A DNA stretch of 64,000 nucleotides from Candidatus Bacteroides merdavium (GTDB taxonomy: Bacteria > Bacteroidota > Bacteroidia > Bacteroidales > Bacteroidaceae), in the NCBI GenBank assembly GCA_019116805.1, contig DXAV01000068.1, forward strand, positions 21,709-85,708, read 5' to 3'. The notes beneath the pieces were generated by a model. It ran no database searches and had not been told where the DNA came from. It saw only the letters and a list, made by a program, of their open reading frames with translations. The position numbers and the translations under genes are program-made. Positions 1 through 64,000 of this stretch are shown here, piece after piece (position 1 is the stretch's first letter; each line of letters opens with the position of its first letter).

Positions 1-241
1 GCATCCGTTCCTTCATCTCCGGCTTGTAGCAATGGATGGGGCAGAGGCGGCAGGTTGGTTTTTCTTCGCCAAAGTGGCAACGTGATAGGCGTGTATGGGC
101 ATAGGTTAGCAATTCGCGGCAGGTAGGACACAGTTCCCTGTGGCCTTCCTTGTGGCGGCAATACAGACGTATCATTTGCTCAACGGTCTGCTTTTCGCGT
201 TCGATGCGTGCCGAGAAAGAGGGATGACGGCGGACATTCAT
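1..241 (-). CDS. YgbA-family (nitrous oxide-stimulated promoter family) Cys-rich protein, partial; runs off the window start
   Basis: Not in the ORF track. Manual minus-strand translation from ATG at 241 gives MNVRRHPSFSARIEREKQTVEQMIRLYCRHKEGHRELCPTCRELLTYAHTRLSRCHFGEEKPTCRLCPIHCYKPEMKERM, the characteristic YgbA pattern. Confidence 0.85.
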   Translation of the reverse strand, partial: MNVRRHPSFSARIEREKQTVEQMIRLYCRHKEGHRELCPTCRELLTYAHTRLSRCHFGEEKPTCRLCPIHCYKPEMKERM

Positions 242-255
242 GGGGCTTTCATCGT

Positions 256-1149
256 TTAAATCAGGGTACGGCGGTACTCGCAGGGTGTGTGACCCACGTG
301 TTTCTTGAACAGGCGGTTGAAGTGTTGAGAATATTGGAAGCCCAGTTCATAGGCTATTTGACTCACAGTCTTGTCCGTGCCGGCTATCATTTCTTTGGAG
401 AGGTCGATGATTTTGTCCTGTATATATTCTTGGGGTGACTTGCCTGTTTCCTTTTTGATGAGGTCACCGAAGTAGTTGGGTGAAAGGCAGACCTTATCGG
501 CGAAGTAGCGTACGGTGGGCAGGCCCTGTTCCTGTGCCAAGTGGTTCAAGAAATAGCCGTCCAGTAGGTCTTCAAATTTGTTGAGGATATTTTTGTTGGC
601 GGCTGAACGGGTGTTGAACTGGCGTTCGTAGAAGCGCATGCAGTAATCCAGCAGGAGTTCGATGTTGCGCACGATGAGTCGCTTGCTGTGTCGGTCGGCT
701 GGGCGTTCCACTTCCATGCGTATTTTGTCAAGGCAATCGATGAATATGCTTTTTTCTGTTTCCGATAGGTGGAGTGCTTCGTTGGAGTTATAAGAAAAGA
801 AGGAGTAATGTCTGATTTCACGTCCCAGCGCTGTACCTCGGATGAGGTCGGGATGAAATAGCAAACCCTGTGCTTGAGGCCGTTCTTCCATCTGTACCTC
901 GACCACTTGTCCAGGGGCAAAACTGGTCACTGTACCTTCTTGATAGTCGTAGTTCTGGCGCCCGTAACGGATGTCGCCGCAACGAGTCTGCTTCAAAAAG
1001 AGGGCATAGACACCATAATTCATCGCGACGTGCGTAGGGAAGCGGGTTGCTTCTTTCAGATCGATGATACTGATGAGCGGATGTCCATCCTTCAAGCCGA
1101 ACATTCGGTTGTATGTTTCTACATTATCCAGTTTGATGATATTCTCCAT
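256..1149 (-). CDS. AraC-family transcriptional regulator
   Basis: C-terminal double HTH (LSPNYFGDLIKKETG...VSQIAYELGFQYSQHFNRLFKKHVGHTP). Start placed at MENIIKLD (1149) to avoid overlap with the upstream gene. Confidence 0.92.
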   Translation of the reverse strand: MENIIKLDNVETYNRMFGLKDGHPLISIIDLKEATRFPTHVAMNYGVYALFLKQTRCGDIRYGRQNYDYQEGTVTSFAPGQVVEVQMEERPQAQGLLFHPDLIRGTALGREIRHYSFFSYNSNEALHLSETEKSIFIDCLDKIRMEVERPADRHSKRLIVRNIELLLDYCMRFYERQFNTRSAANKNILNKFEDLLDGYFLNHLAQEQGLPTVRYFADKVCLSPNYFGDLIKKETGKSPQEYIQDKIIDLSKEMIAGTDKTVSQIAYELGFQYSQHFNRLFKKHVGHTPCEYRRTLI

Positions 1150-1174
1150 GAGGTTGTGGTGATAAATAGGGGTG

Positions 1175-1951
1175 TTAAGGTTGGATGTTGAAGGCGTCGG
1201 CATCTTCCCAGACGGGAAACTTCTGGCGGAAGTGTTGGAGCACTTCAAGGTCGATGCTGACGGTGGCTATACCTTCGTGTCCATCAGGGATAGAAGCGAG
1301 CCGTTCCCCCTTGGGGGAGTAAACGACGCTACCGCCATTGTAAGCCAAACCGTTTCCGTCTGTTCCTGTGCGGTTTACTCCGCAAACGTAGCATTGGTTT
1401 TCAAAAGCTCTTGCCTGAAGCAGGACATCCCAAACTTCTCGCCTGGCTTCCGGCCAGCAGGCTACGTATATCATCAGGTCGTACTCATTGTTCACGTTGC
1501 GGCTCCACACAGGGAAACGCAAGTCGTAGCATATCTGGGGCAGGATGCGGAAGCCATTGTAATGGATGATAGGCCGTTCCGTTCCAGCCTGGAAGTGCTG
1601 GTTTTCCTTACCCATGCGGAAGAGGTGCCGTTTGTCGTAATAGGAGGCCTGTCCGTCGGGAGTCAGAAAAAAGAAGCGGTTACGGAAGGTGCCGTCCTCA
1701 TGCAGGGCGATGAAGCTTCCTGCCAAAGCAGTCCTATACTTTGATGCCCATTGTTGGAGCAAACTGAGAGTCGGGCCTGACTGAGGTTCTGCCAATCGCT
1801 TGACGTTCATGCTGAAACCTGTTGTGAAGGTTTCGGGCAAAACGACAAGGTCGGTCTTTCCCTTCAGCTTCTCCAGGCTAAGCTGAAGGCGGCGCAGGTT
1901 TTCCTGTTTGTCTTCCCAGGCTATATCGGTTTGTATCAGAGTAATGCGCAT
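1175..1951 (-). CDS. Nitrilase-superfamily amidohydrolase (YafV/omega-amidase-like)
   Basis: Catalytic triad motifs LPETF, YDKRHLF, ICYDLRFP. Confidence 0.92.
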   Translation of the reverse strand: MRITLIQTDIAWEDKQENLRRLQLSLEKLKGKTDLVVLPETFTTGFSMNVKRLAEPQSGPTLSLLQQWASKYRTALAGSFIALHEDGTFRNRFFFLTPDGQASYYDKRHLFRMGKENQHFQAGTERPIIHYNGFRILPQICYDLRFPVWSRNVNNEYDLMIYVACWPEARREVWDVLLQARAFENQCYVCGVNRTGTDGNGLAYNGGSVVYSPKGERLASIPDGHEGIATVSIDLEVLQHFRQKFPVWEDADAFNIQP

Positions 1952-1999
1952 AGTTGTAGATGTTGTGAACTGCTTTGAGGTTAGCGGATATTTCTTTTT

Positions 2000-2554
2000 T
2001 CAGACTTCTCCGATGGAGAAACATTCGGGATGCTTGCCCCTGAAGCTTTTGAAGTAAAGCTTTATTTCGCGCATGTCTTTTTCGATGTCACCCGACGGAA
2101 TGAGGGTACGTGTGCAGGAGATGGTTTTGGACGGATAGTCTATCCCGAAAAGCATGATGGGTACTTGGGCTTTCAAGGCGATGTAGTAGAAGCCTTTTTT
2201 CCATTCTGAGTTGGCTTTTCGGGTACCTTCGGGCGTAATGGCCAGGTTGAACTGGCGGGTGGAAGCAAAACGCCCGGCCATCTGGTCAACCAACGAATTC
2301 TTTTTGCTACGGTTGACGGGGATACCTCCCATAGCCTTGAACACCAGGTTGAGCGGGAAGAAGAACCATTCCTTTTTCATCATGAAATGGGCGTCGCGCC
2401 CCAACGAACCATAGAAGAGCTTGCCGATGAGCAAGTCCCAATTCGAGGTATGGGGAGCGGCACAAAGGACACATTTGTCATGGAAAGGAACTGTGACATT
2501 CGTCTTCCAGCCCAACAGGCGGTGATAGATAAAGCGGCAGAATTCTTGTTTCAT
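2000..2554 (-). CDS. 1-acyl-sn-glycerol-3-phosphate acyltransferase family protein
   Basis: HX4D motif PHTSNWD and TPEGTR motif. Confidence 0.9.
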   Translation of the reverse strand: MKQEFCRFIYHRLLGWKTNVTVPFHDKCVLCAAPHTSNWDLLIGKLFYGSLGRDAHFMMKKEWFFFPLNLVFKAMGGIPVNRSKKNSLVDQMAGRFASTRQFNLAITPEGTRKANSEWKKGFYYIALKAQVPIMLFGIDYPSKTISCTRTLIPSGDIEKDMREIKLYFKSFRGKHPECFSIGEV

Positions 2555-2576
2555 TCTTTACGGTCTTTCTGCCGGC

Positions 2577-2846
2577 TTATTTCAGCTGGCCCATGCGATC
2601 GATGACTTCATTTATTTTGGCGTTGAAATCGGAGCGGAATTTTTTATAAAATCCTTTTACATTTCCCGGTTCGGTATGGCTGATACGGCTCAGGAACTCG
2701 TCCTGCATGCTCAGAATGTCACCCATCAAGGCGTCGGCCTTTTCTGGGTCGGTGCCGGGGACGTAGAGCTTGTTGACCAGACACTCGGTGAAGAGTTCAC
2801 CTGCGATATAGTTCACACTTTTCTTCAATGCTTTTCTACTTGCCAT
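2577..2846 (-). CDS. Conserved Bacteroidales hypothetical protein
   Basis: 89-aa helical ORF with an AT-rich start context, heading the minus-strand run. Confidence 0.75.
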   Translation of the reverse strand: MASRKALKKSVNYIAGELFTECLVNKLYVPGTDPEKADALMGDILSMQDEFLSRISHTEPGNVKGFYKKFRSDFNAKINEVIDRMGQLK

Positions 2847-2927
2847 AATCTTTCGTTTTAAAGTTAGATTTTCGGGATAAAGATAGTGCTTTTATTTTTG
2901 ATAGGGCAAGCGGCAGATATTTTTTTC

Positions 2928-3007
2928 TGTTTCCTTGTGGAAAAAGCATTGTTTTGTCTTCGGGAAAAGGCTGTTTTGTTCTCGGCAAAGCATTGCTTTC
3001 CATGGGG
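2928..3007. repeat. Degenerate 22-bp-period tandem array (family B, copy 1)
   Basis: TGTTT/TGCTT recurs at 2928, 2950, 2972 and 2994. Shares AAAGCATTGCTTTCC with the array at 59378. Confidence 0.6.
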
Positions 3008-3108
3008 CGTGCGAATGGAGAAAAGAAGGAGGATGGCTCAAAATAAGAAAATCTTTTAACGGATATCTCGGAAAACTGCTAACTTTGCACGCGATTTAGA
3101 ACGAGTGT

Positions 3109-3990
3109 ATGACTGAGCAATCTATTTCTAAAAGGAAAAAGACCGACGGCAAAACGAAGAAACCCGTACGTCGCCGCACGACTTCTGCACGAGACAAGGC
3201 TACGACCAAACGGCAGACGGGGGAGCGTACCATGCCTGTATGGGTGCGCAACGTGTTGGCTTTCTGCATCGTCGTGGTCTTTGCGGCCGGATTCTACTGG
3301 TTCTTCATCCGTCCCTATGCCTACCGCTGGAAGCCTTGCTACGGCCTGAAGGGGTATGGTGTGTGCATGCCTTGCGACTTCGAAGTGCATGGGGTGGACA
3401 TGTCGCACTATCAGGGGCGTATCGACTGGCCTCGCCTTGCAGAGCATCGGGCAGGCGAGTTCCCCATCCGCTTCATCTTCATGAAAGCCACCGAGGGCGG
3501 CGACCATCAGGACGACACGTTCCGTCAGAATTTCGATTCGGCCAGGGCCTACCGTTTCATCCGCGGGGCTTACCATTACTTCCTGCCGCGCACCGATGCG
3601 AGGAAGCAGGCGGAATTCTTCATCCGTACCGTGCCGCTCACGGCGGGCGACCTGCCTCCTGTGCTCGATGTGGAGACGACGGGCAAGAAAGACAAGGCCG
3701 AACTGCAGGCCTGCGTCAAGACGTGGCTCGACCGCGTGGAGGCCCACTATGGCGTGAAGCCCATCCTCTATACTTCCTACAAATTCAAGATGCGTTATCT
3801 GGACGATCCGCAATTCGATGCCTATCCCTACTGGATAGCCCACTATTACGTAGACTCCGTGCGCTACCGCGGGCCGTGGCACTTCTGGCAGCATACGGAT
3901 GTGGGTACCGTGCCCGGCATCGAGAAAGAGGTGGACCTGAACGTGTTCAACGGCACGCAGGCCCAGCTCGATTCTCTTTTACTTAAATAA
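3109..3990 (+). CDS. GH25 lysozyme/muramidase with N-terminal membrane anchor
   Basis: GVDMSHYQG, KATEG, GAYHYF, LDVE, WQHT and VDLN motifs. -7 element TAACTTTG at 3080-3087. Confidence 0.93.
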   Translation: MTEQSISKRKKTDGKTKKPVRRRTTSARDKATTKRQTGERTMPVWVRNVLAFCIVVVFAAGFYWFFIRPYAYRWKPCYGLKGYGVCMPCDFEVHGVDMSHYQGRIDWPRLAEHRAGEFPIRFIFMKATEGGDHQDDTFRQNFDSARAYRFIRGAYHYFLPRTDARKQAEFFIRTVPLTAGDLPPVLDVETTGKKDKAELQACVKTWLDRVEAHYGVKPILYTSYKFKMRYLDDPQFDAYPYWIAHYYVDSVRYRGPWHFWQHTDVGTVPGIEKEVDLNVFNGTQAQLDSLLLK

Positions 3991-4827
3991 TTGAAACTTG
4001 ACCGCTGCCCAGCGATTCTTTTCCCTATGCTCCACGAACGTCAGGCCGAGGCTTTCGGCTTCGGCGCGGATGGCGGCGATGTCGTCGGTATAGAAACCGC
4101 TCATCAGCAGGGTGGCGCCAGGGTTCATGCGGGCAGTGTAGTGCTTCATGTCGGCCAGCAGGATGTTGCGGTTAATGTTGGCTATCACCATGTCGAAAGG
4201 CCCCTTGTCGGCCAGCGACGAGGCATCGCCCTGATAGACGTCGATGCTGTCCAGGTGGTTCAGGGTAATGTTTTCCAACGAATTGCGTACACACCAGTCG
4301 TCAATGTCCACCGCCGTACAGCGGGCGGCGCCTCGCATGCGTGCCAGGATGGCGAGGATAGACGTGCCGCAACCCATGTCAAGTACCGTTTTACCTTGCA
4401 GGTCGCTGTCTAGCAGTTCGCCGATGATGAGGCTCGTCGTTTCGTGGTGCCCCGTACCGAAAGCCATTTGCGGATTGATGACGATGTCGTAGGGTACCTG
4501 CGGCAAGTCGTGGTGGAAGGTACTGTGGACAACACAGCGGTCGCCTATCACGATAGGTTGGAAGAAATTCTTCTCCCACTCCTCATTCCAGTCCTTGTCT
4601 TCGGCTTCCACATAGCTGTAGGTGACGGTCGTGTCGGGTAGGGGGAAGTCGGTCACGGCCTGCCGTACGGCATCTTCGTCGTACAGATCCTTCTGGATGT
4701 AGGCGGCAACGCCGTCGGGTTGCTCTACAAAGCTTTCGAAGCCCACTTCGCCCAAAACAGCACAGAGCACGTCGTTGGTTGTCTCCGTGCAAGGCTGTGT
4801 GCGGAAGGTGAATTCTAAATATTTCAT
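3979..4827 (-). CDS. prmA: Ribosomal protein L11 methyltransferase
   Basis: INPQMAFGTGHHETT, LDMGCGTSIL and ANINRN motifs. Confidence 0.96.
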   Translation of the reverse strand: MKYLEFTFRTQPCTETTNDVLCAVLGEVGFESFVEQPDGVAAYIQKDLYDEDAVRQAVTDFPLPDTTVTYSYVEAEDKDWNEEWEKNFFQPIVIGDRCVVHSTFHHDLPQVPYDIVINPQMAFGTGHHETTSLIIGELLDSDLQGKTVLDMGCGTSILAILARMRGAARCTAVDIDDWCVRNSLENITLNHLDSIDVYQGDASSLADKGPFDMVIANINRNILLADMKHYTARMNPGATLLMSGFYTDDIAAIRAEAESLGLTFVEHREKNRWAAVKFQLFK

Positions 4828-5044
4828 TGTTTTAATGGGGTTTTGTTAAAAAACAGGGATACAATGGCATCCTATCACACAATTTGTTTTATATTTGAAA
4901 ATGGCAAAAGCCTTCGTTTGCAAAGATAGACTGATTTAGGGAAATCCCTATAAAGGGAGGGGGAAAATCTTTGGGAAATCTGGAGCTTTGGCCGTATTTT
5001 TGTCATACGAAATCAAGTGTTTGTAAACTAAAACTGACAGATAT

Positions 5045-6388
5045 ATGAAAAAGATTGTTTTTTTATCACTTTTAGCCCTGTGCCTCCCGTGGACACTCGC
5101 GGCACAGAGTGTGGAGGACGACCTCTATTATGTACCCTCGAAGAAGGCCGAAGAGAAGACCGAAAAGACCGAGGAACAGGCCGTTCGGAAAGCTCCCGAG
5201 AACGTGATTGTGGTAGAGACGCAGAAGCCTGTGGTTTGTACCAACTCGGGTACGACGACCACCATCGTGGTGAAGGACAAGAAGGGTAACGTACGCGACG
5301 TGGACGAATACAACCGCCGCTACAACTCGAAGGAATATGACTTCTCGCAGAACGAAGACACCCTTTATATTGAGGAAAAAGCCATACCCGATCCTGATGG
5401 AGAATGGGTAAATGGTTTCGACGGATCGCAGGACGACTATGAATATGCCATGCGTATCATCCGTTTCCGTAATCCGCGTTATGCCATCAGTATCAGCAGC
5501 CCGCTCTATTGGGACGTGGTCTATGGCTTGAACTCGTGGGACTGGAACGTCTATACCGACGGACTGTATGCCTATGCATTCCCTACATTCACTAACCGCT
5601 TGTGGTGGGATTGGCGTTATAACTCATATGGATGGGGTTGGGGCTGGCCCTACTACGGATGGAACTGGGGATGGAGCGGCTGGTATAGCGGCTGGTACGG
5701 TGGATGGTATGCCGGCTGGGGAGGCTGGTACGGTGGTTGGGGATGGCCCTATTACCACCATCCGCATTACTATCCGGGCTGGCATCATCCAGGACCCGGT
5801 TACTGGGGACCTCGTGATACATATACGAATCGTCGTTCTTACGGTACGCGTAGTGTAGCTACTAACCGAGTTGTCACGAATGGTGGAGGTTCTGTCCGCA
5901 GTGGTTCAGCTACTCGTACAAGTTCTGGACAGAGAGTTACTGGACAGCAGGTAAGACGAACTACAGGTTCTTCTACCGGGCGTGTAGTCGGTACTCGTAC
6001 AACGACTTCTCGTCAGAACTCAGGTACGACGGTACGTACAACTTCAACTGATGCACGCCGTACTACCTATACGCGTCCTAGTAGTACACGGAGTGATTCT
6101 TATAGTGCAGGTAACCGTACTTCTACGATACGTCAGAGTGGTATGAACAATTCCAATCGTCGTAGTTCGGCAACTTATAATCGTGGAAGTTCCAATCAGC
6201 CGTCGCGTACTTATCAGTCGCAATCACGTCGGAGCGGTTATGATGATAATTCGCGTAGTTTCAATAGTACTACTACGCGCAGTAGCAGCCGTTCCTCTTT
6301 CTCTACAGGGGGAAGTACCCGTTCGTCCGGAAGTTTCGGTACCACCCGTTCCAGTGGTGGAGGTGGTGGCTCAAGCCGTAGAAGATAA
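5045..6388 (+). CDS. Secreted hypothetical protein with a G/W/Y-rich segment and an R/S/T-rich low-complexity tail
   Basis: Signal peptide (LAA/Q) followed by DDLYY. Lies directly upstream of the FadL-like gene. Confidence 0.8.
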   Translation: MKKIVFLSLLALCLPWTLAAQSVEDDLYYVPSKKAEEKTEKTEEQAVRKAPENVIVVETQKPVVCTNSGTTTTIVVKDKKGNVRDVDEYNRRYNSKEYDFSQNEDTLYIEEKAIPDPDGEWVNGFDGSQDDYEYAMRIIRFRNPRYAISISSPLYWDVVYGLNSWDWNVYTDGLYAYAFPTFTNRLWWDWRYNSYGWGWGWPYYGWNWGWSGWYSGWYGGWYAGWGGWYGGWGWPYYHHPHYYPGWHHPGPGYWGPRDTYTNRRSYGTRSVATNRVVTNGGGSVRSGSATRTSSGQRVTGQQVRRTTGSSTGRVVGTRTTTSRQNSGTTVRTTSTDARRTTYTRPSSTRSDSYSAGNRTSTIRQSGMNNSNRRSSATYNRGSSNQPSRTYQSQSRRSGYDDNSRSFNSTTTRSSSRSSFSTGGSTRSSGSFGTTRSSGGGGGSSRRR

Positions 6389-6433
6389 AGGTGTGTTGAC
6401 TTTTTAGGGTGATAATTTTAAAGAACGAATGAT

Positions 6434-8113
6434 ATGAAGAAAATGATATTTGCGGTGTCTGTAGTTTTGCTTGCCTTGGTACAGACCCATGCGCAGACGG
6501 TATATGACGCGGTTGATTTTTCAACCAAAGATTTGGATGGTACGGCTCGTTTCGTCGGAATGGGTGGTGCAATGGGAGCCTTGGGTGGTGACATATCGAC
6601 CATGGGAACCAATCCTGCCGGTATAGGTATCTATCGCAGTAACGACGTGTCCTTGTCTTTTGGCTATTCGGCTTTTAGTACCGAAGCCAAGTATTTGGGA
6701 AATACTTATGATGCTTCAAAGAACCGTTGGAATCTCGATAATATTGGATTGGTATTTTCTACCAAAATTGGTAACCAAACGACATTGCGTTATGTGAACT
6801 TCGGGTTCAACTATCACAAAGCCAAGAATTTCAACCGGAATATGTGGATGGCCGGTGATTTGCAGGGGCATTCCCAGTTGTTTCAGATTGCAGGGATGAC
6901 TGATGGATTGAAACCGGAGGATTGGAACAATGGAGCTATCTTTAACAATAATGATATTGGTTGGCTTTCGGCCTTGGGGTGGGAAGGTTATTTGGTCAGT
7001 CCTAGTATAACAGATGTAGAGACCAAGTATCCTTACAGGAACGAAAACGGGCAGCAATATTACATTGACCGTGATAATAATTTGACTCTTGATCCGGTTG
7101 GTGCTGACGGTAAACCGAACAGCATGGCGTATGAAAATTATGACTTTTATACGACGGTGGCCGGTGAAATGCCTTATCTCCGTGAATACCGTTCTCACGA
7201 AAGCGGCGGGCTCGACCAGTATGACTTTAATGTGGCTTTCAATTTAAACGATCGAGTTTACCTGGGTCTTACCATTGGTGCCTACGACTTGGATTACAAT
7301 AAATATACCTTGTATAATGAAGACAGCCAGGGACGTGACGGTGCAGGTTATAAACTTGAAAGTTACAACAATGTCAGTGGTGGTGGTGTAGACTTCAAGT
7401 TCGGAGCTATTATTCGTCCGTTTCAATACTCCCCGTTGCGTATTGGTTTAGCTATACATACTCCTATTTTCTATAAGTTGACGCACACTACATCAGCTGT
7501 GCTGACCTCAGATTTTGCAGAAGATGTGATTGATACGCGCAACTACTTGAAAGGTGGTGACATGAAGTTTGAGTACCAACTCAACACTCCTTGGACTTAT
7601 AATGTAAGTTTGGGTTATACTGTAGGTAGCAGTCTTGCTTTGGGTGCCGAGTATGAATATAAGGATTATTCGGGTATTAAGTTTTATTATCCGGAGGGTA
7701 TGAGTATGCAATGGGAAACGCAAGAGTCCAAGAATTGTTTGAAAGGTGTACATACTCTTCGTGTGGGTGCCGAATACAAGGTTATTCCGCAGTTTTCTTT
7801 GCGTGCAGGTTATAACCTGATGACATCTCCTTATCAAGACGGTGCTATCAAGGCTCTGCCGATTAACTCAATCAATACGGATACAGACTTCATGAATCTG
7901 AAGGCGCAGAACACTTACACGCTGGGTATAGGTTATCGTGGTTCAATGTTCTATGCCGATTTGGCTTATAAACTGAATTCGCAGAAGGCAGATTTCTTCC
8001 CCTTCGTTTATTCTGAAACGGATGGTAATGTGACAAATTATATCAGTCCTGATGCAACGAGTGTGAAGCTCAGCCGTAGCCAGGTGCTGCTGACGTTGGG
8101 TATGCGTTTCTGA
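6434..8113 (+). CDS. OmpP1/FadL-family outer membrane transporter
   Basis: Signal peptide, GTARFVGMGGAMGALGGD...NPAG motif and C-terminal Phe. Confidence 0.88.
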   Translation: MKKMIFAVSVVLLALVQTHAQTVYDAVDFSTKDLDGTARFVGMGGAMGALGGDISTMGTNPAGIGIYRSNDVSLSFGYSAFSTEAKYLGNTYDASKNRWNLDNIGLVFSTKIGNQTTLRYVNFGFNYHKAKNFNRNMWMAGDLQGHSQLFQIAGMTDGLKPEDWNNGAIFNNNDIGWLSALGWEGYLVSPSITDVETKYPYRNENGQQYYIDRDNNLTLDPVGADGKPNSMAYENYDFYTTVAGEMPYLREYRSHESGGLDQYDFNVAFNLNDRVYLGLTIGAYDLDYNKYTLYNEDSQGRDGAGYKLESYNNVSGGGVDFKFGAIIRPFQYSPLRIGLAIHTPIFYKLTHTTSAVLTSDFAEDVIDTRNYLKGGDMKFEYQLNTPWTYNVSLGYTVGSSLALGAEYEYKDYSGIKFYYPEGMSMQWETQESKNCLKGVHTLRVGAEYKVIPQFSLRAGYNLMTSPYQDGAIKALPINSINTDTDFMNLKAQNTYTLGIGYRGSMFYADLAYKLNSQKADFFPFVYSETDGNVTNYISPDATSVKLSRSQVLLTLGMRF

Positions 8114-8148
8114 TCCGCGTCTGAAACCCGAGCTTTCGAGGAGAAAAT

Positions 8149-8228
8149 TTTTAGGCACGGACTACACGAATTATCACGGATGTTTTCAATTTTATCTCCG
8201 TGTTATTCCGTGTAGTCCGTGCCTAAAA
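8149..8228. repeat. REP-like long inverted repeat between convergent genes
   Basis: Perfect 20-bp arms TTTTAGGCACGGACTACACG / CGTGTAGTCCGTGCCTAAAA. Confidence 0.85.
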
Positions 8229-8245
8229 TGTGTCTGGCGGTCGGC

Positions 8246-9181
8246 TTACCAATACCAGGCGATACCGAAGGAGTAGGGCGATACGTCGGGGCCTTTATCA
8301 CCCTGGAACATCGTGTTCATGGAGTAGCGGAGGTAAACGCCGAGGTTGCCATATCCGGCCTGGAGCAAGAGGTTGGCTCCGATGGGACGTACATACATGC
8401 CTTTGCCCACGGTCTGCTTCTTGCCGCCGTTTACGTGGCTGAAGGACTTCACGCCGTGGCGTATCTCAAATTCGGGACCGAAGTTAAAGAATACAAGGCT
8501 CTTGTTCCAACGTTGCTGCCACTCAAGCTGTACGGGGATGCGGAAGAAGAAATGGCGCAGGCGGCTGTCGCTGTAGTAGGGGGTTGAGGCGTCGCTGCCT
8601 TCGGGTTGCATGTCCTGTCCGTTCTGGAAGAAGCTGCTTCCATCCTGCTTCAATAGGGCAAGGTCGCCGTCGAAGCTGAACGAGCGGTAACCCCAGCTCA
8701 GACCGATGTTGACGCCCCAGTGTGGGTTCTTCTTGAAGTTGTGAGAGGCAGCGAGGACATTGAAACCGAATTCCCACGACTCCGACAGGTCGAGGTGTGC
8801 CTTTGGACTGGATCCGAAGCCCATAAAGTTGTCTGCCAGGCGCGAGAATCCCAGGAATACCCCTGAAACATGAGCTTCATACTCGTTGTGTTTCTTCTTT
8901 TTGGGGATGAAAGGCAGGGCGTCTAGGAAGGTCCGGCTGTCGGCATCCACCTTCTCCAGATAGACACCTTCGAAGATTTCCACTTCTTTCTGCTCGTCGT
9001 CTTCTGTCTGCTGTTCGTAGAGTCTGATGCGCATGTCTCCTTTTCCTCTCAAGATGATGATGGAGTCGCCCTGTGTCTCGACGAAAGCTCTTTCGCGTTT
9101 GGGCTCGGTGGTTTGTTGGGCTTGTGTACAGACGGTGGCCAGTATCAGGCAGCCGGCTGTGAGGATAGTCTTTGTTTTCAT
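8246..9181 (-). CDS. Outer membrane beta-barrel (porin-family) protein
   Basis: Signal peptide, alternating beta-strand pattern and aromatic C-terminus (FGIAWYW). Confidence 0.7.
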   Translation of the reverse strand: MKTKTILTAGCLILATVCTQAQQTTEPKRERAFVETQGDSIIILRGKGDMRIRLYEQQTEDDEQKEVEIFEGVYLEKVDADSRTFLDALPFIPKKKKHNEYEAHVSGVFLGFSRLADNFMGFGSSPKAHLDLSESWEFGFNVLAASHNFKKNPHWGVNIGLSWGYRSFSFDGDLALLKQDGSSFFQNGQDMQPEGSDASTPYYSDSRLRHFFFRIPVQLEWQQRWNKSLVFFNFGPEFEIRHGVKSFSHVNGGKKQTVGKGMYVRPIGANLLLQAGYGNLGVYLRYSMNTMFQGDKGPDVSPYSFGIAWYW

Positions 9182-9235
9182 GTCAATATAACGGTTAATG
9201 ATAAATGCTAAATGGTTAATGATTAATTCTTCGTT

Positions 9236-9709
9236 TTATTGCTTGTACAGCATTTCCATCAGTTCGTCCTCGTCCAGCGGTCCTTCGATATAGACCAGGG
9301 TGGCCTTGTCTTCCTTACCTACCTTGTAGAGGATGTAGCGATTCACTTTTTTGCCCTTCCGGGCAGCACGGCTCAAGCGATAGTAGGCGCTGCGCAGCTC
9401 GCCGCTTTCGTTCACCTCCTGCGTTTTCTGTACCTGATGAGTGTCAACAGCCTGCTTGAGGCATTGCACGATTTCCTGTTTGTAGGGAGCTACCTGTTCA
9501 AAGACCAGGCTCTTGTAGGCCGTCATGCGGTAGGAGCGTAGGATGCTTCCATTCAGTTCCACGTAGGTCACGTTTTTCTCGTCCTTGTATTTCTCGAACA
9601 AAGTGGCTATCTGCAGGCCCTCCTGAGCATATGCGGTGAGACCGAAGCAGAGGGTCAGCAGCAAGATGCCGACTAGGCGGTGGTATGCGATGTTTTCTCT
9701 TGTCTTCAT
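9236..9709 (-). CDS. DUF4252/DUF6108-like periplasmic protein
   Basis: Signal peptide (AYA/Q), FEKY...VTYVEL N-terminus and LVYIEG C-terminus. Typical partner in Bacteroidetes ECF operons. Confidence 0.7.
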   Translation of the reverse strand: MKTRENIAYHRLVGILLLTLCFGLTAYAQEGLQIATLFEKYKDEKNVTYVELNGSILRSYRMTAYKSLVFEQVAPYKQEIVQCLKQAVDTHQVQKTQEVNESGELRSAYYRLSRAARKGKKVNRYILYKVGKEDKATLVYIEGPLDEDELMEMLYKQ

Positions 9710-9715
9710 GATGCT

Positions 9716-10177
9716 TTAGGGTAATAGGTTGGGTAGTGTGATGGTTTCTTTCAGTTCTTCGTCGGTGAAGCCCACGTTCTGTAGGGCTTCCAGTGCCTTG
9801 GCCTGTACCAGTTTCGGGTCGTCGCAGTAGTGCCCGTCAATGATGGCGTAGCTGGTGCGGCTGGGTGTGATGTGGGGCATCAGACCGGCGATGCCGATAC
9901 AGAGCAGCAGAGTGGCGGCAATGCCTGTGGTCAGATAGTACAGACGATACAGGCGGGTAGGCTTCGAGGTTGCTTCCGGTTGCTTGGCCGGAGTACTCTC
10001 TTCCTTCTGCGTTTGTCGGAAGGTTTCGATTTCCTGGGCGATACAGGCAAAGAGCGGGCGGTACACCTCCAGATGTTCGGGCACCTGGTCCGAGGCAAAG
10101 AAACGGCGCAGTTCGCGTTCTTCCTCACAGGTAGTCTGTCCGTCGAAATATTTTTCAAGCAGTTCTTCCGTCTTCAT
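9716..10177 (-). CDS. Putative anti-sigma factor (single TM)
   Basis: LLEKYFDGQTTCEEERELRRFF anti-sigma-like N-terminus and IAATLLL TM helix. 4-bp overlap with the sigma gene. Confidence 0.8.
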   Translation of the reverse strand: MKTEELLEKYFDGQTTCEEERELRRFFASDQVPEHLEVYRPLFACIAQEIETFRQTQKEESTPAKQPEATSKPTRLYRLYYLTTGIAATLLLCIGIAGLMPHITPSRTSYAIIDGHYCDDPKLVQAKALEALQNVGFTDEELKETITLPNLLP

Positions 10178-10692
10178 GACTGTTTCCTCCTTTTATGTTC
10201 TTGTATGGTTTGCAGGTAGATGTCCCTTACTTTCTTCCGTGCCCTCGACAGGTTGCTGCGTATGGCCTCGGCGCTGCATCCGGTTATCTGGGCAATTTCT
10301 TCGCTCTCGTATTCCTCCACGTCCTTCATCCGCATGATGGTGCGTTGGAGCGGGGGCAGCGATTCGATGATGGCCCGTATCAACCTTGCTTCATCCTTCA
10401 GTTCGAGCAGATGATCTGGTGTGCGGCTGTCGGCTTCGGTCTGCAACCGGTCGATGGAACTGTTGTCCCTGCTGCGCCGCCACAAGTCTATGCAGACATG
10501 GTGCGTCAGGGTCATGGCGAATGCCTCGATGCTGCGGTACTGGTTCAGCTCCAGCCGGTTGTTCCACAGCTTGAGCAGTACCTCTTGTACGGCATCTTCG
10601 GCATCCTCCGGGCTCTCGGTCAGCTTGCGTGCATAGTTTAGCAGCTTGGGACGGAGCGGCAGGACAGTTATTTTGAATTCTTTGAGTTCCAT
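10174..10692 (-). CDS. ECF RNA polymerase sigma-70 factor
   Basis: Region 2 DAEDAVQEVLLKLW and region 4 EEIAQITG...IRSNLSRARKK. Confidence 0.95.
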   Translation of the reverse strand: MELKEFKITVLPLRPKLLNYARKLTESPEDAEDAVQEVLLKLWNNRLELNQYRSIEAFAMTLTHHVCIDLWRRSRDNSSIDRLQTEADSRTPDHLLELKDEARLIRAIIESLPPLQRTIMRMKDVEEYESEEIAQITGCSAEAIRSNLSRARKKVRDIYLQTIQEHKRRKQS

Positions 10693-10704
10693 TTACACCT
10701 ATAG

Positions 10705-10730
10705 GACGTTCGGAAAGACCAAACGTGACA
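10705..10730 (-). promoter_or_regulatory. Candidate autoregulatory ECF promoter (TGTCAC-N16-CGTC)
   Basis: Minus strand reads TGTCAC gtttggtctttccgaa CGTC, 12 nt upstream of the sigma start codon. Fits general ECF -35/-10 architecture. Confidence 0.65.
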
Positions 10731-10806
10731 TCAAAGGTGCGAAAAAATGAGAGAAAAGACAAAAATAATGCGGTGGTCTGGGGAGTCTGTTCCTGAAGAC
10801 GTTATG

Positions 10807-10949
10807 AGACAGTGTTTTATGGACTTGCAACACAGTGCTTCGTGAGGTTGCGACACAGTGCTTCATGAGGGTGTGACGAAGTGCTTCGTGAGGAGGTGAC
10901 AAAGCACTGCATGAGAGGGTGACAAAGTGCTTTGTGAGGAGGTGACGAA
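10807..10949. repeat. 23-bp-period tandem array (family A, copy 1, about 6 units)
   Basis: Core AGTGCTTC-like motif at 10811, 10834, 10857, 10880, 10903 (inverted, AGCACT) and 10926. Consensus about ACRAAGTGCTTCRTGAGGNNGTG. Confidence 0.9.
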
Positions 10950-10960
10950 ACGGCTGGGGC

Positions 10961-11003
10961 AAAAAAGAAGAGAGGATGTATCTTCTGGCGATACATTCTC
11001 TCT
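10961..11003 (-). terminator. Intrinsic terminator of the perR-rubrerythrin operon
   Basis: Stem AGAGAGGATGTATC/GATACATTCTCTCT with a T-run on the minus strand. Confidence 0.8.
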
Positions 11004-11026
11004 TTGTTCAGGGAATATTCAGAATC

Positions 11027-11584
11027 TTATTTCTTGAAGTAGCGGTTGTACAGACCCTCGAAACCTTTGCCGTGACGGGCTTCGTCCTTGGCCATTTCGT
11101 GAACTGTATCGTGGATGGCATCCAGGTTCAGAGCCTTGGCACGGGTAGCGATGCGCTTCTTGTCTTCGCAAGCACCACTTTCGGCGTTCATACGCTTCTC
11201 CAGGTTGGTCTTGGTATCCCATACACAGTCACCCAGCAGTTCAGCAAACTTGGCAGCGTGCTCAGCTTCTTCCCAAGCATAACGCTTGAAGGCTTCGGCT
11301 ACTTCGGGATAACCTTCACGGTCGGCCTGACGGCTCATGGCGAGGTACATACCTACTTCGGTGCATTCGCCCATGAAGTGGTTGTTCAGGTCTTTGATCA
11401 TTTCGTCGTCGCAACCTTTGGCTACGCCGATTACGTGTTCGTCAGCGAAAGTCAGAGGACCGCCAGCTACGGCTTCTTCCACTTCAACAAACTTGCTGGC
11501 AGGAGCTTTACACAACGGGCACTTCTCGGGAGCGGCGTCACCTTCGTAAACGTAACCGCATACTGTACATCTAAACTTTTTCAT
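11027..11584 (-). CDS. rbr: Reverse rubrerythrin (NADH peroxidase)
   Basis: N-terminal rubredoxin CTVC...CPLC and ferritin-like EAEH / EARH di-iron motifs. Confidence 0.93.
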
Positions 11585-11638
11585 TTTTACTCAGTTTTTT
11601 AGTTTGAATTAATTAGTCTTATCTTTTTATTGTTTCAA

Positions 11639-12055
11639 TCAAAAACAATTTTCTTCCTTACAATGTTTGCAGACACCTCTATAATATATGTGAATTTCCT
11701 GTATTTCGTGTCCTTTCGTCTCTGTACAACCTTCGGCCGAGAGTCCGTCCAGACAAGGCAGGTCATATACTTTATTGCACACCTTGCAGAGGAAATGGGC
11801 ATGTGGCGTGGTGTCACCGTCGTAGCACGTATTTCGTCCGTCAATGGTGAGTGTCTGGATGGCGGCATGCTCATCGAGCAACTTCAAGGTATTGTACACC
11901 GTTGTTTTTGACAGGGTAGGCATACCCGGAGCGAGTGCCGTGTAGATTTCGTCCACGGTGGGATGTGTATGGTGGTCCATCAGGTACTGCATGATGGCTA
12001 TCCGCTGTACTGATGGCTTTATGCTGTGGCTTTGCAAACGTTCAATAACATCCAT
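11639..12055 (-). CDS. perR: Fur-family repressor, PerR-like
   Basis: HPT, TVYNTL, HAHFLCKVC and CKHC motifs. Adjacent to rubrerythrin. Start placed at MDVIERL. Confidence 0.85.
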   Translation of the reverse strand: MDVIERLQSHSIKPSVQRIAIMQYLMDHHTHPTVDEIYTALAPGMPTLSKTTVYNTLKLLDEHAAIQTLTIDGRNTCYDGDTTPHAHFLCKVCNKVYDLPCLDGLSAEGCTETKGHEIQEIHIYYRGVCKHCKEENCF

Positions 12056-12072
12056 ATTCGCTCTTTTCAAAG

Positions 12073-12087
12073 TTGTAATGATTACAT
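12073..12087. promoter_or_regulatory. PerR/Fur-type 7-1-7 operator
   Basis: TTGTAAT-G-ATTACAT between the perR promoter and start codon. Resembles the Per box TTATAATNATTATAA. Confidence 0.7.
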
Positions 12088-12101
12088 TTTTAATTCTGAT
12101 G

Positions 12102-12132
12102 CAAAGATAGTCACTTCTTTCTATTTACCAAA
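12102..12132 (-). promoter_or_regulatory. Bacteroidetes housekeeping promoter of perR (TTTG-N19-TATCTTTG)
   Basis: Both -33 and -7 consensus elements are present at canonical spacing. Confidence 0.75.
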
Positions 12133-12202
12133 GGTTTTCCCGTTTTTTTCGTGGTCATATTGATAAATTGGTTTATTTTTGCGGTAGTTAAACTTTTAGG
12201 AT

Positions 12203-14119
12203 ATGAATTACGGATATGTGAAAGTGGCAGCAGCCGTGCCCCGTGTCCATGTGGCTGACTGTAAGTTCAACGCCGGACAGATAGAGAAGGAAATCATCAT
12301 TGCCGACGGAAAAGGTGTGCAGATCATTGCTTTTCCGGAATTGTGTATTACCGGCTATACCTGTGGCGACCTGTTTGCCCAGCAGCTTCTGCTGGAAGAA
12401 GCCGAACTGGGGCTGATGCAGGTGCTCAATACAACGCGTCAGCTGGACATCATTTCCATTGTGGGCATGCCTGTCGTGTGCGAAGGACAGCTGCTGAATG
12501 CGGCGGTTGTCATCCAGAAAGGGCGGGTATTGGGTGTCGTGCCGAAAACCTATCTGCCCAATTACAAGGAATTCTATGAGATGCGCTGGTTTGTATCGGC
12601 TTCCGATGTGTCGGCACGGTCGGTACGATTGTGCGGGCAGGTAGTCCCGATGGGCGATGATTTGCTTTTCGAAACCTCCGACACCACTTTCGGCATCGAG
12701 ATATGCGAAGACGTGTGGGCGGCAGTTCCACCCAGTTCGTCTCTGGCGTTGCAGGGAGCGGAAATCATTTTTAATCTCTCGGCTGACAACGAGTCCATCG
12801 GCAAACATGCCTACCTGCGTTCACTCCTGAGCCAGCAGTCGGCTCGCTGCCTGGCCGGATATGTGTTCAGCTCGTGCGGGTTTGGCGAATCGACCACCGA
12901 CGTTGTGTTTGCCGGTAACGGTTTGATTTATGAGAACGGTACGTTGCTGGCTGCCAGTGAGCGATTCTCGCTGGAAGAACAGCTGGTAGTAAGCGAAATC
13001 GATGTGGAATTTCTGCGTACGGAACGCCGGGTGAACACGACCTTTGCTGCCTGCCGTAGGCGGGTGGCTCCCGAGGCAGCGGTCAGAATATCGACGGAGC
13101 TGGTCAACAGCCGTGAGCTGAATTTGACGCGTACCTACGATCCGCATCCGTTTGTTCCGCAGGGACCCACGCTAGACGAACGTTGCGAGGAAATCTTTTC
13201 CATTCAGGTAGCCGGACTGGCGCAACGCCTGACGCATACCAAGGCCAAGAGTGCGGTGGTAGGCATTTCAGGCGGCCTCGATTCGACACTGGCGCTGCTG
13301 GTCTGTGTCAAGACGTTCGACAAGCTGGGATGGTCGCGTAAGGGGATTGTCGGTGTGACGATGCCCGGTTTCGGTACGACAGACCGCACCTATACCAATG
13401 CACTTGACCTGATGACATCGCTCGGGGTGACGGTACGTGAGGTCAGCATCAGGAAGGCCTGCCTGCAGCACTTCGAGGACATCGGCCACGATGCGTCGGT
13501 GCACGACGTGGTGTACGAAAACTCGCAGGCACGCGAGCGTACGCAGATTCTGATGGACATTGCCAACCAGACGTGGGGACTGGTCATCGGTACGGGCGAC
13601 CTTTCGGAACTGGCTTTGGGATGGGCTACGTACAACGGCGACCACATGTCCATGTATGGTGTGAATGCCAGTGTACCCAAGACGCTGGTAAAACATCTGG
13701 TGAAGTGGGTGGCCGAAAACGGTATGGACGAGACATCGCGCCGCACGCTGCTCGATATTGTAGATACTCCCATCAGTCCCGAGCTGATACCGGCCGACGA
13801 GAACGGCAACATCAGTCAGATAACCGAGGACTTGGTAGGTCCTTACGAATTGCACGACTTCTTCCTTTATCATTTCCTGCGCGGAGGGTTCCGCCCGTCG
13901 AAGATTTTCTATCTGGCGGCAAGAACTTTTAAAGGGGTGTACGACGAAGAGACCATCCGGAAATGGTTGCAGACTTTCCTGCGGCGCTTCTTCAACCAGC
14001 AGTTCAAACGCTCCTGCCTGCCCGACGGACCGAAAGTGGGCAGCGTTTCCCTCAGTCCGCGAGGTGACTGGCGCATGCCGAGCGACGCTTCGTCCGAAGC
14101 ATGGCTCAAGGAATGTTAG
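12203..14119 (+). CDS. nadE: Glutamine-dependent NAD+ synthetase
   Basis: Nitrilase domain (FPEL, PK, EICED) plus synthetase motifs SGGLDST, ENSQARER and TGDLSE. Confidence 0.96.
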   Translation: MNYGYVKVAAAVPRVHVADCKFNAGQIEKEIIIADGKGVQIIAFPELCITGYTCGDLFAQQLLLEEAELGLMQVLNTTRQLDIISIVGMPVVCEGQLLNAAVVIQKGRVLGVVPKTYLPNYKEFYEMRWFVSASDVSARSVRLCGQVVPMGDDLLFETSDTTFGIEICEDVWAAVPPSSSLALQGAEIIFNLSADNESIGKHAYLRSLLSQQSARCLAGYVFSSCGFGESTTDVVFAGNGLIYENGTLLAASERFSLEEQLVVSEIDVEFLRTERRVNTTFAACRRRVAPEAAVRISTELVNSRELNLTRTYDPHPFVPQGPTLDERCEEIFSIQVAGLAQRLTHTKAKSAVVGISGGLDSTLALLVCVKTFDKLGWSRKGIVGVTMPGFGTTDRTYTNALDLMTSLGVTVREVSIRKACLQHFEDIGHDASVHDVVYENSQARERTQILMDIANQTWGLVIGTGDLSELALGWATYNGDHMSMYGVNASVPKTLVKHLVKWVAENGMDETSRRTLLDIVDTPISPELIPADENGNISQITEDLVGPYELHDFFLYHFLRGGFRPSKIFYLAARTFKGVYDEETIRKWLQTFLRRFFNQQFKRSCLPDGPKVGSVSLSPRGDWRMPSDASSEAWLKEC

Positions 14120-14131
14120 CCGGCTGCCGTT

Positions 14132-14968
14132 CTATTTATAGTATTTCTGATAGATTTTCTGATATTCCTTGCCCTGTTTGAAGTCTTCGAGCCATGCGTT
14201 GAGACTGTCGAGCAGGGCAGGCGATTTTTTACTCACTGCCCACGAATAGAATTGCGTGAAGCTGATGTCGGTCGAGATGTCTATCTGTGGCATGCTGTCG
14301 GCAGCGGCACGGGCTATGTTTTCGTCGCATACGGCATAGTTGATGTCTCCGTGGGCCACCATAGCTATCAGTTGCTCGGGACCGTACTTCTCCACCTCTT
14401 TAATATAGATGGTATCGGCAATCTCGTCGCCCAAGTTCTGGATGCGCAGAATAGATGGCGATCCTTTCACTACGTGCAATGTCCGTTTGGCCAGCGACAG
14501 GTGGGTACGGATGAACAATGAGTCGTCGGGCGAGGAAGCCTTACGTTGTACTAGTACTTCCTTGGTTAAGGTGATAGGTGTGGTGAGCAGCAGCGAATCT
14601 TTTAAGGTACTGGTTGCCAGGATGCCATTGGCTATTAGATCGTATTTTCCTATTGCTAGTCCTTCCAAACGTTTTTCGAAACTCATTTCGGGCATGATGG
14701 AAACATGCAGTCCATGGTCTTTCGCAAAGGCTTCTATCAGTTCGTAATCGAAGCCGGAAAGTGTATCACCATTCAGATGGAGGCTTATGGAATTGTACTC
14801 CAGAGCTACACGTAGGGTACCTTCGGTGGCAATTTCAGGATAGTCGCGTGAGGCAGAAACAGCGTTGGAGGTTTCTCCACGTGGTAAAACAAAGGTTGCA
14901 ACCAGCGAGCCGACTAAAGCTGCAGCCAGGTATTTCCAGATTTTCGGGTTCAGTCTTTTCGGCAACAT
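14132..14968 (-). CDS. Family-3 solute-binding domain protein (MltF N-domain-like, no transglycosylase domain)
   Basis: GTLRV, GFDYEL and SWAV...LLDSLNAWL motifs with an N-terminal anchor. Confidence 0.8.
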   Translation of the reverse strand: MLPKRLNPKIWKYLAAALVGSLVATFVLPRGETSNAVSASRDYPEIATEGTLRVALEYNSISLHLNGDTLSGFDYELIEAFAKDHGLHVSIMPEMSFEKRLEGLAIGKYDLIANGILATSTLKDSLLLTTPITLTKEVLVQRKASSPDDSLFIRTHLSLAKRTLHVVKGSPSILRIQNLGDEIADTIYIKEVEKYGPEQLIAMVAHGDINYAVCDENIARAAADSMPQIDISTDISFTQFYSWAVSKKSPALLDSLNAWLEDFKQGKEYQKIYQKYYK

Positions 14969-14982
14969 AGATTTATCAAAGA

Positions 14983-17115
14983 TTAGTCATAGAAGTTCCA
15001 TGATACCCCCAATTTTAATAGGCGTGGATTGATAGGATAATGGGGGACAAGGAATGAATTGCGGTTACCCATGCCGGCGTTGACGTGATACATCATCACG
15101 AAGATGCGGGTACGTTTCAGATGCAGGTTGGCATAAACGTTGACGATGGGATAGCCGCCTATCTTTACTTGGTTTTCTTCGGGTTGAAGGACAAACTGCG
15201 AAATGGCTGGCTGGTAGGCGGGTGCATTGTACTCTGTGAAATAGCGCACATCGGCACCTAGCTGCACGGTTAGCACTTTCTTGAACAGACGTGTCAGCAA
15301 ATAGAAGTTGTGATAGAGCGACAGGTCGGGCAGCGGTAATACAGTCTGGTTGCTCGACTTTTGCCATGTCACTTCGTTGTCCAGGTGGAAGATTCCCAGT
15401 TTAAAATTCTGTTTCAACATGGCAGCTAACACTTGGACGTTCCCACTGTGTTGGGTGGGCAAGGCTTTGGAATCAAAATAAGTATAGTTCTTGATGTTTT
15501 CCACGCCTGCCTTCAGATTGGTGCCCCAACGGTCTATGTTCAGTTCACCTTCTACGCGAGTACGGAATTCCTTATTGAGATCGTTGTCCCAGGTGAAGTG
15601 GTTGGAGTGATAGTGACGCATGTAGAATGAGGGCAATGTGTTGCTGACATAACCGCGTGCAAAGAAGTTCACGGTGTCTTTGCCCAAACGGAAATTCAGG
15701 TCCAGGTCTCCGTTTATACGGAATTGACCGACTGCTTTACCTGCCAGACCAACTTCACCATTGGCGCGATAATGTAACAGATGACCTTCCCGTTTAGCCA
15801 GTTCACCGCCCACGTAGAGTTCGTGCTCAGTATAAATCTGGCTAGGTAGTGGTTGGATTGTTTCTCCATTGTTTTCAGTTGTTGCTGTGCCGTTGCCAAG
15901 ATTCATCAACGTGTAGCGGCTTACCTGATGCGAGGCATAGGCTGTCAGTCCAGCTTTAGCATATTTGTTGAATCCTTCGAGCAAAGAGATACCCAATATG
16001 TTTTTGAAACTTAGGGCCAACGTGCTGTCATTACTCATGCCTTCCTGGAGGTAGGTGTTTTCGTAAGGGCTATCACTGCCCGTAGGTTCCGTGCCGGAGC
16101 GGAAGCGGTGATTAGAGCGTTCTACGTGGAAGGTGTGGATAAAACTGGTAACAGGTACGAATTCTTCTGTCACTAGCGTATCCATGGGTACGGCGGTACT
16201 GTCACGCTGCGCCTTACGGCGTGTGTTTTCGTCCTTGGTTTCTTCTATTTTGGTGGTTTCGCGAGTGAAGCCCAAACGATAACGTTGCGTCATGTGGACG
16301 TAGAAGTTATGATTGCGGTTCGATGTTTGCTCCAGATTGACAGGAAAATAAGTCGTTCCACCCACATCGGGCATGTTTTCGGGACGGGTGACGTACTGGT
16401 CATCGGCAATACCTCCGTTTTCATTCATCTTCAGCGAGAAGTTATTGTACATGGCCTGTATCTGGTAACGTTCGCCGATGTAGCTGGCAAAAAGACCGGC
16501 ATTGAAAAAGGCAGTAGCCTGGTCGGGGTAATAACCGCGACCGTAGAGATAATCAATATTGAAACCGAATGCCAGACGTTTGTTGGCATTTACTGAAAAA
16601 TAGGACTTGAACCGTTCTTCGCCATTCACTTTACTACCAGCCTTATAGTAGGTCAAGTTCGTAAAGGGAATGTTACTATTGGTGAATTTGAATTGGCTTG
16701 GGCGGAAATAGAAGCTTGAATAAGGTGCCAGAAACATTGTTGGTTCCAGGCCTTCCCGTTCGAAAAATAGGCGCGACTGTCGCGGACTACCCAGATTACC
16801 CAAGTAGTTGTAATGTCCCTCCATACCCTCCACGAGATTTGTATTCTGGAAGTTCAGGTTCGCGGTATCGGCTGGCACAATGGTACGGTCACCTAAACGC
16901 TCATCCAGTTGCCACATGTAAAGGCGTGGCGGGGGTGTTACCACCGTCGTACTGTCGTTCAGGTTGTCTGGTTGTGTGGAAGGGTCTATCTGGTTGCCAT
17001 ACTGGTCGCGCAATGTCTGGCCGTTGGTGTTTGTCAGCGTCTGTTGTGCCATTGCGGTTGTCAGCCCCAGGCTCCACAGCATCAGGTATGTCAGTGCTAT
17101 ATGTTTCAGTTTCAT
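14983..17115 (-). CDS. Putative porin (Bacteroidetes Porin_10-like)
   Basis: Signal peptide, YLGNLGSP motif and C-terminal YPINPR...GVSWNFYD. Confidence 0.82.
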   Translation of the reverse strand: MKLKHIALTYLMLWSLGLTTAMAQQTLTNTNGQTLRDQYGNQIDPSTQPDNLNDSTTVVTPPPRLYMWQLDERLGDRTIVPADTANLNFQNTNLVEGMEGHYNYLGNLGSPRQSRLFFEREGLEPTMFLAPYSSFYFRPSQFKFTNSNIPFTNLTYYKAGSKVNGEERFKSYFSVNANKRLAFGFNIDYLYGRGYYPDQATAFFNAGLFASYIGERYQIQAMYNNFSLKMNENGGIADDQYVTRPENMPDVGGTTYFPVNLEQTSNRNHNFYVHMTQRYRLGFTRETTKIEETKDENTRRKAQRDSTAVPMDTLVTEEFVPVTSFIHTFHVERSNHRFRSGTEPTGSDSPYENTYLQEGMSNDSTLALSFKNILGISLLEGFNKYAKAGLTAYASHQVSRYTLMNLGNGTATTENNGETIQPLPSQIYTEHELYVGGELAKREGHLLHYRANGEVGLAGKAVGQFRINGDLDLNFRLGKDTVNFFARGYVSNTLPSFYMRHYHSNHFTWDNDLNKEFRTRVEGELNIDRWGTNLKAGVENIKNYTYFDSKALPTQHSGNVQVLAAMLKQNFKLGIFHLDNEVTWQKSSNQTVLPLPDLSLYHNFYLLTRLFKKVLTVQLGADVRYFTEYNAPAYQPAISQFVLQPEENQVKIGGYPIVNVYANLHLKRTRIFVMMYHVNAGMGNRNSFLVPHYPINPRLLKLGVSWNFYD

Positions 17116-17294
17116 GCGGCAAAGATAACTAAAATAATGCGATATAAAGAAACTGTTCCAATTTTATCGTTTTTTGACTGGAAAAGGTCGTTTGCAAAAG
17201 CTTTTTTTACCTTGTGATGAAGACATTGGCCCGTATTCTTGTTGTTTGGGCTTACTTTTCTATCTTTGCATTACCCTAACCATTTTATATTTTT

Positions 17295-19208
17295 ATGAAA
17301 CGATTGATATTATGGGCTTGTCTGCTTCCGTTGTTTGCTGTAGGAGGACAAGCCGAAGATGCTGAGTTGGCTGAATGCCAACAGGCATTGAGGCGTGCTG
17401 TGCAGAGCAGGAATACTGATAGTATTGCAACGGCATATTGCCACTTGACGGAGTATTATGCTTATCGGGATTTGGACAGTACGCGTTACTACTGTCTTGA
17501 AGGATTGAAGTATGCCGACCGCAACAAGGCTGAACCTTATCTGGTGTTGCTTGTCAATCTGGCTGTTACCTATCAGGATGAGGGGAATATGGAAGAATGT
17601 TTGCGAAGGTACCAGGAAATATTGCCGGAATGTGTCCGTCTGGGTATGGATACGGAAGAACAGGCCGGAATGTTGACTTCCATGGGTGTCTGTTTCCGTC
17701 GGATGTCCATGCCTGATTCGGCTTTGGCTTATTATAACCGTGCTCTTGAGTTGTTGGATGTCTCCCGTCCCGATGAAACAGGTTCGCGTACCCAGTTGCT
17801 GACAAACATTGCTGTTTTGTATGCCAATACCTCCCGTATGGATGAAGCGGAGGCATATGTACGTCGGGCGATGGAGGTTGTTCCCACTTGTGGCGATCTT
17901 GATATGGTAATCCATGCTGCATCAACGGCAGGTGTCATTTTGAGTATGAGGGGAAAGGATGAAGATGGCATAAAAGCCATACGGCAGGCCTTGGATATGG
18001 CGCGGGAACAGGGAAAGCCTAAATTTATTTTAAGATGTCTGACCTATTTGGCTGGTACCTATAGTCGTATGGACAATCGGGTTGAACTGATGAAATGTGT
18101 GAAAGAAGCGGAACCTTTGCTGTCTGTATTGCCGGAAAACTCAACGGAAGTGTTGGGTTATTATGAAAAGATAAGCGCAATATATGCGGAGATGGGCCGT
18201 TATCGTGAGAGTTTGGATATACAACATCGTCTGTTAAAGTTGAAGGAAGTCAATATGGCTGTACCTTTGGACAAACTGTATCTCAATATAGCGCAGAATT
18301 ACAAAGGGCTGAAAGACTATCCGCAGGCTTTTGAGTATTATGAGCGTGCCATGGCTACGGCTGACAGCCTGCATCAGGCAGACATTAATGCTGAGTTATC
18401 AGAATTGGCCGTGAAGTATGATACGAAGGAGAAAGAATTGGAGATAGCCCGACTGAACGCGCAGCAATTGACACAGCAGAACCGTATCATGTTGTTAGGC
18501 ATTGTAGCGGTATCGGCAGTTGCTTTGATTGTGTTGTCCGCCGTATGGTATCTGTTCCGCCGTCGCAGGCTCAAGAAGGAGGAGGAGCTGAAATTGGCGC
18601 AACGTTATATTGAAGGATTGGAACGTGAGCGTAAACGTTTGGCCAAGGAACTGCATGATGGCGTGTGCAATGATCTTTTGGGCATCGGGTTACAATTGCA
18701 ATGTTTGCCTTCAACGGAACAAAGTAAGGAACAACTGAAAGACATGCTGGAGAAGGTAAGGACTGATGTCCGTTTCATATCGCACGAGCTGATGCCGCCA
18801 CAGTTCCAGCGGGTGACACTGAAGGATGTGTTGGAGGACTATGTGTCCCGTATATTGGAAGCGCAGTCGGCTGATTGGGATGTGGAGACCTCGGCAGACG
18901 GACGTACCTGGGAAAGTGTTCCCGAGGAATGTTCGTATGAAGTCTATCGTATCTTACAGGAATTGCTGTCCAATGTTGTGAAGCATGCAGAAGCAAAATG
19001 GATTGGAGTCAGGTTACTCCTTTCCGAACATGGACTTACGTTGCGGATTGTCTATCGTGGTAAGCCGGGACCTTCGGACAATGTGCCGGGAGAGGGTATA
19101 GGACTGACTACCGTGAGCGAGCGGGCAAGGGCGATAAACGCGGAATTCAAGGTAGAAACGTCGGATGGAGAGCAGCGGATGGCCTTGATTGTGCCTTTGC
19201 CTGATTAA
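17295..19208 (+). CDS. TPR-containing membrane sensor histidine kinase (HisKA_3 type)
   Basis: Signal peptide, TPR repeats, TM helix, ERKRLAKELHDG H-box, QELLSNVVKHA N-box and GIGL G2 box. Confidence 0.9.
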   Translation: MKRLILWACLLPLFAVGGQAEDAELAECQQALRRAVQSRNTDSIATAYCHLTEYYAYRDLDSTRYYCLEGLKYADRNKAEPYLVLLVNLAVTYQDEGNMEECLRRYQEILPECVRLGMDTEEQAGMLTSMGVCFRRMSMPDSALAYYNRALELLDVSRPDETGSRTQLLTNIAVLYANTSRMDEAEAYVRRAMEVVPTCGDLDMVIHAASTAGVILSMRGKDEDGIKAIRQALDMAREQGKPKFILRCLTYLAGTYSRMDNRVELMKCVKEAEPLLSVLPENSTEVLGYYEKISAIYAEMGRYRESLDIQHRLLKLKEVNMAVPLDKLYLNIAQNYKGLKDYPQAFEYYERAMATADSLHQADINAELSELAVKYDTKEKELEIARLNAQQLTQQNRIMLLGIVAVSAVALIVLSAVWYLFRRRRLKKEEELKLAQRYIEGLERERKRLAKELHDGVCNDLLGIGLQLQCLPSTEQSKEQLKDMLEKVRTDVRFISHELMPPQFQRVTLKDVLEDYVSRILEAQSADWDVETSADGRTWESVPEECSYEVYRILQELLSNVVKHAEAKWIGVRLLLSEHGLTLRIVYRGKPGPSDNVPGEGIGLTTVSERARAINAEFKVETSDGEQRMALIVPLPD

Positions 19209-19318
19209 GGCTGCTTTTTCGGTATGTTAGGTGCCAAAATCACTATTTCTGATGATGCGGAATAGGGATAAAAGGCTTTTCTTTGCATCATTAAAACCAG
19301 ACACGATAGAGAGAACTG

Positions 19319-19972
19319 ATGAAAGGAAAAGATATACGAATATTGTTGGTGGACGACCACGACCTGGTGTTGCAGGGACTGAAGCGTATTGTCGAGTGTT
19401 CGCTTCCGGAGATAAAGAATGTGTGTACGGCTTCGTCAGGATATGAGGTCGGCTTGTTGGCCGCTTCGCAGCATTTCGACCTTTTTGTATTGGATATGGA
19501 GTTGCCCGATGTGTCAGGGCTGGAGCTCATATCTACTCTCCGTAACCTTGATCCCCAGGCCTGTATTCTGGTCAATACGATGCACGAGGAAATCTGGTAT
19601 ATCAAGAACCTGTTGCAGTGTGGAGTCAACGGCATTCTGTTCAAGTCAACGGATTCCGGCAAGATAACCGAGGCCATTCGCCGGGTATTGGCGGGCGAGA
19701 CTTATTATTGCCCCTATGCCGAACACGTGCGGACGCAGATGAAGCGTCTGGAAGAAAAGCGCCCAGAAGACCTGACCTTGCGCGAGCTGGATGTGCTGAA
19801 ACGTATCTCCGAGGGGAAGAACACGCAAGAGATTGCACGTGAGCTTTGTGTGTCGACCAATACGGTTGACACGCATCGCAGGCATCTGATGGAGAAGATG
19901 GGGGCTCGTAATGTGGCGGATCTTATCATGACCGCCATATCTAAGGGTATTATTCCTATACGTAAATATTGA
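19319..19972 (+). CDS. NarL/LuxR-family response regulator
   Basis: LLVDDH and VLDM receiver motifs; LTLRELDVL...EIA...STNTVDTHRRHLMEK HTH. Confidence 0.95.
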   Translation: MKGKDIRILLVDDHDLVLQGLKRIVECSLPEIKNVCTASSGYEVGLLAASQHFDLFVLDMELPDVSGLELISTLRNLDPQACILVNTMHEEIWYIKNLLQCGVNGILFKSTDSGKITEAIRRVLAGETYYCPYAEHVRTQMKRLEEKRPEDLTLRELDVLKRISEGKNTQEIARELCVSTNTVDTHRRHLMEKMGARNVADLIMTAISKGIIPIRKY

Positions 19973-19998
19973 AGAAAGGCACTCTTATTGTATATACT

Positions 19999-20539
19999 AT
20001 GAACGTTAATGAGAAAAAAAAGCCTATAAGCATTTATGGAGGGGCGGTATTTACTGTACTTGCGATTTCTGTCGTATGCGCGTGGGCGTTGTTCTATCTG
20101 ACGAATTTCAAGCCTGTCGCTTTGTTTAAGACGACGCGTTATACCTTGACCCATGAAATGGGTATGAGTTTTTTCTATGACTTTCCGGGCGGCAAGGAGC
20201 AGGAAGTGCTCTATTGGGACGAAGCGGGAGGTGAAGATGTTTCAGAGCGTCCCGAACCGAAGCCTGGCGAACGTTGGATGGATTTCTTTCGGCTTGTACT
20301 TCATCCTGATTTTTACAGGAGTTCTGATAACTATTGTAGCTTTCTGTGTGGGAGTCTATTTCTTTTTGAAACTTTTGCCCGGAGCGATGGCAACTGCGGG
20401 AGGTATTGTACGGAGAGGTGATGAACCCAGTCACGATTGTTGTCGTACATGCCGATGGTCCAATGGAAATATCTGTCAGCGTCACAATGGACACATTTCA
20501 GATCCGGACAGTAATTGCTGTACCGACTATATGAGATGA
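19999..20539 (+). pseudogene. Possible frameshifted membrane protein with a Cys-rich tail
   Basis: Frame 1 from 19999 gives one TM helix and a loop. An overlapping frame (open 20168-20539) gives further TM sequence and CCRTC...C...H...CC. Confidence 0.4.
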
Positions 20540-20604
20540 ATTCAGGCACGGGTCGCGCATAACTGCATTGGGTGTAAATGCTGGCGTAATCCGTGCCTGA
20601 ATTC
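20538..20604. repeat. REP-like inverted repeat between convergent genes
   Basis: Perfect 14-bp arms GAATTCAGGCACGG / CCGTGCCTGAATTC. Shares AGGCACGG with the 8149 element. Confidence 0.8.
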
Positions 20605-20629
20605 TATAAAGTAGGGAAACTTTCTTATG

Positions 20630-21979
20630 TCAGCGGTCGAAGAGCAGTGCCTCGCCCCGATAACTTTCATTGACCTGCTGGCCGTCGTAAACGGTATGGC
20701 CGTTGACGAAGGTGCGCTCCACGCGCCAGTCGAAGGTGTGTCCCTCCAGCGGACTCCAGCCACACTTGCTCTGGATGAGGCTCTTCTCCAGCGTCCAGGG
20801 CGTGTCGGGGCGCACCAGCACGAGGTCGGCCTTCCAGCCTTCGCGGATGAAGCCGCGCTCGCAGATGCCATAAAGTTGGGCAGGGGCGTGGCACATCTTC
20901 TCTACAACCTTCTCTATCGTAAAGATACCTTCACTCACCAGCTGGAGCATGCTCACGAGCGAGAACTGCACCATTGGCATGCCCGAAACGGCTTTCAGCG
21001 CGCCGCCTTTCTTCTCGGTGATGAGGTGGGGGGCATGGTCGGTGGCGATGACGTCTATCACGTCGTCATTGATGGCACGGCGCAGGGCATCGCGGTCGGC
21101 CTTGGTCTTCACGGCCGGGTTGCACTTGATGAGGGTGTCCAGCGTGCGGTAGTCGGCCTGGCTGAACAGCAGATGGGCCACACAAGCCTCGCCCGTAATC
21201 TTCTTGCCGCTGACGGGGCCTGCCTCGAGCAGGTTCAGTTCGCGGGCGGTGGAGAGGTGGAGCACATGCAGGCGGGCACCCGTTTCGCGCGCCAGCTTCA
21301 CGGCCAGGCTCGACGAGGCGTAGCAGGCGGCCGAGGAGCGGATGTTGGGGTGCTTGCTGACGGGCACATCGTCGTCGTCGGCATATTGTGCCTTATATTT
21401 CTCTGTGTTTTTTCGGATGATGGCGGGGTCCTCGCAATGGACGGCAATGAGCAGGTCGGTGCTGCCAAAGATGGCGCGCAGGCTTTCCATGCGGTCCACC
21501 AGCATGTTGCCTGTGCTCGAACCCATGAAGAGCTTGATACCGCACACGCGCGAACGATCCAGGCGGGCAAAGTCGCCGTAGTTGTTGTTCGTAGCGCCGA
21601 AGTAGGCGGAGTGATTCACGATGCAGCGTTCGTCCAGCAGGTTGAGCTTGGCGTCGAGGGCTTCGAGGGTAGTGGTTTGCGGCAGGGTGTTGGGCATGTC
21701 CATGATGCTGGTCACGCCTCCTGCAGCAGCCGCCCGGCTTTCGCTGAGGATGTCGGCCTTGTGCGTCAGGCCCGGGTCGCGGAAGTGCACGTGGTCGTCG
21801 ATGGCGCCTGGCAGCAGGTAGCAGCCGGTGGCGTCGATGGTTTCGTCGCAAGGGGCGGAGAGGGGTTTGCCGTGGGTCAGTACTTCGGCGATGCGGCCTT
21901 GGTCGGTGATGACTACGGAGCCTTGTATGGTTTGTCCCTCGTTGACGATGAGGGCGTTGTGGATGAGGGTACGTTTCAT
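20630..21979 (-). CDS. pyrC: Dihydroorotase
   Basis: PGAIDDHVHFRDPG, DMPNT, KCNPA and ATDHAPH motifs. Confidence 0.93.
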   Translation of the reverse strand: MKRTLIHNALIVNEGQTIQGSVVITDQGRIAEVLTHGKPLSAPCDETIDATGCYLLPGAIDDHVHFRDPGLTHKADILSESRAAAAGGVTSIMDMPNTLPQTTTLEALDAKLNLLDERCIVNHSAYFGATNNNYGDFARLDRSRVCGIKLFMGSSTGNMLVDRMESLRAIFGSTDLLIAVHCEDPAIIRKNTEKYKAQYADDDDVPVSKHPNIRSSAACYASSSLAVKLARETGARLHVLHLSTARELNLLEAGPVSGKKITGEACVAHLLFSQADYRTLDTLIKCNPAVKTKADRDALRRAINDDVIDVIATDHAPHLITEKKGGALKAVSGMPMVQFSLVSMLQLVSEGIFTIEKVVEKMCHAPAQLYGICERGFIREGWKADLVLVRPDTPWTLEKSLIQSKCGWSPLEGHTFDWRVERTFVNGHTVYDGQQVNESYRGEALLFDR

Positions 21980-21984
21980 GTCTG

Positions 21985-22734
21985 TTAGCCGTTAATTTTC
22001 GGATATTTCTTGAACCAGCTGTCCCACTTCAGGCGGATGACGCCGAAGACGGCTTCGCCGAAGATGCTGGAGTTCATTTTCGAGGTGCCCAGCTCGCGGT
22101 TGATGAAGATGACGGGCACTTCCTTCACCTGTGCGCCGCACTTGTAGGCGGTGAACTTCATCTCGATTTGGAAGGCATAGCCCTTGAAGCGGATGGAGTC
22201 GAGGTTGATGGTTTGCAGCACGCGGCGGCGGTAGCACACGAAACCCGCCGTGGTGTCGTGGATGGGCAGGCCCGTGATGATACGCACGTATTTCGAGGCG
22301 AAGTAGGACATCAGCACGCGCCCCATGGGCCAGTTCACCACGTTGACGCCGCTCACGTAGCGCGAGCCGATGGACACGTCGGCCCCCTCCTCGGCACAGG
22401 CCTTGTAGAGGCGGGGCAGGTCCTTGGGGTTGTGGCTGAAGTCGGCGTCCATCTCGAAGATGTATTCGTAGTCGTGCTCCAGCGCCCAGCGGAAGCCTGC
22501 GATGTAGGCCGTGCCCAAGCCCAGCTTGCCGCGCCGCTCCACCATGAACAGGCGGTCGGCGAACTCTTCGCGTTGCAGGCGCTTGACAATCTCGGCCGTA
22601 CCGTCGGGCGACCCGTCTTCGATGACCAGGATGTGGAAACCATGCTCCAGGGCAAAGACGGCCCGTATGATGTTCTCGATATTCTCCCGCTCGTTGTAGG
22701 TCGGGATGATGACGATGCTGTCTGATGTATGCAT
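21985..22734 (-). CDS. Polyprenol monophosphomannose synthase (GT2, DPM1-like)
   Basis: IIPTYNE, DGSPDGT, GLGTAY and EMDADFSH motifs. Start placed at MHTSD. Confidence 0.92.
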   Translation of the reverse strand: MHTSDSIVIIPTYNERENIENIIRAVFALEHGFHILVIEDGSPDGTAEIVKRLQREEFADRLFMVERRGKLGLGTAYIAGFRWALEHDYEYIFEMDADFSHNPKDLPRLYKACAEEGADVSIGSRYVSGVNVVNWPMGRVLMSYFASKYVRIITGLPIHDTTAGFVCYRRRVLQTINLDSIRFKGYAFQIEMKFTAYKCGAQVKEVPVIFINRELGTSKMNSSIFGEAVFGVIRLKWDSWFKKYPKING

Positions 22735-22871
22735 ATCTTCTGTGGATTGTAAATGTGCCACAAATGTAGTGTTTTCCATTGTTTTTTCAGTAGGAAAACA
22801 GTGCTTTTCTTTGCGGCGGATATATTCTTATCCATTTTCTTCGTAATTTTGCACGGATAATTTTCACGCAC

Positions 22872-25800
22872 ATGAGCTTTACGATTACCGAACTGCAACA
22901 ACGATACGCCGCCCATCCGCAGATCGAGGCGGCCTTGCGCCTGCTGGCCGACGACCAGCTGAAACACCTCTTCGTGGGCGGGCTTCACGGCTCGTCGGCT
23001 TCCCTGCTGGCCTCGGTGCTGGTGGGGCGGGCAGGTCGCCCGTTCGTCTTTGTGCTGGGCGACGGCGAGGAGGCGGGCTACTTCTACCACGACTTGGTGC
23101 AGGTGCTGGGCGACGGACAGGTACTCTTCTTCCCCTCGTCCTTCCGCCGCGCCATCAAGTACGGCCAAAAGGACGCCGCCAACGAAATCCTCCGCACCGA
23201 GGTGCTCAGCCGCCTGCAGAAGGACAGCCGCGGCTTGTGCATCGTCACCTTCCCCGACGCGCTGGCCGAGAAGGTGGTGTCGCAGGGTGAACTCGAGGAG
23301 AAGACGCTTACCCTCCATGCCGGCGAGCAGGTGGACATGACGTTCGTCACCGAGGTGCTCCACAGCTATGGCTTCGAGCATACCGACTACGTCTATGAAC
23401 CCGGCCAGTATGCCGTCCGAGGCAGCATCATCGACGTATTCTCCTTCTCCAGCGAATACCCCTTCCGCATCGACTTCTTCGGCGACGAGGTGGAGAGCTT
23501 GCGCACTTTCGAGGTGGAGACGCAGCTGTCCAAGGAGAAGAAGGAGAGCGTGGTCATCGTGCCCGACCTCAGCAATGACCTTTCGGCAGGCGGCACGGGC
23601 GGCATGGTGTCGTTCCTCGACTTCCTGCCCGCCGACACCATCCTGGCCATGCGCGACTTCCTGTGGCTGCGCGAACGCATCCAGCAGGTGCACGACGAGG
23701 CCCTGACGCCCCAAGCCATCGCCGCCCGCGAGGCGGAGGAGAACGGTGACATCCGTCTGGAGGGCAAGCTCATCGACGGCGGCGAGTTCACCGTCCGTGC
23801 CCTCGACTTCCGCCGCCTGGAGTTCGGCACCAAGCCCACAGGCACGCCCGACGCTTCGCTTCAGTTCGACACGTCGGCGCAACCCATCTTCCACAAGAAT
23901 TTCGACCTCGTGGCCGACAGCTTTGCCCGCTATCTGGCCGACGGCTATACCATCTATATCTGTAGCGACAGCACCAAGCAAACCGACCGCATCCGCGCCA
24001 TCTTCGAGGAGCGCGGGGGCGAGAAGATTACCTTCACGGCGGTTGAGAAGACCCTGCACGAAGGCTTTGCCGACAACACGCTGCGCATGTGCGTCTTCAC
24101 CGACCACCAGCTGTTCGACCGCTTCCACAAGTACAACCTCAAGAGCGACAAGGCCCGCAGCGGCAAGGTGGCCCTCTCGCTGAAGGAGCTCAACCAGTTC
24201 CAGCCAGGCGACTACGTGGTGCACACCGACCACGGCGTGGGTCGCTTTGCCGGCTTGGTGCGCATCCCCAACGGCAACACCACGCAGGAGGTGATGAAGC
24301 TCGTCTATCAGAACGACGACGTGGTGTTTGTCTCCATCCACTCCCTCCACAAGGTGTCCAAGTACAAGGGCAAGGAGGGCGAAGCGCCCCGCCTCAACAA
24401 GCTGGGTACGGGTGCCTGGGAGAAGTTGAAGGACCGCACGAAGAAGAAGATCAAGGACATCGCCCGCGACCTCATCCGCCTCTACTCGCAACGCCGCGAG
24501 GAGAAGGGCTATCAGTTCAGCCCCGACAGCTTCCTGCAACGCGAGCTCGAAGCCTCGTTCCTCTACGAAGACACGCCCGACCAGAGCAAGGCCACGGCCG
24601 ACGTGAAGGCCGACATGGAGAGCGCCCGCCCGATGGATCGCCTGGTGTGCGGCGACGTGGGCTTCGGAAAGACGGAAGTGGCCGTGCGCGCCGCCTTCAA
24701 GGCCGCGTGCGACAATAAGCAGGTGGCCGTCCTGGTGCCCACCACCGTCCTTGCCTACCAGCATTTTCAGACGTTCAAGGAGCGCCTGAAAGACCTGCCC
24801 TGCCGTGTGGAGTACCTGAGCCGCGCACGCACCGCCGCCCAGGCGAAGGCCGTCATCAAGGGATTGGCCGCAGGCGAGGTGAACATCCTCATCGGTACCC
24901 ACCGCATCCTGGGCAAGGACGTCAAGTTCAAGGACCTGGGTCTGCTCATCATCGACGAGGAACAGAAGTTCGGCGTCAGCGTCAAGGAGAAACTTCGCCA
25001 GCTCAAGGTGAATGTCGATACGCTCACCATGACCGCCACGCCCATCCCCCGCACCCTGCAGTTCTCGCTGATGGGTGCGCGCGACCTCAGCGTCATCCAG
25101 ACGCCGCCGCCCAACCGCTACCCCGTCCAGACAGAGGTACATACCTTCAACGAGGAAGTCATCATCGACGCCATCAACTTCGAGATGAGCCGCAACGGAC
25201 AGGTGTTCTTCGTGAACAACCGCATCTCCAACCTGCCCGAGCTGAAGGCCATGATCGAGCGCAACATACCCGACTGCCGCGTGTGCATCGGTCACGGCCA
25301 GATGGAGCCGGCCGAGCTGGAGAAGATCATCTTCGACTTCGTGAACTACGACTACGACGTGCTCATCGCCACCACCATCATCGAGAGCGGCATCGACATC
25401 CCCAACGCCAACACCATCATCATCAACCAGGCGCAGAACTTCGGCTTGAGCGACCTGCACCAGATGCGCGGGCGTGTGGGACGCAGCAACAAGAAAGCCT
25501 TCTGCTACCTGTTGGCACCCCCGCTGTCAAGCCTGACACCCGAAGCCAAGCGACGCCTGCAAGCCATCGAGAACTTCTCCGACCTGGGCAGCGGCATCCA
25601 CATCGCCATGCAGGACCTCGACATCCGCGGGGCAGGTAACATGCTGGGCGCCGAGCAGAGCGGCTTCATCGCCGACCTGGGTTACGAAACCTATCAGAAG
25701 ATCCTGACCGAAGCCGTGCGCGAGTTGAAGAACGACGAGTTTGCCGACCTCGTGGCCGAAGAGCAGCAGGCGGCCGACGGCAGCGGGCAGATCAGCGGCG

Positions 25801-26276
25801 AGCAGTTTGTGGACGAATGTCAGGTGGAGAGCGACCTCGAACTCCTCTTGCCCGCCACCTACGTCACGGGCAGCAGCGAGCGCATGCTCCTCTACCGCGA
25901 GCTCGATTCGCTGGTGCTCGACAAGGACGTCGATGCCTTCCGCGCCCGCCTCGAAGACCGTTTCGGCCCTGTGCCGCCCGAGACGGAAGAGCTGCTGCGC
26001 ATCGTGCCCCTGCGTCGCCTGGCCGCCCGTCTGGGAGCCGAGAAGGTGTTCCTCAAAGGTGGCCGCATGACCCTCTTCTTCGTGTCCAACCCCGACAGCC
26101 CCTACTATCAGAGCCAGGCTTTCGGCAAGGTCATCGCCTACATGATGAAGTACACCCGCCGTTGCGACCTGCGCGAGCAGAACGGCAAGCGCAGCATGCT
26201 GGTCAAGGACGTGCCTACGGTCGAAGAAGCCGTTGCCACCCTGCAGGAAATGGTGGCGATGGCGGTGGAAGAATAA
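22872..26276 (+). CDS. mfd: Transcription-repair coupling factor
   Basis: CGDVGFGKT, DEEQKFG, TATPIPRT and QMRGRVGR motifs plus a TRCF C-terminal domain. Confidence 0.98.
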   Translation: MSFTITELQQRYAAHPQIEAALRLLADDQLKHLFVGGLHGSSASLLASVLVGRAGRPFVFVLGDGEEAGYFYHDLVQVLGDGQVLFFPSSFRRAIKYGQKDAANEILRTEVLSRLQKDSRGLCIVTFPDALAEKVVSQGELEEKTLTLHAGEQVDMTFVTEVLHSYGFEHTDYVYEPGQYAVRGSIIDVFSFSSEYPFRIDFFGDEVESLRTFEVETQLSKEKKESVVIVPDLSNDLSAGGTGGMVSFLDFLPADTILAMRDFLWLRERIQQVHDEALTPQAIAAREAEENGDIRLEGKLIDGGEFTVRALDFRRLEFGTKPTGTPDASLQFDTSAQPIFHKNFDLVADSFARYLADGYTIYICSDSTKQTDRIRAIFEERGGEKITFTAVEKTLHEGFADNTLRMCVFTDHQLFDRFHKYNLKSDKARSGKVALSLKELNQFQPGDYVVHTDHGVGRFAGLVRIPNGNTTQEVMKLVYQNDDVVFVSIHSLHKVSKYKGKEGEAPRLNKLGTGAWEKLKDRTKKKIKDIARDLIRLYSQRREEKGYQFSPDSFLQRELEASFLYEDTPDQSKATADVKADMESARPMDRLVCGDVGFGKTEVAVRAAFKAACDNKQVAVLVPTTVLAYQHFQTFKERLKDLPCRVEYLSRARTAAQAKAVIKGLAAGEVNILIGTHRILGKDVKFKDLGLLIIDEEQKFGVSVKEKLRQLKVNVDTLTMTATPIPRTLQFSLMGARDLSVIQTPPPNRYPVQTEVHTFNEEVIIDAINFEMSRNGQVFFVNNRISNLPELKAMIERNIPDCRVCIGHGQMEPAELEKIIFDFVNYDYDVLIATTIIESGIDIPNANTIIINQAQNFGLSDLHQMRGRVGRSNKKAFCYLLAPPLSSLTPEAKRRLQAIENFSDLGSGIHIAMQDLDIRGAGNMLGAEQSGFIADLGYETYQKILTEAVRELKNDEFADLVAEEQQAADGSGQISGEQFVDECQVESDLELLLPATYVTGSSERMLLYRELDSLVLDKDVDAFRARLEDRFGPVPPETEELLRIVPLRRLAARLGAEKVFLKGGRMTLFFVSNPDSPYYQSQAFGKVIAYMMKYTRRCDLREQNGKRSMLVKDVPTVEEAVATLQEMVAMAVEE

Positions 26277-26301
26277 GTGGTGGAATTTCTGTTTCCGCCT
26301 C

Positions 26302-26922
26302 CTACAGGTTGCAGAAAAGATTCACGAAGAAAGGCACGCTCAGGTCGATGAGGATGCCGTGGAAGATGGCGATGGGCATTACCTCCTTGCCCGAACAGCG
26401 CGTGATGGAGGGCAGCAGCACGTCCATCGAGTTGACGCCTGCGGCCGAGATGGGAGCCAGCTGTCCGAAGTATTTGCGGATGAGGGGCGCGCCCACCAGC
26501 GACATCATTTCGCGGATGATGTTGCTCAGCAGGGCGATGGTGCCCAGCTCCGTGGCCAACTGGAGGCCGATGGAAGGCTCCTTGAACTGCGTGATGAGGA
26601 TGGACGACAGCGAGTAGTAGGCAAATCCGCTGCCCACGGCCATGCAGTCGAACACGCTCCACTGGCTCAGCAGCAGGCTTGCCGCGGCCGAGAAGGCCAG
26701 GGTACCTGTGATGGTAGCTGCCGGCACCAGCAGCATCTTGGGGCTTAGCTTCTTCAGTTCCTGTTGCAGGCTTCGGTTGCTTCCGATGCCGATGCCCACC
26801 TGCAGCATCAGGGCATAGAGGATGCAGAGCGACCAGTTGTGCATGTCTGCCTCCGGTTGGAAGCCGGCGCCGGCCAGGCAGCCGATGCCGAAGATGGCGA
26901 GTACAATCAGATTGTTCTTCAT
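26302..26922 (-). CDS. LysO (DUF340/YbjE) family exporter, C-terminal subunit
   Basis: GSGFAYYSLS, SNIIRE and GVNSMDVLLP motifs. Confidence 0.85.
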   Translation of the reverse strand: MKNNLIVLAIFGIGCLAGAGFQPEADMHNWSLCILYALMLQVGIGIGSNRSLQQELKKLSPKMLLVPAATITGTLAFSAAASLLLSQWSVFDCMAVGSGFAYYSLSSILITQFKEPSIGLQLATELGTIALLSNIIREMMSLVGAPLIRKYFGQLAPISAAGVNSMDVLLPSITRCSGKEVMPIAIFHGILIDLSVPFFVNLFCNL

Positions 26923-27197
26923 TTCTCTTCTCCTTTCTCAAAAAACAGTTGGAAAACGATGCGTGCGGCCACGATGCTGCCTGCCAGGCTCAATATGGCC
27001 AGTATGGCTGCCTGCCATCCCACGCGCCCCAGGTTTTCCACGATGAGGCGGTTGGAGCCGATGGACAGCCCCAGCACAAACAGTAGGGCAGCGATGGTGA
27101 GCGAAGTGCTCTTCTCGATATTTTTCAGAAACTTCCCGTCGTGCAGGAAGCGGCCGATGACGATACCGGCCAGCATGGTACATATAATGCTGAACAT
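26919..27197 (-). CDS. LysO family exporter, N-terminal subunit
   Basis: LLFVLGLSIGSN motif and three TM helices. 4-bp overlap with its partner. Start placed at MFSIIC. Confidence 0.82.
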   Translation of the reverse strand: MFSIICTMLAGIVIGRFLHDGKFLKNIEKSTSLTIAALLFVLGLSIGSNRLIVENLGRVGWQAAILAILSLAGSIVAARIVFQLFFEKGEEK

Positions 27198-27309
27198 AAC
27201 GATTCTCTCTTTCTTTCTTTTGAGGTTGAACACAATGAACGGGACGGGCAGACGTCATGCGTGCCTGCCAGATTGATGAGGGTATGTCAAAAAAAGGGGA
27301 GGAGGAAAC

Positions 27310-27420
27310 TTAGATAAACCCGCTGAACCAGTGGACGTGTACCGTCTGCTGGCTGTCCGTACCTTTGTGCAGGCGGACTTTCCGACAGGTCCTGTTCGAT
27401 ATGTGTAACGTCTGGTTCAT
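27310..27420 (-). other. Candidate 36-aa leader peptide (uORF) / structured leader upstream of the lysO pair
   Basis: MNQTLHISNRTCRKVRLHKGTDSQQTVHVHWFSGFI*. -7 element TACCTTTG at 27447-27454. TGAACCAG/CTGGTTCA pairing and a following pyrimidine/T7 tract. Confidence 0.45.
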
Positions 27421-27593
27421 GAGTCTTTTTCTTGGTTTTGCGGCCGCAAAGGTATTACTTTTATGAATATATTCCAAATAAATATGCAGAAATCTATCTT
27501 TTCCCCCCTTTGTATTCCTAAAACTCTTCGTCCAACCGTTGTATATCTGACGTGCGTGCCTTAATTTTGGGCGTCATTTCAAGAAGCGAAACC

Positions 27594-28937
27594 ATGGCCG
27601 ACTTGTACAAGGGAAATCTGACGGAGGGCAGCATTACGGGCACGATGCTCCGCTTTGCCTTCCCGCTGATGCTGGGCAACCTGTTGCAGCAGTGCTACAA
27701 CATTGCCGATACGCTCATCGTGGGGCGTGTCCTTGGCGCCGATGCCCTGGCCGCCGTGGGTTCGTCGTATGCCCTCATTGTGTTTGTCACGTCCATCTTC
27801 ATCGGCCTCTGTATGGGGTGCAGTGCCGTGTTCTCCATGCAGTATGGCGCGCGCGAGTTCGACGGCTTGCGGCGCAGCATCTTCTCGTCCATGCTCATTG
27901 TGGGCGGCGTCACGCTGGTGCTCAACGTGGCTTCGCTCCTTTGGCTGACACCCGTCATCCGCCTGCTCCACACGCCGCCCGAGGTAGAGCCGCTGGCGCG
28001 CAGCTACCTCTTCATCGTCTTCCTGGGCATGGTGCCTGTGTGCGTCTACAATTTCTACGCCTTCCTGCTCCGTGCGGTGGGCAATTCCGTGGTGCCCCTC
28101 TGCTTCCTGCTCGTGTCTGTGGTGCTCAACATCGGGCTCGACCTCCTCTTCATGCTGGGGTTGCACATGGGTGTCGAGGGAGCGGCCCTCGCTACGGTAG
28201 TGGCTCAGACGGTGGCCGCCCTGGGGCTTTATCTTTATACCCGCCGCCGTTTTCCCGCTCTTCGCCTGCGCAAGGCCGACTGTGTGGTCGATTTTCCGTC
28301 CATCCGCCGCCTGTCCTCCTATTCGTTGCTGACGTGCGTCCAGCAGTCGGTCATGAACTTCGGCATCCTCCTGGTGCAGGGCTTGGTCAACAGCTTCGGC
28401 ACGGCCGTCATGGCCGCCTTTGCCGCGGCGGTGAAGATCGATTCCTTTGCCTACATGCCCGTGCAGGACTTCGGCAACGCCTTCTCCACCTTCATCGCCC
28501 AGAACTTCGGAGCCGGCCGCACCGACCGCATCCGTCGCGGCATCCGCAGTGCCGTGTGGCTCACCACCGCCTTCGCCCTGCTTGTCTCCGCTCTCGTCTT
28601 TGTGGGCGCCCCCTGGCTGATGTCGCTCTTCGTCTCTCCGTCCGAGGCAGAGATTGTCGCCATCGGCGTGGAGTACCTGCGCATCGAAGGCAGCTTCTAC
28701 GTGGGCATCGGCTACCTCTTCCTGCTCTACGGCTTCTATCGCGCCGTGGCCCTTCCCTCCATGTCGGTGGTGCTCACGGTGGTGTCGCTGGGCACGCGCG
28801 TGTTGCTGGCCTATCTGCTGGCTTCGCTGCCCCAGGTGGGCTATACGGGCATCTGGTGGTCCGTCCCCATTGGTTGGGCGCTGGCCGATGTCGTGGGCGT
28901 GTGGTACTACCGCTCCAAGCCGAATTTCTTCCGATAG
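27594..28937 (+). CDS. MATE-family efflux transporter
   Basis: LQQCYNIADTLIVGR, RAVGNS, NIGLD and GVEGAALAT motifs; about 12 TM helices. Confidence 0.95.
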   Translation: MADLYKGNLTEGSITGTMLRFAFPLMLGNLLQQCYNIADTLIVGRVLGADALAAVGSSYALIVFVTSIFIGLCMGCSAVFSMQYGAREFDGLRRSIFSSMLIVGGVTLVLNVASLLWLTPVIRLLHTPPEVEPLARSYLFIVFLGMVPVCVYNFYAFLLRAVGNSVVPLCFLLVSVVLNIGLDLLFMLGLHMGVEGAALATVVAQTVAALGLYLYTRRRFPALRLRKADCVVDFPSIRRLSSYSLLTCVQQSVMNFGILLVQGLVNSFGTAVMAAFAAAVKIDSFAYMPVQDFGNAFSTFIAQNFGAGRTDRIRRGIRSAVWLTTAFALLVSALVFVGAPWLMSLFVSPSEAEIVAIGVEYLRIEGSFYVGIGYLFLLYGFYRAVALPSMSVVLTVVSLGTRVLLAYLLASLPQVGYTGIWWSVPIGWALADVVGVWYYRSKPNFFR

Positions 28938-29563
28938 TACGACTCCGCCGTGTAGAGCGCGGCGGCGGGGTTGTTGCCCGTCACGCGATCCTTGGTGACG
29001 AGGGTGGTGGCGTAGGCCTCGGAGTACTTGTAGAACAGGCTGTCGTGCCCCACGCAGAGGCCGATGACCACGTTCAGGTCCGTCCGTGCCTCGTTCAGCA
29101 GGCGGGCTTGCAGGATGGGGTTGCACATGGCCGCCCCGATGGATTCGCACGCCTTCGGGATGCCGATGGACGATTTCGCCTGGCCCGCCACCTTGCAGAT
29201 CACCGCCAGCGGTTCGAAGCCGTTGGCTTGCAGGATGCGGGCGAAGATGCGTGCTTCGCGGATGAGGCCGATGCAGTGGGCGATGCCTATCTTGCGTGCC
29301 CCTATCTTTCGGGCAAACTCCATGATTTCCTGTACGCGCGTCCATTGGCAGTAGCCCTCGTATTCCACTTCGGCGCTGGCCACCATGATGTCGTGGTTGC
29401 GCGGTTCGTCGTAGCGCTCCAGTGCCCATTGCAGGTCTTCCTCCTTCAGATGGGTGGTGGGGCAGAATTCGGGATACGTACGGTTCTGGTATTTACAGTT
29501 CTGTGTGCCGCAATCCACGCACGAGTGGCGGGTGGGGGATGAGGGTTGTTCGGAGGTATTCAT
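28907..29563 (-). CDS. DUF1847 Cys-rich putative metal-binding protein
   Basis: CVDC, IGIAHCIGL, CNPILQA, GLCVGHDSLF and TKDRV motifs. Confidence 0.88.
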   Translation of the reverse strand: MNTSEQPSSPTRHSCVDCGTQNCKYQNRTYPEFCPTTHLKEEDLQWALERYDEPRNHDIMVASAEVEYEGYCQWTRVQEIMEFARKIGARKIGIAHCIGLIREARIFARILQANGFEPLAVICKVAGQAKSSIGIPKACESIGAAMCNPILQARLLNEARTDLNVVIGLCVGHDSLFYKYSEAYATTLVTKDRVTGNNPAAALYTAESYYRKKFGLER

Positions 29564-29578
29564 AGGGTAGATAATGTT

Positions 29579-31852
29579 TTATGATTGTTGTATAGTGTAG
29601 TTTAATAGTTCTCGAACCGATACAAACTCTTTGAATCCCCAACGGCGGGGAGGAAACAAAGAACTTTGTAGACTGATGAATTTTTTATTTCCTACCAGAT
29701 AAGAGGGTTTAACCAGTTTCATAACAACACGTACATCGTCTTCGGCAATGGTTTTGTCATGTATGTGTGGTAAATCTTTGCGATATCGGATAGAGCTGAA
29801 TGCGATTTGATAGATGTCTCGTATTTGTCCTCGGATGACAGGTACAAAGAAGTCGTATTTCTGGAAATTCAGTTGTGAAAGTTTGTTGGAAGCAGTAATT
29901 TTTCCAAAATAATATTCTATCTCTTTTTCTCTGTCGATGAATTTCTGGAAATATTCTCTTTGTCCATTTTCGAAAATGGTGACGGCCAGAATGGTTCCAC
30001 TTTTCTCTAGTGTCAGATTAGTCCCTTTCTGGGCTTTTACATCTTGCAAAATTTGTATAGTGGGTTGTTTCCAAATCAGTGAATGTAAAAAATCTTTTAG
30101 TAAAGAGCTGCTTTTTTCATTGTTTGGGCGTAGCGGAAAAGCGCCGATGTTTACTTTTTCGATGGAGCGATAGAATTCAGTTTTGGCCACTTCTTCGTCT
30201 GTGCCATTGCCTGGGAATAGTATATATCCTCCCAATACTTCTTTTTTAATGGGAAGTCCTTCTTGTTTCGGGTCATAATAGAGTGCATCTCTATAACGAT
30301 GCATTTGATTGATGGCATCATTGGGAGGTATGTCAGGTCCGTTTGTATCGGATTGCCCTATTCTATATTTGGCGTCGAATAAATAGGTGAGTTTGAAGCC
30401 AGTTTCGATGTCGTGCCTGGTCAGTTGGAGGACGATGTCGGGTTTCTGAGGCACGGTAAAGGAATAGGTATGATCAATGGATGTCTCGTTGTTGTTGTCT
30501 GTTTTGCTTTCTTTAGGGTTGTAAATAACTTCGGCTAATTCGACAGAATCACCGTCTAAAGTCATTCTGGAAAAGATAATTTTGGATTTTTGTCCTTGGG
30601 GCAATGCATAAGTAAAGTGTTTGTTCAGTTCTATTCGGCTTTGATTGTTTACCTGTAAATTCTTTTCCTTTAATATCGACTTGACTAAGTTTTTTACCTG
30701 TATAAAACACCAGATTTCATACAGGGTGGCAATGTCTTTCAGTTCCAGACTTCGAATACCTTCTTCCAGGTCATAGCTGCATGTCAGCAACAACCAGATG
30801 CGATAGATTTGTGTGTATCCTGTTCCTTGTTTCAAGGTTAATGACTCTTGCTCCAGCCCTTTGAAGTGGCCTACTGTGCGGAAAAAAGGGTGGTGCACCA
30901 GTCGTTTCAACTCTTCTTCTACCTGAGTTATTTTGTCGCAGAATTTCACATTCGAATCCATGGGGTAATTCTCCAGAATTCTATGTTTTAGTTCTACGAA
31001 TTTCTGGGTTACGGATTTGACGGCATATTTCAGGAAACGATTTTCATACGTGTCGTTGTTCATATGGGGGACTTCTGTCCGATACAGTCGTTGGTGTTCT
31101 GTTCGATGTTCAGCCAGTTCTGTCTCCAGTTTTGGGGTGAGGTGTTTTAGTTTGTCTGCCCGGCAATAAGTTTCCCTGTGCTTCATCCTATGGTGTGGGC
31201 GGTCTATGACCACTTTCACTGCATGGATGAACTCTTCGTTGATATCTTTGAATACATTCCACCAGATGATATCGGGCGTGCCTCCCTGTGGTTTTTCTTT
31301 GAAAGCATGATGGGTACGGCGGAGGAAATCGATAGAAAGCATTCGGTATTCTTCTTCGATGTCGTGGACGATGTGTTTCAGGTCGCTGTGATAGTCCAGC
31401 TTTGTGGACAATACATCGTAGCTGAAGATAAAGATTATTCTTCCTTTTTCTGGCGATTTGTAAACGATTTTTAAGTCTGCTCGTCCGATGTCGTTGGCAT
31501 AATTGATGTGTCCGTACAACACTTGAGCGTCTTCGTTGAAGCTGAATCCTTCGCTCACGCTACGCAAATGAGTGTCGATGTAGGCGTTCTTAACTTTTGT
31601 CTTGAATCGTATCCAGTATTGGTAGTCTGTGTTTTCAAAGAATGCGGAAGGTGCATACGAGCCTTGTTCTATCTGCTTTCCTTTGTAGGTCAACACTGCG
31701 CTTTCATCGTTCCATGTGTAATAAGATTTCAAGGCTTCCGAATCGGGAGTTACCCGCATGCAGGAGGCTGCTTTCCTGAAAATCCGTTCATACGAATTGC
31801 AGGAAACCAATAGCTCGAAATCGGTATGTTCCAGTTTTAGCAATGCTTCCAT
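29579..31852 (-). CDS. McrC-like DUF2357 / PD-(D/E)XK nuclease with a C-terminal extension
   Basis: DTYENRFLK, LYEIWCF, KPDIVL...FDAKYR and INQMHRYRDA motifs. Directly downstream of the McrB-like gene. Confidence 0.9.
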   Translation of the reverse strand: MEALLKLEHTDFELLVSCNSYERIFRKAASCMRVTPDSEALKSYYTWNDESAVLTYKGKQIEQGSYAPSAFFENTDYQYWIRFKTKVKNAYIDTHLRSVSEGFSFNEDAQVLYGHINYANDIGRADLKIVYKSPEKGRIIFIFSYDVLSTKLDYHSDLKHIVHDIEEEYRMLSIDFLRRTHHAFKEKPQGGTPDIIWWNVFKDINEEFIHAVKVVIDRPHHRMKHRETYCRADKLKHLTPKLETELAEHRTEHQRLYRTEVPHMNNDTYENRFLKYAVKSVTQKFVELKHRILENYPMDSNVKFCDKITQVEEELKRLVHHPFFRTVGHFKGLEQESLTLKQGTGYTQIYRIWLLLTCSYDLEEGIRSLELKDIATLYEIWCFIQVKNLVKSILKEKNLQVNNQSRIELNKHFTYALPQGQKSKIIFSRMTLDGDSVELAEVIYNPKESKTDNNNETSIDHTYSFTVPQKPDIVLQLTRHDIETGFKLTYLFDAKYRIGQSDTNGPDIPPNDAINQMHRYRDALYYDPKQEGLPIKKEVLGGYILFPGNGTDEEVAKTEFYRSIEKVNIGAFPLRPNNEKSSSLLKDFLHSLIWKQPTIQILQDVKAQKGTNLTLEKSGTILAVTIFENGQREYFQKFIDREKEIEYYFGKITASNKLSQLNFQKYDFFVPVIRGQIRDIYQIAFSSIRYRKDLPHIHDKTIAEDDVRVVMKLVKPSYLVGNKKFISLQSSLFPPRRWGFKEFVSVRELLNYTIQQS

Positions 31853-31858
31853 GCTGCG

Positions 31859-33427
31859 TTAACTCCAGAAAGAGCAATAATATGTGTTGTCCAACTTCCG
31901 TTTCATCTCTTTCAGTTTTAGCAGGGAAATCGATTTCTCTCGTATATCTTCATCTGCGATTTTGTTTTCTTTTTTCGGATAGCAAATCCTGCATATTTCG
32001 CTGAACTGTTCTTGGATGGTTATGGCGAGGTCGTCCAGCAGGCATCCTGTTTGTTCCCAGTTCATCAGTTTGTTTTTGTCTCCCTCGATACGACTCAGTA
32101 TTTTCATGTTGGTCACTTCGTCCAGCGCTTGTATCAGCTGATAGCATTCATCGTTTTCGGCGTACTGCATGTTGGCCAGTACGTATAAGATGGCTTCGTT
32201 TCGTGTGCGATAGGCTATTCTGAACGGGCTTCCTTTTAACGTTTCGTTGATTTGACTCAGATATTTGATAACTGTATCACAGAGCTTTGGGCTTTTTTCG
32301 TACACATCCATTGCTTCTACGGCATAAGGTAGGACGGCAGAAGCCTCGATAGCAGGCAGTCTGTTCTCTGCGGCTGTGAGTCCGCCCTCCAGGTTGGCAT
32401 CGTTCATTTCGAAGGTCATGGCGCGATCCAGCACTTTGCGCGAGAAGCTGAAGGTAGTTTCGTCCATGTTGACCGTACCCATGACAATCAGGTTAGGAGG
32501 CAGACAGATGCCTTTGGTGCGGAACGTCTCGCGAAGCTGGGCTTCACGCCCTTTGTCTTTTTCGATGATTTGTCCGTTTATTTCCCAAATGTCGCCGAAC
32601 AAATCGTTCAAAATGGAATCTCCTACCCAAGCATTGTGCTTATTCTTCCCGAAATTGTTTAAAGGTGGAAACAGCGGGTCTGATACGATCCTGCCATTTC
32701 TTAGTTTGCGTGTTTCCAGTACGCTTAGATATTCGGCAAAATATTGTTCTACGGGTGCCAGGTTCATTTCGTCCAGACATAGGAAAAAAGGAACATCTTC
32801 AAAGTACCATGCCTTGGCCAAAAATCGGAGAAAGTCGGTCGTTTTATATTCGATATCTCCCGATATCCTTGTTTCATATCCTAACAATTCTGTGGAGTCG
32901 TGCCAGTTAGGTCGTACCTGTATGATCTCATAATTGTATGGTTTTTGGATCTTCTCAGGAGATTCTCCTCCTGTCGCATAAGCCAGTTGGCGTACGATGC
33001 GCGACTTGCCTGTGCCTGATATGCCTGCCAGGAGTACAAATGGCTTGGATTGGATGGCAGTCGTGTAGCGTCGGAATAGGCTGTTGTCACGATTTGTGAT
33101 ATTCAGATCTGGGTTGCCTTCATTGATGATCTCGTTGGGATTAAGCACCATTTTTGCCATTATTGTCAGTGTCGAAGTATATCCGTATTCGAATTTGTCA
33201 ATATCAGTCTGTCCGCATAAGTCGTTTCGTGCGTCGTCGGCAGAAGCCTTCGGGTGTTGTCTGAAATATTCTACGTATTCATCCAGAAGTTGTTGTGATA
33301 TTGTGCGTAGGCCTTTTGCTCCTTTGCTTTGCGAATAGACGATGTAGCACAATCTGTCTTTGTCTACAATCTTGACTTGCCCGTTTGTCGAGGCGTCTCC
33401 TATTCTTAATTGGTAATGTTTCATCAT
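31859..33427 (-). CDS. McrB-like AAA+ GTPase
   Basis: Walker A GISGTGKS, Walker B LDEMNLA, McrB NxD signature GTVNMDETT and KVLDRA. Confidence 0.92.
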   Translation of the reverse strand: MMKHYQLRIGDASTNGQVKIVDKDRLCYIVYSQSKGAKGLRTISQQLLDEYVEYFRQHPKASADDARNDLCGQTDIDKFEYGYTSTLTIMAKMVLNPNEIINEGNPDLNITNRDNSLFRRYTTAIQSKPFVLLAGISGTGKSRIVRQLAYATGGESPEKIQKPYNYEIIQVRPNWHDSTELLGYETRISGDIEYKTTDFLRFLAKAWYFEDVPFFLCLDEMNLAPVEQYFAEYLSVLETRKLRNGRIVSDPLFPPLNNFGKNKHNAWVGDSILNDLFGDIWEINGQIIEKDKGREAQLRETFRTKGICLPPNLIVMGTVNMDETTFSFSRKVLDRAMTFEMNDANLEGGLTAAENRLPAIEASAVLPYAVEAMDVYEKSPKLCDTVIKYLSQINETLKGSPFRIAYRTRNEAILYVLANMQYAENDECYQLIQALDEVTNMKILSRIEGDKNKLMNWEQTGCLLDDLAITIQEQFSEICRICYPKKENKIADEDIREKSISLLKLKEMKRKLDNTYYCSFWS

Positions 33428-33719
33428 GTTTTGAACGATTTAATGGTTACTTTTGGGGTAAGGCTTTCCCTTTCATAGTCCGATGTGAGGAATCGTAATT
33501 TACGATCTGGCCGCACCGGCTACTGTCAGCAAAGGTATATATTTGATAGAAAAATACAATATCAATGGAGTGGATTTTTTTTATTCTGCATTTTGAATGG
33601 TTGATTGGGCGTAATGCCTTGGTGGTGATGTTTGTTTTTTGATGTCTTCGTTGTCAAGTAGTTTCATTCGATCGGTGTGTCTGGAATTGATGCCTTTGTT
33701 TTCTTCGAATTAGTTTACT

Positions 33720-33789
33720 GTAACTGTAATCTGTAATTGTAAGTACAAAACAGACATGTTGTCTATTACAAATTACAGATTACAGTTAC
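33720..33789. repeat. Perfect 19-bp inverted repeat built from TGTAA units
   Basis: GTAACTGTAATCTGTAATT / AATTACAGATTACAGTTAC with a 32-bp spacer. Confidence 0.85.
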
Positions 33790-34110
33790 CAAATAATCTT
33801 TTCATGCTACTTCATAAAGAGCGCAAACGAAAGAGAACATCATGCCATCTGTAGAAAAACAATGCTTTTCATGCGCAAAAACACCGTTTTCTAAACTGTA
33901 AATCAATGAGTTGTTTTTATTAACACAATTCATTTATTTCGTTAACATATTTTTACTTCCCAGCGGCTGTTTTTATTTTGTCGGCCGGAAAACACTCCTT
34001 ATCTTTGCTTTGTCGACAAGGGGAAACTACGACGGATGCCGGCCCGGTGGAGCTTCCCAAACTGAGAGAACAAACACGAATAACCAATACAAACTAAATC
34101 GAACAAAGCT

Positions 34111-34266
34111 ATGTCAACAATCGGAACATTGAAGTACAGACGTTACGCGGCCAAGTCGCCGCAGGATCCCGATGGAGCCGCCAAATGGTATGCCCGCGCC
34201 GTGCAGGACCGCACGGTGGAATTCGAAGAAGTCAGTCGTGAGGATGGGTTTTTCGTAGGAAGTTAG
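34111..34266 (+). pseudogene. Truncated HU-related (histone-like) Bacteroidales DNA-binding protein
   Basis: Not in the ORF track. MSTIGTLKYRRYAAKSPQDPDGAAKWYARAVQDRTVEFEE resembles the N-terminus of the HU-related family, then stops at 51 aa. -7 element TATCTTTG at 34000. Confidence 0.7.
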
Positions 34267-34311
34267 CGATATAATCCCTACTTTTACCGCAGGAAAAAAG
34301 AGAAATAGACA

Positions 34312-34689
34312 ATGAAACGTATAGAGGTGGTTGCGGCGGTCATTTGCCACGAAGGGCTATACCTGGCCACGCAGCGAGGATATGGCGAGTACAAAGACTA
34401 TTGGGAGTTCCCTGGCGGAAAGGTTGAGCCTGGCGAAAGCCGTGAAGAAGCGTTGAGGCGCGAGATACGCGAGGAGCTGGACGTTGATATCCAGATTGAC
34501 GATTTTCTGGTCACGGTGGAGCACGACTATCCGACTTTTCACTTGGTGATGCACTGCTACCTCTGCTCGCTGGGCGCAGGGCGGTTGGTACTGAAGGAGC
34601 ATGAAAACTCCGCCTGGCTGGGGCGCGACAACCTGGACACGGTGGCGTGGCTCCCTGCGGACAGGGAGGTGGTGCGCTGCTTGATGTAA
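34312..34689 (+). CDS. MutT/NudG-like (deoxy)nucleoside triphosphate pyrophosphohydrolase
   Basis: Nudix box WEFPGGKVEPGESREEALRREIREEL and WLPAD C-terminus. Confidence 0.92.
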   Translation: MKRIEVVAAVICHEGLYLATQRGYGEYKDYWEFPGGKVEPGESREEALRREIREELDVDIQIDDFLVTVEHDYPTFHLVMHCYLCSLGAGRLVLKEHENSAWLGRDNLDTVAWLPADREVVRCLM

Positions 34690-34705
34690 GCTTCCTTCCT
34701 TCTTC

Positions 34706-36766
34706 TTATATCTCCTGGATACCGATGGACGATAAGTATTGATAGGTGGCGTCGTAGAAAGCCGGCAGCCGTGTAGGGTCGTCGGGGTTGCCTGTAGGGA
34801 CAACGATAATCATCCCTTGACGGGCGCGGGTCAGCAACACGCGATAGGCGTTTGTCTGATACGTTTGGGCGATCTCCTGGCGGATGTTGTACCACCGCGT
34901 ACCCCCGTTGAAGCGATAGTGCTGCCAGCCCTGGGGCGAGTAGCGCATGTCGGCATCCCATACGACACACGTCCAATCCAACTCCAATCCTTGTACTTGA
35001 AACTCCGTGGCAACGTCTTCCAGATAGTTGGACGAGCGCACGTCGGAGTCGTCGTCCAAGAACCAATGCACTTCGTCGGGCTTATAGCGCACGTTGATGG
35101 ATAGTGGCTTGACGCGATCGGCGGTCGAGGAAGCCAAGAGGCCAAAGCGTTCGCTGCCGCGTGCTTTGCTTTTTAGCCATCGTTTGGCCGTGTCGATGTT
35201 GCGCGTGAGGTAGATGGGATATTGTTGTCGCAACCTCTCCAGCTGTTTCGTGGCCTCGGCAGGGTTCAGGTTGAGCAGTTCGTGCACGAAGGTCGATAGA
35301 TTTTCGGCTCGGAAGGAACGCATGGACACGGCGAGGTGCAGGTGGGGCTCGATGTTGAGGTTCGCCTGGCTTTGGATTAAGTTTAAAGCCTGTCCGTTGG
35401 CATATTCGTTTTCCGTCAATCGGTCCGAAATGTAAATCTTCCAATGCGTGAACGAGTGGTTCAGCGAGTCAATCCATTCTTTGATGCCCGCTTCGCCCGT
35501 ATTGATTTCTTGTCCTCCGCCGATTAAGCAAATAATGACCGCCCAATCTGGATGACGATCCAGGCACGAAATGAGGTATTCGGGTTCAGAATAGGGGAAG
35601 GCATACGGGTAGGGCTTCTTCTGAGCCATAAACTTGGCCAGCATTTCTTTCGTCCAAGCCCGTTGGGCTTCGTCGAAGATGGCCACATGGTCGATGGGGG
35701 CATAGCTCTTGTCCTTATTCTTTGCCGAGCGGAAGTAATCTTCATCGGCTACAATATGATTATCGACAACTTTCGTTCCCTCTAAACAAGCATCTCGGTA
35801 GTGGTGAACCATTTGGATGAAGGTCTTCACCTCGGATTGAGCTTCGCGCTTGGTGATGCGTTCGCTTTGCTCCTTCTTCTTTTTCACCAAGTCGCGCGAC
35901 AGGGCTTCGGTGAGGACCGCCACCAAGGGGAAATTGCCAGATAGGTAAACGGCCTTTTCGTTTTTCTCGAATTGCTGGATGGCGATGTTCAGCCCCACCA
36001 GTGTTTTCCCTGCTCCAGGTACCCCGGTGACAAAGCAGATGGCCTTCTGCCGCTGAGCCTTGCAACGGTCGATGATGTCCGAGATGCAGGCACACGTGGT
36101 CGTAAGGTTTTCGGCAGAAGCGTCCGAGCGCGAAATCTCTTTGACCGAATGGTTGTTGTACAAGGCACTGGCGGCCTCGATGATGGTGGGGGTGGGCGAG
36201 TATCGGCTGATGGCCCACGAGTAATCGTCTGCTGCCAGGAAGGGGAGGGCGTGTTTGAGCCCTTCGTCGATGCACGCCTTTAGGTGGCTTTTGTCCGACA
36301 AGAGAGGCTTGAATACCTGGTCTTCGTAGCGAACAAAGTCGAGCATGTAGCCCTGTGGAGCATTGGTCGCCACGAGGATGGGGATAAGGGTACGCCGATG
36401 GCTTCCTTCGTGGAAATTCTTGAGGTCGAGCGCATAATCCCATACTTGAGCAATGTCGGCTCGCTCGAAGCTCTCTTGGTCGGTTTTAAACTCCAAAATA
36501 AATACAACTCCATCAATGAGGACGATCGTATCAATGCGTCGCCCCAAGCGGGGGATGTTGTACTCAAAGTAAACACTCCCTCTGCCCGCATACTCTTTCA
36601 GAATATCCTTCAGTAAGTCGATTTCTTCTTGCCACGCGTTTCGCTGGTTGATGGTAATGTCGTGCGTGCTTTGGCGAACCAATTCTCCGACGATGGCTGA
36701 GGAAGGTTGGTGGAGGAAATCGCGTATCGGGCTTGAATAGTAATATCGGGTGAGGGTCGGTGGCAT
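34706..36766 (-). CDS. DUF2075 (Schlafen-group-3-like) SF1 helicase with an N-terminal NERD/PD-(D/E)XK-like nuclease
   Basis: FEYNIPRLGRRID...LEFK, GVPGAGKT, IFDEAQR, TEFQVQGLELD and YRVLLTRARQG motifs. Confidence 0.88.
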   Translation of the reverse strand: MPPTLTRYYYSSPIRDFLHQPSSAIVGELVRQSTHDITINQRNAWQEEIDLLKDILKEYAGRGSVYFEYNIPRLGRRIDTIVLIDGVVFILEFKTDQESFERADIAQVWDYALDLKNFHEGSHRRTLIPILVATNAPQGYMLDFVRYEDQVFKPLLSDKSHLKACIDEGLKHALPFLAADDYSWAISRYSPTPTIIEAASALYNNHSVKEISRSDASAENLTTTCACISDIIDRCKAQRQKAICFVTGVPGAGKTLVGLNIAIQQFEKNEKAVYLSGNFPLVAVLTEALSRDLVKKKKEQSERITKREAQSEVKTFIQMVHHYRDACLEGTKVVDNHIVADEDYFRSAKNKDKSYAPIDHVAIFDEAQRAWTKEMLAKFMAQKKPYPYAFPYSEPEYLISCLDRHPDWAVIICLIGGGQEINTGEAGIKEWIDSLNHSFTHWKIYISDRLTENEYANGQALNLIQSQANLNIEPHLHLAVSMRSFRAENLSTFVHELLNLNPAEATKQLERLRQQYPIYLTRNIDTAKRWLKSKARGSERFGLLASSTADRVKPLSINVRYKPDEVHWFLDDDSDVRSSNYLEDVATEFQVQGLELDWTCVVWDADMRYSPQGWQHYRFNGGTRWYNIRQEIAQTYQTNAYRVLLTRARQGMIIVVPTGNPDDPTRLPAFYDATYQYLSSIGIQEI

Positions 36767-36984
36767 TTTCTTTCAGTGTTATGCGTGAGTTGTATGCAAA
36801 GATAAGAAAATTTCTTAAATTTGCCACAGAACCCCGCAAATCGAAAAGACAAATGGACAGAAAACGTGTAATCAAACGGCTGGCTGCCTTGCTGGGGTGG
36901 ATGCAATGGAGAAGCCCGCAGGCGATGAACCCGAGGGTGATGTTCGATTGGGGAAAACAATGACCAAAACGAGATAGAAAGGAT

Positions 36985-37608
36985 ATGGCTATTCTGATTA
37001 CGACCGTTGAAACGCAGGGCGACCTGACGGGCAGGAGCCACTGGTGGGGCGCACCCGACCTGCCGAAGGACGTGGCATATCCCTGCGTGGCCGTGGACGA
37101 CGGCGAGGGCAAGCACTACGACGAGCCGCTGACCTTCGTCTGCCAGATACGTTGCGCCGACCTGGCGCCGCTGGACGGCGAGAACCTGCTGCCCCACAGG
37201 GGGATGCTCTACTTCTTTGCGCCGCTGGATTATTTCCTGGGGGAACACGAGTCGCCGCTCGACTATCACACAAGGCCCGTGGTGATTTACGACGAGCGGG
37301 AGGAGGGGTTGGAGCCCTACGACCTGCGCTGGGAGGATACGGACGAGAGCGTGTTCCGCCCTGCCGAGGCGATGGACTTCGGCGTGGCGGGCGAAGCCAG
37401 GGGCGACGGACACCGCCTGCTGGGCCTGCCCTATCAGGAGGAGGTGGAAGGAGAGCATCCGGGCTGCCTGTCGCTGCTCCAGATAGACGAGGACGACCGC
37501 TGGGGGCTGCGCTTCTACGATTGCGGCATGTATTACTTCCTCCTCTCCAAAGAGAACCTCCGAGCACGCCGCTGGGACAGGGTGGAGGGGGCGTTGTTCT
37601 TCTACTGA
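36985..37608 (+). CDS. DUF1963 (YwqG-like) protein
   Basis: SHWWGAPDLP, PLTFVCQI, LP..GMLYFF, LLQID and FYDCG motifs. Confidence 0.85.
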   Translation: MAILITTVETQGDLTGRSHWWGAPDLPKDVAYPCVAVDDGEGKHYDEPLTFVCQIRCADLAPLDGENLLPHRGMLYFFAPLDYFLGEHESPLDYHTRPVVIYDEREEGLEPYDLRWEDTDESVFRPAEAMDFGVAGEARGDGHRLLGLPYQEEVEGEHPGCLSLLQIDEDDRWGLRFYDCGMYYFLLSKENLRARRWDRVEGALFFY

Positions 37609-37782
37609 ACGGACGGCAAGGGTGGAGCCCTTCTCTGGCGGGGAGATTTATCGGCCCGATTGTTGGGCGCATCGGCAGATTTTCACTACATTTGTAAGCC
37701 GACTTCGGACAAACTTTCCTGGGGTTGGACAAGTGCGGTGTGAGACAACATAAACAGAAAAATTTTTATCTTATCAGAAACG

Positions 37783-40215
37783 ATGAAAAATACACTTTTG
37801 AGAAGGTCCGTACAGGTGTTGGCGCTGGCGTGCGGATGTCTGTATGCAGGCGCGGTATCGGCGCAAAATGACAATCTGGTGTTACACTACAACCGACCGG
37901 CGGAATACTTCGAGGAGGCGCTGGTGATAGGCAACGGCACGATGGGGGCCATCATCTATGGCGGCACGCAACGCGACGTGCTCTCGCTGAACGACCTGAC
38001 CCTCTGGACGGGTGAACCCGACCGCGAGGTGACCACGCCCGACGCCTATCGGGCCATCCCCGTCATCCGCGAGCTGCTGGACAACGAGGACTACCGCGGA
38101 GCCGATCGCGAACAACGCAAGGTGCAGGGACACTATAGCGAGAACTACCAGCCCCTGGGGCAACTGACCGTCACCTACCTGGATGAGCCGGCCGAGATAA
38201 CTGCCTACCGCCGCTCGCTGGACATCGGCAACGCCACCGCACGGACGCAGTACCTTCGTGGAGGCAAGGCGCAGGCGTGCGACTACTTTGCCTCGGCGCC
38301 CGACTCGGTGATTGTGTTGCGCCTGACGTCGGCAGGCGAGAAGGGCATCAGGGCTCTGCTTTCGTTCACCTCGCAACTGCCTCATGCCACGTCGGCCGCC
38401 GGCAACGAGATGGCCGTCGAAGGTTATGCGGCCTATCATTCCTATCCGTCTTATTACAAGGGCGTCAAGGAAAAACACCTGTACGACCCCGAACGGGGGA
38501 CACGCTTCCGCACGCTGGTCAGGGTGCTGACGCAAGGAGGTAGCGTGAAGAGCTTCCCCTCGGGCGAACTGAAGATTGAGGGTGTACGCGAGGCGCTGGT
38601 GCTGGTGGCCAACGTGACGAGCTTCAACGGCTTCGACAAGGACCCTGCCCGCGAGGGACGCGACTACCGCGGATTGGTGGAGCGGCGCATGGAGCGCGCG
38701 GCGGCCAAGACCTACGACGAGCTGAGGGCGGCGCACGTGGCCGACTACAAGCACTACTTCGACCGCGTGAAGCTGGATCTTGGGCAGACGGCACCCGAAA
38801 TAGCGGCCCTGCCCACCGACGAGCAGCTGAAGCTCTATACGGACAAGCAGCAGGCAAACCCCGCGCTCGAAGCGCTCTACTTCCAGTTCGGACGCTACCT
38901 GCTCATCTCGAGCTCGCGCACGCCGGGCGTACCCGCCAACCTGCAGGGCCTGTGGAACGAACGCATCCTGCCGCCCTGGAGCTGCAACTACACCACGAAC
39001 ATCAACCTGGAGGAAAACTATTGGGCGGCGGAGACGGCCAACCTGAGTGAAATGCACCGCCCGCTGATGGACTTCATCGCCAACCTGAGCCGCACGGGCG
39101 CAGAGACGGCCAAGGCTTACTACGGCGTGGACAAGGGCTGGTGCCTGGGACAGAATACGGACATCTGGGCCATGACCTGCCCCGTGGGCCTGAACGTGGG
39201 CGACCCTTCGTGGGCCTGTTGGACGATGGGCGGCGCATGGCTCTCCACCCACATCTGGGAGCGCTACCAGTTCACGCGCGACAAGGAGTTCCTCAAGCAA
39301 TATTACCCCGTCCTGAAGGGAGCGGCGGAGTTCTGCCTCGGCTGGCTCGTGGAGAAGGACGGCAAGCTGATAACCTCGCCCGGCACTTCGCCCGAGAACA
39401 AGTTTGTGACGCCCGACGGCTATGTGGGCGCCACCTCCTACGGCTGTACGTCCGACCTGGCCATGACGCGCGAATGTCTGATGGACGCCGCCAAGGCCGC
39501 CGCCACGCTGAAGACCGACAAGGACTTCCAGAAGCAGGTGGAGCGGACGCTGACCCGCCTCTTGCCCTACCGCGTGGGAGCCAACGGCAACCTGCAGGAG
39601 TGGTATCACGACTGGAAGGATCAGGATCCGCAACACCGCCACCAGTCGCATCTGTTCGGCCTATATCCGGGTCATCACCTCTCTGTAGCGGCTACGCCCG
39701 ACCTGGCCAAGGCATGCGCCCGCACGCTGGAAATCAAGGGTGACAATACGACGGGATGGAGCACGGGTTGGCGCGTCAACCTCTATGCCCGCCTGCACGA
39801 CGGCAAGAACGCCTACCACATCTATCGCCGCCTGCTCCGCCTGGTGAGCCCCGACGGCTACAAAGGGGAGGACGCCCGACGCGGAGGCGGTACGTATCCT
39901 AACCTGCTGGACGCTCATTCGCCTTTCCAGATTGATGGAAACTTTGGCGGTTGTGCAGGCGTCATCGAGATGCTGATGCAATCCACCGAGAGCTCCATCA
40001 GCTTGCTGCCCGCCCTGCCCGAGGAGTGGAAGGACGGCCGCGTGGAGGGTATCTGCGCCCGTGGCGGCTTCGTGGTGGACATGACGTGGAAGGACGGCCG
40101 CGTGACCGACCTGCGCATCACTGCCCGCACCGACGGCAGGACACAGCTCTGCTTCAACGGACAGAAGAAGCGCATCAGTTTGAAGGCGGGCGAGAGCTGG
40201 GAGATGAAGAATTAA
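37783..40215 (+). CDS. GH95 alpha-L-fucosidase
   Basis: Signal peptide; IGNG, FGRYLLISSSR, ANLQGLWN, NINLEENYW, HRHQSHL and PFQIDGNFG motifs. Confidence 0.95.
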   Translation: MKNTLLRRSVQVLALACGCLYAGAVSAQNDNLVLHYNRPAEYFEEALVIGNGTMGAIIYGGTQRDVLSLNDLTLWTGEPDREVTTPDAYRAIPVIRELLDNEDYRGADREQRKVQGHYSENYQPLGQLTVTYLDEPAEITAYRRSLDIGNATARTQYLRGGKAQACDYFASAPDSVIVLRLTSAGEKGIRALLSFTSQLPHATSAAGNEMAVEGYAAYHSYPSYYKGVKEKHLYDPERGTRFRTLVRVLTQGGSVKSFPSGELKIEGVREALVLVANVTSFNGFDKDPAREGRDYRGLVERRMERAAAKTYDELRAAHVADYKHYFDRVKLDLGQTAPEIAALPTDEQLKLYTDKQQANPALEALYFQFGRYLLISSSRTPGVPANLQGLWNERILPPWSCNYTTNINLEENYWAAETANLSEMHRPLMDFIANLSRTGAETAKAYYGVDKGWCLGQNTDIWAMTCPVGLNVGDPSWACWTMGGAWLSTHIWERYQFTRDKEFLKQYYPVLKGAAEFCLGWLVEKDGKLITSPGTSPENKFVTPDGYVGATSYGCTSDLAMTRECLMDAAKAAATLKTDKDFQKQVERTLTRLLPYRVGANGNLQEWYHDWKDQDPQHRHQSHLFGLYPGHHLSVAATPDLAKACARTLEIKGDNTTGWSTGWRVNLYARLHDGKNAYHIYRRLLRLVSPDGYKGEDARRGGGTYPNLLDAHSPFQIDGNFGGCAGVIEMLMQSTESSISLLPALPEEWKDGRVEGICARGGFVVDMTWKDGRVTDLRITARTDGRTQLCFNGQKKRISLKAGESWEMKN

Positions 40216-40310
40216 GCATTAGTTTTTTAGGTTTTGCGTATGGAAAGGATGAGTGGAAAGGTTGGCGGACGACGGTTTGCTTGATGCTTGTGTCGTGTGT
40301 CGTGGCATTG

Positions 40311-40775
40311 TCGGCTTCGCACGGAGGTTTCCGCAACGTGACCATCGACAACATCGAGGTGTATGACACCTTCCGCTCGGCCATTGCCATCGAGACGGTG
40401 GATGGCGGCGGGTTGGAAAACGTGCGGGTGACACGTGTACAGGCAAGGAATACGGGCAATCCGCTCTTCATCCGCCTCGGACATAGGGCGGGCGAGAAAC
40501 CCGGCTACCTGCGCAACATTTATATCGGCCAGATGAAGGTGGAGGTACCTTTCGGACGGCCGGACGAGGATTATGACCTTCGGGGGCCGGCGGTGACTTT
40601 CTTCCACAATCCGATACCTTCGTCCGTCACGGGCATCCCCGGCTCGCGGGTGGAGAATGTGGTGATAGAGGATGTGGAGATACGCTATCCGGGCAGGGCA
40701 ACGAAGGGGATGGCCTACGTGCCCCTGTGGCGGCTCGATGCCGTGCCCGAGGCCGTGGAAGAGTATCCTGAATTT
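40311..40775 (+). pseudogene. Internal fragment of a GH28-like parallel beta-helix glycoside hydrolase
   Basis: ASHGGFRNVTI...RSAIAIETVDGG..ENV...PLFIRLG...YPEF, with no credible start. The apparent homology ends at the ygiQ stop codon. Confidence 0.75.
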
Positions 40776-42597
40776 ATTTTCTGCCCCCTCTGTTGCCGCC
40801 ATACAGCTTGTCAATCAGGTCGGAGCGACCGATGCGGCGCAGCTCGTTGACGATGTTGCGACGCTCCTCGGGCTTGTACCAGAAGAAGAACTGGCGTTGG
40901 GCCAGCTTCTCGCGTTGCGTCTTGGCGCTGAACACGGGTTCGAGGGTGTAGGGATGGTAACCTGTGTACCACGCCTCCGTGCTGACGGTCATGGGTGTGG
41001 GCGTGAAGTCCTGTACCTGCTCCAGGTGGAAATCGAGCCGCTTGGTGATGACGGCCAGTTCGGCCATGTCTTCCTCATGGCAACCGGGGTGGCTGGAGAT
41101 GAAGTAGGGGATGAGCTGCTGGCGCAGGCCCTCCTCCTGGTTGATGCGGTCGAAAATCTTTTTGAACGTCTCGAACTGGGCGAATGGCGGCTTGCGCATG
41201 ACGTTCAACACACGGTCGCTGGTGTGCTCGGGCGCCACCTTCAGGCGTCCGCTGACGTGGCGGGCGATGAGTTCGCGGGTGTATTCGCGGGTACTTTGGT
41301 TCACTTTCGGATCCTTGCTCTCGTGGAGCAGGAGGTCGTAGCGCACACCACTTCCGATGAACGACTTCTTGATGCCCGGCAGGGCATCGACGGCGTGGTA
41401 GATGTCGAGCAGGGGGCGGTGGTCGGTATTCAGGTTGGGACACACCTTGGGATGGATGCACGAAGGCCGCTTGCACTTCTTGCACAGCTCCTGGTTGATG
41501 CCCTGCATGCGATACATGTTGGCACTGGGGCCACCCAGGTCGCTCAAGTAGCCCTTGAAGTCGGGCAGCTCCATGACGGCCTTCACCTCACGCAGGATGC
41601 TCTCCTTGCTACGGCTCATGATGAACTTTCCCTGATGGGCGGAGATGGTGCAGAAGGCACATCCGCCGAAGCATCCGCGGTGGATGTTGACAGAGTGCTT
41701 GATCATGTCGTAGGCGGGGATGCGCTTGCCCTTGTACTTGGGATGGGGCAGGCGCGTGTAGGGCAGGTCGAACGAATGGTCGAGCTCCTCGGTGGTCAGG
41801 GGCGGGTAGGGCGGATTGACTACCACCACTTGCTTGCCTACATTTTGCAGGATGCGCGCGGCGGCATACTTGTTGCTTTCTTCCTCGATGTGGCGGAAGT
41901 TGGCGGCCTCCTTCTTCTTGTCCTTCAGGCATTCCTCGTGGGAGTAGAGGGTGATGTCGCCCTCCACAGGGCTGACTTCGCGGGCAAGGTAGGCGGTCTG
42001 GGGAACGTCGTCCAGCGGGTGTCCCTCCATCAAGCGGCGGGTCAGTTCGACAATGGGCTTCTCCCCCATGCCATAGATGAGCAGGTCGGCTCCGCTATCC
42101 ACCAGGATGCTGGGGCGCACACGGTCTTGCCAATAGTCGTAGTGCGTCAGGCGTCGCATACTGGCCTCGATGCCTCCCAAGAAGACGGGCACGTCGGGGA
42201 AGAGTCGTTTCAGGATTTGCGTATAGACGATGGAGGGGTATTCGGGGCGCATGTCGGGGCGCGCGTCGGGCGTATAGGCATCGTCGCTGCGCAGGCGTTT
42301 GTTGGCGGTGTATTTGTTCACCATGGAGTCCATGCAACCGGCCGATACGCCGAAGAACAGGCGGGGACGGCCCAGCTTCTTGAAGTCGCGCAGGTCGTCA
42401 CGCCAGTTGGGTTGGGGGACGATGGCCACACGCAACCCTTCCGCCTCCAGTATGCGTCCGATGACGGCAGCGCCGAACGAGGGATGATCCACATAGGCAT
42501 CACCGCTGAAGATAATTACGTCCAGTTCGTCCCACCCGCGGAGTTCCACTTCTTTTTTGGTCGTGGGCAACCAATCTGTCAGTCTGTATTCTTTCAT
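40774..42597 (-). CDS. ygiQ: YgiQ family radical SAM protein
   Basis: GDAYVDHPSFG, RGCFGGCAFC (CxxxCxxC), DLGGPSANMY and YFISSHPG motifs. Confidence 0.95.
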   Translation of the reverse strand: MKEYRLTDWLPTTKKEVELRGWDELDVIIFSGDAYVDHPSFGAAVIGRILEAEGLRVAIVPQPNWRDDLRDFKKLGRPRLFFGVSAGCMDSMVNKYTANKRLRSDDAYTPDARPDMRPEYPSIVYTQILKRLFPDVPVFLGGIEASMRRLTHYDYWQDRVRPSILVDSGADLLIYGMGEKPIVELTRRLMEGHPLDDVPQTAYLAREVSPVEGDITLYSHEECLKDKKKEAANFRHIEEESNKYAAARILQNVGKQVVVVNPPYPPLTTEELDHSFDLPYTRLPHPKYKGKRIPAYDMIKHSVNIHRGCFGGCAFCTISAHQGKFIMSRSKESILREVKAVMELPDFKGYLSDLGGPSANMYRMQGINQELCKKCKRPSCIHPKVCPNLNTDHRPLLDIYHAVDALPGIKKSFIGSGVRYDLLLHESKDPKVNQSTREYTRELIARHVSGRLKVAPEHTSDRVLNVMRKPPFAQFETFKKIFDRINQEEGLRQQLIPYFISSHPGCHEEDMAELAVITKRLDFHLEQVQDFTPTPMTVSTEAWYTGYHPYTLEPVFSAKTQREKLAQRQFFFWYKPEERRNIVNELRRIGRSDLIDKLYGGNRGGRK

Positions 42598-42615
42598 GGG
42601 CACAAAGATACGACC

Positions 42616-42828
42616 TTATTTTGTAAATTGCACGGTCATCTGCTCGCCGTCGTAGATTTCGCGGAAACCGATGTGCTGTTCGGCCAGGTATTCCTTCAGG
42701 TCGTTGAAGGCGGAGGCATTGTCCATGATAATCTCCAGCGTCTCGCCGGATGGAGCTTCACACAGGGCCTTGATGGCGGGAATGAGCGGGCTGTAGTGCG
42801 ACGTGCCGCACGTGTTGACGGTTTTCAT
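42616..42828 (-). CDS. TusA/SirA-like small protein
   Basis: MKTVNTCG...SPLIPAIKAL...GETLEIIMDN pattern. 4-bp overlap with the upstream gene. Confidence 0.7.
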   Translation of the reverse strand: MKTVNTCGTSHYSPLIPAIKALCEAPSGETLEIIMDNASAFNDLKEYLAEQHIGFREIYDGEQMTVQFTK

Positions 42829-43148
42829 GATTGTTCTTCCTCTTCTTCTGTGGCATGTTCGGGCAACCATTGCAGGTAGAGCCTGATGAGTTGCTGAAGT
42901 CCGAAAGCCTTCATGTTGTTGTGGTAGATGACGTCGATGCAGAGATCCAGCAGGTCTTTGCTATCTTCTACTTGTGCGGCAATCAGCGAACGGATGTTCA
43001 GCTTCAGCTTGTCGAGCACGGTTTCGTCCACGATGCCGTTGCTGTCTATCAGATGCTGGAACAGTCCGTATTTCTGGATGGTGGCGAGGTGTTCGTCCGA
43101 CACTTCGATGCTGCGTGTGCCGCTTGTATTGGCTTGTATGGTGTACAT
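42825..43148 (-). CDS. Conserved Bacteroidales hypothetical protein
   Basis: 107-aa ORF with a -7 element at 43193-43200, coupled to the TusA-like gene. Confidence 0.75.
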   Translation of the reverse strand: MYTIQANTSGTRSIEVSDEHLATIQKYGLFQHLIDSNGIVDETVLDKLKLNIRSLIAAQVEDSKDLLDLCIDVIYHNNMKAFGLQQLIRLYLQWLPEHATEEEEEQS

Positions 43149-43243
43149 GTCTTTTTAAGTTTAAAGGTTGATAATTTATACTTCGATTGCAGCAAAGATA
43201 GTGTTTTCGTGATATATTCTGCTATATAGGGGTGAATTTCTTA

Positions 43244-43380
43244 CAGAAAACGTTGTTTTCGCCTTTTGTACTTCTCTCGGTTTGCACTATCTTTTCATAA
43301 GATAGGCTGCACCTCGGAAGTAAAAAGTCAGAAAACGTTGTTTCCGTCTTTTGTACTTCTCTCGGTTTGCACTATCTTTG
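43244..43380 (+). repeat. Promoter-carrying direct/inverted composite repeat
   Basis: 51-bp direct repeat (43244-43294 and 43329-43379, 2 mismatches) around an imperfect inverted copy. The second copy ends in TATCTTTG. Confidence 0.85.
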
Positions 43381-43400
43381 CATACAAACAAGAGCTGCTA

Positions 43401-45071
43401 ATGATAAAACATTATATATCCTTATTATTTTGCGCCGGATGGCTGTGCGGAGCCACTTCGCTGAAGGCGGCGGTGCCAGCCGATTCGGCTTCTTTTGTCA
43501 ATCCTTTCGCTCATCCCATCACGTTCAGCGGGAATTTCGGCGAGCTGCGGGCGAACCACTTCCACGGAGGACTCGACTTCAAGACGGGAGGGGTGACGGG
43601 CAAGGCGGTGCGGGCGTTGGCCGACGGCTACATCTCGCGCATCCGTGTGACGCATGGTTCGGGCTACGTGCTCGACGTGGTTTACAACAACGGTTATACT
43701 ACCATCAATCGTCACCTGGAAGCTTTTGTGGGTGACATTGCCCGGCGGGTGGAAGACTTGCAATACGAGCAGGAGAGCTGGGAGGTGGAGATCGTGCCCG
43801 AGGCAGGGGAATACCCTGTCCGTTGTGGGCAGGTCATTGCCTATAGTGGCAATACGGGCTATTCGTTTGGTCCGCATCTGCATCTGGACGTCATAGAGAC
43901 GGCCACGGACGAGTATGTCGATCCGCTGCCTTTCTTTGCCGGGCAGGTGAAGGACCACACGGCGCCGAAGGCACAGGGCATCATGCTCTTTCCGCAACGC
44001 GGACGGGGTGTGGTGAACGGCAAGACGACAAGGCAGGCCTTTGCCCTGAACAAGACGGCGGGCATCACGGCCTGGGGTGAGATAGGGGCAGGCATCCGTG
44101 CCTACGACTACATGGACGGGGTTCACAACCGCTACGGCGTGCATACGGTGATTCTCGAAGTGGATGGGCAGGAAGTCTTCCGCAGTGTGGTGGATCGCTT
44201 TGCTTACGACGAGAACCGCTATATCAACTCCTGGACTTACGGGCAGTACATGAAGTCGTTCATCGACCCCGGCAACCGTCTCCGCCTGCTGCATGCCTCC
44301 AACGGTAACCGCGGATTGGTGACCATCGACGAGGAGCGGCCCTATCGCTTTGTCTATACGCTGCGCGATGCGTTGGGCAACGAGTCGAAGGTGCGCTTCA
44401 CCGTGCAGGGTCGTCGGAGCGACATCCCCGCGGTGGAGCATCGTGAGAAGTATCATTTCCGTTGGGACAAGGTGAACTACCTGCAGGAACCCGGCCTCGA
44501 GCTGGTGTTGCCCCGCGGCGTGCTCTACGAGGATGCTTACCTGAACTATGCCGTCCGTGCCGACAGCGGTGACATCGCCTTCACCTATCAACTGAACGAC
44601 CGTAACATATCCCTGCACAAGGCATGCAACCTGCGCATCGGATTGCGCCGCCGTCCGTTGGCCGATAGCACGAAGTACTACGTGGCCAGTGTCAGTGCCA
44701 AGGGCCGCAAGTACAACATGGGCGGCCGCTACGTGGACGGTTACATGGAGGTGAAGGTGCGTGACCTGGCTACCTACACCGTCGCCATCGATACCATTCC
44801 GCCCGTATTGACGCCTGTGGGGCAGGCCGGCTGGGGACGCTCGGGACGCATCGTCTTCAAGGCGAAGGACGCGCAGACAGGCATTGCCTTCTATCGTGGC
44901 ACCATCGATGGGAAGTATGCTCTTTTCGGCAAGCCGAATTCCATAAAAGGAGAATTGGTGTGCCGGCTCGACCCGCGCCGGGTGAAGAAGGGGGGCAGCC
45001 ATGTGCTGGTGATGAGTGTCACCGACGGTTGCGGCAACGTCACCACCCGCCAGTACCGTTTTGTGTGGTAG
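43401..45071 (+). CDS. M23 family metallopeptidase
   Basis: HFHGGLD and GNTGYSFGPHLH motifs. Signal peptide from MIKHY. Confidence 0.92.
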   Translation: MIKHYISLLFCAGWLCGATSLKAAVPADSASFVNPFAHPITFSGNFGELRANHFHGGLDFKTGGVTGKAVRALADGYISRIRVTHGSGYVLDVVYNNGYTTINRHLEAFVGDIARRVEDLQYEQESWEVEIVPEAGEYPVRCGQVIAYSGNTGYSFGPHLHLDVIETATDEYVDPLPFFAGQVKDHTAPKAQGIMLFPQRGRGVVNGKTTRQAFALNKTAGITAWGEIGAGIRAYDYMDGVHNRYGVHTVILEVDGQEVFRSVVDRFAYDENRYINSWTYGQYMKSFIDPGNRLRLLHASNGNRGLVTIDEERPYRFVYTLRDALGNESKVRFTVQGRRSDIPAVEHREKYHFRWDKVNYLQEPGLELVLPRGVLYEDAYLNYAVRADSGDIAFTYQLNDRNISLHKACNLRIGLRRRPLADSTKYYVASVSAKGRKYNMGGRYVDGYMEVKVRDLATYTVAIDTIPPVLTPVGQAGWGRSGRIVFKAKDAQTGIAFYRGTIDGKYALFGKPNSIKGELVCRLDPRRVKKGGSHVLVMSVTDGCGNVTTRQYRFVW

Positions 45072-45127
45072 CGGTGTAGAAGAATGAATTATCAATTATC
45101 AACTCTCAATTAATAAAGCTATCGATT

Positions 45128-46771
45128 ATGAACATCAAAAGATTGACCCTTGCCGTCGTCTGCTTGGCGGCAGCTGTAGCCGATGCACTGGCTTGCACCA
45201 ACCTCATTGTGGGCAAGAACGTGTCGGCCGACGGTTCGACCATCATTTCCTATTCGGCCGACTCCTATTCGCTGTTCGGCGAGTTGTATCATTATCCCGC
45301 AGGCATGCACAAGAAGGGGACGATGATCAACGTTTATGAGTGGGATACGGGCAAGTACCTGGGACAGATAGAGCAGGCACGCCAGACGTACAATGTGGTG
45401 GGCAACATGAATGAATTCCAGCTGACCATCGGCGAGACCACTTTCGGCGGACGTCCCGAACTGGTGGACACGATGGGTATCATCGACTATGGAAGTCTGA
45501 TTTATCTGGGCCTGCAACGTTCGCGTACGGCGCGCGAGGCCATTAAGGTGATGACCGAGCTGGTGCAGGAGTACGGCTACTACAGTAGTGGCGAGTCTTT
45601 CACCATTGCCGACCCCAATGAGGTGTGGATTATGGAAATGATAGGCAAAGGCCCTGGCGTACGTGGAGCCGTGTGGGTGGCTGTCCGTGTGCCGGACGAT
45701 TGCATCTCGGCTCATGCCAACCAGAGCCGCATCCATCAGTTCGATATGAACGACAAGGAAAACTGCATGTATTCGCCCGACGTTATCTCCTTTGCTCGCG
45801 AGAAGGGCTACTTCAACGGGGTGAACAAGGACTTCAGCTTCTCCAAGGCCTATGCGCCGCTCGATTTTGGTGCACGCCGCTATTGCGAGGCCCGCGTATG
45901 GAGCTACTTCAACATGTTTACTGACCGCGGCGAGGAGTTCCTGCCCTATATTCAGGGTACAACCGACGAACCGATGCCCCTCTACGTGAAGCCCAACCGC
46001 AAAATCTCCGTACAAGACGTGAAGAACGCCATGCGCGACCACTACGAAGGCACAGCGCTCGACATCACGAAAGACTTCGGCGCCGGTCCTTACCACACTC
46101 CCTATCGCCTCTCGCCGCTGGAGTTTGAGGTGAATGGACAGAAATACTTCAACGAGCGTCCTATTTCTACCCAGCAGAGCGGCTTCGTATTCGTGGCACA
46201 GATGCGCGAGACGCTGCCCGACGCCGTAGGTGGCGTGCTGTGGTTCGGCTTGGACGATGCCAACATGACAGTGTTCACGCCCGTCTATTGCTGTGCCACT
46301 CGTGTGCCCGAGTGCTACACCCGTGTGGACGGTGCTGACTACATCACCTTCTCCTGGAAGTCTTCCTTCTGGATATACAACTGGGTGGCCAACATGGTAT
46401 ATCCGCGCTATGACCTGATGATGGACGACGTGCGGGCCGTACAGACCGAAATAGAGACTACCTTCAACCAGGCACAGGAGGGTATTGAAGCCGTTGCCTT
46501 GAAACTGCTGGAAACCGATCCGGCCAAGGCCAAGGAATTCCTGACGAACTACACCGTGATGACGGCCCAAAGTACCCACGACGCCTGGAAGCGCCTCGGC
46601 GAATTCCTCATCGTGAAATACAATGACGGCGTGGTGAAGTGCGTGAAGGACGGCAAGTTCGAACGCAATGCCATCGGCCAGCCAGCAGGTGTCATCCGTC
46701 CGGGCTATCCGAAGGAGTTCCTCGAGGAATACGTGAAGCAGACCGGCGACCGATATAAAATTCCCGAATAA
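45128..46771 (+). CDS. C69 family dipeptidase
   Basis: Signal peptide followed by the N-terminal nucleophile CTN; GNMNE.QL.IGETT and SGESF motifs. Confidence 0.92.
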   Translation: MNIKRLTLAVVCLAAAVADALACTNLIVGKNVSADGSTIISYSADSYSLFGELYHYPAGMHKKGTMINVYEWDTGKYLGQIEQARQTYNVVGNMNEFQLTIGETTFGGRPELVDTMGIIDYGSLIYLGLQRSRTAREAIKVMTELVQEYGYYSSGESFTIADPNEVWIMEMIGKGPGVRGAVWVAVRVPDDCISAHANQSRIHQFDMNDKENCMYSPDVISFAREKGYFNGVNKDFSFSKAYAPLDFGARRYCEARVWSYFNMFTDRGEEFLPYIQGTTDEPMPLYVKPNRKISVQDVKNAMRDHYEGTALDITKDFGAGPYHTPYRLSPLEFEVNGQKYFNERPISTQQSGFVFVAQMRETLPDAVGGVLWFGLDDANMTVFTPVYCCATRVPECYTRVDGADYITFSWKSSFWIYNWVANMVYPRYDLMMDDVRAVQTEIETTFNQAQEGIEAVALKLLETDPAKAKEFLTNYTVMTAQSTHDAWKRLGEFLIVKYNDGVVKCVKDGKFERNAIGQPAGVIRPGYPKEFLEEYVKQTGDRYKIPE

Positions 46772-46851
46772 TTTGTTTGTTCATTTTATCTGATTATCTT
46801 TGTCGGACTATAAAAATAGATAATGTTTTAACCTATAAAATAATAGAGTTT

Positions 46852-48591
46852 ATGGAAAATCAAGAATTGATTAAAGTCGTTACCGAGAAAGCTCAGGAAT
46901 GGCTGGGACCGGCTTTCGATGCCGAGACTCAGGCTGAAGTGAAGAAAATGCTTGAGAACGATGATAAGACGGAGCTGATAGAAAGCTTCTACAAGGATTT
47001 GGAATTTGGTACGGGAGGTCTGCGTGGTATTATGGGTGCCGGCAGCAACCGTATGAACATCTATACCGTGGGTGCCGCTACGCAAGGTCTGGCCAACTAT
47101 TTGAACAAGTGCTTTGCCGGCCAGCCCGTTTCCGTAGTTGTGGGTCACGACTGCCGCAACAACAGCCGCAAGTTTGCCGAAATCTCGGCTGACATCTTCT
47201 CGGCCAACGGCATCAAGGTCTATCTGTTCGACGACCTGCGTCCTACGCCCGAAGTATCTTTTGCCATCCGTCATCTGGGCTGCCAGAGCGGTATCAACAT
47301 CACCGCCAGCCACAACCCGCGTGAGTACAACGGCTACAAGGCCTACTGGGACGACGGCGCACAGGTGTTGGCTCCGCACGACACCGCCATCATCGACGAG
47401 GTGAACAAGGTGAAGGTGGCCGACATCAAGTTCAACGGCAACAAGGAACTCATCCAGATTATCGGTGAGGATGTGGACAAGGCATATCTGGAGAAGGTGC
47501 ACTCCATCTCCATCGACCCCGAAGTCATCAAGCGTCAGAAGGACCTGAACATCGTTTACACACCGCTTCACGGTGCTGGACGTACGTTGATTCCTGCCTC
47601 TCTGAAGGTATGGGGCTTCGAGAACGTACATTGTGTGGAGTCGCAGATGGTGAAGGACGGTAACTTCCCGACGGTGGTTTCGCCCAATCCCGAGAATGCC
47701 GAGGCACTGACACTGGCCATCAAGCTGGCCAAGGAAATCGATGCCGACATTGTGATGGCCAGCGACCCCGATGCCGACCGTGTAGGTATGGCCTGCAAGG
47801 ACGACAAGGGCGAGTGGGTACTCATCAACGGCAACCAGACCTGTCTGCTCTTCCTCTACTATATCATCAAGAACCGTCTGGCTACGGGCAAGATGCAGCC
47901 GGGCGACTTTATCGTGAAGACCATCGTGACGACCGAGCTTATCAAGGCTGTGGCCGACAAGAATAAGGTCGAGATGCTCGACTGCTACACGGGCTTCAAG
48001 TGGATTGCCCGCGAAATCCGCCTGCGCGAAGGCAAGCAGCAGTACATCGGCGGTGGTGAAGAGAGCTACGGCTTCTTGGCCGAAGACTTCGTGCGCGACA
48101 AGGATGCCGTTTCGGCCTGCTCGCTGCTGGCTGAAATCTGTGCCTGGGCCAAGGATCAGGGCAAGACACTCTACGACGTGCTGATGGATATCTACGTAGA
48201 ATACGGTTTCTCGAAAGAAACTACCGTCAACGTGGTGAAGCCCGGCAAGAGCGGTGCCGAAGAAATCAAGGCCATGATGGACAACTTCCGCGCCAACCCG
48301 CCGAAGGAAATCGGTGGTTCGAAGGTGTGCGTGGTGAAGGACTACAAGACGCTGGAGATGACCGGTGCCGACGGCAAGGTGAGCAAACTCGACATGCCCG
48401 AACCTTCGAACGTACTCCAGTACTTCACGGAAGACGGTACGAAGATTTCTGTCCGCCCCTCGGGTACGGAACCAAAGATCAAGTTCTACATCGAGGTGAA
48501 GGGCCAGATGGGATGTCCCAAGTGCTATGCCGGTGCCAATGCTGATGCTGAAGAAAAGGTGAAGGCTGTACGTGCTTCTTTGGGCATCTGA
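46852..48591 (+). CDS. pgm: Phosphoglucomutase/phosphomannomutase
   Basis: FGTGGLRG, TASHNP, DPDADR, GEESYG and RPSGTEPK motifs. Start placed at MENQEL. Confidence 0.93.
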   Translation: MENQELIKVVTEKAQEWLGPAFDAETQAEVKKMLENDDKTELIESFYKDLEFGTGGLRGIMGAGSNRMNIYTVGAATQGLANYLNKCFAGQPVSVVVGHDCRNNSRKFAEISADIFSANGIKVYLFDDLRPTPEVSFAIRHLGCQSGINITASHNPREYNGYKAYWDDGAQVLAPHDTAIIDEVNKVKVADIKFNGNKELIQIIGEDVDKAYLEKVHSISIDPEVIKRQKDLNIVYTPLHGAGRTLIPASLKVWGFENVHCVESQMVKDGNFPTVVSPNPENAEALTLAIKLAKEIDADIVMASDPDADRVGMACKDDKGEWVLINGNQTCLLFLYYIIKNRLATGKMQPGDFIVKTIVTTELIKAVADKNKVEMLDCYTGFKWIAREIRLREGKQQYIGGGEESYGFLAEDFVRDKDAVSACSLLAEICAWAKDQGKTLYDVLMDIYVEYGFSKETTVNVVKPGKSGAEEIKAMMDNFRANPPKEIGGSKVCVVKDYKTLEMTGADGKVSKLDMPEPSNVLQYFTEDGTKISVRPSGTEPKIKFYIEVKGQMGCPKCYAGANADAEEKVKAVRASLGI

Positions 48592-48621
48592 GACGACAAA
48601 TAAAACTCTGTTGAGAAAGTG

Positions 48622-48660
48622 AGAGGCTGCTTCTTTTTAAGAGGCAGCCTCTTTTATTTT
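48622..48660 (+). terminator. Intrinsic terminator after pgm
   Basis: AGAGGCTGCTTCTT/AAGAGGCAGCCTCT stem followed by a T-rich tail. Confidence 0.88.
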
Positions 48661-48689
48661 GTGAAATACGGAAAAACGGATGGTTATCT

Positions 48690-48778
48690 GGCTTGTGCGA
48701 CTCTTTTGCTCAGCTAATACAAGTTGTTTGCCCAGCTTGTGCAGTTCGTTTGCCCTGCTTATTCGGGTGGCTTGTCCG
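48690..48778. repeat. Degenerate 22-bp-period tandem array (family C)
   Basis: GCT at 48691, 48713, 48735 and 48757; TTTGC at 48705, 48727 and 48749. Confidence 0.65.
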
Positions 48779-48804
48779 CGCGCATGAGGAAACGCAGACG
48801 GATG

Positions 48805-49602
48805 TCAGCGGTCTTTGCCTTCGAGCCAAGTGTCGATGAGACGGCGGGCGATGCTCAGCTTGCGCGGCAGTTCGGGCAGGTTATTACGGTGGTAGAAGGC
48901 ACCGGCCGTAAGCTCGTCCTCCTGCAGTTTGATGGTTCCACTTTCGTAATCGGCAAAGAAACCTACCATCAGGCCGCTGGGATAGGGCCAGGGCTGACTG
49001 TCGAAGTAGGTGATGTTTCGGATGGTGAGTCCCGTTTCTTCCATTACCTCACGGCGGACGCATTGCTCCAGCGTCTCGCCCGCCTCGAGGAAGCCCGCCA
49101 CAAGTCCGTAGAAGGTACCGCGGAAGTTTCGGGCGTGTACCATCAGTATCTCGTCGCCGCGGCGCACCAGCACGATGATGGCGGTGGAGATGGGCGGATA
49201 GAGCTCGTTGCCGCAGCGGGGGCACTTCTTCATGATGTCGGTCTGCTGCTCGGTGGGTGTGCCGCAGACGGGGCAGTAGCGGCTGTGCCGGTCCCAGTAG
49301 AGTATCTGGTAGGCCTTGCCGGCTGCTTTGTAGTCCGAAAGGGGCAGGTGGTCGAAGGAGGCACGCAGGCCTGTCATCATCCATTCGGCGGTTTCGGCCA
49401 CGGGATAGTCGATGGCAAATGCATAGACCTGTTCCCCGGTAGGCAGGGTGACGCGGTGCACCGTTTGCTCTGTGGCGGGGGCCACGGGCAGCTGTTCGCC
49501 TGTGGGCAGGGTGCAGGTGCCGTCGGGGTGTTTCTGTATCAGCAGCTGGTCGTTGTAGAAGATGCACCGGCGGGCGGTGCGGTCGTATTCCTGTTCGTTC
49601 AT
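48805..49602 (-). CDS. nudC: NAD(H) diphosphatase
   Basis: CPVCG...CPRCG zinc ribbon, Nudix box AGFLEAGETLEQCVRREVMEETG and SQPWPYP signature. Confidence 0.95.
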   Translation of the reverse strand: MNEQEYDRTARRCIFYNDQLLIQKHPDGTCTLPTGEQLPVAPATEQTVHRVTLPTGEQVYAFAIDYPVAETAEWMMTGLRASFDHLPLSDYKAAGKAYQILYWDRHSRYCPVCGTPTEQQTDIMKKCPRCGNELYPPISTAIIVLVRRGDEILMVHARNFRGTFYGLVAGFLEAGETLEQCVRREVMEETGLTIRNITYFDSQPWPYPSGLMVGFFADYESGTIKLQEDELTAGAFYHRNNLPELPRKLSIARRLIDTWLEGKDR

Positions 49603-49623
49603 CGTTTCAGCAGTTAGGTGGGG

Positions 49624-51507
49624 TCAGAAGTTTACGTGTACACCTCCCATGAAGGTGGCCTTCGGCATGGGGTAGCCCGCGTTGATCTCGTAGCGCTGTG
49701 CCAGCAGGTTCTCGCCTTTCACGAAGAGGCTTGCAAAGTTACACAGACGGTAGCCGATATTCAAGTTCCAGAGTACAAAAGTTTCCTGCTTTTCCTGTCC
49801 CTGCGTCACGGAGGTGTAGAGCCCGCGAACATACTGCACGCCGCTCGAGGCTGTCCACCGTCCCTGATGGTAGTTGGCGCCGACGTACAGTTTGTGTTCG
49901 GGGGCAGCCAGCACGGGATGTTCCATATGCAGCCAGCTGTAGTTGGCGTTGGCCTGCCAGCGGGCATTGAACCGGTAGGACACGGTGGCCTCCGTACCCC
50001 AGTTCTCAATGTGTCCCGTGTTCACGTTCTTGCGCTGGGCGGGGTCCACCTGTATGATGTTTTTCCCGTCGATGTAGTAGAGGTTGAGGCCGTAGGCCAG
50101 TGAGCCGTTGCAAAGACGTTGCGTGTAGGCCAGCTCGTAGCTGACGAGGCTCTCGGGCTGCAGGTCGGGATTCTTGGAGAACATGAACAGCTCGCGGATA
50201 GTAGGGTTGCGGAATCCCTTGCCTACCATGGCCTTCAACTCGGCCTGCCGGGGTAGGTGGAAGGCCAGTCCGCCTTGGGGTATCCACTCCGTACCCGTGT
50301 GCGAGTGATGGTCCACACGCAGTCCGGCGTCAATCGACAGCCATCGGCCGATGTCCTGCCGGAAATCCACGTATCCGGCCACTTCGTCCAGCTGTTTGTC
50401 CACCTGCGGCTGCTTTTCGCCCGTGGCCAGTACCTTGTACCACGACTCGCCGCCGAAGTGCTGGTAGTCTATACCGGCGGTGATGCGGTTACCTTCGAAG
50501 AGGGTGGCGCTCTGGTACCACGACAGGCCCATCATGCGGTCCTTGGAGTTGAAGTGCGACGTCTGCGGCTCTTCGCCCGGATGGTAGCCGTCGTTGATGC
50601 GGTGGCGTCCCCAGTTGTAGAAGAAGCTCAGTGCACCTGAGGTTCGTTCATAATGATTCTCGAGAGCAGCCGAGGCCATGCCGCGGGTGATGTGCGAGTC
50701 GTTGTCGATGTAGGGGGCTGCGGTGGTGCCGGGGTTGGAGACGTTGAAGTGAGTCACGTTGACGTCGCCCCACAGTTTCCACCGGTTACTGAAGTCATAG
50801 CCCAGTTTGGCATAGCCGCCATACTGCTCGAAGTCCATATCCGGTCGGTGTCCGTCGCTGCGGTTGTACGAACCGGTGACGATGCTGCTGAAGCGTCCGC
50901 GCTTCAAGCGGTTGGTTACCTCGGTTTGCAGGGTGTTGTAGGAACCGTATGCGGCCTGCACGTCGGTCTTCGAGCCTTCTTCCTCCATCTGCCGCGTGAC
51001 GATGTTGATGACGCCGCCCATGGCGTTCGAGCCGTAGAGTACCGAGGCTGGTCCGCGCAGCACTTCCACGCGTTCGGCCATCATTGTCTGGTAGGCATCG
51101 GCTATGGGATGTCCCATCAGCCCCATGTACTGCGGGTGTCCGTCGATGAGCACCAGCAGTCCGGCCGTGGGGCTGCCGCCGATGCCGCGCAGGCTCATGC
51201 CTCCGGCCGCTCCGGTGGACACGCCGTAGCCCATGATGCCGCGGCTGGTAGTGAAGAAGCCGGGCACCTGCTCGGTCAGTGTGGGCAGTACGGAGGGCTG
51301 GTAATTGCTTTCCAGCTGCTTCCGGCCTACAACGGAAATAGTCATGGGCAGGTGGCGGATGTCGGTCTTGTTGCGGGTTCCGGTCACTATCACCTCGTCG
51401 GTGGTCAGGTTACGGTCAATGCGTGTGGTGTCCTGCTGTCCCTGGACGACAGGTGATGTCAGTAGCAGGAGGGCCAGCAGGCTTCCTGTCAGGTTCCGTT
51501 CTTTCAT
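49624..51507 (-). CDS. TonB-dependent receptor (compact BtuB/CirA-like, not SusC type)
   Basis: Signal peptide from MKERNL, TonB box DEVIVTG, plug motif ERVEVLRGPASVLYGSNAMGGVINI and C-terminal Phe. Confidence 0.93.
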   Translation of the reverse strand: MKERNLTGSLLALLLLTSPVVQGQQDTTRIDRNLTTDEVIVTGTRNKTDIRHLPMTISVVGRKQLESNYQPSVLPTLTEQVPGFFTTSRGIMGYGVSTGAAGGMSLRGIGGSPTAGLLVLIDGHPQYMGLMGHPIADAYQTMMAERVEVLRGPASVLYGSNAMGGVINIVTRQMEEEGSKTDVQAAYGSYNTLQTEVTNRLKRGRFSSIVTGSYNRSDGHRPDMDFEQYGGYAKLGYDFSNRWKLWGDVNVTHFNVSNPGTTAAPYIDNDSHITRGMASAALENHYERTSGALSFFYNWGRHRINDGYHPGEEPQTSHFNSKDRMMGLSWYQSATLFEGNRITAGIDYQHFGGESWYKVLATGEKQPQVDKQLDEVAGYVDFRQDIGRWLSIDAGLRVDHHSHTGTEWIPQGGLAFHLPRQAELKAMVGKGFRNPTIRELFMFSKNPDLQPESLVSYELAYTQRLCNGSLAYGLNLYYIDGKNIIQVDPAQRKNVNTGHIENWGTEATVSYRFNARWQANANYSWLHMEHPVLAAPEHKLYVGANYHQGRWTASSGVQYVRGLYTSVTQGQEKQETFVLWNLNIGYRLCNFASLFVKGENLLAQRYEINAGYPMPKATFMGGVHVNF

Positions 51508-51923
51508 GCTTTTTTTCTTAAGTTGGCAATAAATTTTTCGATAACTGGGAAAATTTCTTTGGCCGAGTGGAGGTCGCGGCTGGCCTGTTCCAGCGGGCAC
51601 CAGCCCGTACGGTCGCGGTTGATGATGTGGTCCACCACTTCGTCGCAGGTCACCATAGCTCCTGCCTCTTGCAGCAGCTGGAGAGCCGGCCGGCTGATGG
51701 TGCGTGTGTAGACTTCGCACACGCCGCCCAGCACCATGAGCGAGGCTGCCGCCTTGCCGATGACCTTGTCGGCTACGGATGCGCCGTGCAGGAATTCGGG
51801 TTCCTGTACCAGCAGGTCATAAAGGTCGGCCACACCCCGCTGTGTGAACGTACGGATGCGGTCACCATTGGCTATCACGCAAGAGTATTCTCCTGCGTGA
51901 AGCATGTCTATGAGTTCTTTCAT
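51504..51923 (-). CDS. DUF1893 (TM1506-like) protein
   Basis: RGVADL, ADKVIGKAAA and IINRDRTGWCPLE motifs. Confidence 0.88.
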   Translation of the reverse strand: MKELIDMLHAGEYSCVIANGDRIRTFTQRGVADLYDLLVQEPEFLHGASVADKVIGKAAASLMVLGGVCEVYTRTISRPALQLLQEAGAMVTCDEVVDHIINRDRTGWCPLEQASRDLHSAKEIFPVIEKFIANLRKKA

Positions 51924-51939
51924 TCTTTGTCTTTTCGGA

Positions 51940-53328
51940 TTACAGCGTTTCTTGTTTCAACTGCTCCACATAGCGGTCGATGCGGTGCAGCTCTTCGGGA
52001 ATGTCAATGCTTTGCGGGCAGTGGGACACGCATTGGCCGCAACCGATACAGTGGCTGGCCTGGCGCAGGCGGGGCACACTGCGGTCGTACCCGATGAGGA
52101 AGGCCCGGCGTGCCTCGTGGTAGTTGGCGTGCTCCTGCGAAGTGGGCAGATTGCCCTCGTTCACACATTTATTATAATGTATCAGTACGGCGGGAATGTC
52201 GATGCCGTAGGGGCAGGGCATGCAGTACTTGCAGTCGTTGCAGGGGATGGTGGGGTATTGCTTCATCAGGTCGGCCGTCTGCTGCAGGAATTCCAGGTCG
52301 TCGTCCGTCAGGGGTACCAGCGGCGAATAGGTACGCAGGTTGTCCTGCAGATGCTCCATGTAGGTCATGCCGCTCAGCACCGTCAGTACGTCGGGGAACG
52401 TGCCTGCAAAGCGGAAAGCCCACGAGGCTACGCTCGCTTCGGGGCCGCGCTGTTTGAGGCGTGCCACGAGGTGTTCGGGCAGCTTGGACAGACGTCCGCC
52501 CAGCAGCGGTTCCATGATGATGGCCGGTATGTGGCGTTTCTCCAGTTCGGCGTAGAGATAGTCGGCGTTGACGTTGCGTCCCGAGGCATATTTCCAGTCT
52601 ACATAGTTCAGCTGGATCTGTACGAAGTCCCAGTGCACCTGATCGTGCATGGCCAGTACCTCGTCGAACACTTCCTTGGTACCGTGGAAAGAGAAGCCCA
52701 GATTACGGATACGGCCGGCCTCGCGCTCTTTCATTAGGAAGTCTATCATGCCATTCTCGATGTAACGGGCGCGGAAGGTCTCGATGCCACCGTTGCCGAT
52801 AGAGTGCAGCAGGTAGTAGTCAATGTAGTCCACTTGTAGTTCTGAGAACGAGCGGTTGTACATGGCGATGGAGTTCTCGCGCGTATAGTTGGAGAAGTTG
52901 GACAGCTTGGTAGCCACGAAGAACTTCTCGCGCGGATGGCGCTTCAAGGCAATGCCGGTCGATTTTTCCGACCAACCCTGTACGTAAACAGGTGACGTAT
53001 CGTAGTAGTTCACGCCGTGGGCCATAGCATAGTCTATCAGTTCGTTCACGGCATCTTGGTCGATGACGTTGCCGCCCTTTTCGGGAGCGGGCAAGGTGGG
53101 CCAGCGCATGCATCCGTAGCCCAGCAGCGATACTTTCTCTTTGGTTTTCGGGTTTTCGCGCAGGGTCATCTTGTCAGTGGGGATTTCTCCTTCTGCCTGC
53201 AGGGAGGAGGAAGCGGAGTCCTTCGGACTGCATCCTGCCAGTGCCGCGGTTGTGGTGGCCGTACTGATGCCTACAATCTTCAGGAACTCGCGGCGGGACA
53301 TATCGTTGGAATGATTCTGGTCGTTCAT
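51940..53328 (-). CDS. Tat-lipoprotein aldo/keto reductase with a C-terminal 2x[4Fe-4S] domain
   Basis: SRREFLK and LAGC lipobox; D/Y/K/H tetrad (DTSPVY, ATKL, LLH); CNDCKYCMPCP and CIGCGQCVSHCP. Confidence 0.92.
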   Translation of the reverse strand: MNDQNHSNDMSRREFLKIVGISTATTTAALAGCSPKDSASSSLQAEGEIPTDKMTLRENPKTKEKVSLLGYGCMRWPTLPAPEKGGNVIDQDAVNELIDYAMAHGVNYYDTSPVYVQGWSEKSTGIALKRHPREKFFVATKLSNFSNYTRENSIAMYNRSFSELQVDYIDYYLLHSIGNGGIETFRARYIENGMIDFLMKEREAGRIRNLGFSFHGTKEVFDEVLAMHDQVHWDFVQIQLNYVDWKYASGRNVNADYLYAELEKRHIPAIIMEPLLGGRLSKLPEHLVARLKQRGPEASVASWAFRFAGTFPDVLTVLSGMTYMEHLQDNLRTYSPLVPLTDDDLEFLQQTADLMKQYPTIPCNDCKYCMPCPYGIDIPAVLIHYNKCVNEGNLPTSQEHANYHEARRAFLIGYDRSVPRLRQASHCIGCGQCVSHCPQSIDIPEELHRIDRYVEQLKQETL

Positions 53329-53423
53329 TTGTATGTTGATATAGAAGTTAGAAAAGTTAAAGAAGTTATGGAAGTGATGCTGATAATGTATTGCTGATCA
53401 CTAACCGTTCACCATTCGATTGC

Positions 53424-54908
53424 TCAAATAATCTTGTGCCGTTCGTGTCCTTCCACATAAATGGCGCTGAAGGGCCGGGCTGGGCAAAGGTTCTCGCAGG
53501 CACCGCAACCGATGCAGCGTTCGGTGTCGATGGCCGGGAACTTGAGCGAGTCGGGATTGTTGGGGTCTGAGGGTACCATGGTGATAGCACCTGTGGGGCA
53601 ATGGCGCGCGCAGTTACCGCATTCCACTTTGTCTGTTTTTACCACGCAGTTGCGCTTGATCCATACGGCGTGCCCTATCTGGATGGACGACTTGTCGGCC
53701 ACGGTAATGGGCTTGATGGCTCCCGCGGGGCAGACTTCCGAACACTTGGTACACTCGGGGCGACAGTAGCCGCGTTCGTACGAAGAGAAAGGTTGCATCA
53801 GCGTCATCAGGCCGGTAGAAGGGCGCAACACCTCGTTGGGGCATACCGACACGCAGAGCTGGCAGGCCGTGCAGTGTTGGGCGAAGTGGCGGGCACCTTG
53901 GGCTCCCGGCGGCAGGATAGGCGTTTTTCGGTTGGGGATTTTCTTGTCTTCGATGGTAGCCAGTCCGCCGTCCACCTTCATCTCCTGAGCCTTCAGTACG
54001 GCAGCCGAAGCTGCCAGTGCCGTTGATGTCAGGAAGGCACGGCGCGAACTGCCTTCTTCATCCTTCTTTCCGTTTGCTTCGACTTTCGTCTTGGTCGGAT
54101 GGACGTAGCGCAGCGCCTGGTGTTTGCACTTGTCCAGGCAGTCCATACAGGCTACGCAGCGGCTGTAGTCTATGTTATGATTCTTGATGTCAATGCACGA
54201 AGCTTTGCAGTTGCGTGCACAGAGGTTACAGTTGGTGCACTTGTCGGTGTCGATGACCGGTTTCAGGTAGGCATATTTTGACAGGAAGCCCAGTACGGTA
54301 CCTACAGGGCAGATAGTGTTGCAATAAGTACGTCCACCCCGCCATGCCAATACGACGAGTACCACCAGTGTGACGGCAGCAATGACGAACGTAGGCAGAC
54401 TCTTCAGCCAGACGGTGGTATCGTAGAAGGCATAACTGTCGGCCCGTTCGGCCAAATAAGCCAACAGGTTGTTGCCCCATTGATAGATGGGAGCGAACAG
54501 ATTGCTCGTGATGCGTCCGTACGAACTGTAGGGCGCCAGCAGGGCGACAAACGAATGTATGCCTGCCACTAGTGCGATGACGAACACGCCCAGCACGCCG
54601 TAGCGCAACCACGACAGGGCGGGTGAATGACGGTAGCGGTTCTTCTTGCTTTTCTTTGAGAACCAGGCCACAATGTCTTGGAAGACGCCCAGCGGACAGA
54701 TGACCGAACAATAGACACGGCCCAGCAGCAGGGTGAGAATTACCAAAGCCAGTACCACTCCCACATTCAGCGTCAGCAGGGCAGGGAGGAATTGAATTTT
54801 GGCCATCCAGCCGAACCATGCGTGTAGCGTTCCCGTGAAGTCGAGGAACAGCAGGGTAATCAGCGTAAAGAATACGATGGCAGCAGTCAGTCTGATTTTA
54901 CGTAACAT
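53424..54908 (-). CDS. Membrane polyferredoxin (NapH/MauN-like fused to NapG/MauM-like)
   Basis: TM helices with two CxxxCP motifs, two ferredoxin motifs, internal SRRAFL and then four more Cys clusters. Confidence 0.9.
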   Translation of the reverse strand: MLRKIRLTAAIVFFTLITLLFLDFTGTLHAWFGWMAKIQFLPALLTLNVGVVLALVILTLLLGRVYCSVICPLGVFQDIVAWFSKKSKKNRYRHSPALSWLRYGVLGVFVIALVAGIHSFVALLAPYSSYGRITSNLFAPIYQWGNNLLAYLAERADSYAFYDTTVWLKSLPTFVIAAVTLVVLVVLAWRGGRTYCNTICPVGTVLGFLSKYAYLKPVIDTDKCTNCNLCARNCKASCIDIKNHNIDYSRCVACMDCLDKCKHQALRYVHPTKTKVEANGKKDEEGSSRRAFLTSTALAASAAVLKAQEMKVDGGLATIEDKKIPNRKTPILPPGAQGARHFAQHCTACQLCVSVCPNEVLRPSTGLMTLMQPFSSYERGYCRPECTKCSEVCPAGAIKPITVADKSSIQIGHAVWIKRNCVVKTDKVECGNCARHCPTGAITMVPSDPNNPDSLKFPAIDTERCIGCGACENLCPARPFSAIYVEGHERHKII

Positions 54909-55091
54909 AATAAAATGTTTGTTTTTAATAAGGTAAAATTGTCGTGTATCATTTTTGAGTGATACGTTACAAAAATAAAAAGAAAATTGGAAAACGGATA
55001 TACCAGAATTACGGTTATTCGTCTGTTTTTTCTTTTTTAAATATAATGATATGCCGAAAAAGCAGACATTTTGAGGAAATATGGGAGGAAG

Positions 55092-55209
55092 GTGTGACGC
55101 CGTGCTTCATGAGGGTCTGACGAAGTGCTTCGTGAGGTGCTCATGCAGTGCTTCGTCAGGGTGTCAGGAAGCACTGCATGAGAGTGTAAGAAAGTGCTTC
55201 GTCACGACG
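55092..55209. repeat. 23-bp-period tandem array (family A, copy 2, 5 units)
   Basis: Core at 55101, 55124, 55147, 55170 (inverted) and 55193. Contains the 15-bp inverted repeat CTCATGCAGTGCTTC/GAAGCACTGCATGAG. Confidence 0.9.
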
Positions 55210-55249
55210 GGTAACCGTGGCGGCACTTGGTTGGTCGTAAGGAAGCCTG

Positions 55250-55732
55250 TTATTGCATGGATGAGGCATCGAATGACAAAGGCAGCAGGTCGCCGACCCT
55301 CTGCATCTCGTAGATACCCTTTTCTCCATAGAGCAGGATGCGCATGGGCTGCTGGTATCTGGTTTCCGTTTCGAGCATCACTTGGCGGCAGGCACCGCAT
55401 GGCGGGATAGGGTCGTCCAAAAAAATGCCCTGTTCGTTACGGGCGGCAATAGCCAGCGTCTTTACAGCCTGGTCAGGGTAACGTGAGTTGGCATAGAAAA
55501 GAGTGGTACGTTCGGCACAGAGCCCCGACGGATAGGCGGCATTCTCCTGATTACTGCCACAGACAATGGTACCGTCCGCCAGGCGGGCGGCAGCTCCTAC
55601 GGAGAAGTGAGAGTAGGGGGAATAGCTGCGATGGGTGGCCTCGCGGGCAGCGTCTATCAGTTCGCGGTCGGCCTCGTTCAGCTCTTCGTATGGATAAATG
55701 TGGATGTTAATGTGGATATTCAGTTCTTTCAT
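55250..55732 (-). CDS. cdd: Cytidine deaminase
   Basis: YSPYSHFSVGAA, NQENA, CAE and PCGACRQ motifs. Confidence 0.95.
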   Translation of the reverse strand: MKELNIHINIHIYPYEELNEADRELIDAAREATHRSYSPYSHFSVGAAARLADGTIVCGSNQENAAYPSGLCAERTTLFYANSRYPDQAVKTLAIAARNEQGIFLDDPIPPCGACRQVMLETETRYQQPMRILLYGEKGIYEMQRVGDLLPLSFDASSMQ

Positions 55733-55830
55733 GGGTAGATGGTTTATGTAATTAATGTTACAAAGATAGGGAAGTGATTGGAATTTTCAATTCTTTTGCA
55801 GATTTTTGTGCTCAAATCAATGATAACAAC

Positions 55831-56751
55831 ATGAAATATACCTCCCGATTGTTGGCCCTTGTGGCTCTTCTCGTTTTGCTTCTGCCTGCTCAGGCACAAC
55901 GCAGAAATTCCCGTTACAACGAATACATCAAGCAGTATGCTCCTATTGCAGTGGAACAGATGAAGCTGCATAAGATACCGGCCAGCATCACGCTGGCACA
56001 GGGATTGCTCGAGAGTGGGGCGGGGCAGAGTGTGCTGGCCCGCAAGAGCAACAATCACTTTGGTATCAAGTGCCATAGCAACTGGCGTGGCCGTCGGGTC
56101 TATCACGATGACGATGCACGTGGTGAATGCTTCCGTGCATACCGTAATGTACGTGACTCCTATGAAGACCATTCCAAGTTCCTGACCAGTGGTGCGCGCT
56201 ATGCATTTCTGTTCAAACTGAAGATTACCGACTACAAGGGTTGGGCCAAAGGACTGAAGAAGGCCGGATATGCCACCGACCCGTCGTATGCCAACCGTCT
56301 GATTACCATCATTGAGGATTATGAGCTCTATAAGTATGACAATGAGGGAATGGGGCGTCGTGAGGCCCGCAAGTGGGAGAAGGAAATCAAGAAGAAACCT
56401 TGGCTGCTCAATCCTCATCAGGTGTATATTGCCAATGGGCTGGCCTATGTGGTGGCCCGTGATGGTGACAGCTTCGAATTGCTGGGCGGTGAGTTTGACA
56501 TCAGTTGGAAAAAACTGGTCAGCTACAACGACCTGCATCGTGAATATACCCTCGAGGCTGGTGACATCATCTATCTGAAGAAGAAGAACAAGAAGGCACA
56601 GAAGCCTTACACTGTCCACATTGTGCGCGATGGCGACTCCATGCACAGCATTTCCCAAAAGTATGGCATCCGTCTGAAGAACCTCTATAAGATGAACCGT
56701 AAGGACGGCGAATACGTACCTGAAGTGGGCGATCGCTTACGGCTGAGATAA
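55831..56751 (+). CDS. GH73 glucosaminidase with LysM domains
   Basis: ITLAQGLLESG, NNHFGIK and GYATDP motifs plus two LysM repeats. Start placed at MKYTSR. Confidence 0.93.
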   Translation: MKYTSRLLALVALLVLLLPAQAQRRNSRYNEYIKQYAPIAVEQMKLHKIPASITLAQGLLESGAGQSVLARKSNNHFGIKCHSNWRGRRVYHDDDARGECFRAYRNVRDSYEDHSKFLTSGARYAFLFKLKITDYKGWAKGLKKAGYATDPSYANRLITIIEDYELYKYDNEGMGRREARKWEKEIKKKPWLLNPHQVYIANGLAYVVARDGDSFELLGGEFDISWKKLVSYNDLHREYTLEAGDIIYLKKKNKKAQKPYTVHIVRDGDSMHSISQKYGIRLKNLYKMNRKDGEYVPEVGDRLRLR

Positions 56752-56842
56752 AAAACTGTTCTTCATTTGGGTGGGCATGCTTTTGCGTGATGTGTTCCAG
56801 CATATAGCTTGCTTTATACAATAACCTAAAAATATAGAGAAT

Positions 56843-57268
56843 ATGAAAAGCGATCCGAAAGAATGTCTGTATTGTCAGAACAACGAAGCGTTGCACAATC
56901 TGATGATTGAAATTGCCCAATTGAGTGTTTCACGTGTTTTCCTTTTCAAGGAGCAGACCTACCGCGGCCGGTGTCTGGTGGCCTATAAGGACCATGTGAA
57001 CGATTTGAATGAATTGACCGATGACGAACGTAATGCTTTCATGGCAGACGTAGTCCGTGCGACTCGTGCCATGCAGAAGGTATTCAATCCCGGAAAAATC
57101 AATTATGGAGCCTATTCCGACAAATTGTCGCATCTGCATTTCCACCTGGCGCCGAAGTATGTGGACGGCCCTGATTACGGCGGTACGTTTCAGATGAATC
57201 CCGGAAAAGTCTATCTTTCCGATGCGGAATACCAGCAGATGATCGACGCGCTGAAAGCAGCGCTTTGA
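56843..57268 (+). CDS. HIT family hydrolase
   Basis: CLYC and HLHFH motifs. Confidence 0.9.
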   Translation: MKSDPKECLYCQNNEALHNLMIEIAQLSVSRVFLFKEQTYRGRCLVAYKDHVNDLNELTDDERNAFMADVVRATRAMQKVFNPGKINYGAYSDKLSHLHFHLAPKYVDGPDYGGTFQMNPGKVYLSDAEYQQMIDALKAAL

Positions 57269-57329
57269 GAATTGAAAATGGAGAATGGATAATTGAGAAC
57301 TTTTAAGTATTCATTCTCCATTCTCAATT
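57266..57329. repeat. Heptamer-repeat hairpin between convergent genes
   Basis: AATTGAA AATGGAG AATGGAT AATTGAG with the inverted arm TTCATTCTCCATTCTCAATT. Confidence 0.75.
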
Positions 57330-58314
57330 AAATCTTTCCCAATATCTTATCCATAACCCAGTTTGTCAGCGTAGCGCTTTCGCCGTCGCAGGTGCAGACG
57401 GATTTGCCCAACAGATGATCCACAACGGCTTGGATGAGCGGTTGCTGCACGTAGAGCGGATTGGCTACGGGAATCTCTTCGCGTCCTTTTTCGGTATGCA
57501 GGGCGATGGGGTCATAAGTGAAGACCGAAAAGCAGATCATGCCCTTGTCGCCGATAATCTCGATACGGTCTTCGCGGGCGGAGTCATGAGCCACGAAACA
57601 CCATGAGCCGCTTCCTACCAACCCATTGTCGAACTGGAAACTGGCACTGATGGTGTCTTCTGCCTGATAAAGCCCGCCGCGGTTGCTCTTGTAACCGCTG
57701 GCTTCGAGGATACAGCCAAAGATTTCCTGTAACAGGTCAATCTGATGAGGGGCTAGGTCATAGAAATAGCCGCCTCCGGCTATGTCGGGCTGCACACGCC
57801 ACGGCAGATTCTCGCGGTTGTAGTCCAGATTGCGCGGCGGTTGTGCGAAGCGTATCTGGATGTTGATGACATTGCCGATGGCGCCTTCCTCGACGAGCGA
57901 CTTCACCTTCTGGAAGTAGGGCAGGTAGCGGCGGTAGTAGGCTACGAAGCAAGGCACGCCCGTTTCTTGCGAGATGCGGTTGATGCGGCAACATTCTTCG
58001 TAGGTCACGGCCATTGGCTTCTCAATATAAACCGGCTTGCCTGCCTTCATGGCCATGATGGCATACGTGGCATGCGAAGAGGGAGGCGTAGCGATATAGA
58101 CGGCGTTCACGTCTGGGTCGTCTATCAGCTCCTGAGCGTCGTCATACCACCGGGGGATGTTACGCTCCTGAGCATATGCCTTGGCTTTGGCTGCATTGCG
58201 GCTCATGACGGCTACGACCTCGGAGCCTTCTATCTTTTGGAAAGCGGGGCCGCTCTTGTATTTGGTCACTTCTCCGCAACCAATGAAACCCCATCTGATC
58301 TTTTCTCTCTTCAT
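57328..58314 (-). CDS. Gfo/Idh/MocA family oxidoreductase
   Basis: GFIGCG, VYIATPP..H, EKP and GGG..D..H motifs. Confidence 0.92.
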   Translation of the reverse strand: MKREKIRWGFIGCGEVTKYKSGPAFQKIEGSEVVAVMSRNAAKAKAYAQERNIPRWYDDAQELIDDPDVNAVYIATPPSSHATYAIMAMKAGKPVYIEKPMAVTYEECCRINRISQETGVPCFVAYYRRYLPYFQKVKSLVEEGAIGNVINIQIRFAQPPRNLDYNRENLPWRVQPDIAGGGYFYDLAPHQIDLLQEIFGCILEASGYKSNRGGLYQAEDTISASFQFDNGLVGSGSWCFVAHDSAREDRIEIIGDKGMICFSVFTYDPIALHTEKGREEIPVANPLYVQQPLIQAVVDHLLGKSVCTCDGESATLTNWVMDKILGKI

Positions 58315-58365
58315 TGTTGGTATAGATATTTAGTTGTTAGGAGATGGCTCCTGACTACCTATTCT

Positions 58366-58788
58366 TTAATCTTCTTCCTCAAAGTCAAACTCAAAATCAA
58401 AGTCGTCCATAAATTCGGGTGCCGTGAATTCCTCCAGGCTGCGGCGATCCTTTTTGGTGGGACGTCCTGTACCCTTGGCACGGTTCACGAAGCCGCTGAC
58501 ACGGCTCATTTCCAGCAGTTCGTACTGGTCGGGCGTGGTGACGTTTTCCATCATTTCGGCTACGAGCTTGGCACCCACACGTTTCTCGATGGCTTGCAGT
58601 ACCTTGAACGAGTAGGTGATGGGCGGTTTGCGCACTTGTATGATGTCGCCCGGCTTTACCATGCGGGCAGCTTTGGCTTGTGCACCGTTGATGCTGATGC
58701 GGCCTTTCTTGCAGGCTTCGGCGGCGATGGTGCGTGTCTTGAAGATACGCACAGCCCACATCCATTTGTCTATCCGTGCTTCACTCAT
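58366..58788 (-). CDS. hslR: S4-domain heat shock protein Hsp15
   Basis: [15 protein letters not shown] and GRPTKKDRR motifs. Confidence 0.9.
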
Positions 58789-59348
58789 TTCTTGTTGAAT
58801 TGGTTCATGGTTATGTCAATGCCTGCCAGGCAGAAGCTTTTCACTATTTCGCCCGCGGTTTTCAGTCGTTCGGGCATGGTCTTCCAGTCCTCGTCCGAGA
58901 AGTGCCCCAGCACGTAGTCCACTTGTCCGCCGCGAGGAAAGTCGTTACCGATGCCGAAGCGCAGGCGGGCGTAGTTCTGTGTGCCCAGTGTGGCGGCAAT
59001 GTGCTTCAGACCGTTGTGACCCGCGTCGCTTCCTTTCCCTTTCAGACGAAGGGTGCCGAAGGGCAAGGCCAGGTCGTCCACAACGATGAGCGTATTCTCC
59101 AGTGGAATGTTCTCTTTTTGCATCCAGTAGCGCACGGCGTTGCCACTGAGGTTCATGTAGGTGGACGGTTTGAGCAGCAGTAACTGGCGCCCCTTCACCG
59201 AGAGGGTGGTGGTGAAGCCGTAGCGTCCGTCCTTGAAAGTGGCGCCCGCATCCTGTGCCAGTGCGTCCACGACCATGAAGCCGATGTTGTGGCGCGTTTC
59301 GTGATATTCAGGGCCTATGTTTCCAAGGCCTACAATCAGGTATTTCAT
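58785..59348 (-). CDS. pth: Peptidyl-tRNA hydrolase
   Basis: [21 protein letters not shown] and GHNGLK motifs. Start placed at MKYLIVG. Confidence 0.96.
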
Positions 59349-59377
59349 CTTGCTTTCAAATTTGTAGGGAAGAGGGA

Positions 59378-59442
59378 AAGCATTGCTTTCCTTGGCGGAT
59401 CCCATTGTTTTCCTTCGGACATCCCATCGTTTTCCTTGGAGG
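59378..59442. repeat. 22-bp-period tandem array (family B, copy 2)
   Basis: CATYGYTTTCCTT at 59381, 59403 and 59425. Confidence 0.7.
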
Positions 59443-59474
59443 AACTCAGAGGCATGTCCAAGCAATAAAAAAAG

Positions 59475-59543
59475 AGCGCGGATTATCGCAGATCTCCGCG
59501 GATTGTGTAAACCAAACCTGCGTCTCTGCGTTAATCCGCGTCT
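59475..59543. repeat. REP-like hairpin with CGCRGAT internal repeats
   Basis: CGCGGATTATCGCAGA ... TCTGCGTTAATCCGCG arms, with an A-run on the left (T-tail on the minus strand after rplY). Confidence 0.7.
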
Positions 59544-59585
59544 TTCTTGTTTCGTTTATCCTTATCTCAGGAAGGAACGTTCCGA

Positions 59586-60176
59586 TTAGTTGTTTGCGGC
59601 AGCGGCGGCACCTCTTGCGGCACGTGTCAGCTTAACGGCGCAAACTACAGCTTCCTTGGCGTTCATCAGCTCCAGACCTTCGTAGCTTAGTTCGCCTACC
59701 TTTACAGTCTTGCCCAGACCCAGGTGAGAAACGTTTACTACCAGTCTTTCGGGGATAACGTTGTAGAGGGCTTTCACTTTCAGCTTACGCATCTGCAGAG
59801 CCAGCTTACCACCGGCCTTCACACCTTCTGCCAAGCCTTCGAGCTGTACGGGAACTTCCATTACGATAGGTTTAGCTTCGTCGATCTGATAGAAGTCAAC
59901 GTGCAGGATAGTGTCCTTTACAGGGTGGAACTGGATATCCTTCATGATGGCGTTGTACTTCTTGCCATCGATTTCGAGGTCAACCACGTAGATGTGCGGA
60001 GTGTAAACCAAGTTACGCAGACCGTCTGCAGGTACAGTGAAGTGGATGTTTTCGCCACCACCATAGAGTACGCAGGGTACACCGTTGTTTTTACGAATGG
60101 CCTTCAAGGCTCTTGCCTGTTCCGAAGAACGTTCTGCAATGGTTCTTGCAGTTCCTTTTACTTCAATTGATTTCAT
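59586..60176 (-). CDS. rplY: 50S ribosomal protein L25 / Ctc
   Basis: VPCVLYGG, DIQFHPV...HVDF and GVKAGG motifs; next to pth. Confidence 0.96.
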   Translation of the reverse strand: MKSIEVKGTARTIAERSSEQARALKAIRKNNGVPCVLYGGGENIHFTVPADGLRNLVYTPHIYVVDLEIDGKKYNAIMKDIQFHPVKDTILHVDFYQIDEAKPIVMEVPVQLEGLAEGVKAGGKLALQMRKLKVKALYNVIPERLVVNVSHLGLGKTVKVGELSYEGLELMNAKEAVVCAVKLTRAARGAAAAANN

Positions 60177-60277
60177 TTGAATTAATTTTTTTGTGTTACT
60201 CTAAATTAAGTAGTTGTTTTTGCTTAATTCACCATCACACGATGCGGTCGGGCCGCACATGCTGTAAAAAAGCGGTG

Positions 60278-60308
60278 CAAAAGTACTGCTTCTTTTTGAA
60301 TAATCAAA
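60278..60308 (-). promoter_or_regulatory. Housekeeping promoter of rplY (TTTG-N19-TACTTTTG)
   Basis: Consensus -33/-7 elements at canonical spacing. Confidence 0.75.
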
Positions 60309-60317
60309 GGGTTGTGC

Positions 60318-60734
60318 TTAAAAATCGATGTCTATTTTGATTTCTCCATCTTCCAGAGCGGGGCTTTCGTTGTCAGCTTTTTCCGCTGTGTCTGTGTTTT
60401 GGAGCATGTTGGCTTCTTTGTTTTCCTTTTGCGGTGCGGTATAGACACCCTGTTGCTCCTGGATAAAGTTGATGGATTGTTGCAATCCGTTCAGGAACTT
60501 TTCGAAGTCTTCCCGATAGAGGAATATCTTGTGCTTCTCGAAGCTCACCTGTGAATCGTCGCCTTCACCACTGATGACTTTCTTGCTTTCTGTGATGGCA
60601 AGAAACATTTCGTCTTTTCTGTTCTTCTTGACGTCCAGATAATAGATACGTTTGCCGGCTTTGATGGCTTGCGAATATAAGATTTCCTTGTCGCTGCTCT
60701 CTCCACCGTTTTTCTTTTTCCACTCTTCTTCCAT
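60318..60734 (-). CDS. DUF3276 (PUR-like nucleic-acid-binding) protein
   Basis: KAGKRIYYLDVK, FLAITESKK and KHKIFLYREDF motifs. Confidence 0.9.
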   Translation of the reverse strand: MEEEWKKKNGGESSDKEILYSQAIKAGKRIYYLDVKKNRKDEMFLAITESKKVISGEGDDSQVSFEKHKIFLYREDFEKFLNGLQQSINFIQEQQGVYTAPQKENKEANMLQNTDTAEKADNESPALEDGEIKIDIDF

Positions 60735-60992
60735 AACTTATCAGTAAAATATAAATAGGTCGTTAATATTATATTTATCGAAGCTATCATGCGTCGGACT
60801 TTGCTTCTTGCAGAAGCCGACAGGGCCAGATAGCTCGTATCGGGGTCCAAAATTGACGATTTTTTTTCAACTGTCAAAAGAAAATGGCCGGATTATCAAC
60901 TTCTGCGATAAAAAAACTGATTTATTTATGCCAAGTCATGAAAAATGCCTACTTTTGTACCCCGTTAAATAACCGTATTTACACTAAGATTT

Positions 60993-61919
60993 ATGATTAA
61001 CAGAGTTCTTATTCGTCTTAAGATTATACAGCTTGTATACGCTTATTATCAGAATGGCAGCAAGAATTTAGACTCGGCGGAGAAAGAATTGTTCTTCAGC
61101 CTTTCCAAGGCTTATGACTTGTACAATTACCTGCTGATGCTGATGGTGGCTTTGACGAACTATGCGCAAAAACGTATTTCGGCCGCAAAGGCCAAGCTGG
61201 CGCCTACGCCGGAGGAATTGCATCCTAACACCAAGTTTGTGGAAAACAAGTTCATCGCCCAGTTGGAGATGAACAAGCAGTTGCTGGACTTCATGTCCAA
61301 CCAGAAACGCTCGTGGGACAACGACGAAGATTTCGTGAAGAGTCTCTATGAGAAAATCATCGCTTCGGACATATATAAGGAATATATGGCTTCCGACGAT
61401 CGTTCCTATGAAGCCGACCGTGAGTTGTGGCGGAAGCTCTACAAGACGTTTGTCTTCAACAACGAAGCGCTGGACGCTTTGCTCGAGGACCAGAGCCTCT
61501 ATTGGAACGATGACAAGGAGATTGTGGACACTTTCGTATTGAAGACTATCAAACGATTTGATGAGAAAAACGGAGTCAATCAAGAATTGTTGCCTGAGTT
61601 TAAGGATGACGAAGATCGCGAATTTGCCCGCCGTCTTTTTCGTCGTACCATTCTCAACTGCGATTATTACCGTCACCTCATCAGTGAGAATATTCGCAAT
61701 TGGGACTTGGATCGAGTAGCTTTCATGGATGTTATAATCATGCAGTGTGCATTGGCTGAAATCCTGAGCTTCCCCAATATCCCCGTCAGCGTGTCGCTCA
61801 ACGAATATGTGGACATTGCCAAGGTTTATAGTACGGCCAAGAGCAGCAGTTTCGTGAACGGGACGCTGGATGGAATTGTTAATCAATTAAAAAAAGATGG
61901 TAAGCTGTCGAAAAACTGA
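60993..61919 (+). CDS. nusB: Transcription antitermination factor NusB (long Bacteroidetes form)
   Basis: MINRVLIR and NWDLDRVAFMD...NEYV.IAK.YS....FVNGTLD motifs. Confidence 0.95.
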   Translation: MINRVLIRLKIIQLVYAYYQNGSKNLDSAEKELFFSLSKAYDLYNYLLMLMVALTNYAQKRISAAKAKLAPTPEELHPNTKFVENKFIAQLEMNKQLLDFMSNQKRSWDNDEDFVKSLYEKIIASDIYKEYMASDDRSYEADRELWRKLYKTFVFNNEALDALLEDQSLYWNDDKEIVDTFVLKTIKRFDEKNGVNQELLPEFKDDEDREFARRLFRRTILNCDYYRHLISENIRNWDLDRVAFMDVIIMQCALAEILSFPNIPVSVSLNEYVDIAKVYSTAKSSSFVNGTLDGIVNQLKKDGKLSKN

Positions 61920-61962
61920 TACCTTTGCTTTGCATTATTAAAAAACCAAACGGATAATTTAT

Positions 61963-62295
61963 ATGAATTTAATGACTGTATTTCTTTTGCAGGCTCCTGC
62001 TGCAGGACCTGATGCCAGCTGGACATGGATCATGCTGATTGCCATGTTCGTTATCATGTATTTCTTCATGATTCGTCCGCAGAACAAAAAACAGAAGGAA
62101 ATCGCCAATTTCCGCAAGTCGCTTCAGGTGAACCAGAAGGTTATCACTGCCGGAGGTATTCATGGAGTGATTAAGGAAATCAATGATAATGATGTAGTGC
62201 TGGAAATTGCTTCGAACGTAAAAATCCGTATCGACAAGAATTCTATCTTTGCTGCCGCTGCCGATGCCAACAGCAGTCAGGCTGCCAACAAATAA
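61963..62295 (+). CDS. yajC: Preprotein translocase subunit YajC
   Basis: YFFMIRPQ and VITAGGIHG motifs. Confidence 0.96.
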   Translation: MNLMTVFLLQAPAAGPDASWTWIMLIAMFVIMYFFMIRPQNKKQKEIANFRKSLQVNQKVITAGGIHGVIKEINDNDVVLEIASNVKIRIDKNSIFAAAADANSSQAANK

Positions 62296-62307
62296 AAAAG
62301 AAGACTT

Positions 62308-63327
62308 ATGTTCGAACAGAGGAACATAAAACGGCTTTTTTTGAAGACGAAGAAACAAACAAAGGACTTCCTGCTCAGTGCGAAGAGCCGGGAGTTCTTT
62401 GTTTTTTTGTGTTTCTTCTTTATCGCTGCGGGCTTCTGGTTGCTTCAGACACTGAATAACGACTATGAGACGGAGTTCTCCATTCCTGTCAGATTGAAGA
62501 ATGTGCCCGAGAATGTGGTTATCACTTCCGAACCCGTCTCCGAGATACGAGTGCGAGTACGCGACAAAGGTACGGTGTTGCTTAACTATATGTTGGGCAA
62601 GAGTTTTTATCCCGTGGCACTCGACTTCGATAACTATGCTCAGATGGGTAACCATGTCCGTGTTTACGGTTCTCAAATTCAGAAACGGGTGACCGGTCAG
62701 CTTAATGTTTCTACCACCCTGCTTTCCATGAAGCCAGATACGTTGGAGTTCTATTATTCAACAGGTGTTTCCAGAAACCTGCCGGTAAGACTACGTGGAA
62801 AGGTGAGTGCGGGAGGGCAATATTACTTGCCGGATACTGTATTCACGCCTGACTCCGTACGTGTGTATGCCCCTCCTGGTGCATTGGATACCATGACTGC
62901 TGCCTATACGGAGTTCTTGAATTTAGAAAATATCGGTGATACATTGAGACGTGAGGTCGCTCTCTCTGCTCCGAGGGGAGTGAAATTTGTTCCTGCTTCT
63001 GTTAAATTGATGTTGCCAGTGGATGTCTATACGGAGAAAACGGTGGAAGTACCTTTACGTGGAGTTAATTTCCCGGCAGGAAAAGTACTGCGGGCTTTCC
63101 CTTCGAAAATCAAGATTTCTTTTCAAGTGGGCATGAGTCGTTTTCGTCAAATTACGGCTGATGACTTTCATCTTGTGGTTTCGTATGAGGAACTGGTGCG
63201 TCTGGGCGATGAAAAATATACTATTAAGTTGAGAAATCTGCCAGCTGGGGTCAGCCACGTGCGCTTCAATCCTCCGCAAGTCGATTTCTTGATAGAACAA
63301 GTTCCAGCAGGTAGTTATGGCTATTAA
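62308..63327 (+). CDS. YbbR/CdaR-like domain protein
   Basis: N-terminal TM helix and repeated beta-rich YbbR-like units; usual yajC-coaE context. Confidence 0.82.
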
Positions 63328-63925
63328 AATAGGATTAACTGGAGGAATCGGTAGTGGCAAGAGTGTGGTGTCACGCTTGTTGAAAGCGATGGGTATTCCT
63401 GTGTATATTTCAGATATTGAAACTCGTCGGCTGATGGTGACGGACGAAGGTATTCGCCTTGGCCTAACATCGCTTTTGGGTGATGATGTTTATATGAGTG
63501 GCTGTCTGAATAAACCTTTATTGGCATCCTATCTATTTGATAGTGAAGAGCATGCTTCGTGTGTTAACGGAATCGTTCATCCACGTGTGAAAGATGATTT
63601 TCGGCGCTGGTGTTGCGAACGTTCGGATTTGTCGTTGGTCGGCATAGAGTCGGCTATCCTACTGGAAGCTGGATTTAGACAAGAAGTAGATGTTGTGGTT
63701 ATGATTTATGCTCCTTTGGAGGTGCGTATTCGCCGGGCTGTCAGTCGGGACGCATCATCGCGCGAACAGATAGAACGGCGTATTCGCTGTCAGATGGATG
63801 ATGAAAAGAAGCGCAGACAGGCTGACTATGTTATCGTGAATGATGGCATTTCACCGTTGATACCACAGGTTTTGACCCTTATTACTTCTCTATCTAAAAA
63901 TATTGATTACCTTTGTGGCCGCTAA
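63317..63925 (+). CDS. coaE: Dephospho-CoA kinase
   Basis: [18 protein letters not shown] and ADYVIVN motifs. Confidence 0.96.
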
Positions 63926-64000
63926 TACAGACGGTACGACTGAAGGATGTGTGACCGTGTCATGTGTAGCGACAGTTTTTATGTGTAATATTAAATTTTG

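Follow-up and report, generated by a model that had tools for sequence, protein, structure and literature searches.

A conserved Bacteroidales gene set predicted to link a NapGH-like polyferredoxin, a Tat-exported Fe-S aldo-keto reductase and a small-molecule uptake route

The NapGH quinol dehydrogenase serves the Tat-exported enzyme of the periplasmic nitrate reductase system. ECF-S-type permeases and small SusD-less TonB receptors typically handle micronutrients rather than carbon sources. The gene neighborhood analyzed here was published by Iyer, Zhang, Rogozin & Aravind (2011, NAR 39:9473; PMC3239186), who, in two sentences of context analysis, reported predicted operons of TM1506/DUF1893, an aldo/keto reductase (AKR) and a '5TM' protein, along with TonB-receptor fusions, and classed the Fe-S domain as a rubredoxin-like zinc ribbon. 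Our gene set shares with theirs DUF1893, an Fe-S-type AKR, a small multi-pass membrane protein (their '5TM', ECF-S-like in the present analysis) and a TonB receptor in Bacteroidetes, as well as the guess that the ligand is NAD or ADP-ribose. Absent from the 2011 account are the polyferredoxin, the Tat/lipoprotein export of the AKR, DUF362, AKR::DUF1893 fusions and the phyletic asymmetry between the two sub-modules (A and B) defined below. The preliminary description of this DNA was correct in stating that no functional description is known, although the neighborhood itself had already appeared in print. The gene set is widely conserved in Bacteroidales, and its predicted function is to pass membrane electrons to an exported Fe-S AKR, alongside a route for small-molecule uptake.

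The cluster lies in a window of 64,000 nt from Candidatus Bacteroides merdavium (contig DXAV01000068.1), the whole stretch of DNA that was analyzed. All five ORFs are co-oriented on the minus strand, with gaps of 95, 16, −4 and 21 nt in transcription order, and their family assignments are backed by Pfam and NCBIfam profile searches. The first gene (53424..54908) encodes a 494-aa polyferredoxin, in which a NapH-like membrane half is fused to a NapG-like half, with four predicted TM helices, two CX3CP motifs, 2 + 4 [4Fe-4S] motifs and an internal twin-arginine-like segment (SRRAFL). As in NapGH (also MauMN and the NapH-like CcoG/RdxA), a membrane part of four helices bears two CX3CP motifs as well as two [4Fe-4S] motifs on the cytoplasmic side, and is accompanied by a Tat-type periplasmic ferredoxin with four clusters; like NapGH, the polyferredoxin would serve a periplasmic Tat-exported redox enzyme. 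Unlike NapGH, it is one fused chain with the twin-arginine segment inside, its partner is an AKR rather than a molybdo- or heme enzyme, and nap genes are absent. The profile matches are to Fer4/Fer4_5 and, in part, to NapH and NapG, far below the NapH/NapG equivalog cut-offs (76 vs 213-269 bits). Such a NapGH-like protein could connect the AKR to the quinone pool.

The second gene (51940..53328, minus strand) encodes a 462-aa Tat-signal lipoprotein AKR (Aldo_ket_red, 117.9 bits) with a C-terminal 2x[4Fe-4S] domain (Fer4_9). Its twin-arginine motif SRREFLK is followed by the lipobox LAGC, signals that mark it as almost certainly Tat-exported, and TatC is encoded in this genome. The catalytic tetrad (D110/Y115/K141/H175) and the eight Fe-S cysteines are invariant among 19 homologues. 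These features of the AKR stood as first described, as did its pairing with the polyferredoxin, the two genes being adjacent in 61/67 AKR-bearing loci.

Synteny was compared in about 120 loci (20 + 20 + 80) from many Bacteroidales families, in which the order polyferredoxin > AKR > DUF1893 > [TonB receptor] > [DUF362] > ECF-S recurs. Around DUF1893, in the set of 80 loci, the AKR is present in 67, the polyferredoxin in 62, the ECF-S-like gene in 51 and the TonB receptor in 20. The locus is made up of two sub-modules: (A) the redox pair of polyferredoxin and Tat-AKR, and (B) DUF1893 with an ECF-S-like permease, to which a TonB receptor and a DUF362/Fe-S protein are optional additions. In-frame fusions, in different lineages, tie DUF1893 to each partner: single ORFs joining the Tat-lipoprotein AKR-FeS to DUF1893 occur in 8 loci, DUF1893::TonB receptor fusions in 4 loci and in dozens of protein clusters, and DUF1893::ECF-S, ECF-S::DUF1893 and lipoprotein DUF362::DUF1893 forms are also found. 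That the genes are mere neighbors without a common function is barely credible; the TonB receptor, DUF362 and NudC do vary in presence, but the order is conserved over many families, as expected of a real unit widespread in Bacteroidales, and member fusions arose repeatedly and independently. Of the proposed companions of the redox pair, DUF1893 does co-occur with it elsewhere, the TonB receptor does so in a minority of loci, and nudC is no conserved companion (3/80).

In one sample of 301 genomes of the order (27 with and 274 without DUF1893; 53 with AKR-FeS), AKR-FeS was found in 26 of the 27 DUF1893-positive genomes, and DUF1893 was missing from 27 of the 53 AKR-FeS carriers. The ECF-S-like gene was also missing in the five complete AKR-FeS-positive, DUF1893-negative genomes that were checked. 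Roughly half of the carriers of sub-module A lack B, so the two sub-modules may have different substrates; B is almost never present where the genome has no AKR-FeS.

The third gene (51504..51923, minus strand) encodes a 139-aa DUF1893/TM1506 protein (profile score 173 bits), with invariant residues D52-K53 and C109-P110-x-E112; no signal peptide was found in the protein encoded in the window. D52 aligns with Asp56 of TM1506 (PDB 1VK9, with a 12-residue tag offset), in which this conserved Asp is ADP-ribosylated and an unassigned ligand lies next to the conserved Lys. Where DUF1893 is N-terminal to a signal-peptide-bearing TonB receptor, or fused to ECF-S, it should be cytoplasmic; where it is fused to the Tat-AKR, or occurs as a Sec-lipoprotein form, it should be periplasmic. 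The predicted topology is thus contradictory from lineage to lineage, and the idea that DUF1893 is a simple cytoplasmic cofactor-loading factor was not upheld.

The fourth gene (49624..51507, minus strand) encodes a 627-aa TonB-dependent receptor (Plug and TonB barrel, 22-strand type) without a SusD partner, whose ATG start overlaps the DUF1893 stop (ATGA). A 698-aa ORF starting at GTG was rejected as an over-extension into DUF1893. Among solved structures, the receptor is closest to BtuB (E 1e-14), but its 139 bits fall well short of the BtuB equivalog cut-off (599.7 bits). The small SusD-less receptor is shared with Bacteroides micronutrient uptake lines, which consist of a BtuB-type receptor and an inner-membrane permease, and the ~170-aa S-component-like permease is shared with solitary ECF S components (BioY, ThiW, QueT). 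Unlike those micronutrient lines, this one lacks a riboswitch and linked EcfAA'T genes, and its partners are a periplasmic redox enzyme and DUF1893. The ECF-S-like assignment was made from a weak PF12822 match, below the cut-off, and from language-model neighbors. In this genome the permease and DUF362/Fe-S genes are on a separate contig (C5); both are regular members that had previously been overlooked.

Domains, motifs, gene order, fusions and the distribution over genomes were observed directly, and from them we infer an electron path and its direction, DUF1893 export, a ligand class and an order of steps. With moderate confidence, we propose that A and B together carry out a quinol-linked periplasmic redox step on a small molecule, joined to a line for its uptake and handling. 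The inner-membrane polyferredoxin, a NapH/NapG fusion, would exchange electrons, most likely with menaquinol, and its periplasmic four-cluster half would hand them on to the pair of [4Fe-4S] clusters in the lipid-anchored, Tat-exported AKR, which would reduce (or oxidize) a small molecule within the periplasm. The uptake line would consist of the outer-membrane TonB receptor, DUF1893 as a ligand-binding hand-over protein, and the ECF-S-like permease with the DUF362/Fe-S protein. DUF1893 would be physically associated with the AKR and, in this organism, probably exits the cytoplasm piggy-back on it. Judging by the structure of TM1506 and by the changes at the AKR nicotinamide site (see below), the ligand is most likely a micronutrient or cofactor resembling a pyridine nucleotide.

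Electron flow might also run the other way, with the AKR oxidizing aldoses or alcohols as a periplasmic dehydrogenase and feeding menaquinone through the polyferredoxin as a respiratory donor branch, and with the uptake genes importing the oxidized product. The solved folds closest to the AKR (AF2 model, pLDDT 76.7) are L-galactose dehydrogenases and AKR11C1, the closest sequences are likewise L-galactose dehydrogenases and other sugar-oxidizing AKRs, and a gene for an MBL-fold, lactonase-like protein is present in 4/80 loci; NphT, a nickel-dependent AKR considered below, also acts on aldoses, and aldose oxidation into menaquinone would suit low-potential Fe-S chains. Nevertheless, we regard this direction as very improbable, as the permease and receptor types fit micronutrients, sugar-catabolic genes are not linked, and, within the AKR superfamily, fold likeness is no predictor of substrate.

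AKR active sites normally require a hydride cofactor, and this AKR has no flavin to couple such a cofactor to one-electron Fe-S centers. The NAD(P) cofactor assumed in the preliminary description is doubtful, because another residue stands where canonical AKRs have the carboxamide-binding Asn, and a His of the nickel-pincer-AKR type is invariant among the 19 homologues. A possible, though unlikely, reading is that the enzyme resembles NphT and that nickel-pincer mononucleotide (NPMN) takes the place of NAD(P)H, with a nickel center that would connect hydride chemistry to the one-electron transfers of the Fe-S wire. The TonB receptor, ECF-S, DUF1893 and DUF362 would then salvage NPMN, which the bacterium would be unable to make, or a precursor of it. 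NphT (Semersky et al., Nat Chem 2026, PMC13524815; PDB 9YEB) demonstrates that AKRs can use NPMN, and Lar-linked AKRs have the Ni-binding His with or without the covalent Lys. The present AKR shares with NphT the fold, the intact D-Y-K-H tetrad, the loss of the Asn and the strand beta5 His (GFSFHG aligned with NphT GITGHG, placing His215 at Ni-binding His144). A search for LarC found it in none of the 27 DUF1893-positive genomes, nor in G000 or the B. thetaiotaomicron control, but in 47/274 DUF1893-negative genomes; short AKR-FeS proteins without DUF1893 occur in four LarC-positive genomes. The LarA N-domain, which binds the cofactor, shares a Pfam clan with DUF362, which itself gave a faint Lar_N match. 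By contrast, 23/53 AKR-FeS-positive genomes have neither LarC nor DUF1893, and the five checked also lack the ECF-S gene, which argues that the enzyme is independent of either supply route. The exclusion between LarC and DUF1893 is confounded by phylogeny, two families hold both, and T. maritima carries LarC and TM1506 together. Unlike NphT, the present AKR adds the 2x[4Fe-4S] domain, Tat signal and lipid anchor; its covalent Lys is unconfirmed, the equivalent of NphT Lys200 being unalignable and its likely position an invariant Glu; and no larBCE genes were found in this genome. PDB matches to the family profile place NphT only 11th, with NAD(P)-dependent AKRs ahead of it; the AKR is no more similar in sequence to NphT than to NAD(P)-dependent AKRs; and the TM1506 adduct is ADP-ribose, not a 450-Da NPMN adduct. 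These points weaken the nickel-pincer assignment in this genome.

The last gene (48805..49602, minus strand) encodes the 265-aa NAD(H) diphosphatase NudC (NF001299, 233 bits vs cut-off 158). It had been placed in a scheme in which an exported AKR acts on an imported substrate, the Fe-S wire recycles the enzyme's tightly bound NAD(P), and DUF1893 and NudC load, turn over or salvage the cofactor. Tat can export cofactor-loaded proteins, such as Zymomonas glucose-fructose oxidoreductase; in addition, the AKR tetrad is intact, TM1506 binds an ADP-ribose/NAD-like ligand, NudC follows after 21 nt without an intervening terminator, and DUF1893-NudC fusion proteins are known. The linkage survey, however, found nudC next to the module in only 3/80 DUF1893 loci, all from a Mediterranea-like clade in which the cluster sits inside a conserved interval from cytidine deaminase (here 55250..55732, minus strand, 160 aa, the upstream flank; TIGR01354, 118.8 bits vs cut-off 113.65) to nudC. 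In same-genus genomes this interval spans ~5.5 kb and holds other genes, with the module elsewhere or absent, and the gene that varies together with DUF1893 is that for the ECF-S permease rather than nudC. Considering also the replaced Asn and the missing flavin, we find the scheme quite improbable; the real conserved unit within it stands, whereas NudC membership does not. NudC is most likely a flanking housekeeping gene and syntenic neighbor rather than a core member; it may be co-transcribed with the cluster here, and, given the DUF1893-NudC in-frame fusions in the Mediterranea-like clade, may have a local functional tie.

The Rfam scan of the entire window gave no family at threshold, and terminator-like matches within the cluster (7 observed vs 7.6 expected) do not exceed chance. 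The ORF coordinates, gaps and promoter element all agreed with the preliminary description. A putative Bacteroides-type −7 box, TATTTTTG (54977-54970, minus strand), called from sequence only, fits the consensus TAnnTTTG 62 nt 5' of the polyferredoxin ATG. Just 3' of it lies a perfect inverted repeat, GTATCA-N8-TGATAC (54946..54965), which is retained in the two closest relatives only (L005 and L050), and is therefore uninformative on a regulon; its position makes it a possible operator.

The cluster on the minus strand at 48805-54908 of the window encodes a polyferredoxin, an aldo-keto reductase (AKR) with a Tat signal and Fe-S motifs (AKR-FeS), a DUF1893 protein, a TonB-dependent receptor (TBDR) and NudC, and it is real and conserved. 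The five ORFs lie where the preliminary description placed them, with gaps of 95, 16, -4 and 21 nt when re-read from the sequence, and the closest named record, a Mediterranea massiliensis MAG, shares 89-95% protein identity across the cluster. The 698-aa ORF of the TBDR, starting at a GTG, is an over-extension; an ATG at 51507, overlapping the DUF1893 stop, yields a protein of 627 aa whose signal peptide is normal. Upstream of the polyferredoxin, a -7 box was read from the sequence (TATTTTTG, 54977-54970, minus strand), and a perfect inverted repeat, GTATCA-N8-TGATAC (54946-54965), lies between this box and the polyferredoxin start. The repeat was considered as a regulon marker and rejected, as it is conserved in the two closest relatives only. 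Control by a riboswitch was also rejected, with no riboswitch and no Rfam family of any kind found within the window, and terminator-like matches within the cluster are at chance level.

Conservation was surveyed in three collections of loci, of which one comprises 20 centred on AKR homologues in relatives, another 20 centred on DUF1893 in a sample of 301 genomes of the order, and the last 80 DUF1893 loci taken from genomes of named species. A single gene order is common to all three, in which the polyferredoxin, AKR and DUF1893 are followed by an optional TonB receptor, an optional DUF362 protein, and a membrane protein of ~170 aa resembling an ECF S component (ECF-S-like), bearing out the expectation that parts of the cluster are widespread in Bacteroidales. 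Among the 80 loci, the neighbours of DUF1893 include a Tat-type AKR (67/80), a polyferredoxin (62/80), an ECF-S-like protein (51/80), a TonB receptor (20/80), a DUF362-like protein (8/80), an MBL-fold hydrolase (4/80) and NudC (3/80). Of the further members proposed earlier, DUF1893 recurs with the redox pair elsewhere, the receptor adjoins DUF1893 at these 20 loci, and nudC is not a conserved member. Carriers among named records belong to major human-gut genera, including Bacteroides xylanisolvens, B. ovatus, B. finegoldii, Phocaeicola, Prevotella and Alistipes, as well as Parabacteroides, Odoribacter and Butyricimonas. Outside Bacteroidales in the same phylum, DUF1893 was detected in 2 of 301 genomes, and both controls, B. 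thetaiotaomicron and Thermotoga maritima, were positive.

The window NudC is a bona fide member of its family (NF001299, 233.3 bits against a cut-off of 158; PF09296, PF09297 and PF00293 all over their cut-offs), and it is the sole NudC-type protein among the seven NUDIX genes of the source genome. It is most likely not a core member of the cluster: the link exists only in a Mediterranea-like clade (loci L050, L051 and L063, plus genomes G011 and G016), where, as in the window, a cytidine deaminase gene (cdd) is found upstream, and where L063 keeps only cdd, DUF1893 and nudC. Three genomes of the same genus have cdd and nudC on one strand, separated by 5.3-5.8 kb of very different gene content, and carry the DUF1893 module at another site or not at all. 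The clade-restricted link, the variable content of the cdd...nudC interval and the presence of only one NudC-type gene therefore indicate that nudC is a housekeeping gene adjacent to the cluster within a conserved interval. We make one reservation, that DUF1893-NudC in-frame fusion proteins, present on several contigs (P0209, P0210), may reflect a secondary functional tie in the Mediterranea-like clade. The G+C content is 0.58-0.61 across the cluster (49000-53500) versus 0.46-0.51 over the adjoining 3 kb on the upstream side (54500-57500), a contrast that could be a compositional sign of the cluster as cargo inserted into the cdd...nudC interval.

Overall, the system divides into a redox pair of polyferredoxin and Tat-AKR (sub-module A) and a second part comprising DUF1893 and the ECF-S-like permease, with or without the TBDR and DUF362 (sub-module B). 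In the 301-genome sample of the order, AKR-FeS is present in 53 genomes and DUF1893 in 27, of which 26 also contain AKR-FeS; 27 of the 53 AKR-FeS-positive genomes have no DUF1893, so about half of the carriers have the redox pair by itself. The source genome itself has a second polyferredoxin and Tat-AKR-FeS pair without DUF1893 (contig C19:495-3412; loci L002 and L019), whose members are 73% and 63% identical to their window counterparts; genes for a CarboxypepD_reg-domain protein and a HisKA sensor follow it. The ECF-S-like gene was not found in five complete AKR-FeS-positive genomes without DUF1893. That sub-module B almost always occurs with AKR-FeS fits a role for B in handling a molecule that needs A, and the frequent occurrence of A alone fits poorly with B supplying something indispensable to A. 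In practical terms, the redox pair can be studied apart from the uptake pair, and nudC can be omitted from constructs.

The 494-aa polyferredoxin has a partial NapH match at residues 174-274 and a NapG match at residues 282-477 (Pfam, NCBIfam). Four TM helices are predicted (10-28, 44-62, 105-123 and 170-188), with CX3CP motifs at residues 67 and 196, [4Fe-4S] motifs at 224 and 251 in the NapH-like half and at 346, 389, 433 and 465 in the NapG-like half, and an internal SRRAFL twin-arginine segment near residue 288. The polyferredoxin therefore resembles NapH fused to NapG, although it scores below the NCBIfam cut-offs for the NapH equivalogs (76-77 bits; cut-offs 213-234) and the NapG equivalog (73.6 bits; cut-off 269), and there are no nap genes at the locus. 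In one relative (G021), a gene for a 699-aa KamA-family radical-SAM aminomutase-like protein lies directly upstream of the polyferredoxin (L008:12239-14338).

The AKR (462 aa) matches PF00248 with 117.9 bits against a Pfam cut-off of 24 and has a C-terminal dicluster ferredoxin domain; its close relatives number in the thousands. Most matches of its AF2 model to AKR structures have TM-scores of 0.70-0.78, normalised by target length. The tetrad D110, Y115, K141 and H175 is invariant in 19 homologues and aligned with that of solved AKRs. At the N-terminus, SRREFLK...LAGC comprises a twin-arginine signal and a lipobox, of which the RR motif and Cys33 are conserved, and TatC is encoded on contig C49 of the source genome. 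The alignment and the domain search thus confirm that a kept catalytic tetrad is combined with a Tat lipoprotein signal and Fe-S motifs, and with the RR motif, hydrophobic region, lipobox Cys and Tat machinery all present, the AKR is a predicted Tat-exported lipoprotein.

DUF1893 is a full-length domain match (PF08973, 173.3 bits against a Pfam cut-off of 27) and is homologous to the T. maritima protein TM1506 (PDB 1VK9; E 3.7e-12), with invariant residues D52-K53 and C109-P110-x-E112. D52 aligns with TM1506 Asp56, which was found ADP-ribosylated and adjoins an unidentified ligand. A search for longer proteins, together with the reading frames in the loci, showed DUF1893 to be the physical hub of the system, with an in-frame fusion to each partner. 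It is fused to the C-terminus of Tat-signal lipoprotein AKR-FeS at eight loci, all with RRxFLK and a lipobox and with a linker of ~15 residues; to the N-terminus of the TBDR, before the signal peptide, at four loci and in dozens of protein clusters, including Butyricimonas; to the ECF-S-like protein, at either end; to a Sec-lipoprotein DUF362; and to the N-terminal part of the polyferredoxin. Tandem DUF1893 lipoproteins are also present among the longer proteins. Depending on the lineage, these fusions put DUF1893 on the cytoplasmic side or in the periplasm, a pattern that best fits a role as ligand carrier. For the window DUF1893, which has no signal of its own, co-export with the folded Tat-AKR would be the simplest explanation. 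A recent structure, PDB 9E9A, is titled only 'DUF1893 domain-containing protein', and no citing paper was found; it may reveal which ligand DUF1893 naturally binds.

It is worth noting that a context note of 2011 (Iyer et al., PMC3239186) linked DUF1893 to an AKR, to TonB receptors and to a small membrane protein. The earlier statement that the cluster had no functional description is thus right in that our literature search found no functional study for DUF1893, TM1506, COG1453, 9E9A or DUF362, but the neighbourhood itself was already published. What appears to be new here is the A/B split with its asymmetry and the AKR::DUF1893 fusions with their putative export, together with the reassignment of nudC as a syntenic neighbour and findings that both weaken and support a nickel-pincer cofactor. 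An Fe-S-wired aldo-keto reductase would be a new periplasmic enzyme class in anaerobic electron transport, DUF1893 would at last have a role, 18 years on from its solved structure, and a cross-fed micronutrient of the gut ecosystem may come to light.

The TBDR is a small TonB receptor of generic type, with a plug and a barrel domain (Pfam), and its best solved relative is BtuB. Assignment as the B12 receptor BtuB was rejected (139 bits against 599.7 for TIGR01779; no cobalamin riboswitch in the window), as was assignment as a haem or siderophore receptor, every equivalog score being far under its cut-off. The ~170-aa membrane protein matches PF12822 (ECF_trnsprt) weakly, at 25.7 and 29.1 bits, under the cut-off of 30.7, and every one of its language-model neighbours is annotated as an ECF S component. 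On contig C5 of the source genome (C5:2026-3683; locus L024:353-2010), the ECF-S-like permease gene directly follows that of a DUF362 protein into which a 2x[4Fe-4S] domain is inserted. This DUF362 protein is cytoplasmic and has a faint Lar_N match; in other species, DUF362 and ECF-S-like genes lie inside the cluster.

As to the cofactor of the AKR, the Ser-Asn pair of strand beta5 (GVSNF), which binds nicotinamide in canonical AKRs, is not kept intact. The motif is GFS(F/Y)HG, with Phe or Tyr in place of Asn and then a His that is invariant in the 19 homologues. In a phmmer alignment with NphT, an AKR dependent on nickel-pincer mononucleotide (NPMN; PDB 9YEB, PMC13524815), GFSFHG is opposite GITGHG and H215 is opposite the Ni-coordinating H144; the Ni-binding His is therefore present in the window AKR. 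However, the PDB searches gave no alignment of the C-terminal half of the AKR with 9YEB for the covalent Lys (K200), and the strand beta7 position, by analogy with canonical AKRs, is an invariant M272-E273; this Lys is optional in 40% of Lar-linked AKRs (PMC13524815). In addition, NAD(P)-dependent AKRs score above NphT against the family profile, and L-galactose dehydrogenases were returned first by the fold search with the AKR model, against a structure library that apparently lacks 9YEB.

The distribution of the Lar genes (larB, larC, larE), the route to NPMN, is similarly divided. LarC is present in 0/27 DUF1893-positive genomes versus 47/274 others, and DUF362 belongs to the same Pfam clan as the cofactor-binding LarA N-domain. 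By contrast, 23 AKR-FeS-positive genomes have neither LarC nor DUF1893, the mutual exclusion of LarC and DUF1893 tracks clades, with two families holding both traits, and T. maritima has LarC and TM1506 together. True LarA occurs in this order only in LarC-positive genomes. LarC was not found in the source genome, which is 85.6% complete, and its LarE matches are all under the cut-off. On balance, we regard it as unlikely that AKR-FeS is an NphT-like nickel-pincer enzyme. Slightly less likely is the broader, speculative proposal that DUF1893 and ECF-S (plus the TBDR and DUF362) might form the first salvage route for the nickel-pincer nucleotide cofactor or its pyridine precursor, and that the Tat-exported AKR-FeS might be a nickel-pincer enzyme whose Ni centre would convert hydride chemistry into single electrons that pass to a quinol-linked Fe-S wire. 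Such an enzyme, if the proposal is true, would represent a new kind of periplasmic oxidoreductase with a wide distribution among human-gut Bacteroidales.

Some database records and ORFs call for care. Two loci filed under 'Clostridium sp. CAG:217' (L117) and an Oscillospiraceae bacterium (L122) contain a module of Bacteroidales type (59-67% identity); the L117 genome is placed in the phylum of the window, so its record name or binning is probably wrong. Within the window, a spurious ORF at 49624-51720 is a 71-codon upstream extension of the TBDR ORF that overlaps DUF1893, and another at 48724-49617 (297 aa) lies antisense over nudC; both are long, lie in a G+C-rich stretch and are able to mislead gene callers.
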